Origin: Nitrospirota bacterium
GTDB taxonomy: Bacteria > Nitrospirota > Nitrospiria > 2-01-FULL-66-17
NCBI GenBank assembly: GCA_049325335.1
Contig: JBMOMC010000043.1
Coordinates: forward strand, 144,362 to 181,751
DNA length: 37,390 nucleotides
Direction of reading: 5' to 3'
The stretch's first letter is position 1, and each line of letters begins with the position of its first letter. Position numbers and translations under genes: made by a program. Shown here one piece after another: positions 1-37,390 of this stretch. The notes below the pieces were generated by a model. It was not told where the DNA came from. It worked only from the letters and a program-made list of their open reading frames with translations, and searched no databases.

Positions 1-270
1 CTCCTCGAACGCGCGCTTCCGCACCTGCACGTGGCGCTCTCGCGCGTGGCCGGTCATCGGCTCCGGCCGACCAAAGTCCTGTCGCCTCGGGAAATCGAGG
101 TGGTCAAATGGCTGCGCGAAGGCAAAACCAACTGGGAAATCTCGCGTATCCTCAATATTAGTGAACGTACTGTGAAATTTCACGTCCAGAATATTCTCGC
201 GAAACTGCAGGCCTCGACGCGGGGCCAGGCCACGGCGCTGGCGCTGCATCACGGGCTGATTCCGTTGTAG
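1..270 (+). CDS. luxR: LuxR-family transcriptional regulator, C-terminal HTH (5' truncated by window edge)
   Basis: Frame is open from base 1 (LLERALPHLHVAL...). LSPREIEVVKWLREGKTNWEISRILNISERTVKFHVQNILAKL is a classic LuxR HTH. Convergent with an AHL synthase gene. Confidence 0.88.
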   Translation, partial: LLERALPHLHVALSRVAGHRLRPTKVLSPREIEVVKWLREGKTNWEISRILNISERTVKFHVQNILAKLQASTRGQATALALHHGLIPL

Positions 271-898
271 ACATCCACGCCAGGAACGCCGGACGCTTGG
301 TCGCGTTTTGCGTCCGAAACAACGTCCAGTCCAGGATCGCGGCCACGGATTCGGCGCCCGCGGGGGGCAACGCCGTAAACGGCCCGATCGGCACACACGG
401 GAATCCCAGCGCGTGCAGGACGCGGAAGAAGCGTTTCTCCACCTCCATATACGCGTAACGGACCGAATTGTTGATTGACCACTGATACAGCCCCTTGAGC
501 AGAATGCTGAAGTGGGTACGCGACCGGCCGGTCCCGGGTGCGTCCGGCGCCACCGCCAGTCGCGAAATCTCGACGGTATCCGGGGCTTTTCGGATCTGGT
601 AACCTGGCGCCACCAGGCCCGCAAATTCCGACTCCAGCATAAATTGATGGTGAGACGGGAGAAACCGAACAAATCCCACCAAGACACCGGTGTCTGAAAA
701 TACGCCCAGCGGGACCGCCACCTGGTCGTACCGATCGATTTCGAGTTGCGGAGTATTCACGGGCACCCACCTGAGCTGTTCGCAGAACACTTTGTGGCGG
801 AGCCGATAACTCTGAAACCGGTCCTCCTGGCTTTCCAGGGATCGCACGCTGCATCCGGATTCATCAAACCGAATTTGCTGATAGTGTTGCGTGATCAT
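158..898 (-). CDS. luxI: Acyl-homoserine lactone synthase (LuxI family)
   Basis: LuxI motifs RLRHKVFCEQLRW, EIDRYD, GFVRFLP, FML and VEISRL. ATG at 898 is preceded by a GGAGGAGG SD, so it is preferred over the 928 start. Confidence 0.9.
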   Translation of the reverse strand: MITQHYQQIRFDESGCSVRSLESQEDRFQSYRLRHKVFCEQLRWVPVNTPQLEIDRYDQVAVPLGVFSDTGVLVGFVRFLPSHHQFMLESEFAGLVAPGYQIRKAPDTVEISRLAVAPDAPGTGRSRTHFSILLKGLYQWSINNSVRYAYMEVEKRFFRVLHALGFPCVPIGPFTALPPAGAESVAAILDWTLFRTQNATKRPAFLAWMSTTESARDAAPAPWPGPASRPAVSREYSGREISQYVH

Positions 899-973
899 AG
901 GACCTCCTCCGGTGGGTACGGGTAACACTCGTTTGCCGACACCATGTATTTACGATGGGAACGGACAGGAGGC

Positions 974-993
974 ACCTGTCCAAACGGACAGGT
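974..993. promoter_or_regulatory. lux box (20-bp LuxR operator) upstream of luxI
   Basis: ACCTGTCC-AAAC-GGACAGGT has perfect 8-bp arms and resembles the Vibrio lux box ACCTGTAGGATCGTACAGGT. Centre is about 85 bp upstream of the luxI ATG. Confidence 0.85.
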
Positions 994-1291
994 GTGCCTG
1001 AATTTCATGCGGGGGTAAGATTAGACCATCCGTGGCCGAATGGAGTGTGATTCGGCACGGGTCCAGGCGTCCGTTCTTCCGGGCAACGGCGTGACGCCTG
1101 ATGTTCCGTCCTTCCCTAGATCGGGTGCACCGTGCGAGCGAGCTCGGCGCGCCTGTTCCGCACGGCATGTTGAACGAGGTGGATGTGTCACAGCGAGCAA
1201 TATCCCGGAGGGTGGTGCCGCCTCAACCCGTCGGGACGGTGCGCGGGCATGGGACGCCCGCGCGCGCCGTGGCGTCGCGAGGGGTCGCATA

Positions 1292-2869
1292 ATGCGGCGC
1301 GAGTACCGGGAGGAACTGATCGGGCGTTTTCCCGGCGTCGCGTACCGTCGCGCATGCGCGCGCGACTGGGCCGTCGAGTTTCGCGTCGCAGACGCCAGCA
1401 CCCTGGCGGGTCACCGGGTCGCGGACCTGAGTATCGGCCGGTTGACGTATGAAGAACTGATCCACCCCGATGATGACGGGCGGGTGCGGACATCCATCCA
1501 GCGGATCGTGGTCAGCCGCGAGCGCCTCAAGATGGATTACCGAGTCCGCACTGCCGCCGGGAAAGACCTGTGGGTTCGTGAATACGGGTGCGGCATAACG
1601 AACGCACGCGGCGAGGTGGACGCGATCGCGGGATTTATTACCGACTTAGAAGAGTGTCTCCCCGCGGCGGAGTCCGTCACGCGATGGGACGCGCACGAGC
1701 GACGGTCGCAGCGGCTCATGGCGCTCGGAGTCCTGGCGGGGGGCATCGCCCATGAGTTCAACAATCTCCTCACCGCCATCACCGGGTATGCCGATCTGTG
1801 CGCGGCCGAATTATCCGCGTCGCACGGCGCCTCCGCCAACGTCGCCGAAATTATCAAAGCCGGCGCGCGCGCGACGGAGTTGGTCCGCGGAATTCTGTCG
1901 TTCACCCGCGACCGGGAGCGTTCGCTGGAGGCGCTTGATCTCCGAGCCGTGGTGGACGACGCGCTCAAGTTGCTCCGAGCGACATTGCCGGCGATGATCA
2001 GTATCGACACGACGTGCGCCGCAGACATACCGGCGGTGTCGGCTGACGCGGGCGAACTTCATCAAGTGGTCCTGAATCTGGGAACGAATGCCGCCCATGC
2101 CATGGGTTCGCGCGGTGGGCGCATCCGGGTGGAGCTAGCCCCCGTGGCGTTGGATTCCGAAACAAGCACCCGCCTCGGCGGACTCCCGGCCGGCCGCTAC
2201 GTTCGACTGACGTTCAGTGACACCGGCAGCGGGATGGACGAAGCCACGCGCAAGCGGATCTTCGAACCGTTTTTCACGACCAAGACCGAAGAGCAGGGTG
2301 TCGGCCTCGGTCTGTCGATCGTGCAAAAAATCATGACCCGACACCACGGGGTGATAACCGTCGACAGCCGACTCGGCGTCGGATCAACGTTCACAGTGTA
2401 TTTCCCGGCGCTCGACGCGCCCGCGCCGGTCGTGAGCGCTCCATCGCGCGTGGCGGAGCGCGGACATGGCGAGTGCGTGCTGTACGTTGATGACGAGGAA
2501 TCATTGGTGACGTTGATGACACGCCGGCTCAGCCCGCTTGGATACCACATTATCGGCGCCACCGACGCGACCATGGCGCTGGCAAACTTTCGCGCGTGTC
2601 CCGAGGATTTTGACGTGGTGGTGACTGATATGGGAATGCCTGGGTTGTCGGGCGTTGACCTGGCGCGCCAGATCAAGATCATCCGACCGAATATTCCGGT
2701 CATTCTGACCTCGGGGTACCTTCGCCCGGAGGAGCAACAAGACGCGGAACGCGCAGGGGTCGATATGGTCGTTCTCAAACCCAATACCGTAGCCGAACTC
2801 GGTCACGTGATCCACAATTTTGTGGCTGGACGTGGGGCCACGCCTACCTCGGGTAAACCAGCCGGCTGA
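1292..2869 (+). CDS. Cytoplasmic hybrid sensor histidine kinase (PAS-HisKA-HATPase-REC)
   Basis: PAS/PAC (IHPDD, YRVRTAAGKDLWVRE), H-box LAGGIAHEFNNLL, N-box NLGTNA, DTGSGMD, FEPFFTTK, GxGLGL, and receiver (VDDE, TDMGMP). Start uncertain; ATG 1292 chosen over 1040. Confidence 0.9.
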   Translation: MRREYREELIGRFPGVAYRRACARDWAVEFRVADASTLAGHRVADLSIGRLTYEELIHPDDDGRVRTSIQRIVVSRERLKMDYRVRTAAGKDLWVREYGCGITNARGEVDAIAGFITDLEECLPAAESVTRWDAHERRSQRLMALGVLAGGIAHEFNNLLTAITGYADLCAAELSASHGASANVAEIIKAGARATELVRGILSFTRDRERSLEALDLRAVVDDALKLLRATLPAMISIDTTCAADIPAVSADAGELHQVVLNLGTNAAHAMGSRGGRIRVELAPVALDSETSTRLGGLPAGRYVRLTFSDTGSGMDEATRKRIFEPFFTTKTEEQGVGLGLSIVQKIMTRHHGVITVDSRLGVGSTFTVYFPALDAPAPVVSAPSRVAERGHGECVLYVDDEESLVTLMTRRLSPLGYHIIGATDATMALANFRACPEDFDVVVTDMGMPGLSGVDLARQIKIIRPNIPVILTSGYLRPEEQQDAERAGVDMVVLKPNTVAELGHVIHNFVAGRGATPTSGKPAG

Positions 2870-2974
2870 GTCTTGGCACGGGCATCCACGGATCGGCTCC
2901 CAGCAACGTTGACGGCGGCTGGTTTTGTTGATCGGTGGCTTGAGCGGGGAGAACTTACGGTCAGAGACGCCGGG

Positions 2975-4696
2975 TCACACGCGCGCTTGCGCGTCGTAGA
3001 GCGCGGCGTACAGGCCGTTGCGCGCAAGCAGGTCGTCGTGCCGGCCGGTCTCCACCAGTCGGCCGTGGTCCAGGACGATCAACCGGTCCACCGCGCGCAA
3101 CGTGGACAGACGGTGGGCGATGATCAGGGTGGTGCGGCCCGCAATCAAGCGTTCCAGCGCGTCGTGGATCTTGGCCTCGGTCTCGCTGTCCACGTTCGAG
3201 GTGGCTTCATCGAAGATGATGATCGGCGGATCCTTGAGCAGGGCGCGCGCAATGGCCACCCGTTGTTTCTGGCCGCCGGAGAGCTTCACGCCGCGCTCGC
3301 CGATCAAGGTGTCGTAGCCCTCGGGCATCACCGCGATGAACTCGTGAGCGTGCGCGGCGCGCGCCGCGGTTTCCACCTCCGCGGTGGTTGCGTCCAGCCG
3401 GCCGAACAGCAGATTCTCCCGCACCGTGCCGTTGAATAAGAACGGATCCTGGGGCACGATCCCGATCTGCTCGCGCAGACTCGCGAGCGTCATGTCCCGG
3501 ATGTCGCGGCCGTCGAGCACGATCCGCCCCGCCCCCACGTCGTAGTAGCGCAGGAGCAGTTTGATCACCGTGCTCTTGCCCGCGCCGCTGGGTCCCACCA
3601 AGGCGATCGTCTCGCCGGGCTCCGTGGTGAACTCGATGTCCTGCAACACCGGGACATCGGGCCGGTACCCGAAGGACACGGTCTCGAATCGGATCTGGCC
3701 CGCCGCGCGCGTGAGCGCGGCGGCGCCGGGTCGGTCGATCACATCGGGTTTTGCGTCCAGCACCTCGAACACGCGTTCGCCGGACGCGAGGGCGTGTTGC
3801 AGCATGTGATTGACCGAGTGGATCTGGTTGATCGGCACGTAGAACAAGGCCAGGTACGACAGAAACGCCACGAGTTCGCCCAACGTCATCGCCCCTGCCA
3901 CCACCTCGCGGGCCCCGACCCACAGGATCAACACAGTGCCCACCGAGCCCAGGAACACCATGGCGGGCGAATACAGCGACCACACTCGCGCCGCGCGAAG
4001 CTGCTCCTGGGCATACGCGCGGTTGTGCGTATCAAAGCGCGACGACGCGTGCGCCTCGCGGTTGAACGCCAGGACCTCGCGGATACCGGAGAGCTGGTCC
4101 TGCAAGACGGCGTTGAGCTGGCCCGACTCGCGGCGGATGATGCGGTACATGCCGTGGATGCGGCGGGTAAAGCGCGAGGCGCCAAAGATCAACAATGGAA
4201 TCGGAACCAATGCCAGCAGGGCCAGCTTCCAGTGCATGGTGAACAGAATGCCCGTGATGCCGATGAGCGTCAGCCCGGCCATCAGTAACGATTCCACGCC
4301 GTCGATGAAAATCCGTTCCAGGTTGTTGGTGTCGCTGGTGACCCGCGACGCCAGTTCGCCGGTGGCACGCTGGTCGTAGTAGCGCACCGACAATGACTGA
4401 AGTTTGTCGTAGACCGCTTTGCGTAGGTCGTAGATCACGGACTGTTCAAGCCGGTTGTTGAACCAGATCCGCGCGCCGGACAGGAGATTGCGCGCCACGT
4501 AGATCCCCACCAGCGACAGCATGAGCCAGGGCAGGGGTCCGACGTCGCCGGGGCGCACCACGGTGTCGATCACGAGCTTAATGATCCACGGCGGCGCCAG
4601 ATCCACGAGCGTTGCGAGCACCGCGCACCCGAACGTGGCCGCGGCCAGGCCGCGGTAGGGCGAAAGATACGTCAGAACGCGAAAGAGGAGGCGCAT
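2975..4696 (-). CDS. ABC exporter, fused permease/ATPase (MsbA/MdlAB-like)
   Basis: N-terminal TM helices, Walker A GPSGAGKST, signature LSGGQKQR, Walker B IIIFDEATS and H-loop IAHRLST. ATG 4696 lies 6 nt after TGGTATAAC. Confidence 0.93.
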   Translation of the reverse strand: MRLLFRVLTYLSPYRGLAAATFGCAVLATLVDLAPPWIIKLVIDTVVRPGDVGPLPWLMLSLVGIYVARNLLSGARIWFNNRLEQSVIYDLRKAVYDKLQSLSVRYYDQRATGELASRVTSDTNNLERIFIDGVESLLMAGLTLIGITGILFTMHWKLALLALVPIPLLIFGASRFTRRIHGMYRIIRRESGQLNAVLQDQLSGIREVLAFNREAHASSRFDTHNRAYAQEQLRAARVWSLYSPAMVFLGSVGTVLILWVGAREVVAGAMTLGELVAFLSYLALFYVPINQIHSVNHMLQHALASGERVFEVLDAKPDVIDRPGAAALTRAAGQIRFETVSFGYRPDVPVLQDIEFTTEPGETIALVGPSGAGKSTVIKLLLRYYDVGAGRIVLDGRDIRDMTLASLREQIGIVPQDPFLFNGTVRENLLFGRLDATTAEVETAARAAHAHEFIAVMPEGYDTLIGERGVKLSGGQKQRVAIARALLKDPPIIIFDEATSNVDSETEAKIHDALERLIAGRTTLIIAHRLSTLRAVDRLIVLDHGRLVETGRHDDLLARNGLYAALYDAQARV

Positions 4697-4842
4697 GGTT
4701 GGGTTATACCATGTTCCGGCGTGGCCTGGTGTATGGCGCGAACGAGTCGACGATGTCCCAGGCATGGAGCGCCCGTCCGGATTTGGCACCTCGTAGATCA
4801 GATGCTGATCGAGAAAGTAATGCGACGCCGACGGACTCTCTT

Positions 4843-5127
4843 ATGGTACGATTCGCCTACACAGCATGCGCCCGCCCTGATCCGGTAACCCCGATCGTGG
4901 ACAACCAGTTACTCAAAACCGCACACCTCGCGCCGGGCGAGCCCCTGGCCGAGGTGTCCGCACTCGCCCTGATCCATGATCCCGAGGTGGACGCGTGCTG
5001 CCTCATGTTGTTGCCCGCGCTGGATGAGCCGCCGCTCGCCGAGTACTGGTTCGGGAGTCTCGAACAGGCGGAGCGTCAGGCCGGCATCGTGTTCGGCGCA
5101 CGGTTTGTTGGGTGGGACGAAGGCTGA
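4843..5127 (+). CDS. Small hypothetical protein (about 94 aa)
   Basis: Fills the gap between the ABC gene and the RM locus and has a globular-looking sequence ending EYWFGSLEQAERQAGIVFG...W. Start uncertain. Confidence 0.5.
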   Translation: MVRFAYTACARPDPVTPIVDNQLLKTAHLAPGEPLAEVSALALIHDPEVDACCLMLLPALDEPPLAEYWFGSLEQAERQAGIVFGARFVGWDEG

Positions 5128-5136
5128 CAAGTAGCG

Positions 5137-5263
5137 GATCGGGGACCGGACCGGTGACGGTCCCAACTAAACAAGAAACAGTCCAAGATCATTCGCCAAA
5201 GCGCGTTCTCTCGCCGGCCCAGGGACAAAGAAATTACTTGTTTACTTGGGACCGTCCCCGATC
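5137..5263. repeat. Imperfect inverted-repeat element (REPIN/MITE-like) at the edge of the RM locus
   Basis: GACGGTCCCAACTAAACAAG (5156-5175) matches the reverse complement of 5237-5256 at 19/20. Outer GATCGGGGAC (5137-5146) pairs with GTCCCCGATC (5254-5263). Confidence 0.65.
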
Positions 5264-5296
5264 AGTTCACACAGGTCTGCACGGGTGCGATAGCGA

Positions 5297-6277
5297 TCAA
5301 GCACTCACCGTCATGTGAGGAGGGTGCGTGGCGACATTGAATAGCTTGTACTGCCGTGTTGCGTTCAGCCAGGCATTGCGGGCCATTTCAACGTAGCATG
5401 GTTCCTTATCGATTCCGATGAACTGGCGACGCTCCTCCGCGGCGGCAACCGCGCTCGTGCCGCTCCCAACGAACGGGTCGAGTACTAAATCGCCTGGATC
5501 GGAAAACAGTCGGATGAGTCGTCGGGGCAATTCCACGGGGAATTTTGCTTCATGATCGTTGTTGGCCCGAACTGAAGGGATATTCCATACGGCGCGAGAT
5601 CCCCATTCAATCCACTCATCCTTGGTGAGTCGGGATTTGTCTATACGGGTTTGACCGGGCTTCCAAAAAATGTAGATGTATTCGAACTCATCCACTGCAC
5701 GATAACTCATGGTGTGCCACCGGGAGTTCTCCCACGCGGCGTCCTTGACCCATATACGTCGGTCATAGAGATAAAGGCCCGCTTCCATTGCATATTCTTC
5801 TAAGATTCCCCCGACGAGCGCGACGCGGGTTTGCGTCTGATATTTCCCCCCACGGATGTTGTTACCCTTGAGCCGGCGGTCGACCGTTTGCTCACTGCAA
5901 CCGAGAACCTCTGCGATCTGGCGCCTGTTCTTGTCTGGGTGTTTTGCCATCGTATCGAGCACGAGTTCGCGAGTAATGTCTCCACGTTTTCTGCGCGTGA
6001 TGTTCTCGGCCATGATGCGCGGCATGGATTGATCGGGAAAGCACAAGATGTCGGCGATGTTGACGGCCACGAAGGCCCCAGGGAGTAATACCTCGGCATG
6101 TGCCTGCAAAGTTCGTCGCAATAATGCGCGCCATTCCAAGTAAGATTGGTCGCGCTCGTAACTCTTGCCGACGTGATACGGCGGTGACCAGACGGACAAC
6201 GCGACACTGTTAGGCGGTAACATCTCCGCTAGTGCGCGTGCATCACCGAGATAGATCCCTTCTGGCGACGGGTTCAT
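5297..6277 (-). CDS. Beta-class amino-DNA methyltransferase (probably m4C) with an internal HTH insertion
   Basis: Catalytic WSPPY near the N-terminus, HEAKFP and SAM-binding DPFVGSGT near the C-terminus. ATG 6277 overlaps the endonuclease stop (ATGA) and has a GGAGG SD. Confidence 0.92.
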   Translation of the reverse strand: MNPSPEGIYLGDARALAEMLPPNSVALSVWSPPYHVGKSYERDQSYLEWRALLRRTLQAHAEVLLPGAFVAVNIADILCFPDQSMPRIMAENITRRKRGDITRELVLDTMAKHPDKNRRQIAEVLGCSEQTVDRRLKGNNIRGGKYQTQTRVALVGGILEEYAMEAGLYLYDRRIWVKDAAWENSRWHTMSYRAVDEFEYIYIFWKPGQTRIDKSRLTKDEWIEWGSRAVWNIPSVRANNDHEAKFPVELPRRLIRLFSDPGDLVLDPFVGSGTSAVAAAEERRQFIGIDKEPCYVEMARNAWLNATRQYKLFNVATHPPHMTVSA

Positions 6278-7008
6278 GCATCCCTCCATGTCATCGTCAG
6301 TCGGCCATTGTCATCGAAATCAGCCGTTTGGACACGCCAAGGCGCTTTTTGCTGCAGACGGTTGAACGACAACCGTACACGGAAGTTTTCCCCGCGACTT
6401 GGGGCGTTACGTCCGGCGATCCAGATGGTATCTTGATCGTCAGGGTTGTACCGTTCTTGCAATAGTCCATTGGGGATTGCGGCTAACGTCACACGCGACA
6501 GCCTGTATGGCGGTCTGTCACGCCCGTCATTGCCGGGACTGGCTACGTAGTTGTAGTGTGCGAGCAGGGTCGTGGCCAAGTATTCTTGATCGCCATAGGA
6601 TTGCACTGGCTGCAAATCACCTCGAAGGTCCGTACTGCCCCCGCCACGCACTTGACGCACGGCCATGGAAAGCTGCGACATCTGTAGAGTGGCGCTACCA
6701 GCGTTTTTTTCAGCCTTGCTATCTACGAAAAGCGCTTGTCGCACAGCCAAATGTGGAATGATGACATAGCGGGCCTTGCGATAATCGACGTTGCCGTAGA
6801 TGCGTTGAGGGATGCCGTAGCCACCGAGCCGGTCGAGCATTTCGCGTGTGATGTCTTCGGCAATATCCTTGGGATCATCGATACTTTGAAGGAAGAATCC
6901 CCAAGTGTCCTGAGCAAAATCCCTCGTGGCGATCCAAAGCGCTTGCAAAGCACAGCGCTCGACGCTTTCTATCTCGTCGACGTCGAGGTCGCGCGGACGT
7001 CGTTCCAT
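6274..7008 (-). CDS. SfiI-family type II restriction endonuclease
   Basis: Colinear with R.SfiI as recalled: DEIESVE, AEDIT, DYRKAR, VDSKA (PD-D/ExK), TLQxSQL, RYNPD, RGExxRVR, PWR. Translationally coupled to the methyltransferase. Confidence 0.82.
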   Translation of the reverse strand: MERRPRDLDVDEIESVERCALQALWIATRDFAQDTWGFFLQSIDDPKDIAEDITREMLDRLGGYGIPQRIYGNVDYRKARYVIIPHLAVRQALFVDSKAEKNAGSATLQMSQLSMAVRQVRGGGSTDLRGDLQPVQSYGDQEYLATTLLAHYNYVASPGNDGRDRPPYRLSRVTLAAIPNGLLQERYNPDDQDTIWIAGRNAPSRGENFRVRLSFNRLQQKAPWRVQTADFDDNGRLTMTWRDA

Positions 7009-7236
7009 GCTCTATATCCCTAGGTGCGTTACAAGTCGTGTTTGGTAGCCGGGCCTTTACTCGGTGTCCGAATTAGGCGTCTCGATTACCACAGTGGCTT
7101 CCTCTATATGCCGATTGCAGTTTGAAGTCAACCCAGCTTGCTAAAGATCATTCATTCCTCTCGCATGGCCCTTGCTGCGAGAGTGACAAGAGGAGTATCC
7201 TTCGGGGGCGTGACCTTGGCGGGATAACGTGACGCG

Positions 7237-9315
7237 ATGAGCAGGGTTGACTCGTTCTTTAGTCTCTATACCCACAACTTCGTCCGCGTGGCGGTGGCGG
7301 TGCCCTCTGTGCGCGTGGCGGAGCCGGTGTTTAATGCGGAGCAGACCATTGCCCTGATGAACCAGGCGGTGAGTCGGCGCGCGGGGCTCGTGGTGTTTCC
7401 GGAGTTGGGGCTGTCCGCGTATTCGTGCGAGGACTTGTTTCATCAGCAGGCATTGTTGGATGCCTGTCGCGACGCATTGGCCAAGGTGGTGGAGGCGTCG
7501 CGCGAGTTGCCGGTGGTGAGTGTGGTGGGGCTGCCGCTGCAGGTGGATGCGCTGTTGTTTAACTGCGCGGCGGTAGTGCATCGCGGGCGGATCTTGGGCG
7601 TGGTGCCCAAGACGTATTTGCCCAATTACCGCGAGTTCTATGAGCTGCGGCAGTTCATGCCCGCGGACGCGGCGTGTCGGGACGCGATCGACTTGCTCGA
7701 TCAACGCGACGTGCCGTTCGGCAACCGACTTCTGTTTCAGGCCACGGATCAGCCGTTGCTGACGTTTCACGTGGAGATCTGCGAGGACTTGTGGGTGCCG
7801 ATTCCGCCGTCGTCCTACGCGGCGCTCGCCGGAGCCACGGTCCTGATCAATCTGTCCGCGTCTAACAGCACGGTGGGCAAGGCGGACTACCGCCGCCAAC
7901 TCGTGGCGGGCCAATCCAGCCGGAACTTGGCGGCGTACGTGTACAGCGCCGCTGGGGTCGGGGAGTCCACCACGGATCTGGCGTGGGACGGGCACGGGAT
8001 GATTTACGAGAACGGTGCGCCCTTGGCCGAGGCCACGCGGTTTGCGGACGGGCCGCAGCTTATTACGGGTGATGTGGACTTGGATCGGCTGGCCCAGGAT
8101 CGCATGCGGCAGACTAGCTTCGGGCAGGCCGTGAGCCGGCACCGCTATGCTCTATCGAGATTTCGCACCATCCGTGCGGAACTGGATCTGCCCCGGTCGG
8201 GGCGGATTCCGCTCACGCGCCGCTACGAGCGCTTCCCCTACGTGCCGGGTGATCCGGAGCTGCGGGAGGAGCGTTGCCGCGAGGTGTACGAGATCCAAGT
8301 GCAGGGGTTGGTGACGCGGCTGCGCGCGATCGGGCCGGATGCCAAGGTGATCATCGGGGTGTCGGGCGGGCTCGATTCCACACAGGCCTTGCTGGTGTGC
8401 GCGCAGGCCATGGACCGGATGAAGCGGCCGCGCGCCCACATCCTCGGGTACACCATGCCGGGCTTCGCCACCAGCGAGCGCACGTTGGATCAGGCGCGGC
8501 GTCTCATGAAAGTTGTGGGGTGCGAGGCGCACGAGATCGATATCAAACCGAGCTGTCTGCGCATGTTTCAGGATATCGGCCACCCGTTCGCTCAAGGCAA
8601 GCCGGTGTACGACGTCACATTCGAGAATGTCCAGGCCGGGGAGCGGACCAGCCACCTGTTCCGGTTGGCGAATCAGCGCGGCGGGATCGTGGTGGGCACC
8701 AGTGATTTGAGCGAAGTGGCGCTCGGATGGTGCACGTACGGGGTGGGCGATCACATGGCGCATTACCACGTGAACGCGAGCGTGCCCAAGACCCTAATCC
8801 AGTATCTGGTGCGCTGGGTGGCCCGCACGCACCAACTTGGCGAAAATGTCAGCGGGGTACTCGACGATGTGTTGGCCACGGAAATCAGCCCGGAGTTGTT
8901 GCCCGCGGGCAAGGGGGAGCGCGGTGCGAGCCAACCCGCGCAGCGCTCGCAGGACGTGATCGGGCCGTACGCGCTCCAGGACTTCATCCTGTATTACACC
9001 CTGCGCTTCGGGTACCGGCCATCCAAGGTGGCGTTTCTGGCCTGGTCCGCCTGGCACGACGCGCAGGAAGGGCAGTGGCCCGACATCCCGGAGGCTGAAC
9101 AGCGCGCCTACTCCATCGGCGAGATCAAACGTTGGCTCCGCGTGTTCGCCCAGCGGTTCTTCCACGACAGTCAGTTCAAACGGAGCTGCATCGCGAACGC
9201 GCCCAAGGTCGGGTCGGGCGGCTCGCTCTCGCCGCGAAGCGACTACCGCGCGCCGAGCGACGCGGACGCGGCGGTGTGGCTGCGCGACGTGAAGACGATT
9301 CCGGACGCGGAGTGA
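7237..9315 (+). CDS. nadE: Glutamine-dependent NAD+ synthetase
   Basis: Nitrilase domain ([24 protein letters not shown]) fused to synthetase domain ([27 protein letters not shown]). Confidence 0.97.
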
Positions 9316-9350
9316 CCGGGCGCGGGAAAACGACTCGTCGCCCGGGGAAT

Positions 9351-10052
9351 GTGCCTCCCACGATTGATCACACGAGGTTGCCCGATCTCCCGATTTTTTC
9401 CGCGCTGACCGAGGCCGGTCGGCGGGACTTGGCCGAACACACGGCCGAGGTGCGGTACGACAAAGGCGAGCACATCTTCAGGGAAGGTGAGCCGGCCGAG
9501 TATTTCCACGTGTTGCTTTCCGGCACGGTCAAATGCGTCAAATCCTCGCCCGAGGGCAAGGAAGCCGTACTCAAGGTGTTGGCTCCCGGTGACATGTTCT
9601 GTTGCGAGGCCGCGGTGTTTGACGGCGGGGAACATCCGGGCTGCGCGCAGCCCACGGGGCCGGTCAAAGTGCTCAAGATCGCCAAGCAAGCGTACTTCCG
9701 GCTTCTCAAGGACAATCCCGAGGCCGCGCTGGAAATCATCCGATACCTGGGGCACCGCCTCAACGAATCACAGGAGACCGCCAAGACCTTTGCATTGGAA
9801 CGGGCGGACCAGCGCGTGGCCTCGTTGCTGGCCCGACTGGCAGAGCGCATCGGGAAAGACATTCCCGGTGGCCTCCTGCTCGACATACAGCTTGGCCGAC
9901 AAGATATCGCCGATATGACCGGCCTTGCGCTCGAAACCACGATCCGAACGATCAGCAAGCTCACCCGCGACGGCTTGCTGGGCAAATCAGGGCGATCGCT
10001 CGTGGTAAAAGACCTCAAGGGACTCAAAGCGCTGACCGCGTCGCCCGCGTAA
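9351..10052 (+). CDS. Crp/Fnr-family transcriptional regulator (Dnr/NnrR-like position) with Cys-rich effector pocket
   Basis: cNMP-binding barrel (IFREGEPAEYFHVLLSGTVK) and HTH RQDIADMTGLALETTIRTISKL. Directly upstream of nirK. Alternative GTG start at 9312 overlaps the nadE stop. Confidence 0.9.
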   Translation: MPPTIDHTRLPDLPIFSALTEAGRRDLAEHTAEVRYDKGEHIFREGEPAEYFHVLLSGTVKCVKSSPEGKEAVLKVLAPGDMFCCEAAVFDGGEHPGCAQPTGPVKVLKIAKQAYFRLLKDNPEAALEIIRYLGHRLNESQETAKTFALERADQRVASLLARLAERIGKDIPGGLLLDIQLGRQDIADMTGLALETTIRTISKLTRDGLLGKSGRSLVVKDLKGLKALTASPA

Positions 10053-10100
10053 TCCGCTCCTCGCGGGTTCCTCTTCATCGCTGCTTACCAAAACCAGGCC

Positions 10101-10127
10101 CTGGATTCCCGCCTCCGCGGGAGTGTG
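10101..10127 (-). repeat. REP-like palindrome (GTCAttCCCGCGaAGGCGGGAATCCAG type)
   Basis: Reverse strand reads CACACTCCCGCGGAGGCGGGAATCCAG. Confidence 0.6.
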
Positions 10128-10197
10128 CCTCGCGCCACCGGCGCGACAAAGGGCTCTTCGACACAATACACATAGCGAGGCAATGACGACAGGTTCT

Positions 10198-10224
10198 GTC
10201 ACGCCCGCGAAGGCGGGCGCCCAG
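10198..10224 (+). repeat. REP-like palindrome, second copy in opposite orientation
   Basis: GTCACGCCCGCGAAGGCGGGCGCCCAG has the same CCCGC-loop-GCGGG core as 10101-10127. Confidence 0.6.
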
Positions 10225-10272
10225 GCGGCCGTGCTTGTGACGGCCGGATCTTTTGTTCACGACTTCCAGGGA

Positions 10273-10317
10273 AATATGACTTCGATCATATTGTTGTCCG
10301 TCATCGACGCCTATGCT
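10273..10317 (+). promoter_or_regulatory. Crp/Fnr box plus -10 element (class II promoter) of nirK
   Basis: Palindrome AATATGA-CTTCGA-TCATATT (10273-10292) has TGA-N6-TCA geometry. -10 TATGCT at 10312-10317 puts the box centre at about -41.5. Confidence 0.8.
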
Positions 10318-10355
10318 GGCTGTGGAATTTACTCAACTTTCACAGGGAGGACAAG

Positions 10356-11321
10356 ATGAAGCAAGACAACGTGACGGCACGGCGTGCGACAACGATGCTG
10401 GCCGGGTCCGCGATGGCACTCGGCGCGGTATTGGCGTTAGGCGCGGCAACGGCCGAGGCCAAGACCGTGAAGGTGGACTTTACCGCGGTCGAGACCGAGG
10501 TGGTTATCGACAACAAGGGTGCGACGTATAAAGCATGGACGTTCAACAACCAATTTCCAGGGCCGGTGGTGCGGGCGACTGAGGGCGATACCATCGAGTT
10601 CACGCTGACCAATCCCTCAACCAATCGTGCGTCTCACTCCATGGATTTTCACGCGGGGGAGATGGACTTTCTGGCCAACCACAAGGCCGTGGAGCCTGGT
10701 CAGACGCACAAAATGACGTTCACGCCGTCCAAGCCAGGGATCTTTTTCTACCACTGCGGGGTGGGGCCCATGATTCAACACATTGCGCGCGGTATGATGG
10801 GCGCGATCATCATCGACCCCAAGGATGCCAAGGCCTTACCCAAGGCGGACCGCGAATACGTGTTGGTGCAGAGCGAGTTGTGGCTCAATCCCGATGACGT
10901 GCAGGCCATGTTCGACCGCAAGTACGACCATGCGGTCTTTAACGGCGGTGTGTTCAAGTACCATCCATTCCTGGGAGGCAAGCCTCTTGAAGCCAAGCCC
11001 GGCGAGCGCGTGCGTGTGTACATCGTGAACGCGGGGCCGAACAACTTCTCCGGGTTTCACCCGATCGGCGAAATCTGGGAGAACGCGTGGGCGAGCGGCA
11101 ACCCGGCCAATCGCCTCACCGGCGTGCAGACCGTGGTGGTCGGTCCCGGCGATGCGTACACCGTGGACGTGGTGGCGCAGCACGAAGGGGCCTATCCGCT
11201 GGTGACGCATTCGCTTACCGACGCGCTGCGCGGCGCGATCGCGGTGCTGGTGGTCAAGAAAGACGCGCAGACGCTGCCGCTGATGCCGTACGTGGAGCAG
11301 GGGAAGCCCAGCGCGCCATAA
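10356..11321 (+). CDS. nirK: Copper-containing nitrite reductase
   Basis: Signal peptide ending AEA; Cu ligand motifs HSMDFH and YHCG...MIQHIARGM; catalytic FHPIG and C-terminal LVTHS; GGAGG SD. Confidence 0.93.
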   Translation: MKQDNVTARRATTMLAGSAMALGAVLALGAATAEAKTVKVDFTAVETEVVIDNKGATYKAWTFNNQFPGPVVRATEGDTIEFTLTNPSTNRASHSMDFHAGEMDFLANHKAVEPGQTHKMTFTPSKPGIFFYHCGVGPMIQHIARGMMGAIIIDPKDAKALPKADREYVLVQSELWLNPDDVQAMFDRKYDHAVFNGGVFKYHPFLGGKPLEAKPGERVRVYIVNAGPNNFSGFHPIGEIWENAWASGNPANRLTGVQTVVVGPGDAYTVDVVAQHEGAYPLVTHSLTDALRGAIAVLVVKKDAQTLPLMPYVEQGKPSAP

Positions 11322-11341
11322 TTTATGGAGTGACTTCGATA

Positions 11342-11508
11342 AGCCCGTCCAGAAATTCGCCAAATGCCCCCTTCGGGGACTTCCGGCAGCGCTGTTCTTG
11401 AAGGTGGGTCGCAAGGCGCCGTGAGCACCGCACCGGAGCGTACGTGGTGGGCACGTGAGGAGTGGATGCGCAGCGGCAACGCAGCAGATGGCTATTTCTG
11501 GACGGGCT
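11342..11508 (+). mobile_element. MITE-like repeat, copy A
   Basis: 15-bp perfect terminal inverted repeats AGCCCGTCCAGAAAT / ATTTCTGGACGGGCT. Internal GCAAGGC...GGAGCGTAC...ACGTGAG...CAACGCAGCAGATGG shared with copies B and C. Confidence 0.7.
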
Positions 11509-11962
11509 CCGTGGTGCGCACGGTCAGCACCGGACAGTGCGCCGTGCGCACCACGCGTTCGGCCACGCTGCCGACGAACAGGCGATTCACGCCGTGTCGG
11601 CCGTGAGTGCCCATGACGATCAAATCCGCGCCGACCTCACGGGCCTGCGAGACGATTTCGTGGGCCGAGCCGCCTTGGACCAGGATGCGCGACGCGGTCA
11701 CCTGCGCCTGCTGTAAGTCCTTGACCATCTGATCCAACACCGGCTCCACCGCGGTCTTCACCACGTCGTACACGTTCACCAGCTGCAGGGCCTCGGTCAT
11801 GGTATAGGTCGTAGTTTCGATCACGTGCAGCAAGACGATCTTGGCGTGAAAGGACTTGGTTAAGCCGATCGCATAGTTCAGGGCGGCCTGCGAGCCCTCG
11901 GAAAAATCCGTGGGCACGAGGACGGTGTTGACGGCAAACGATTTGGCGTCGACGGTCGGCAT
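11492..11962 (-). CDS. Universal stress protein (UspA family)
   Basis: VLVPTDFSEGS, LLHVI, ADLIVMGTHGR, GSVAERVVRTAHCPVLTV. Confidence 0.95.
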   Translation of the reverse strand: MPTVDAKSFAVNTVLVPTDFSEGSQAALNYAIGLTKSFHAKIVLLHVIETTTYTMTEALQLVNVYDVVKTAVEPVLDQMVKDLQQAQVTASRILVQGGSAHEIVSQAREVGADLIVMGTHGRHGVNRLFVGSVAERVVRTAHCPVLTVRTTEPVQK

Positions 11963-12254
11963 GCGGCTCCTTCTCAGTGGCGTGGACGGACCCTGTTTTT
12001 ATTGTACGAGTCCGCGCGCTCGTGGAACAAGTCCCTGACCCCGGGGCGCCGAGGGCCTGAGGCGAGTTGGTGAGGATTTGCGATTCACGTCGCGCGGTTA
12101 TATAGAACACTCGCGCGCGCGAGCGGGTGGATCAGGCGCACGTGACCGGCTGTCACGAGGGGTCGTCCCGAATCCGAGGGCCAGCGCGCCGTGGTGAGGG
12201 GACGGAACCGGACGACCAAGGCGGCCGCGCTGTGCGTGCCCGTTGCAGGGCGGA

Positions 12255-13319
12255 TCACACTCGGAGGGTCTTGGCCGCCAAGGCGGTTCCTTCCACGCGC
12301 GCGTGGATCTTGGCGAACGCGGTGTCGCGTGAGGTGGACGTGTCGTCGCCGAATGGCGAGAACCCGCAATCGTCCGTGGTGCCCAGTTGGCTCACCGGGA
12401 TGTATTCCGAGGCCTCGAGCACGCGGTCTCTGACGTCCTCCGGCGTTTCCACGTTGGGATTGATCGGGTCGGTCACGCCCACGAAGACGCGGTGGTCGGG
12501 CCGGATCAGACCACGAATGATCTTGAGCACGCGAGGTCGGTCGCGTTCGCTGGCCAACTGGATGTAGAAATTCCCCACGGTGAGTTCGAATAGGCGCGGT
12601 AACAGCGCGGCGTAGTCCACGTCCGCGCTGTGGGTGGAGTCACGGTCACCGCCCGGGCAGGTATGCACCCCGATCTTCCGACGTTCCGCCGACGAGAACC
12701 GACTCAAGACCTGGTTGTTGAGATCCACGAAACTTTTCAGGACCTGCCCGCCCGGATCGAGTTTGATCGAGAGCCGGCCCTCGGTGAAGTCGATCTGCAC
12801 CACGGACGCGCCCCGCGCCAGGCACCGACGAATATCGGTCTCATGTTCGCGCAGTAGATCGTTGATGAACGCCTCGCGTGAATATCCCTCGATACCTTTT
12901 GGCGGATACAGCAGGCTCAAGATCGACGCCGAAATGACCGTTTGCTTGATCGGAACGTGCGCGTATTGTTTGGCGGCCTGCAGGTAGCCGTCGGCGTATG
13001 TCGCGTACCGGAACGGGCCCGCGGTGAGTCGGGGCAGTTGCCGCGTGTGGCCGTCCGCAAAGGGGATGGTCACGCCGTCCGCGGCGAGAGTGGTGAGTCC
13101 GGCAATCGGATACGTGGCAAAGCTCGGTTTGGTCTGTTCGCCGTCGGTGATGACCGGCGACCCCGTGGCTTCAAAGCGCGCAATGGTGTCGCGAAGCGCC
13201 GCGTCGTAGAGCGCGTCCAATTCCTTCTGCGAGATGCGACCGGTCGTGAACGCCTGAACTCCCTCCATTAGCGCCCGCGGCCTGGGAATGCTGCCAATCG
13301 GTTCAGTCGGGATCGACAT
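12255..13319 (-). CDS. Cobalamin-independent methionine synthase II / core MetE-like protein (catalytic domain only)
   Basis: IGSIPRP, ITDGEQ, VQIDFTE, Zn-ligand HTCPG, VETPEDV and DDCGFS. At 354 aa it lacks the N-terminal MetE domain. GAGGAGG SD. Confidence 0.85.
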   Translation of the reverse strand: MSIPTEPIGSIPRPRALMEGVQAFTTGRISQKELDALYDAALRDTIARFEATGSPVITDGEQTKPSFATYPIAGLTTLAADGVTIPFADGHTRQLPRLTAGPFRYATYADGYLQAAKQYAHVPIKQTVISASILSLLYPPKGIEGYSREAFINDLLREHETDIRRCLARGASVVQIDFTEGRLSIKLDPGGQVLKSFVDLNNQVLSRFSSAERRKIGVHTCPGGDRDSTHSADVDYAALLPRLFELTVGNFYIQLASERDRPRVLKIIRGLIRPDHRVFVGVTDPINPNVETPEDVRDRVLEASEYIPVSQLGTTDDCGFSPFGDDTSTSRDTAFAKIHARVEGTALAAKTLRV

Positions 13320-13530
13320 AGCTGGAATTCCTCCTCAAGGACGTGAGTGGTCTTACACGGTGAAGCCATCGCGGCTGAAACAACGCAACGCAAGTGCTTG
13401 TATCACAGCACGCCCGGGTTTCTCCAACGTGAAACGGTTCGCGAACCGTCGCTGATGCGTTGACTTTACGTCGCGATCGCCCGTAGGCTGCGGCCGTGCT
13501 AATTCAGCCGCGTCATTTCACGTTCCGCCC

Positions 13531-14415
13531 GTGTTCGTGGGGCGTCCCCGGGTGACGTCTGCCCAGCGCCGGTCCCATCGGCCGCACGCGGCGCGGCCAA
13601 CCACACCCATCGCGGCCAAGCCCGCGTCAAGCGTAGGAGCGGGGCACTACAAGCTCACGATTGAATACGACGGATCTCGGTACCGCGGGTGGCAGGAACA
13701 GAGCAACGCCATGACGGTGCAAGAAGTCATCAAGAACGCGCTGAACGAAGTTCTGGGGAACGAGTATCAAATGGCAGGGGCGGGGCGGACCGACGCGGGC
13801 GTTCACGCGCTGGCGCAGGTGGTCTCGCTCCATTCGGCGCGCGCGATGGCCCCGGCGGTGTTGCTCGATGAACTCAACCGGCGTCTTACTAAGGACGTCA
13901 ACATTCTTACAATCGACCCCGCGGCCCCTGATTTTCACGCCCGGCACTCGGCCGTGGCACGCTACTACCTGTACCAGATCAGCCTACGGCGTACCGCGTT
14001 CGCGAAAAACTATTGTTGGTGGGTGAAGCAGGCGCTTGATCTGGGCGCGATCGATCGTTCGTTGCCGGCGTTTCTGGGGCTACACGACTATGAGGCTTTT
14101 GCCGATAAACGGATGGGCGACGGCTCCACCAAGGTCAAGGTAGACGACCTACGGGTCACGCGTCACGGCGAGTTGCTCTTGATCCGGATCGGCGCATCCC
14201 ACTTTCTGTGGAAGATGGTGCGGCGGATCGTGGGCGTATTGGTCAAGATCGGGACCAAAGAGGTGCCGGCCGGACTTGCGCTCTCGGAGGTGGGACGACG
14301 GTATACCAAACAGATTCCCACCTGGACGGCCCCCGCGGCCGGGTTGTTTTTGGAGCGCGTGTGTTACCCGGGTGATTCGCCGCCAAGCGATCCGACCCCG
14401 CTGATCGCACTGTAG
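13531..14415 (+). CDS. truA: tRNA pseudouridine(38-40) synthase
   Basis: IEYDGSRYRGWQ, AGRTDAGVHA, FHARHSA, FLWKMVRRIVG, TAPAAGLFL. Start uncertain. Confidence 0.93.
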   Translation: MFVGRPRVTSAQRRSHRPHAARPTTPIAAKPASSVGAGHYKLTIEYDGSRYRGWQEQSNAMTVQEVIKNALNEVLGNEYQMAGAGRTDAGVHALAQVVSLHSARAMAPAVLLDELNRRLTKDVNILTIDPAAPDFHARHSAVARYYLYQISLRRTAFAKNYCWWVKQALDLGAIDRSLPAFLGLHDYEAFADKRMGDGSTKVKVDDLRVTRHGELLLIRIGASHFLWKMVRRIVGVLVKIGTKEVPAGLALSEVGRRYTKQIPTWTAPAAGLFLERVCYPGDSPPSDPTPLIAL

Positions 14416-14431
14416 GGGAAGCTCGCGATCC

Positions 14432-14461
14432 TTGACAGTGCGCGGCTGCGCTCGATACGAT
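14432..14461 (+). promoter_or_regulatory. Sigma70-type promoter of hemEHY (probably leaderless)
   Basis: TTGACA-N18-TACGAT, then 7 nt to in-frame GTG 14469. No SD. Confidence 0.65.
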
Positions 14462-14468
14462 GCCTGCC

Positions 14469-15527
14469 GTGTCGCCACACGTATTAAAGAACGACCGCGT
14501 GCTGCGCGCGCTGCGGCGCGAGCCGGTGGACGTGACCCCGGTGTGGATCATGCGCCAGGCCGGCCGGTACATGCCGGAGTATCGCGCGATCCGCGCCGAG
14601 GCGGATTTTCTCACGCTCTGTAAGACGCCGGAGTTGGCCACCCGCGCCACGTTGCTCCCGATCGACATGCTGGGCGTGGACGCGGCGATCATCTTCTCCG
14701 ACATTTTAATTCCAGTAGAGGCCATGGGCATGGAGTTAGTGTTCTCCGAGTCCAAGGGCCCGCAACTTCCGTCGCCGATTCGCGATCGCGCCGGCATCGA
14801 CCGTCTCAAGGACTTTGATCCACGCACCCACACCCGATTTCTCCCGGACTCGATCCGGCAGACCGTGAAAGCTCTGGACGGCCGCGTGCCGTTGCTCGGG
14901 TTCGCGGGCGCGCCGTATACGTTGGCCACGTACATGATCGAGGGCGAAACCTCGAAGAATTTTTACGGGATCAAACGATTGGCGTATCAATCGCCGGATC
15001 TCTTGCATCGTTTGCTGGAACGGTTGACTCGTATGGTGGGCGATTATCTGATCGCGCAAGTGGAGGCGGGCGCGGCCGCGGTGCAGATCTTTGACACGTG
15101 GGCCGGCGCCTTGTCGCCGAGCGATTACGCGCAGTTCTGCGCGCCGTACACGGCCCGCCTCGTCGAGGCGGTGAAAAAAACCGGCGCGCCGGTGCTGTTG
15201 TACGTGAACGGGTGCGCGGCGTTGTTGGAGGCCATGGCGGACACCGGAGTGGACGCGATCAGCGTGGATTGGCGGATCGATCTGGCCGAGGCCAAGCGCC
15301 GCGTGGGCAACCGGGTCGCGCTGCAAGGCAATCTGGACCCGTGCGTGCTCTACGCGCAGCCGGACATGATCCGTCGCCACGCGCGACGGGTCCTCGAGGC
15401 GTACGGACGCGAACCGGGCCACGTCTTCAACCTCGGCCATGGGATTCTCCCCGACGTGTCGGTCGCGCACGCGAAAAGCCTGGTTGACGCGGTGCACGAG
15501 GAAAGCCGCGTGTTGCGGTCGTCTTGA
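14469..15527 (+). CDS. hemE: Uroporphyrinogen decarboxylase
   Basis: PVWIMRQAGRYMPEYR, DAAIIFSDIL, GFAGAPYTLATY, QGNLDP, FNLGHGILP. The ORF-track ATG at 14460 lies inside the -10 box, so GTG 14469 is preferred. Confidence 0.97.
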   Translation: MSPHVLKNDRVLRALRREPVDVTPVWIMRQAGRYMPEYRAIRAEADFLTLCKTPELATRATLLPIDMLGVDAAIIFSDILIPVEAMGMELVFSESKGPQLPSPIRDRAGIDRLKDFDPRTHTRFLPDSIRQTVKALDGRVPLLGFAGAPYTLATYMIEGETSKNFYGIKRLAYQSPDLLHRLLERLTRMVGDYLIAQVEAGAAAVQIFDTWAGALSPSDYAQFCAPYTARLVEAVKKTGAPVLLYVNGCAALLEAMADTGVDAISVDWRIDLAEAKRRVGNRVALQGNLDPCVLYAQPDMIRRHARRVLEAYGREPGHVFNLGHGILPDVSVAHAKSLVDAVHEESRVLRSS

Positions 15528-16516
15528 GCGCGGGGTCCACGGCCCCGCTCACCGGCGTGGTCCTCTTTAATCTCGGGGGGCCCGACACGCTCGACGACGT
15601 CAAGCCGTTTCTCCAAAACCTGTTTTCCGATCCCGAGGTTATCCCGCTTCCCCCGCCGTTTCGACAGATCCTCGCGTGGTGGATCGCGACGCGACGCGCG
15701 CCGACCGCCAAGGGGTATTACGAACAAATCGGCGGCGGGTCGCCGTTGCGGCGCTTGACCGCTGACCAGGCCGCGGCTCTGGAGAAGGCGTTGTCGGTTC
15801 ATGGTCCGCACAAGGTGGTGGTGGCCATGCGGTATTGGAAACCGGACACCGAGGAGGCCGTGGCGGAGTTGGCCGCGGCGCGGCCGAGCCGGATTGTGCT
15901 TTTGCCGCTGTATCCGCAGTATTCGTTCGCCACCACGCGCTCCAGCGCCGAGTATTTCCGGCACGTGTGGAATCAGCGAGGTCTCACCGGGGTGCCCATT
16001 GTCTCGATCGACCACTGGCACACCCATGCCGGGTATCTCGACGCCATGGCGGAGCAGATCAATGCGACACGCGCGGCCATGCCGAACGGAGACGGCTCGC
16101 CCGTTCACCTGGTCTACTCCGCGCACGGCTTGCCCGTGAAGTTGATTGAACAAGGCGACCCGTATCAGCGCCAGGTCGAGGAGCAGGTGCGCGTGCTCAC
16201 GAGCCGGCTCCCGGAGTGGGCGTCGGACCCCAAACGCGTGCACGTGGGCTATCAGAGCCGGGTGGGGCGGGCCAAGTGGTTGGAGCCGTCCATGGAAGAA
16301 TTGATCCATCGACTCGGCTCCAAAGGCGCCACGCGCGTGTTGGTGGTGCCGGTGAGTTTCGTGTCCGACCATTCCGAAACCCTGTACGAGATCGACATCC
16401 AATACCGACAGCTTGCGGCCGAGTCCGGTATCCGCGTGTTTGCCCGCATGGCGTCGCTGAACGACGCGCCCGTCTTTATCCGCGCCTTGGCCGACCTGGT
16501 GGCGTCCGCGAGATAA
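15524..16516 (+). CDS. hemH: Ferrochelatase
   Basis: NLGGP, IGGGSPL, AMRYW, LPLYPQYS, SAHGLP, GDPY, YQSRVG, FVSDHSETLYEID. Overlaps the hemE stop. Confidence 0.96.
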   Translation: MSAGSTAPLTGVVLFNLGGPDTLDDVKPFLQNLFSDPEVIPLPPPFRQILAWWIATRRAPTAKGYYEQIGGGSPLRRLTADQAAALEKALSVHGPHKVVVAMRYWKPDTEEAVAELAAARPSRIVLLPLYPQYSFATTRSSAEYFRHVWNQRGLTGVPIVSIDHWHTHAGYLDAMAEQINATRAAMPNGDGSPVHLVYSAHGLPVKLIEQGDPYQRQVEEQVRVLTSRLPEWASDPKRVHVGYQSRVGRAKWLEPSMEELIHRLGSKGATRVLVVPVSFVSDHSETLYEIDIQYRQLAAESGIRVFARMASLNDAPVFIRALADLVASAR

Positions 16517-16521
16517 CGCGG

Positions 16522-17892
16522 ATGGCCGCGATCCGGGTGGCGGTGATCGGCGGCGGCATTTCCGGGCTGGGCGTGGCGTACGCGCTCCAACGCGTGGGGG
16601 TTCCCTTCCGACTCATCGAAGCCGCGCCATCCGCGGGCGGCATGATCCGCAGCGAGCGGGTCAACGGATTTCTCATTGAACACGGTCCGAACTCGGCATT
16701 AAACGCGTCGGTGGACGTCGAACACGTGATCACGGATCTGGGCCTGCTCCCGGATCGCGTGTTTGCCGCGCCAAGTTCGCGCAAACGGTACATCGTCAAA
16801 CACAACCATCCCGTGGCGTTGCCTATGGGGTTGATCGCATTTCTTCGCACCCCGCTGTGGAGCGGCCGAGCCAAGGCGCGCCTGCTCACAGAGCCCTTTG
16901 CCGCGCCGCCCCCCGCCGGAGAGGAATCCATCGCGTCGTTCGTGTCGCGCCGTCTCGGGCCCGAGTTTCTCGAGTACGCGGCGGACCCGTTCGTGTCCGG
17001 GGTGTATGCCGGGGATCCCGAGCGGCTCTCCGTGCAGGCCACGTTCCCGAAGCTGGCCGCCTTGGAGCGTAACCACGGCGGACTCATCCGAGGCGCCATC
17101 GCCGGAATTGGCAAGCCGCGAGCGCCCCGGCCAAGGCAACGGGGTATCTACTCGTTTCGGGACGGACTCGGCCAATTGCCGGCCGCGATCAGCGCGAGGC
17201 TGGGCGAATCGCTCTGGTGCGGCGCGAGAGTGACGGCACTGGCCCGTCAGGGTGACGGGTTCCGCGTGGAGGTCGATCGTCACCACGAACGGGTCACGTT
17301 CGACGCGGATCAGGTGGTGATCGCGACCCCGGCGGACGTCGCGGCAACCCTCACCCGTCCGTTCGATGCGGGATTGGCGGAGGATTTGGCCGCGATCGAG
17401 TATGTTCCGGTCGCGGTGGTGGCCACCGCGTTCGCTCGCGCTGCGGTCCAACATCCCTTGGACGGCTTCGGCTGCCTGGTTCCGCGACTGGAACGTCGCA
17501 CGGTGTTGGGTTCGCTATGGAACTCGTCGCTTTTTCCAGGCCGCGCCCCGGAAGGCATGGTGTTGTTGTCGAACTTTGTGGGCGGAGCGAGGCACGCTGA
17601 TCTGGTCGATCGTTCGGACGACGAGTTGTCGCTGCTAGTGACCGCGGACCTCAAACGGCTGCTCGGCGTCACCGACCAGCCGACGTGGACGCGGATCATC
17701 CGCTACCGCCGCGCGATCCCGCAGTACGTGATCGGTCACGCCGCGCGGGTCGAGCGGATCGAGCACGCGATCGCGAAGATTCCTGGATTGTCGCTGGCCG
17801 GCAACTACCTGCGTGGCGTGGCGGTGGGGGACTGTCTGGAAAAAGGATTGGCGCTTGGCCAGACGCTTGGCACGGCCTTGATCAAAGCCTAG
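16522..17892 (+). CDS. hemG: HemY-type protoporphyrinogen/coproporphyrinogen oxidase (hemG/hemY)
   Basis: FAD motif VIGGGISGL, EHGPNS, PFVSGVYAGDPERLS, GFGCLVP, AIPQY, AGNYLRGVAVGDC. ATG 16522. Confidence 0.93.
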   Translation: MAAIRVAVIGGGISGLGVAYALQRVGVPFRLIEAAPSAGGMIRSERVNGFLIEHGPNSALNASVDVEHVITDLGLLPDRVFAAPSSRKRYIVKHNHPVALPMGLIAFLRTPLWSGRAKARLLTEPFAAPPPAGEESIASFVSRRLGPEFLEYAADPFVSGVYAGDPERLSVQATFPKLAALERNHGGLIRGAIAGIGKPRAPRPRQRGIYSFRDGLGQLPAAISARLGESLWCGARVTALARQGDGFRVEVDRHHERVTFDADQVVIATPADVAATLTRPFDAGLAEDLAAIEYVPVAVVATAFARAAVQHPLDGFGCLVPRLERRTVLGSLWNSSLFPGRAPEGMVLLSNFVGGARHADLVDRSDDELSLLVTADLKRLLGVTDQPTWTRIIRYRRAIPQYVIGHAARVERIEHAIAKIPGLSLAGNYLRGVAVGDCLEKGLALGQTLGTALIKA

Positions 17893-17897
17893 TCAAA

Positions 17898-18083
17898 GCA
17901 GGGGACGGAAATCGTTCAGATGCAAGGCCGCAGGAAGGAGGAACCCCGGAGCGTACTAAGTCGTACGTGAGGCGAGTGGCGCCACGAAGAAGTGGCGCCA
18001 AGCCACGAGCGACGCCGAGACGGTGAGGCGGCCGAGATTCCTCAGACGCAGCACGCAGCGGATGGACTTTTTCAGCAGCCCGC
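17898..18083 (+). mobile_element. MITE-like repeat, copy B (degenerate left end)
   Basis: CAGATGCAAGGC...GGAGCGTAC-TAAGTC-GTACGTGAG...CACGCAGCGGATGGACTTTTTCAGCAGCC. Lies between convergent hemY and CBS genes. Confidence 0.65.
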
Positions 18084-18085
18084 CG

Positions 18086-18499
18086 CTAAGCGGCGCGCTT
18101 GTTCATCTGCAACGCCCAATCATACGACGCATCGAGCAGGCTGCGCACCGAGATCATCCCGACCGGCACGCCGTCGCGCGTGACCAACAGGTGGCGGATG
18201 CGCTGCGCGCCCATGGCCTCGTGTGCGGCTTCTAGGGTGGCGTTCTCGTCGATCGACGTCACGGGAAAACTCATAATGGCCTCCGCGGTGATCGCCGCCG
18301 CATCAGCCCCCTCGCCGAGGACTTTGCGCACCAGATCGGTTTCCGTGATGATGCCCACAAACCCTCCGCCCTGTTCAACCAACAGGCAGCCGATGCCTTC
18401 AGCGGCCATCAGCCGCGCGGCCTCGTGCGCGGTCGCGGACGTGGGGACCGAAAGGATCTTGGCCGACATGCACTTTTTCACGGGGGTACGAGGGATCAT
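18086..18499 (-). CDS. CBS-pair domain protein
   Basis: AHEAARLMAAEGIGCLLV...GIITETDLVRKV and IRHLLVT...VGMISVRSLL. AGGAGG SD before ATG 18499. Confidence 0.9.
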   Translation of the reverse strand: MIPRTPVKKCMSAKILSVPTSATAHEAARLMAAEGIGCLLVEQGGGFVGIITETDLVRKVLGEGADAAAITAEAIMSFPVTSIDENATLEAAHEAMGAQRIRHLLVTRDGVPVGMISVRSLLDASYDWALQMNKRAA

Positions 18500-18551
18500 C
18501 GCGCGTCCTCCTGTGCGGGAGAAGCGTAGCCCAACACCGGAGATTGCGCTA

Positions 18552-18678
18552 GGAGCCTGTCCATGAAAGGCCATCTGCGGCGTTGTCGGTCGGCCTTGCG
18601 TGCTCACATACGCCCCAGTACGCTCCGCGCGCAAGGACCTTCCTCCGCCTTGCATCTGGCCTTCCCTGAACAGGCTCC
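18552..18678 (-). mobile_element. MITE-like repeat, copy C
   Basis: About 27-bp imperfect terminal inverted repeats beginning GGAGCCTGT. Minus strand reads CAGATGCAAGGCG...GGAGCGTAC...GTATGTGAG...CAACGCCGCAGATGGC. Confidence 0.7.
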
Positions 18679-18736
18679 GACTTTGGTTACTGTGACACGC
18701 TCTACTAAGCGTTGGTTACGCTCAGCACGCGGGATC

Positions 18737-19588
18737 TTACAGTCGAAGGAGCCGGCGGGCGTTGTCGAGCAGGATTTTTTGCCGGACTTCGGGGTTGAAC
18801 CCGAGTTTGTCGAATTCGGTCAACCACTGGTCGGGCGTGAGGAATGGGTAGTCCGTGCCGAACAGGATCCGGTCTTGCAACAGGGACTTCGCGTATTGTA
18901 CGAGGGTCGGCGAGAAATACTTGGGCGACCACCCGGACAGGTCGATGTACACGTTGGTCTTGTGCACCGCGATGGCCAGCATCTCGTCCTGCCACGGAAA
19001 CGACGGGTGCGCGCCGATGATGGTCAACCCCGGAAAGTCTGCGGCCAGATCGTCCAGCGCCGGCATGGGATTGCCGTACTTGAGGTGCAGGCCATTGCCG
19101 CCGGGCACGCCTGCGCCTACGCCGGTGGTGCCGGTGTGAAACATGACCGGGATTCCCAGGCCGACGCACGCGTCCCATAACGGGTAGAAGCGCCGATCGC
19201 TCGGCCAGAACGCCTGCACGATGGGGTGCAGTTTCAGCCCCCGCAGGCCCAATATGGAGATCGCGCGTTCGATCTCTGCGACGGCGAGTTTGCCTTTCCA
19301 CGGATCCACGCTGGCGAACCCGATGAACACGTCCGGGAATTTGCGCACCGCCTCGGCCACAAAATCGTTCGAGACGCGGGGGAGCCCGGTGGCGGTTTCG
19401 GCGTCCCACGCCAAGAGGACCGCGCGCATGTCCGCGGTCCGATACATGACCGCCATCTCGTCGAGCGTGACGGGCGGGCCGTGTTTATGGAAGTAGGCGA
19501 GCGCGTCGGCCATATACTTGCCGCCGCCCTCGACCAAATACTCCCGGGTGCCGGGATGAACGTGGACGTCAATCGCGCGCACGGTCAC
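18737..19588 (-). CDS. Amidohydrolase_2 family metallohydrolase
   Basis: IDVHVH, GLKLHP, MFHTG, IIGAHP, YIDLSGW, FGTDYP. Confidence 0.9.
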   Translation of the reverse strand: MTVRAIDVHVHPGTREYLVEGGGKYMADALAYFHKHGPPVTLDEMAVMYRTADMRAVLLAWDAETATGLPRVSNDFVAEAVRKFPDVFIGFASVDPWKGKLAVAEIERAISILGLRGLKLHPIVQAFWPSDRRFYPLWDACVGLGIPVMFHTGTTGVGAGVPGGNGLHLKYGNPMPALDDLAADFPGLTIIGAHPSFPWQDEMLAIAVHKTNVYIDLSGWSPKYFSPTLVQYAKSLLQDRILFGTDYPFLTPDQWLTEFDKLGFNPEVRQKILLDNARRLLRL

Positions 19589-19621
19589 ACCAGGATCGAC
19601 GAATCGAACAACACGACATGG

Positions 19622-19864
19622 TTACCGCGGTAACCGCGAGTGGGTGCCGTCACACATCGGCGGGTTGCCGGTCTTCTTGCAGCCGCACCAGGCCACGCGT
19701 TTGGCCTCGGCAATGGTGGTTTCCAGGGGCGTGAATGTGGTCCCCTTATGCGATCCGTCGCAGAAGGGTTGGCCCTTGGAGCGGCCGCAGCGGCACCAAT
19801 AGTAGGTGCCCGGGGTCATGTCCTTATTGTAGGGGAAGCGTTGCGCGATGACGGGCTCGTCCAT
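19622..19864 (-). CDS. CDGSH iron-sulfur domain protein (two [2Fe-2S] motifs)
   Basis: WCRCGRSKGQPFCDGSH and WCGCKKTGNPPMCDGTH. GAGGAG SD. Confidence 0.95.
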   Translation of the reverse strand: MDEPVIAQRFPYNKDMTPGTYYWCRCGRSKGQPFCDGSHKGTTFTPLETTIAEAKRVAWCGCKKTGNPPMCDGTHSRLPR

Positions 19865-19899
19865 GGAGGGCTCCTCTCAACCGTGAGTTGACGCGTGAA

Positions 19900-20268
19900 T
19901 TAGTCGTAGCCGTACCGTTCGATCGTCTCTTCGTCGAACCCGAAGTAATGCGCGATTTCGTGGACCAACGTCACCTCAATCTCGTAGATGAGTTCCTCGC
20001 GATCAGGAAAATCCTCTTCCAGCGGGCCCTGATACAGGGTAATGACGTCCGGCGTGGTGTTGCCGTAGTCCGCGGCCCGATCCGGCAGCGGGGTGCCGGT
20101 GTACAGGCCGTATAGCACGTCGTCCGGATCGCCGGTGACGTCCTCCATCAGGGAGGGATCGGGCCAATCTTCCAGCACGACTTGGACGTTCTGCATGGCC
20201 ATCCGGAATTCGTCCGGGATTCGTTCAAGCGCGGCCGACACCAGGCGCGTGAACTCGTTGCGCGTCAT
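19900..20268 (-). CDS. Minimal zincin metallopeptidase family protein (Zincin_1)
   Basis: LYGLYTGTPL, PDVITLYQ, TLVHEIAHYFG. Confidence 0.9.
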   Translation of the reverse strand: MTRNEFTRLVSAALERIPDEFRMAMQNVQVVLEDWPDPSLMEDVTGDPDDVLYGLYTGTPLPDRAADYGNTTPDVITLYQGPLEEDFPDREELIYEIEVTLVHEIAHYFGFDEETIERYGYD

Positions 20269-20271
20269 GCG

Positions 20272-20940
20272 TCAGTTGACGGCGCGCGGTTCCACGCGAA
20301 CGTCGGCGATATCCGCGTCCAGCCCCATGCCGACCGTCACGCCGATCCCAACCCCTTCCGGGCCGGGAAGTTCTCCGTAGATGCGCTCAAAATCCGCCAC
20401 CGCATCCACGCGCGCGGTCACCCACCCGTCGGGGTCCGGGGCGGCCCCGCTCTGGATCACGATCTCGGTGGCGCCGAAAAATCCGCCGGGCCGGATCGTT
20501 CCCGCGGGTTCCTTCGTGCTCCAGAGGTACTTCACGATGGTGGGGATGCCGAATGAGTCGCGGTGGATGGACACGTAGAAGGCCACGGATCGGCGCTTGT
20601 CCTCAGGGAAAGATTTGAGCCGCCACTTCCACGTGACGACCGGATGGGTACGCGTATCCCAGGGCACGTACTTAAAGACCCTGACCCCGGGTTTGTCACC
20701 CACGCTGGCGGTCAAATACGGCCCGGATTCATCCGACACCACGCGATAAATGTCCGCGGCGCGGGGATTGTCGTCCTTGATTTTCCATTGCTGGGGGAAG
20801 GAGGCGAAGTCCTCGATGAGCGTGCCGGTTGCGTCGCAATACGCGGGGCCGGGCGCGGCAAACCACGCCATGACCACGATTATGAACCCCACGCTGCGCG
20901 CGGTCACGTGGCCAGCCTTGCGAAAGAGGTCAAAAGACAT
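20272..20940 (-). CDS. Exported protein, DUF3047-like
   Basis: Signal peptide; HPVVTWKWR, IVKYLWS, WVTARVDAVADFERIYG and GIGV resemble DUF3047. Confidence 0.65.
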   Translation of the reverse strand: MSFDLFRKAGHVTARSVGFIIVVMAWFAAPGPAYCDATGTLIEDFASFPQQWKIKDDNPRAADIYRVVSDESGPYLTASVGDKPGVRVFKYVPWDTRTHPVVTWKWRLKSFPEDKRRSVAFYVSIHRDSFGIPTIVKYLWSTKEPAGTIRPGGFFGATEIVIQSGAAPDPDGWVTARVDAVADFERIYGELPGPEGVGIGVTVGMGLDADIADVRVEPRAVN

Positions 20941-20947
20941 GAAGTCG

Positions 20948-20977
20948 ATGGTAGAAGAATGCCGTTCGCGTTGTCAA
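20948..20977 (-). promoter_or_regulatory. Sigma70-type leaderless promoter of the DUF3047-like operon
   Basis: Minus strand TTGACA-N18-TACCAT, 7 nt before ATG 20940. Confidence 0.6.
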
Positions 20978-21063
20978 TACGCCATCTGACGGGGGGCGAC
21001 GATTGCGCGCGCAACCCTGAACCGGGCGTCGCAACGGGCCTGTGATACAATCCGGCGCTCGCC

Positions 21064-23496
21064 ATGAACTCACCTTCCGTGTCCTCAGGCGATTCGAATT
21101 CCGCTCGGTTTGCCGAAGTGGTGGTGGCGGCCACCCCGGATCGGGTGTACCACTACAACATTCCGTCGGAGTTGAGGACGGCGGTGCGTCCCGGCGTGCG
21201 GGTGCGGGTGCCGTTCGGGGCCCGGGTGCTCGACGGATACGTGGTGCGGCTGGTGGAGCGGACCGACATCGAAACTTGCAAGTCTGTGCTCGACGTGTTG
21301 GACGAGCGGCCGATCATTGACGCGACGATCCTGCAATTTTCTCAGTGGATCGCGGACTACTACCTGGCGCCGTGGGGTCGGGTGTTGGCTGCGGTGGTGC
21401 CCTCCGGTCTCAAGGCGCGGGCGGCCAAACGCGTGGCGGTCACGGACGCGGGTCGAGCCGTAGACGCGTCCGCGGTGCGGGGAGGGGCGCGTCGCCGGTT
21501 GCTGGCGATCCTGTCGGCGCAGCGCAAACCCGTCACGCTGGCGCAACTCGAGCGCTTGGGCGGATCGCCGACCGCGATCCCCGGGCTGATTCAGGCCGGG
21601 TGGGTCGCGGATCACGACGCCTCGCCGAGAAAGCCGGTCGGCCGTCGGCGGCTGTACGCGTCGCTTCCCCCCGATGGACCCTCGGCCGCGGCTCGTCCGC
21701 GTGGGCTGAAGCAGCAGGCCGTGCTCGACGCGGTGATCGCCTCCGGCGGGGCGTTTGTCTCGGACCTCGGCCCCGGCGCCGCGGCGGCCTGTCGAAGCTT
21801 GGAAGCCAAGGGCGCCGTGGTCCTCTCCGCTCGCGAGACGGTTCAAGATCCGTACCGCGACGTGGCGGATCGCGAACCCGCTCCGGCGTTGACCGAATCA
21901 CAACAGCGGGCGGTGGGCGCAGTCTCTGAGGCGATCGGGTCGGAAAAATTTTCGCCGTTCCTGCTGTGGGGCGTGACCGGCAGCGGCAAGACCGAAGTGT
22001 ATCTTCGCGCCATGGCGGCCGCGCTGGACCTGGGGCGCGGCGCGCTGCTGCTGGTGCCGGAGATTTCCCTGACCAGTCAAATCGTCGGCCGGGTGCGTGG
22101 TCGGTTCGGGGACACTGTGGCGGTCTTGCACAGCGGGTTGTCCAACGCGGAGCGGTTGGAGGCGTGGGAACGCGTGCGTCGCGGCGACGCGCGGATCGCC
22201 TTGGGCACGCGATCCGCATTGTTCGCGCCGTTGCCGCGGCCGGGCCTGATCGTGATCGACGAAGAACAGGACGGCTCGTACAAACAGGACGACGGGGTCC
22301 GGTATCACGCGCGGGATTCCGCGCTGGTGTTAGGGCGGGCGTGCGGGGCTGCGGTCGTCTTGGGATCGGCCACCCCGTCGTTGGAGTCGTACGCCAACGC
22401 CGTCTCCGGGCGGTACCGCCTCCTCTCGCTGCCGGAACGCGTGCAGGCCCGCGGGTTGCCCGCCGTCCGAATCGTGGATCTCCGGACCGACGAGGCGCCC
22501 GACGGCCTGTTTTCGCGCGCGTTGCGGGAGGCGATCGACCAGCGGTTGGCCCGACGCGAGCAAGTCGTGTTGGTGCTCAATCGGCGGGGGTTTGCCCCGG
22601 TGGTGGTGTGTCGCGACTGCGGAACGACCGTGCAGTGCGAGCACTGCAGCGTGGGGCTGACGTTTCATCGCGGCCGCGGCCGGTTGTGCTGTCATTACTG
22701 CGGCCTGACCGCGACCCCCCGCGATCGCTGCGCCGAGTGCGGCGGGCACCGCGTGATGCTGGAGGGGGTTGGGACGGAACAGGTGGAAGCGCGCGTGCGG
22801 GCGGAGTGGCCCCAGGCTCGGGTCGCGCGGATGGACCGCGACACCACGGGTTCCAAATGGGCGCACGAGACGTTGCTCGCCGCCATGCGCCGGGGCGACG
22901 CGGACGTCTTGGTGGGCACGCAGATGGTGGCCAAGGGCCACGACCTGCCGAACATCACCTTGGTCGGCATCATCAACGCGGACGTGGGGTTGTCGTTGCC
23001 GGACTTTCGCGCCGGCGAACGGATCTTCCAACTGCTCACGCAGGCCGCGGGCCGGGCCGGCCGCGGCGACCGGCCTGGCGAGGTGATCCTGCAAACGCGG
23101 CGTCCGTCGCACGACGTGCTCGCCTTTGCGCAGCACCACGACGTGGCCGGGTTCTACGAGCGCGAGATCGAGCGGCGCCGGGAGTTGGGGTACCCGCCGT
23201 TCGGTCGCCTGGCCATCATCCTGATTTCAGGGGCGCACGAGGCCGAGGTGATCGACGTCGCCAAGCGCCTGGTGCGCGACGCGAACGCGGCGTCAAGCGA
23301 GGGGGTGGCGGTACTCGGTCCGGCGCCCGCGCCGCTCTGGCGGCTCAAGGGGCGGCATCGCTGGCAAATCGTGCTGAAAGGCCCGCAAGGCCCCGCGGTT
23401 CGACGGACCGCCCGCGCGATGACGACGCGCGTTGGAGACGGGCTCCCTCGCGGCATACGCGTTGATGTGGACGTGGACCCCCAACATGTCTTATAG
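21064..23496 (+). CDS. priA: Primosomal protein N' (replication restart helicase)
   Basis: GVTGSGKTEVY, LVPEI, DEEQDGSYKQ, GSATPSLES, LNRRGFAP, four CxxC Zn motifs, GTQMVAKGHD, PDFRAGER, QAAGRAGR. Confidence 0.97.
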   Translation: MNSPSVSSGDSNSARFAEVVVAATPDRVYHYNIPSELRTAVRPGVRVRVPFGARVLDGYVVRLVERTDIETCKSVLDVLDERPIIDATILQFSQWIADYYLAPWGRVLAAVVPSGLKARAAKRVAVTDAGRAVDASAVRGGARRRLLAILSAQRKPVTLAQLERLGGSPTAIPGLIQAGWVADHDASPRKPVGRRRLYASLPPDGPSAAARPRGLKQQAVLDAVIASGGAFVSDLGPGAAAACRSLEAKGAVVLSARETVQDPYRDVADREPAPALTESQQRAVGAVSEAIGSEKFSPFLLWGVTGSGKTEVYLRAMAAALDLGRGALLLVPEISLTSQIVGRVRGRFGDTVAVLHSGLSNAERLEAWERVRRGDARIALGTRSALFAPLPRPGLIVIDEEQDGSYKQDDGVRYHARDSALVLGRACGAAVVLGSATPSLESYANAVSGRYRLLSLPERVQARGLPAVRIVDLRTDEAPDGLFSRALREAIDQRLARREQVVLVLNRRGFAPVVVCRDCGTTVQCEHCSVGLTFHRGRGRLCCHYCGLTATPRDRCAECGGHRVMLEGVGTEQVEARVRAEWPQARVARMDRDTTGSKWAHETLLAAMRRGDADVLVGTQMVAKGHDLPNITLVGIINADVGLSLPDFRAGERIFQLLTQAAGRAGRGDRPGEVILQTRRPSHDVLAFAQHHDVAGFYEREIERRRELGYPPFGRLAIILISGAHEAEVIDVAKRLVRDANAASSEGVAVLGPAPAPLWRLKGRHRWQIVLKGPQGPAVRRTARAMTTRVGDGLPRGIRVDVDVDPQHVL

Positions 23497-24186
23497 CCGT
23501 GATCCGCGTTGACGCGCTCGAAACCATGAGGCGGTCTTCGGGCAGTCGCCGGTCTCGGTGACGTCCGTTCGTAGCCGCGCCAAATCGCGTGGGCGGTCCA
23601 CGTCGTACCATGGCGGCAGCAGCGCGACGCGCGCGCGCGGGATCTTGTCGAGCGAGGAGGCCAGCACGTCCGGGCCGCCCCAGGGGATGCCCTGAAACAT
23701 CTTGGGGTAGAGGCGTCGTTGGCCCACCAAGTAATACCCGCCGTCCTCGGATGGACCGAACACGATGTCGGCCCAGTCCAGTGTCCGGAGCGCGTTCTCG
23801 ATGTACGCGATCGGCAGGGTCGGACTATCCGTGCCGATGATCACGACTTTCGGGTAACGCGTCAGCAACCGCGCCGCAACTCGCTGCATGCGGGCCCCGA
23901 GGTCTCCGGAGCCTTGGGCGATCGTGCGCGCGTGGTAGCGACGGCCGCACGCCGATAGGAACGGATGCCTTGGTTGCGGCGTGCAGGCCAGGAACCGTGC
24001 GACGTCCAGGGAGGCGACGCGCCGAAGCGTGTCCGCCACGAACGCCGCGTGCAGTCGCGCGGCTTGCGCGGGCGTGAGCGGAGGGATCAGCCGCGTTTTC
24101 ACGGTTCCCGGAAGCGGCGCTTTGGCGAATACCGCCACGGCGCACTCCGGTCCGGGGCGGGGGGCGGGGTCAGCGGATCGCGGCAT
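23491..24186 (-). CDS. TIGR04282/DUF2064-type glycosyltransferase-like protein
   Basis: FAKAPLPGTVKTRL, QGSGDLGARM, IIGTDSPTL, GPSEDGGYYLVG, WYDVD. Start at ATG 24186 is inferred. Confidence 0.88.
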   Translation of the reverse strand: MPRSADPAPRPGPECAVAVFAKAPLPGTVKTRLIPPLTPAQAARLHAAFVADTLRRVASLDVARFLACTPQPRHPFLSACGRRYHARTIAQGSGDLGARMQRVAARLLTRYPKVVIIGTDSPTLPIAYIENALRTLDWADIVFGPSEDGGYYLVGQRRLYPKMFQGIPWGGPDVLASSLDKIPRARVALLPPWYDVDRPRDLARLRTDVTETGDCPKTASWFRARQRGSRL

Positions 24187-24910
24187 ACCGGCGCACCAAC
24201 CGATCGGGGCTGACGCCGAGGGCATAGAGCGCGCGCAGCCACCACATGAGGATGATCGTGCGCCACACGCCGTGACGGCGCCACCGACGCACGGACGTCC
24301 GCACGCGCGAATGCAGGCACGCCACGCGGCCGCGGCGTTTGAGGCGGACGGAGAAATGAATGTCTTCCATGAGCGGGATGAGCGCGAATCCGCCGAGCGT
24401 CTCAAAGACGCTTCGCCGGACGAACATGGCCTGATCCCCGGTGGCGATGCGCGTGAGGCGGGACCGAAGGTTCATCAACGTCTCGATGACTCGGAAGATC
24501 GGGCGTGGGTCGTCGAGCGTGACGTCGAAGCGGCCGCCCGCCACCAAGGGGTCGGAGAACGCTCGCGTGAGGTCTTGCAGAGCCTCCGGCGGCAGGTGCG
24601 TGTCCGCGTGGAGGAACAGGATGACGTCTCCGGTCGCGGCCGCGGCTCCGGCATTCATCTGAACCGCCCGACCAGGGGGCGCTTGGAGCACCACGCAGCC
24701 GGCGGCGATTGCGACGGCGCGCGTGTGATCAACGCTTCCGCCGTCGACCACGATCAGTTCATCGGGCCCGGTCGCGGCGGCCGCGGCGAGCGTGTCCCCG
24801 ATGCCCCCTTCTTCGTTCAGGGTGGGGATCACGATGGACACGGTTACGGCGGGAGGCGACGCGGCGTGACCGCCCGCCCCGTTCGAGGCGTCCGCTCTCT
24901 CCGTTGACAC
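24170..24910 (-). CDS. TIGR04283-type GT2 glycosyltransferase
   Basis: SIVIPTLNEE, VVDGGSVD, GRAVQMNAGA, FLHADT, TGDQAMFV, IPLMED, TSVRRW. Confidence 0.9.
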   Translation of the reverse strand: MSTERADASNGAGGHAASPPAVTVSIVIPTLNEEGGIGDTLAAAAATGPDELIVVDGGSVDHTRAVAIAAGCVVLQAPPGRAVQMNAGAAAATGDVILFLHADTHLPPEALQDLTRAFSDPLVAGGRFDVTLDDPRPIFRVIETLMNLRSRLTRIATGDQAMFVRRSVFETLGGFALIPLMEDIHFSVRLKRRGRVACLHSRVRTSVRRWRRHGVWRTIILMWWLRALYALGVSPDRLVRRYAAIR

Positions 24911-24923
24911 CGGCGGCGACCCC

Positions 24924-25196
24924 TTATCGGGTCGTCAATGCGGCTTGAAGCGCCCGGAGTTGCGCGTCCCGATCATCCAGCCCGGAGAGCACCGCGGCCA
25001 ATTGGTGTTTCAGATACGGGGTGACGGCAACCGCGTCCATCAGCGCGGCGCAGAACGCGTCGGGAGCCGCGGACGCCTGACCCGCGAGGCGGGTCACCGC
25101 CTCGTCGCTGACGGGCCAATAATACGGCCCGGCGTGAAACAGCACCGGATAGATCCCGGCCGCGCGGCGCTCGATACGAAGTTGTTGAGTGGGCAT
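24924..25196 (-). CDS. Hypothetical protein (90 aa)
   Basis: AAGGAG SD, co-oriented between comF and the GT2 gene, and protein-like composition. Confidence 0.7.
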   Translation of the reverse strand: MPTQQLRIERRAAGIYPVLFHAGPYYWPVSDEAVTRLAGQASAAPDAFCAALMDAVAVTPYLKHQLAAVLSGLDDRDAQLRALQAALTTR

Positions 25197-25238
25197 GGGT
25201 CAGGTTCTCCTTGAGAATCGTCAGCGGATGGTTGCCTG

Positions 25239-25964
25239 TTACGGGAGTCGCGCCACGGTGACCACGTACACGGCGGAGGCCTCCGCGGCGCGTAAGGCGT
25301 TCGCGCATTCGTTGACCGTGGCTCCCGTCGTATACACGTCGTCCACCAGCAACAGCCGGTGTCCGGCCACCCGGTGCGGGTGACGGACGGCGAACGCGCG
25401 TCGGACATTGGCCTGACGGTGCGCGCGATCCAGAGTGGTTTGGGGCGTGGTCCAACGAGTGCGCCGCAGGATGTCCGGCCATACGGGACGATTGAGCCGA
25501 CGGGCGACTTCCGCGGCGAGTCGCAGCGACTGGTTGAACTGGCGACGGCGAAGACGCCGGACGTGCAACGGGACCGGGACCACGGCGTCCACCGGCGGGA
25601 GCGAGTCCACGACCCCGTGCAGGAGTTCGGCCAATACCGGGATCAGGTCGAGTTCTCGGTGGTATTTGCATCGACGGATCGCGTCGGCTAACGGTCCTTC
25701 GTACCGTCCTGCGGCCACGGCTTGGGTAAACGCCGGAGGGTCTTCTCGACACGGCCCGCACCGGTGGGTGGGACTGTGCGAGACCGCGGCCTCGGACGAA
25801 AACGGCGTCCCGCAGAGCGCGCAGCGCGGGCCGTCGATTCGAGGCATCGTGTCCCAACAGGCCGCACACACGGCGCGACGCTCCATGGCGGAGAGTCCGC
25901 GACGGCACGTCGCGCAGCGACGCGGCAACACGGCGTCGAGCGCCGACCGAACAAGCCCCAACAT
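25239..25964 (-). CDS. comF: ComF family protein (Zn ribbon plus PRTase)
   Basis: Four CxxC pairs, VPVPLH, RRQFNQS, LLVDDVYTTGAT. Confidence 0.92.
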   Translation of the reverse strand: MLGLVRSALDAVLPRRCATCRRGLSAMERRAVCAACWDTMPRIDGPRCALCGTPFSSEAAVSHSPTHRCGPCREDPPAFTQAVAAGRYEGPLADAIRRCKYHRELDLIPVLAELLHGVVDSLPPVDAVVPVPLHVRRLRRRQFNQSLRLAAEVARRLNRPVWPDILRRTRWTTPQTTLDRAHRQANVRRAFAVRHPHRVAGHRLLLVDDVYTTGATVNECANALRAAEASAVYVVTVARLP

Positions 25965-26094
25965 CCGAGGGCGGGTTGTACCACACCATTTCAGAGGGCG
26001 TCAACGAACGCGTGTCGAACCGGCGGAATGAAACCGACCGGCGGTCTGTCGAGCACAGAGATATCGCGCGGCGGAGCCCTTCGGGGGGCGGTTC

Positions 26095-26124
26095 TTGACC
26101 ACGTGAAAAACCGGCCGGTATAAT
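26095..26124 (+). promoter_or_regulatory. Sigma70-type leaderless promoter of the tusA-like gene
   Basis: TTGACC-N18-TATAAT, 6 nt before ATG 26131. No SD. Confidence 0.7.
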
Positions 26125-26130
26125 CGCTGA

Positions 26131-26376
26131 ATGGATCATACGGATATTCGTATCGACGTTGAATTAAACCTGCGCGGCGTGCATTGTCCCTATAACTACG
26201 TCCGCACCAAACTCAAGCTGGAAGAAATGCGCGCCGGGGAGATCCTGGCCGTGACTGTTGACGCCGGTGAACCGGCCCGCAACGTTCCTCGGAGCGTGGC
26301 CAACGACGGTCACCGGGTGCTCGAACAAATTCCCCTGGATTCCGCCCTGCGTATTGTGATCGAAAAGGTCGGGTAG
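26131..26376 (+). CDS. TusA/SirA-family sulfur carrier
   Basis: LNLRGVHCPYNYVRTKLKLEEM, GEILAVTVD, NVPRS. Has a CPxN variant of the CPxP motif. Confidence 0.88.
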   Translation: MDHTDIRIDVELNLRGVHCPYNYVRTKLKLEEMRAGEILAVTVDAGEPARNVPRSVANDGHRVLEQIPLDSALRIVIEKVG

Positions 26377-26474
26377 TTTCCGGCCTTCCCGCGTGGTCCC
26401 TCGGCGATTGACACGCCGAGCCCATCCGCTACACTCAATGCCGCTCTGACTCATTCCTGCCGCCACGTGCCTTG

Positions 26475-27797
26475 ATGCGCCTAACCCTAGCCCATAAGAT
26501 GTTGCTGGGGAACTTGACGCTGGTCTTGTTGATTCTGGCCGTCGGTCTCTCCGCACTCGGCAGTCTGAAGTCGCTGTATGCCTTGGGCAGTAACCTGGTC
26601 CAGGTTGCCCTGCCGAATATCGAATTGGCGGCGGATTTAGAAGAAGCGCTCCTGATTCGCGATCAATACGAGCAACGCAATATTCAGGCGCCGGACCGCG
26701 GGCTTCAGGTGTTGGCCGACGAACAGTTGGAGCGATTTAATAGAACGCTGCAACGGTTTGTCGCGTTGCCGCCGGAGGCATCCACGGCCATGGAGCGCGT
26801 ATCCGTGGCGTTGGCCGAGTATGACCACGCGGTGAGCCGAACGCGCGCCGCGGTCGAACACGACGAGACGGACGGGGTTCCTCTGGTGGCCGATGAACTG
26901 CTGACCGGGCCGCGTGAGCGATTGCAGAGGGCGATTCACGGTTTGGGGCAAGCGCTGAAGATTTCCCAACGGGAGGCGTTGCAGCAGTCGCAACGTCTGA
27001 TCGGGAACGCGTTGCTGATGACCGTGGTCACCTGCGCCGCGGGGTTGGTGTTCGGCGTGACGTTTTCCCTGCTGTTCTCGCGGTCGCTGTCTCGATCTCT
27101 CGAACAATTCAAGGCCGCCACGCAGTTGATCGGCAAAGGCCGGTACGACGAAACCCTGCCGCTGCGATCCACCGATGAAATCGGCGAGTTGGCGGAGTCG
27201 TTTCGGTGGATGAGTTATCGCCTCAAGGAACTCGAGGAAATGAACCTTGACGCGAATCCGCTCACCCGCCTCCCCGGGAATTTAGCGATCGAAAAAGCGC
27301 TGCTCGAGCGCCTGCAGCGACGACGGCCGTTTGCGTTTTGCCACGTGGACCTGGACAACTTCAAGGCGTTCGGCGACTACTACGGATACGCGCGGGGCAG
27401 CGAAGTCCTCAAGATGGTCGGGCAGGCGTTGGTGCGCCTCAGCGGGGGCGAGATTCGCGACATGTTCGTGGGCCATATCGGAGGCGATGATTTCGTGCTG
27501 ATCTGCCCGCCGGAACGCGTGGCGGGGCTCTGCCGGCAGATGATCAAGGAGTTCGACGCGGCCATTCCGGCGTTCTACGATCAGGAAGACCGCGAACGCG
27601 GGCACATCGTCTCCCGCGATCGCAATGAAGTGGTGCAGGAATTTCCCATCATGACCGTGTCCATTGCCGTGGTGACCAATGAACGCCGGGACATCACGTC
27701 GCCGTTACAGGTCGCGGAGATCGCGGCGCAACTGAAAAAATACGCGAAGAGCTTTCCCAAGAGCATTTTTGTTATTGATCAGCGGCGGGAACTGTAG
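26475..27797 (+). CDS. Membrane sensor-HAMP-GGDEF dinucleotide cyclase with atypical base-selecting residues
   Basis: TM, periplasmic helical bundle, TM, HAMP (DEIGELAESF), DANPLTRLPGN, DLDNFKAFGDYYGYARGSE, GHIGGDDF. Confidence 0.9.
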   Translation: MRLTLAHKMLLGNLTLVLLILAVGLSALGSLKSLYALGSNLVQVALPNIELAADLEEALLIRDQYEQRNIQAPDRGLQVLADEQLERFNRTLQRFVALPPEASTAMERVSVALAEYDHAVSRTRAAVEHDETDGVPLVADELLTGPRERLQRAIHGLGQALKISQREALQQSQRLIGNALLMTVVTCAAGLVFGVTFSLLFSRSLSRSLEQFKAATQLIGKGRYDETLPLRSTDEIGELAESFRWMSYRLKELEEMNLDANPLTRLPGNLAIEKALLERLQRRRPFAFCHVDLDNFKAFGDYYGYARGSEVLKMVGQALVRLSGGEIRDMFVGHIGGDDFVLICPPERVAGLCRQMIKEFDAAIPAFYDQEDRERGHIVSRDRNEVVQEFPIMTVSIAVVTNERRDITSPLQVAEIAAQLKKYAKSFPKSIFVIDQRREL

Positions 27798-28536
27798 TCG
27801 CGCCGAGCGGCTCCTCCCGCCCGTCGCGCGGTTCCTCCGATGCGGTCCGGTCGCGCCCGCCGATCAGCAGCGTCATCTCCCCCTTGCGCGGCGCCCGTTC
27901 CAACTGGGCGATGAGGTCGGAGAGCGTTCCCCGCAGGAATTCTTCGTGGAGTTTGGTGAGTTCACGGGCCAGGACCGCGGGTCGGTTCCCCCAGGCCGTA
28001 TGGATCGCGTGCAGGGTTTTGAGGATACGCTGCGGGGATTCAAAGAGCACAATCGTCTCGCGCAGGTCTTGGAGCGCCGCGAGGCGTTTGGCGAGCCGGC
28101 CCGACGGTTTCGGCAAAAAGCCCTCGAAATGGAAGCGATCCGTGGGCAGTCCGGCCGCGGACAGCGCCCCAAGGATGGCCGACGGTCCTGGGATCGGCAC
28201 CACGGGCACGCCTGCGTCGATACAGCGATTGATCAAAAAATAGCCGGGGTCTGAAATCGTGGGAGTGCCGGCGTCGCACACCAGCGCAATGGACGCGCCT
28301 TCTTGGAGCCGAGCGAGCAGCACCGGAGCTTTGCTCTCTTTATTGAAGTCGTGGTAACTGGTCAACGGCGTGTGTACGTCATAACGGGCGAGCAGGTGGT
28401 GGGTGTGGCGCGTATCCTCCGCCGCGATGGTAGCCACCTCCTTGAGGACCCGCAACGCCCGCAGCGTCATGTCTTCGAGATTCCCGATCGGCGTCCCCAC
28501 CACATAGAGCACGCCTGGTTGCGTCGGCCGGTCCAT
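27772..28536 (-). CDS. rsmI: 16S rRNA (cytidine1402-2'-O)-methyltransferase
   Basis: LYVVGTPIGNLEDMTLRA, AAEDTR, DAGTPTISDPG, FEGFLP, FESPQR, ARELTKLHEE, KGEMTL. Confidence 0.96.
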   Translation of the reverse strand: MDRPTQPGVLYVVGTPIGNLEDMTLRALRVLKEVATIAAEDTRHTHHLLARYDVHTPLTSYHDFNKESKAPVLLARLQEGASIALVCDAGTPTISDPGYFLINRCIDAGVPVVPIPGPSAILGALSAAGLPTDRFHFEGFLPKPSGRLAKRLAALQDLRETIVLFESPQRILKTLHAIHTAWGNRPAVLARELTKLHEEFLRGTLSDLIAQLERAPRKGEMTLLIGGRDRTASEEPRDGREEPLGATTVPAADQ

Positions 28537-28740
28537 CACGCGCAACCGTAGCAAAGTTCGGTACGGCTCAGCAAGCGATCACCCCCCCCATAAAGTTTTT
28601 CCCGTCCTCGACCGATACAGCGTTGAACAGGCATTGGAGCGCGTTCCGCGCGCGCTGCGGGATAGTCCACGCCCCCGGCGCTGGTGGGACGAACGGATGC
28701 GGCAGTTCCCCAGGACCGGGGTGTCATCGAGGAGGCACGG

Positions 28741-30630
28741 ATGAAGGGCGTTCACGCATGGATGCGAACCGGCTGTGTATTGGGACTGGTGGTGTGGCTC
28801 GCGGCATGCGGCGGTGGCGGCTCGTCAGGCTCCTCCGGCGGAACCCAACTGGCTGGGCAGGAAAAATCGCAATCGAGTGGCGCCGACGGGAAGGGGTCGG
28901 GCCACGACCAGTCCGGTAAAGATCCGGCCCCACCCGACCACTCGGACGACAACGGCAGCAACCACGAAGAGGGCGGCAACACCGGACCTGGAGAGCAACC
29001 GGGGGGGCACAACGGCAACGGCAACACCCCCCCGGACGGCAGCGGATCATCTGGAGACGACGAGACTGACGATGATGATGAATCCGAACCTGGTCCTCCG
29101 GCGCCAGGCACCGGGAGCGGCAACCCCGACGACGACCACGGCAATTCCGATCCCGGCGATCCGGGGGATCACGATGGCGGTGATCCGGGTGAGGATGGCG
29201 GCGGGACCGACGATCCCGAGGATCCGGAAGGTGAAGAGCCGCCGGTAGAGGATGACCGGAGCGAAAACGCGGGTGATGGGCTCGATTTCCCGATCGTGAC
29301 CCAGCTCGCGCAGCAGGTGTATCCCCGGTTGATCCACCACGTCACCGCACACCGCTACTTCGCGGTGTGGAACGACCAGCGCGACGACGGCGCCTGGCGC
29401 GTGGTCGGCCGCGAAGTCAATATTTCGGACGGCGTGCACGGCGCGACCAAGGTGATCGCCGAGCGCGAGGCGGCTCCCTACGCCGCGCCGGGAACGGCGC
29501 ACGACCCGGCGGGTGAGCGTTCCTTGGTGGTGTGGGGGACGGCCGCGGGGGATGTCCTGGCGCAAGCGATTGATGTTGCCGGGGACGCGGTGGGCGACGC
29601 CGTGACCGTGGCCAATGGCGCGTCGGACGAGGTTGATCCGGTGGTCGGGTTTGATCCGACCACCGGGCAGTACGTGGTGGCGTGGATCGAAACGTCGTCG
29701 CGCGTGGTGGTGTATACGCGGGCGCTCAGCCGCGACGGGGCGGTTCTCGGCGACCCGACCCCGCTGACCGAGGCGGCCTCGGGCAAATTGGACCTACGGA
29801 TGGCGGCTGATCCGGAATCCGGCCGATTCTTGGTCGTGTGGCGGGACTATCGCGGCCAGGACCTCTACAGCATTTTCGGTCGGATGGTTGACGCGGACGG
29901 CGCCCCCACATCCGACGAACTGGTCATCGGGGATGCCCTTGGCGCGCAGATCCTGCCCCAGGCGGCGTTCGACCCCGCGCATCGAACCTTTCTCGTAACG
30001 TGGTCGGACACGCGGCGTAGCGGTACGTACGAGTTATATGGACAGATCGTGACCTCGCCGGACGGACTGTTGCTGGGGGACAACGTATGGATCGACGCCC
30101 ATGGAGGGGCGGATCACGCGTTGGAAGCCGATCCATCACACGAAGCCTTTGTCATCGCGTACCCCCATCCGACGCATCGCGTGTATGCCCGGTATCTCGG
30201 CCCGGATGGTCGCGCGGAGGGGGACGAATTCCCGGTCTCCACGGTCGCCGGAGTCCCGAGCATGCCGCATGCGGCGGTTGACCCCAACGGACTCGGATTC
30301 CTCACGGCGTGGGCGGACGGCCGTGAGGGTCCGCTGCACGTGTTCGGACGCTGGATCACCATGGACGGAACCGGAGCCGAGCCCGGCGAACCGCCGCCGT
30401 CCGAGTGCCAGGAGTTCCGCGACACCGCGGGTGCCTGTCTGTCGTGTGAACAACATGCGGGGCCGTTGGTTGACCAGGCGTGTCCCGTGACCGGCGCCTA
30501 TGAAACCCACGGCGCGTATGTCGCATGCGTCGCTGCAGCGGTGAATGCGCTGCGCGATGACGACGTGATCGGCGGCGCGTGCAAGCTCAATTTGATCGCG
30601 CCGCGCGCGCGGTCGTCGGTCGGACGATGA
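28741..30630 (+). CDS. Lipoprotein with acidic low-complexity linker, beta-propeller-like repeats and Cys-rich C-tail
   Basis: GGAGG SD; lipobox LAAC; long G/D/E/P-rich segment; repeated (Y/F)LVVWxD blades; tail CP...HGAYVACVA...ARSSVG. Confidence 0.8.
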   Translation: MKGVHAWMRTGCVLGLVVWLAACGGGGSSGSSGGTQLAGQEKSQSSGADGKGSGHDQSGKDPAPPDHSDDNGSNHEEGGNTGPGEQPGGHNGNGNTPPDGSGSSGDDETDDDDESEPGPPAPGTGSGNPDDDHGNSDPGDPGDHDGGDPGEDGGGTDDPEDPEGEEPPVEDDRSENAGDGLDFPIVTQLAQQVYPRLIHHVTAHRYFAVWNDQRDDGAWRVVGREVNISDGVHGATKVIAEREAAPYAAPGTAHDPAGERSLVVWGTAAGDVLAQAIDVAGDAVGDAVTVANGASDEVDPVVGFDPTTGQYVVAWIETSSRVVVYTRALSRDGAVLGDPTPLTEAASGKLDLRMAADPESGRFLVVWRDYRGQDLYSIFGRMVDADGAPTSDELVIGDALGAQILPQAAFDPAHRTFLVTWSDTRRSGTYELYGQIVTSPDGLLLGDNVWIDAHGGADHALEADPSHEAFVIAYPHPTHRVYARYLGPDGRAEGDEFPVSTVAGVPSMPHAAVDPNGLGFLTAWADGREGPLHVFGRWITMDGTGAEPGEPPPSECQEFRDTAGACLSCEQHAGPLVDQACPVTGAYETHGAYVACVAAAVNALRDDDVIGGACKLNLIAPRARSSVGR

Positions 30631-30646
30631 GACACGAGGTGACGCG

Positions 30647-30982
30647 ATGACGGCCTGTTTGTGCGGGCTGTTGGTGGCTACGCTGTCGGCGGCCTCCGCC
30701 GACCTGGAGACCACACGCCAATTTACCGCGAATGGACAAAAAGAGTTGAACCCATTAGCGCGTCCTTTTGTGGAGGGCCGTGGGGCGAGGGGCGAGGCGT
30801 GGTTGGGCAGCATCACGGTGGCGACGTACGTCACACTTGGCCAAGCCCCGGAGCCCTGGCGCACGCTCGCCTTGTTCGGCGGCTGGGCCGTCCATACGAC
30901 CATGGCGATTCGGAATGTTCGCATCGGTACCGCGCACGAGGTGCCCCGGATCGTGTTCCCGGTATTGGCGGTTCGCTGGTAG
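30647..30982 (+). CDS. Hypothetical hydrophobic protein
   Basis: GAGGTG SD; follows the lipoprotein; ADLETT...ELNPLARPFV plus hydrophobic stretches. Confidence 0.55.
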   Translation: MTACLCGLLVATLSAASADLETTRQFTANGQKELNPLARPFVEGRGARGEAWLGSITVATYVTLGQAPEPWRTLALFGGWAVHTTMAIRNVRIGTAHEVPRIVFPVLAVRW

Positions 30983-31155
30983 TTCGGCTGTCCCGCGGCG
31001 CCCGCCGCCTTATCCGATCAGCATCGCACGCCGCTCCCATCGTCGGCGTTCCATCGGTTGAGGCCTATCCCCCGTCTTTGTTATATTGGCCGCGCGCACG
31101 TCCCGTAGTCGTCGTCTGATCAGTCGGACGGCAGCAATCCAGCCAGGAGGAACCA

Positions 31156-32457
31156 GTGAACATTTGCGTCATCGGAACAGGGTACGTCGGTCTCGTAACC
31201 GGCGCGTGTTTCGCCGAGTTCGGCGTGAGCGTGATCTGCGTGGACGCGGATGCCGACAAGGTTGCGCGGCTCACGCGCGGCGAAATTCCGATTTACGAGC
31301 CCGGCTTGGCGGAGTTGGTTCAAAAAGGGATGCGCGAGGGCCGGCTCTCGTTTACCGTGGACACCGCCGCGGCGGTCAAACAGTCCTTGGTGATCTTTAT
31401 TGCGGTGGGCACGCCGCCGCGCGGCGACGGGGCCGCGGACCTCTCCGCGGTGGAAGCCGTGGCGGAAACCATTGCCCGGCACATGAACGGGTACAAAGTC
31501 ATTGTCACCAAGAGCACCGTTCCGGTGGGGACCGGCGACCGGATCCGCGCCATTATCGGGAAGTCGCAGACCGAACGCGTGAATTTTGACGTGGCGTCCA
31601 ACCCCGAGTTCCTGCGCGAGGGCGCGGCGATCGAGGACTTTATGCGGCCCAACCGGGTGGTGATCGGCGCGCAGAGCGACCAAGCGGTTGCGATCCTGCG
31701 GGATCTCTACCGCCCGCTCTATTTAATCGAGACCCCGATCGTGATTACCGACATCCCAACCGCTGAAATGATCAAATACGCGTCCAACGCGTTTTTGGCG
31801 ACCAAAGTGTCGTTTATCAACGAGATCGCGAACCTGTGCGAACAGGTCGGCGCGGACGTGCACCAGGTGGCGCGTGCCATGGGGCTGGACAATCGGATCG
31901 GGTCCAAATTTCTTCATCCCGGTCCAGGATATGGGGGCTCGTGTTTTCCCAAAGACGTGGTCGCGTTGCTCGCGTTGGCCAAACGCAACGCGTACGACTT
32001 TCAGATCTTGGCCGCGGTTGACGCGGTGAATCACCGTCAACGCGACTTCATGGTCGAGAAGATTCGGCGCGCCGTCGGGGATCTGTCCGGAGCCGTCATC
32101 GCGTGTTTGGGGTTATCGTTTAAGCCCAACACCGACGACATTCGGGAAGCCCCGGCGCTGGATATTCTGCCCGCGCTGCAAAAACTCGGGGCCGCCGTCC
32201 GCGCGTACGATCCCGCCGCCATGGGCCATGCCGCGGCCGCGCTCCCCGGAGTCACGTTGTGCCAGGATGCGTACGAGACGGTGTCCGGATGTGATGCCGT
32301 GGTGCTGATGACCGAATGGAATCAGTTCCGGAGTTTAGATTTGGATCGCGTCAAATCCTTGCTCCGCCGTCCGACCTTTGTTGATCTGCGAAACGTGTAC
32401 GACCCGAAACGGATGCGGGAGCAAGGGTTTTCCTACGTGGGCGTGGGGCGGAGTTAG
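31156..32457 (+). CDS. ugd: UDP-glucose 6-dehydrogenase
   Basis: IGTGYVGL, PIYEPGL, KSTVPVGT, SNPEFLREG, KYASNAFLA, GYGGSCFPKD, FKPNTDDIRE. AGGAGG SD. Confidence 0.95.
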   Translation: MNICVIGTGYVGLVTGACFAEFGVSVICVDADADKVARLTRGEIPIYEPGLAELVQKGMREGRLSFTVDTAAAVKQSLVIFIAVGTPPRGDGAADLSAVEAVAETIARHMNGYKVIVTKSTVPVGTGDRIRAIIGKSQTERVNFDVASNPEFLREGAAIEDFMRPNRVVIGAQSDQAVAILRDLYRPLYLIETPIVITDIPTAEMIKYASNAFLATKVSFINEIANLCEQVGADVHQVARAMGLDNRIGSKFLHPGPGYGGSCFPKDVVALLALAKRNAYDFQILAAVDAVNHRQRDFMVEKIRRAVGDLSGAVIACLGLSFKPNTDDIREAPALDILPALQKLGAAVRAYDPAAMGHAAAALPGVTLCQDAYETVSGCDAVVLMTEWNQFRSLDLDRVKSLLRRPTFVDLRNVYDPKRMREQGFSYVGVGRS

Positions 32458-32494
32458 CCGAGTCGGTCACCACGTCAACGGAGCGTATATCGAC

Positions 32495-32536
32495 ACGCGA
32501 AGGGGGGAGCGTCGTCCGACGCTCCCCCCTTCGCGT
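32495..32536. terminator. Perfect 20-bp hairpin between convergent ugd and cytochrome genes (probable bidirectional terminator)
   Basis: ACGCGAAGGGGGGAGCGTCG-TC-CGACGCTCCCCCCTTCGCGT. No strong U-tract. Confidence 0.65.
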
Positions 32537-32548
32537 ATGAAGCGGCAC

Positions 32549-33160
32549 TCAGTTCTTGGGTTTGACGTGGCAGCGCACGCAGTTCGAAATGGGAAACGCC
32601 ACGCGACCGTGGCAACGCCCGCAAAATTCCCCATTGACGATTTTGACCATTGAAATCGGGTTAGCGCCTTTTTTCATCACAAAAATATTCGGATGGCAGT
32701 TCCCGCAGTCCAGCCAATACGTGTGCGGGAAGTGAGGGAAGACTACGTTCGGCATGGCTCCCACGGCCGGGATATCGATATTAAAATCAAACGGCGGGAC
32801 CGGCGTTTTCGTGGGATCGAGCGATTCCCGTGGATGCACCAGTTCCTTTTTAAACGCTTGCACCCAGTCGACATTGCCGCCCTGATCCTTGGGGATATTT
32901 TTCAGGATGAGTTCAGGATTCCGGTTTTCCTTGGCGAAAGGAAACCCCGGGGTCGGCATCTGCGTCGGGTCTTCAAAGTCGTCGGATAACTGCGTCGGCA
33001 TCGGCGGCGAGGAAACCACCGGCGGAGGCGGTGCCACGGCGGCGGCCGGCGCGGCCTGATCAGAGTCCGCGGCCTTTTTTGTAAACGGCATGGTGCAGGC
33101 GAATAAAGTCAGAGCCGCCACCAAGACGACCCCCATTCCCGTGATCGCGCGACGCATCAT
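32549..33160 (-). CDS. Lipoprotein triheme c7-like cytochrome c
   Basis: Lipobox LFAC; FPHFPH; CGNCH, CGRCH and CVRCH. Confidence 0.88.
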   Translation of the reverse strand: MMRRAITGMGVVLVAALTLFACTMPFTKKAADSDQAAPAAAVAPPPPVVSSPPMPTQLSDDFEDPTQMPTPGFPFAKENRNPELILKNIPKDQGGNVDWVQAFKKELVHPRESLDPTKTPVPPFDFNIDIPAVGAMPNVVFPHFPHTYWLDCGNCHPNIFVMKKGANPISMVKIVNGEFCGRCHGRVAFPISNCVRCHVKPKN

Positions 33161-33162
33161 GG

Positions 33163-33537
33163 CTAATTGACTCCGTGAAGCGGGCCCGTGACCATGCCGG
33201 GTTTTCCCGAGTGGCATCGGCCGCACACCACCGGCTTCCAAGCGGTTTCGCCGTTGTGGCATTTCCCGCAGAATTGCCCCTGGAACACGATTTTTTCCAT
33301 GTCGATATCATTGGCGCCGGACTTCATTTCAAAAATGGCGGGATGACAGACCTTGCATTTAAATTCGACGCGATGAATCCAGTGCGGGAAAATCACCGGG
33401 GGCATTCCGCGCGATTCGGCTTTGCTGTTGAGCACCATGTCGCCGTAAAACCCTTGCACGGGTTTGCCGGCCAACAACCACGCCCCGGCGCTCAACATCA
33501 GCGCCGCTGCGACCGCAATTCCGACTGTCCGCTTCAT
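33163..33537 (-). CDS. Periplasmic triheme c7-like cytochrome c
   Basis: Signal peptide; FPHWIH; CKVCH, CGKCH and CGRCH. Confidence 0.9.
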   Translation of the reverse strand: MKRTVGIAVAAALMLSAGAWLLAGKPVQGFYGDMVLNSKAESRGMPPVIFPHWIHRVEFKCKVCHPAIFEMKSGANDIDMEKIVFQGQFCGKCHNGETAWKPVVCGRCHSGKPGMVTGPLHGVN

Positions 33538-33707
33538 CCGCCGCTCTCTGGGCTACGGGTCACGTTTCGCTACGGGATATCCCGATCGCTCTTGCCATCG
33601 CCGATACCGAAAATGGAAGAAGCGATGAAGCGAATTCGTAGCATATGCCCACGGGTCTTGTCAACAACCGATCGCATTCCAAAGCGCGTGGTTGCGCGCT
33701 CCGCGGG

Positions 33708-34652
33708 TTAGTGGTCGCGCGTGGCGCCGGTCCCGATGACCCAAATATCCGGGTTGCCGGACTTGGTTGAGGTGTACGCGATGTGAGCGCCGTCGGGTGA
33801 AAAGGCCGGAAGGGAGGCTGTGGCCAGGTCGTGGGTCAACTGGCGTGCGCCGAGCCCCTGGGGGTTCATGGTCCACAACTCGTCCACGCCGCTTTGGTTG
33901 GACACAAAGACGATGTGCGTGCCGTCCGGGCTGTAATCCCCCGCGATGTCGCTGCCGGGCCTTGCGGTCAGGGCCCGCGCGCCCGCGCCGTCGATCCCGA
34001 TGGTCCACACGTCGGCGGAGCCGAGCGTGTCGGCGGTGTAGAGAATCGAACGGTTATCGGGACTGATGCGGATCTGGGAAAACACCACATGGTCTTCGGT
34101 CAATACGCGCGGCAGGCCGGTGGGCAGTTCCACCAGCATCAGGCGGTACTGCGGCGGACGGTTCATGGGAAGGTCCAGGTACGCCAGCCAGCGCCCGTCT
34201 CCCGAAATGACCGGCATGAATTCCTTGATCGTCGGGGTGAAGGCGGTGAGGCGCTGTTGCTGAGTCCCGTCGGGGGCGAGCAACCAGAGGTCGGGCCATT
34301 TCGGCTCGTCCGAGCCGGAGTCGGACGAAACAGCGATCCAGCGACCATCCGCGGTGGCAAACGGACCGGTGTACTGAAATCGTCCGGCGGTTAACGCGCG
34401 GGGCGTTGGGGTGGAGAGGTCGATGCTCCACAGGTTCCACCCGTCCTGTTGTATCGAGACATAGATGAGCGACCGGCCGTCCCGGGTCCAGGCGGGCGCG
34501 AAGTCATCGTATGGAGTAAAGGTGATTTGCCGCGACACGCCGGACGCTGAACCGAACAACGCGGATGTGGGACCGATCGACTGACACGCCGGCAACGCGC
34601 AGAACAGAAGGCTCCACGCCACAAGCCGTCCGCGGGTCTCCCGCGAGATCAT
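33708..34652 (-). CDS. TolB-like beta-propeller (PD40 repeat) lipoprotein
   Basis: Lipobox-like LPAC; repeats PAWTRDG, ISPDNR, YSPDG, PAFSPDG. Confidence 0.85.
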   Translation of the reverse strand: MISRETRGRLVAWSLLFCALPACQSIGPTSALFGSASGVSRQITFTPYDDFAPAWTRDGRSLIYVSIQQDGWNLWSIDLSTPTPRALTAGRFQYTGPFATADGRWIAVSSDSGSDEPKWPDLWLLAPDGTQQQRLTAFTPTIKEFMPVISGDGRWLAYLDLPMNRPPQYRLMLVELPTGLPRVLTEDHVVFSQIRISPDNRSILYTADTLGSADVWTIGIDGAGARALTARPGSDIAGDYSPDGTHIVFVSNQSGVDELWTMNPQGLGARQLTHDLATASLPAFSPDGAHIAYTSTKSGNPDIWVIGTGATRDH

Positions 34653-34695
34653 GGACGTGACGGCAGGCAGGACAGGAGGTTCCGCGACATGCGGA

Positions 34696-35664
34696 TCAGC
34701 GGGCCAGTGAAAAAATCGCGACCTGGCCGGTCCCGGACGGATTGACCTGGGTGAACGCGAGGGCGGAACCGTCTGGGCTCCAGGCCAACGTAAAGTATCC
34801 GATCGCGGCGTAGAGCTCTCGATCCACGCTGTACCGCGGCCGCCACGCTCCGGAGAGATCGCGACTCAGGCGGACTTGGCCGCTGCCGTCAGGGTTCATA
34901 GCCCAGATATCGCGGCCCCCGTCTCGATCCGCGACGAACGCGATTTTGGTGCCGTCGGGGTTAAACGCGGGAATCATTTCCCGCGCTCCGGCGGTGGCGG
35001 TGAGGCGCTGATACGGCCCGTGTCCGGCCAGGTCGATGGCATAGATATCGCCGTCGCCGGTTCGGGTGGAGGCAAAGACCACGGTGTCGCCTGCGGGAGC
35101 AAACGTCGCGCCCCAATCACCGTTCCCCCCGGTCGTGAGTTTTCGTTGGTTCGCCCCGTCCGCGTCCATTACGTAGATGCTGTACTCAAAATCGCGATAC
35201 GAATCGAACGCGATCCGCTGTCCGTCCGCGCTCCACGTGGGGGCGAGGTCGTCCATCCGATTAGTGGTCAATTGTCGGAGATGGCCTCCGTCCCGGTCCA
35301 CGAGCCAGATATCCCAATTGCCCGACCGTTTCGAGGCAAAGGCGATCCGTTGTCCGTCCGGGGAGAACGCCGGGAATCGGTCTTCGCCGAGTCCGTTCGT
35401 CACGGGCCGTGGGGTTTTGTCGTCGAGCGACACGGACCAGAGGTTCCAGGGCCCTGCTCGGTTCGACACATACACCAACGTCTTGCCATCGGCACCCCAC
35501 GTCGGGTTGAGGTTGTCGAACTCGTCCTGGGTGACGAGGGTGACGCGTTGCGACGAAAAATCGAATTCCGGATGGGGATTGATCGTGCAGCCGACGCCTG
35601 ATGCGGCGACGCACGCCCCAATAAGCACCCACGATCGACGGTGTCCGCGATGAGATTTTTGCAT
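34696..35664 (-). CDS. TolB-like beta-propeller (PD40 repeat) lipoprotein
   Basis: Lipobox-like GVGC; repeats PTWGADG, PAFSPDG, PTWSADG, PAFNPDG, AWSPDG. Confidence 0.87.
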   Translation of the reverse strand: MQKSHRGHRRSWVLIGACVAASGVGCTINPHPEFDFSSQRVTLVTQDEFDNLNPTWGADGKTLVYVSNRAGPWNLWSVSLDDKTPRPVTNGLGEDRFPAFSPDGQRIAFASKRSGNWDIWLVDRDGGHLRQLTTNRMDDLAPTWSADGQRIAFDSYRDFEYSIYVMDADGANQRKLTTGGNGDWGATFAPAGDTVVFASTRTGDGDIYAIDLAGHGPYQRLTATAGAREMIPAFNPDGTKIAFVADRDGGRDIWAMNPDGSGQVRLSRDLSGAWRPRYSVDRELYAAIGYFTLAWSPDGSALAFTQVNPSGTGQVAIFSLAR

Positions 35665-35670
35665 GCCAGT

Positions 35671-35741
35671 ACTCTACTGGAGCGCGGATTTTGGTGTCAA
35701 GACACGCCCGTTTGACAGGGCGTCGGGCGTCTTCGTACGAT
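35671..35741. promoter_or_regulatory. Back-to-back divergent leaderless promoters
   Basis: Minus strand: TTGACA(35700-35695)-N18-TAGAGT, 6 nt before ATG 35664. Plus strand: TTGACA(35712)-N18-TACGAT, 6 nt before ATG 35748. Confidence 0.7.
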
Positions 35742-35747
35742 GGCGCA

Positions 35748-36275
35748 ATGGGCGCGCGCAACCGGGTCGTGTCGGCCGTCGTGACGGCGTGGTTGGTCTC
35801 GTCTCCAGGCCTGGCCGCCGACCATGAACCGGGGCGGGTGATGGTCGGCCAAGGGAACACTCATCTCCAGTCACCCGGTTCACCGCATCCGCCGTACAAT
35901 TCCCTGCCTCCGACGTCCGGCTCCCACGTCCCGTGGCTGGCGCGCTGGGGCGTGCACCGCATCCCGATCCCGTGGGAAGTCCAGGTCCACAACCTGGAAG
36001 ACGGCGGCGTGATTATCCATTACCGGTGTGACCGGCCGTGTCCGGAGACGGTCGCCGCGCTCGAACGAATCGTGGCGGCCTATCCGACTCAGGTGATTGC
36101 CGCGCCGGAACCGAAGTTGTCGTCCGCGTTAGCGGTCACGGCGTGGGAGCGTCTGTTGACGCTAGATCAGGTCGACGAAGCTGCGCTCAGGGGGTTCATC
36201 GACGCGTACCGCGGCCGAGACCACCACCCTCTTCCACTTCCGGGGACATCAACGTCGCCCGCGGCCTCCCGATAA
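35748..36275 (+). CDS. DUF3105 domain protein
   Basis: Signal peptide; YNSLPPTSGSH, VHNLEDGGVIIHY, AVTAW. Confidence 0.85.
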   Translation: MGARNRVVSAVVTAWLVSSPGLAADHEPGRVMVGQGNTHLQSPGSPHPPYNSLPPTSGSHVPWLARWGVHRIPIPWEVQVHNLEDGGVIIHYRCDRPCPETVAALERIVAAYPTQVIAAPEPKLSSALAVTAWERLLTLDQVDEAALRGFIDAYRGRDHHPLPLPGTSTSPAASR

Positions 36276-36489
36276 TCAGGGGTTGACTGCTCTGAAAAAT
36301 CAAGGCTATAGTCGTGCCATCCGCGCCGCGCGACGGCCCCGTAGGGTGGGGAAAATCGGAATAAAAGCCGCTTCTGTGGAGTTCTATGGCCAAGGATCTA
36401 TTTGTGTCCAGCTTGTGTCCAGTATTCCGATATCAGCAATCAGCGCAGTGGTACGCGTGCCAACCCGGAATTCGCGTAAGGAACGACTC

Positions 36490-37390
36490 GTGAGGCGATG
36501 CGTTGCGTGGGGGCGGTGGATGAGTGGTGCGTTTTTGCGCAGTGCCGCACCGGTGGTCGCGGCCTTGGCCGCCGCAGTGCTTCTTACCCTCACGAGTCAG
36601 GCGGCGGCCCAGCCGGTTGTTGACTTTGTAACCCCGGACACGGTGACCTATGGCGTGACACCGTCCAGGGCCGTCACCATGCAGGGCTCCGGGTTTCAGG
36701 TCGGTGATACCATCGCGGTCGGCTCGCTGAGCGGAACCACGGTAGCCGGGACCTCGGCCACGGCCAGCACTCCATTTGTCTTCACCAACGCCAGTACCCT
36801 GAGTTTTTATTGGAGTAATACGTCCCTTGCGCCGGGAGTTTCGTACAACGTGGTGGTCACGAATCCGTCCAGCGGAGCGACCGCGACGGCCGTGGGGGCG
36901 TTTACAGTCGTGTCGCCGCAGCCGGTAATGAATATTGTGACGCCGGACCCGGTGACGTACGGAGTCACCACGAGTCGGGCGATTTTGGTGGATGGGTCGG
37001 ATTTTGTGGTGGGGGCGACCGTGGCGATCACCCGGGTGGCCACGGGGACCACGGTGTTGAGCGGGACGACGGTGGCGGGCAGCACGGCCACGGCGAGCGT
37101 GCCGTTCGTGCACGTGAGCATGGCACGCCTGAGCTGGTGGTGGGCGAACACGGGCCTGGCGCCGGGGGCGTACACGATCACGGTCACCAACCCCGCAGCG
37201 GCGGGCGGGCTGAGTGGGAGCGTGGGGTTCACGGTGGCCGCGCCGCAACCCGTGATTGGATTGGTGACGCCGGACCCGGTGACGTACGGAGTCACCACGA
37301 GTCGGGCGATTTTGGTGGATGGGTCGGATTTTGTGGTGGGGGCGACCGTGGCGATCACCCGGGTGGCCACGGGGACCACGGTGTTGAGCG
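36490..37390 (+). CDS. Large secreted surface protein with tandem IPT/TIG-like repeats (3' truncated; absent from the ORF track)
   Basis: AAGGA SD then GTG 36490, open to the window end. Signal peptide ending SQAAA. Units of about 105-109 aa: QPV..VTPD.VTYGVT.SRA....GS.F...LAPG..Y.V.VTNP...FTV. Confidence 0.85.
   Translation, partial: MRRCVAWGRWMSGAFLRSAAPVVAALAAAVLLTLTSQAAAQPVVDFVTPDTVTYGVTPSRAVTMQGSGFQVGDTIAVGSLSGTTVAGTSATASTPFVFTNASTLSFYWSNTSLAPGVSYNVVVTNPSSGATATAVGAFTVVSPQPVMNIVTPDPVTYGVTTSRAILVDGSDFVVGATVAITRVATGTTVLSGTTVAGSTATASVPFVHVSMARLSWWWANTGLAPGAYTITVTNPAAAGGLSGSVGFTVAAPQPVIGLVTPDPVTYGVTTSRAILVDGSDFVVGATVAITRVATGTTVLS
36937..37390 (+). repeat. Intragenic tandem repeat, 327-bp period
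   Basis: 36937-37063 is identical to 37264-37390 (127 bp, up to the window end). Confidence 0.9.

Follow-up and report, generated by a model that had tools for sequence, protein, structure and literature searches.

Two residues of the GGDEF pocket, N335 and D344 in PleD, are credited with the GTP specificity of diguanylate cyclases (PMC7186502). In the Hypr enzymes, exemplified by GacA (GSU1658/Gmet_1914; structure 6D9M), Ser348 lies on the Watson-Crick edge of the base and Asn339 on its sugar edge; a central Asp is obligatory, a Glu serves as the cross-dimer base and the cross-dimer residue is one other than Arg, a feature that favours cGAMP (PMC6456294). Bd0367 is another natural Ser-bearing Hypr enzyme that makes cGAMP (PMC9140294). 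The Ser alone is insufficient, as canonical GSU3350 remained a pure diguanylate cyclase after its D-to-S exchange (PMC6456294).

A second cGAMP synthase of Geobacter sulfurreducens, GSU1937, was published in 2022 and combines transmembrane (TM) segments and a HAMP domain with a Ser-bearing GGDDF cyclase. Deletion of its gene lowered a cGAMP reporter by approximately 25% on fumarate and by 70% on Fe(III) citrate, and did so even in the absence of GacA. One of four GacA fusions carrying the GSU1937 GGDDF domain made cGAMP together with c-di-GMP, the latter at an output comparable to that of GacA, and its GADDF mutant was dead; neither wild-type GSU1937 nor the three other fusions showed activity in E. 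coli. That study did not establish which product of GSU1937 predominates in vivo (PMC8835794).

A predicted membrane-bound cyclase of the GSU1937 family

The window analysed here, a 37,390-nucleotide stretch of DNA from a Nitrospirota bacterium, encodes a putative membrane-bound GGDDF cyclase in the following setting.

26131..26376, + strand: TusA-family gene, upstream neighbour (Pfam)
26408..26435, + strand: sigma-70-like promoter match, 10 of 12 positions, about 40 nt upstream of the ATG (consensus match only)
26472..27797, + strand: cyclase open reading frame, 441 aa from a TTG (ORF list)
26481..26585, + strand: hydrophobic segment 1, residues 4-38, predicted TM1 (Kyte-Doolittle)
26586..26993, + strand: predicted periplasmic four-helix sensor, 4HB_MCP_1-like (Pfam in homologues, AF2 model)
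26994..27080, + strand: hydrophobic segment 2, residues 175-203, predicted TM2 (Kyte-Doolittle)
27072..27224, + strand: HAMP, residues 201-251, then a coiled-coil helix into the cyclase (Pfam, AF2)
27249..27794, + strand: GGDDF-type cyclase domain, residues 260-441 (Pfam GGDEF 263-361, AF2 model)
27579..27647, + strand: family-specific helix and beta-hairpin, residues ~370-392, with invariant R384 (alignment, AF2 model)
27772..28554, - strand: tetrapyrrole-methylase-family gene, convergent and downstream (Pfam)

Translation of the cyclase more probably begins at an in-frame ATG (26475), since its orthologues start at the same Met, and the promoter-like site 5' of the gene suggests that it may have a transcript of its own. 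The protein matches the layout of the GSU1937 family in having two TM segments, a predicted periplasmic sensor and HAMP ahead of a single GGDDF domain, and contains no other output domain. Pfam 4HB_MCP_1 was matched in the sensor stretch of homologues and not in the cyclase protein itself; an AF2 model computed from a 94-sequence alignment (mean pLDDT 84, pTM 0.46) placed four long helices between the TM segments, followed by an alpha/beta cyclase domain. A dedicated operon partner was sought and none was found, the tusA-type and methylase-type neighbours being kept in nine of 32 compared loci with no sign of partnership, and other clades having different neighbours. The downstream methylase-family gene (27772..28554) is presumably RsmI-like.

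Several other genes of the window had no Pfam match. These comprise a 648-aa protein (28684-30630, + strand) that starts like a lipoprotein and has a low-complexity acidic linker, repeats and a Cys-containing tail, and two short ORFs of 90 and 111 aa (24924-25196, - strand, and 30647-30982, + strand). A cytochrome c7-like multiheme protein (PF14522; 32549-33262, - strand) is encoded 5 kb from the cyclase.

A homologue search from locus L150 led to a named G. sulfurreducens protein, P0241, whose cluster includes P0270 (AAR35313.1, G. sulfurreducens PCA). We take P0270 to be GSU1937, as the peptides of both inner deletion primers (PMC8835794) lie near its two ends; a search for the primers in the metagenome contigs returned no matches. 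The cyclase protein (P0001) was 42% identical to the cluster representative P0241 over 261 aa (BLASTP, E 7e-69), and the profiles of the two families (94 and 34 sequences) aligned over 435 columns, sensor included, with a probability of 100%. On this sequence evidence the cyclase protein is a full-length homologue of GSU1937 within the Ser/GGDDF family. The two proteins are of similar length (436 versus 441 aa) and share the two TM segments, HAMP, GGDDF motif and Ser selectivity residue, the His before the motif, the Asn at the cross-dimer site and the lack of a second catalytic domain, and both genomes also carry a GacA-type enzyme. They differ in that GSU1937 keeps the sugar-edge Asn whereas the host protein has Gly, and in that GSU1937 belongs to another phylum and subclade than the Nitrospirota protein. 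The original prediction had presented the locus as a candidate for an undescribed system, a claim that does not survive the comparison: the membrane-bound HAMP Ser/GGDDF type had already been tested as GSU1937 (PMC8835794). The kind of enzyme is thus already described, and what is new relative to GSU1937 is the Gly at the N335 position.

PleD and the HAMP-GGDEF enzymes DgcN/YfiN share the GGDEF fold, the metal Asp, the catalytic Lys and, in part, the TM-HAMP-cyclase layout with the host protein. The latter, however, keeps none of the canonical residues N335, D344 and R366, nor the Arg at the cross-dimer site, the Glu that serves as general base or the I-site; the NCBIfam DgcN/YfiN match was weak (44 bits versus a cut-off of 325). 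A Cas10/Cmr2-type palm was considered and rejected, as Palm2 gave no match at E 0.001 and two homologues reached 17 bits against a cut-off of 27.

The nucleotide pocket and its likely products

The register of the pocket was verified against solved GGDEF sequences and the GacA chain of 6D9M, which has Asn and Ser at the two positions concerned. The pocket residues are as follows.

27279..27281, + strand: Asn270, cross-dimer position, where diguanylate cyclases have Arg, GacA has Tyr304 and GSU1937 has Asn
27348..27365, + strand: from D293, which binds the metal, to the catalytic Lys K298, both unchanged in all 106 Gly/Ser domains
27372..27374, + strand: Gly301, codon GGC, replacing the sugar-edge Asn (PleD N335, GacA N339)
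27399..27401, + strand: Ser310, codon AGC, the Hypr selectivity residue (PleD D344, GacA S348)
27474..27494, + strand: H335 and GGDDF (337-341), with central Asp339; Asp340 takes the position of the general-base Glu, a trait shared with GSU1937

Both substitutions therefore stand at the codons where they had been placed, and the metal Asp, the Lys and the GGDDF motif are intact, D302 and G337-G338-D339-D340-F341 being present. A canonical RxxD I-site is absent from the protein, as had also been claimed, the corresponding positions reading I328 and M331. In a redundant set of 106 Gly/Ser domains, D293, K298, D302, G337, G338, D340, K422 and K426 were invariant and D339 was conserved in 105, the exception being D339N. 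A sequencing artefact or chance was excluded, as 76 of the 120 best homologues are Gly/Ser and all four Gly codons are used among the genome loci.

Ser at the D344 position, which the original prediction had rightly read as a Hypr signature (GacA S348, PMC6456294), is accompanied by the central Asp and a non-Arg cross-dimer residue, three features that liken the protein to GacA and Bd0367. The cross-dimer residue is Asn270, or Leu271 if the register shifts by one residue. Asn occupies this position family-wide, and since the Asp-type paralogues too have Asn rather than Arg, it is not diagnostic of Hypr enzymes here. GacA and Bd0367 differ from the cyclase protein in having GGDEF with a Glu base, Asn339 and an Arg ahead of the motif, in possessing an I-site, and in taking their input through cytoplasmic domains. 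The protein stands outside the GacA subfamily as defined by Glu base, I-site and common descent, having GGDDF and no RxxD; the GacA-type enzyme of the host genome shares 22% domain identity with it, its Ser having arisen separately. The sugar-edge Asn, which is not named among the signatures of the Hypr family but is kept by the tested members checked (GacA Asn339, GSU1937), as the original prediction had stated, is Gly301 in the cyclase protein. The canonical Asn335/Asp344 guanine pair and the cross-dimer Arg are all replaced.

The Asp-type GGDDF proteins belong to the same divergent GGDEF subfamily (PLT-LPG start, GH[IV]GGDDF, R384). Those among the best 150 of 832 cluster representatives differ in keeping Asn/Asp (88 of 88) and in mostly being devoid of HAMP (84 of 88, by a crude BLAST check). 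One such protein is a Rec-like paralogue of the host genome with 36% domain identity to the cyclase protein (contig C45, G000:C45:101138-101668, - strand, equivalent to L093:4136-5218); with its canonical Asn/Asp pair it offers a natural in-genome control for Asp-type GGDDF activity.

We lean, with modest confidence, towards the cyclase being a promiscuous enzyme of the GSU1937 family that joins ATP with GTP, signals via 3',3'-cGAMP and makes less c-di-GMP than its Asn-bearing relatives. Homology to GSU1937, the Ser and central Asp, the non-Arg cross-dimer residue, the invariant catalytic residues and co-occurrence with a GacA-type motif support this reading. It is weakened by the Asn that GSU1937, the tested relative, retains and by the modest evidence for that protein's activity, by the insufficiency of Ser alone in GSU3350, and by the lack of an A20 riboswitch or an RxxQ/N HD domain in the host. 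A product other than c-di-GMP, as the original prediction had proposed, is judged likely.

By the precedent of HAMP-GGDEF proteins, a periplasmic cue would alter the four-helix sensor; through TM2, HAMP and the coiled coil, the paired cyclase domains of a homodimer, with one NTP bound to each, would then be re-oriented. As in GacA, Bd0367 and GSU1937, Ser310 would take either purine on its Watson-Crick edge, the short central Asp339 would set the distance from Mg to base, and Asp340 would be the base acting across the dimer. The sugar-edge Asn reads N2 and N3 of guanine, of which adenine shares N3. We propose that Asp was replaced by Ser first, whereupon the Asn may have become dispensable; its loss would drop the contact to guanine N2, weaken GTP relative to ATP, and so cut c-di-GMP and raise c-di-AMP as a side product. 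Loss of this second guanine contact is predicted to tilt output towards adenine-containing signals. The HAMP-GGDDF enzyme would form a second, membrane-sensing input beside the GAF-GGDEF GacA-type enzyme of the host, as in Geobacter.

The size of such a tilt was gauged with a rapid-equilibrium what-if model that takes the published constants of another enzyme, GacA, and assumes ATP binding to be untouched. At an ATP:GTP ratio of 3:1, the shares of c-di-AMP/cGAMP/c-di-GMP were 13/52/34% with no loss of GTP affinity, 38/51/11% with a 3-fold loss, 53/42/5% with a 5-fold loss and 70/28/2% with a 10-fold loss; over losses of 2-3-fold, cGAMP made up approximately 51-55%, c-di-GMP 11-18% and c-di-AMP 28-38%. 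In the model, cGAMP thus remains a major product over the likely range whilst c-di-GMP falls, and dominance of c-di-AMP needs a guanine-specific loss of at least ~1 kcal/mol.

The upper end of this range bears on an alternative that we regard as unlikely, namely that with the Asn, the Asp and both Arg contacts to guanine gone and ATP in excess, c-di-AMP is the main product and the enzyme a diadenylate cyclase of GGDEF fold. c-di-AMP is already among the products of GacA, at a similar kcat (PMC6456294), and the model passes to a c-di-AMP majority from the 5-fold loss onwards. The contact of the Asn with N3, being common to both purines, may however mean that its removal weakens ATP binding too.

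That the enzyme is plainly or mainly a diguanylate cyclase appears improbable. His335, the residue before the motif where PleD has R366, Arg384 and the hairpin would have to pick guanine in another way; His335 occurs family-wide and in GSU1937, and both it and Arg384 are invariant in the Asp-type paralogues as well. The c-di-GMP output of the GSU1937 chimera (PMC8835794) and the behaviour of the GSU3350 D-to-S enzyme (PMC6456294) fit this possibility, yet every known guanine-specific contact is replaced, and the natural Ser enzymes tested, GacA, Bd0367 and GSU1937, make cGAMP (PMC6456294, PMC9140294, PMC8835794). With two side chains shortened or removed, an enlarged pocket might also yield a pyrimidine-containing or other non-standard dinucleotide, and Hypr enzymes do accept purine analogues (PMC6456294). 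We hold this to be very improbable, given that in the Goldilocks model pyrimidines are too short to span the metal and the base-reading residue (PMC6456294), a reach that shortened side chains would worsen.

Distribution and descent of the residue pair

Among the best 120 of 2588 homologues, 76 carried Gly/Ser at the N335/D344 positions, 30 Asn/Ser, 13 Ser/Ser and one Asn/Asn; the nearest named relatives were Nitrospirota, with 93% over the cyclase. Both substitutions are conserved in orthologues, a lack of which had been named as a ground for rejecting the original prediction. When representatives of 50% clusters were searched with HMMER, unfiltered, 832 proteins were retrieved at E 1e-30, and the best 150 of these were analysed. 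Asn/Asp was the commonest pair (88), followed by Asn/Asn (27), Asn/Ser (21), Gly/Ser (5), Ser/Ser (4), Ala/Ser (3), and Val/Ser and Thr/Ser (1 each). Of the 35 Ser enzymes, 14 have therefore lost the Asn, which all 88 Asp and all 27 Asn enzymes keep, a contrast whose Fisher p overstates the case because the representatives are related. By a crude BLAST check of the same 150, a HAMP-like stretch was present in 33 of 35 Ser, 24 of 27 Asn and 4 of 88 Asp proteins. Of 251 genomes of the class, 19 contained the exact Gly-or-Ala/Ser motif, in all cases with Gly and in four families only, with none for the reversed control.

The phylogeny was inferred with a careful LG+G4 tree of 58 domains, hand-picked from 334 domains and the 150 representatives, from which the long-branch rows L034 and L038 were excluded. 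The cyclase protein and GSU1937 shared a 39-row Ser/Asn clade (92/92, unstarred) that appeared separate from the Asp-type GGDDF paralogues, and a quick mixture-model tree of 106 rows agreed on the joint clade (SH-aLRT 94). The two proteins fell into different starred subclades; as the joining clade is unstarred, one-to-one orthology may not hold. The Gly/Ser pair required five changes on the tree, at least four of them forced, and a single origin was rejected (monophyly, p 1e-64). Joining the 39-row clade with the GacA-type domain of the host was likewise rejected (AU test, p 8.7e-07, with one GacA-type row and long branches), so that Ser arose at least twice and, as had been surmised, independently of GacA. 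A column scan for a residue compensating for the lost Asn returned clade-confounded associations only.

Enzymes with Ser and GGDDF that lack the Asn thus arose repeatedly, both among Nitrospirota and within the phylum sample that surrounds the genome G001, and no report of this Asn-less variant was found in searches of an open-access library. Confinement of the loss to Ser enzymes and its independent recurrence, mostly to small residues, would fit c-di-AMP as the main product, but relaxed constraint fits repeated loss equally well, as the position is variously taken by Gly, Ser, Ala, Thr or Val. A broader form of the c-di-AMP proposal, in which all Ser/GGDDF enzymes with Gly, Ala, Ser, Thr or Val instead of the Asn have turned fully from guanine and are membrane-sensing enzymes of GGDEF fold making mainly c-di-AMP, residue 335 being a second evolvable dial of specificity, is in our estimate unlikely as well; if true, it would amount to a third way of making c-di-AMP, one that does not use the DAC fold. 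Repeated loss of a second guanine contact on a Ser background only is in itself a testable natural experiment, and if residue 335 tunes the proportions of c-di-GMP, of cGAMP and of c-di-AMP, the annotation of thousands of GGDEF-like genes would change.

Loss of the Asn may instead have abolished productive NTP binding, leaving a dead or nearly dead protein that acts as a nucleotide- or protein-binding module, for instance by modulating the GacA-type enzyme. The Asn is invariant in the Asp-type enzymes (88 of 88 among the best 150 of 832), and no cyclase activity was seen for the GGDDF/EAL protein PA3258, nor for wild-type GSU1937 in E. coli (PMC8835794). We nonetheless think this unlikely: the columns of the metal ligand, the Lys, GGDD and the phosphate-binding Lys hardly vary among the 106 Gly/Ser domains, the protein offers no alternative output domain, and GSU1937 both acted on the reporter independently of GacA and yielded an active isolated domain (PMC8835794).

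Two further pocket variants were observed in the family. A well-supported Ala/Ser clade with Trp two residues before the Ser (loci L122, L124, L125, L127, L129, L130, L132, L133, L139, L143, L144, L146, L148 and L151) is a second independent loss of the Asn. An Asn/Asn variant, with Asn at the Asp/Ser selectivity position and mostly with HAMP, nests among the Ser enzymes in the LG+G4 tree and had no description in the literature examined; its cross-dimer column, which is Asn in other enzymes, is Gly in 24 of 27 proteins among the best 150 of 832 (loci L021, L022, L024-L026, L028, L029, L041, L123, L126, L128, L131, L134-L137, L140, L142, L145, L147 and L149).

Cyclases, riboswitches and phosphodiesterases of the host

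The host genome contains 29 GGDEF matches, most of them with canonical Asn/Asp pockets, which makes a diguanylate role for the Ser enzyme less compelling. Two of the 29 carry Ser: the HAMP-GGDDF cyclase and a GAF-GGDEF protein on contig C1 (G000:C1:489199-490584, - strand, equivalent to L092:4200-5585), whose best PDB match is GacA 6D9M (E 2.4e-49). The host thus pairs a GacA-type GAF-GGDEF enzyme with HAMP-GGDDF-Ser, as G. sulfurreducens pairs GacA with GSU1937. The GAF-GGDEF protein and its orthologue-like loci L152-L181 have Asn/Ser, GGDEF and a Phe or Tyr at the cross-dimer site. The GacA-type Ser motif was found in 32 of 41 related genomes of the class (control 0), and all 30 GacA-type loci examined had Ser with GGDEF. 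From these motifs, the GAF-GGDEF protein is a candidate cGAMP synthase of GacA type, widespread in part of the Nitrospirota class.

The HAMP-GGDDF-Ser enzyme was present in 18 of the 41 genomes (17 Gly, one Ser), all 18 of which carry the GacA-type motif, and had no match in the nine genomes devoid of that motif, these kin not being independent. Such a nested distribution points to a cGAMP network and argues against c-di-AMP as the main product; restriction to genomes with the GacA-type motif would also suit a dead protein. The presence of a DAC-domain gene in the host genome, in which no ydaO riboswitch was matched, likewise speaks against the c-di-AMP proposal.

GEMM-I riboswitches occurred in 33 of the 41 genomes, and 21 of them, in 15 genomes, had A at the position read as 20, a register that we in part assume. 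All 15 of these genomes have the GacA motif and only six the HAMP-GGDDF-Ser enzyme; A20 therefore tracks the GacA motif, and its co-occurrence was rejected as support for the HAMP-GGDDF-Ser enzyme. A20 in GEMM-I is the mark of an aptamer that binds cGAMP or is bispecific (PMC6140456). As both A20 riboswitches and enzymes of GacA type are common in part of the Nitrospirota class, the Hypr cGAMP pathway would extend beyond the deltaproteobacterial groups studied.

The original prediction had also pointed to GEMM-Ib riboswitches and HD-GYP phosphodiesterases as places to seek corroboration, and neither gave positive support. The host genome has three GEMM-I riboswitches, all G20, which sets the host protein's setting apart from that of GSU1937 and would suit a diguanylate cyclase, and none of its eight HD_5 matches has Rxx(Q/N), the HD-GYP signature of the Hypr pathway (10.1101/600031). 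No cGAMP reader or eraser was thus found in the host genome, although a genome of the same genus (G008) has an A20 GEMM-I.

Some features of individual GEMM-I loci were also recorded. The host riboswitch at L003:1501-1614 (G000:C2:418219-418332) has a long insertion in its second stem and G at the stacking position, canonically A, as in the Rfam c-di-GMP-I-GGC consensus. Directly downstream of another (L001), L094:2424-4964 (G000:C43) encodes an 847-aa protein that starts like a lipoprotein and matched nothing in Pfam. Near-identical aptamer starts were found to differ at position 20, both within one genus and within one genome: A is present at G008:C17:71505-71601 and G039:C18:37375-37466, and G at G000:C43:286243-286335 (L001) and G039:C62:89129-89220 (L064), suggesting that ligand switches may have been recent.
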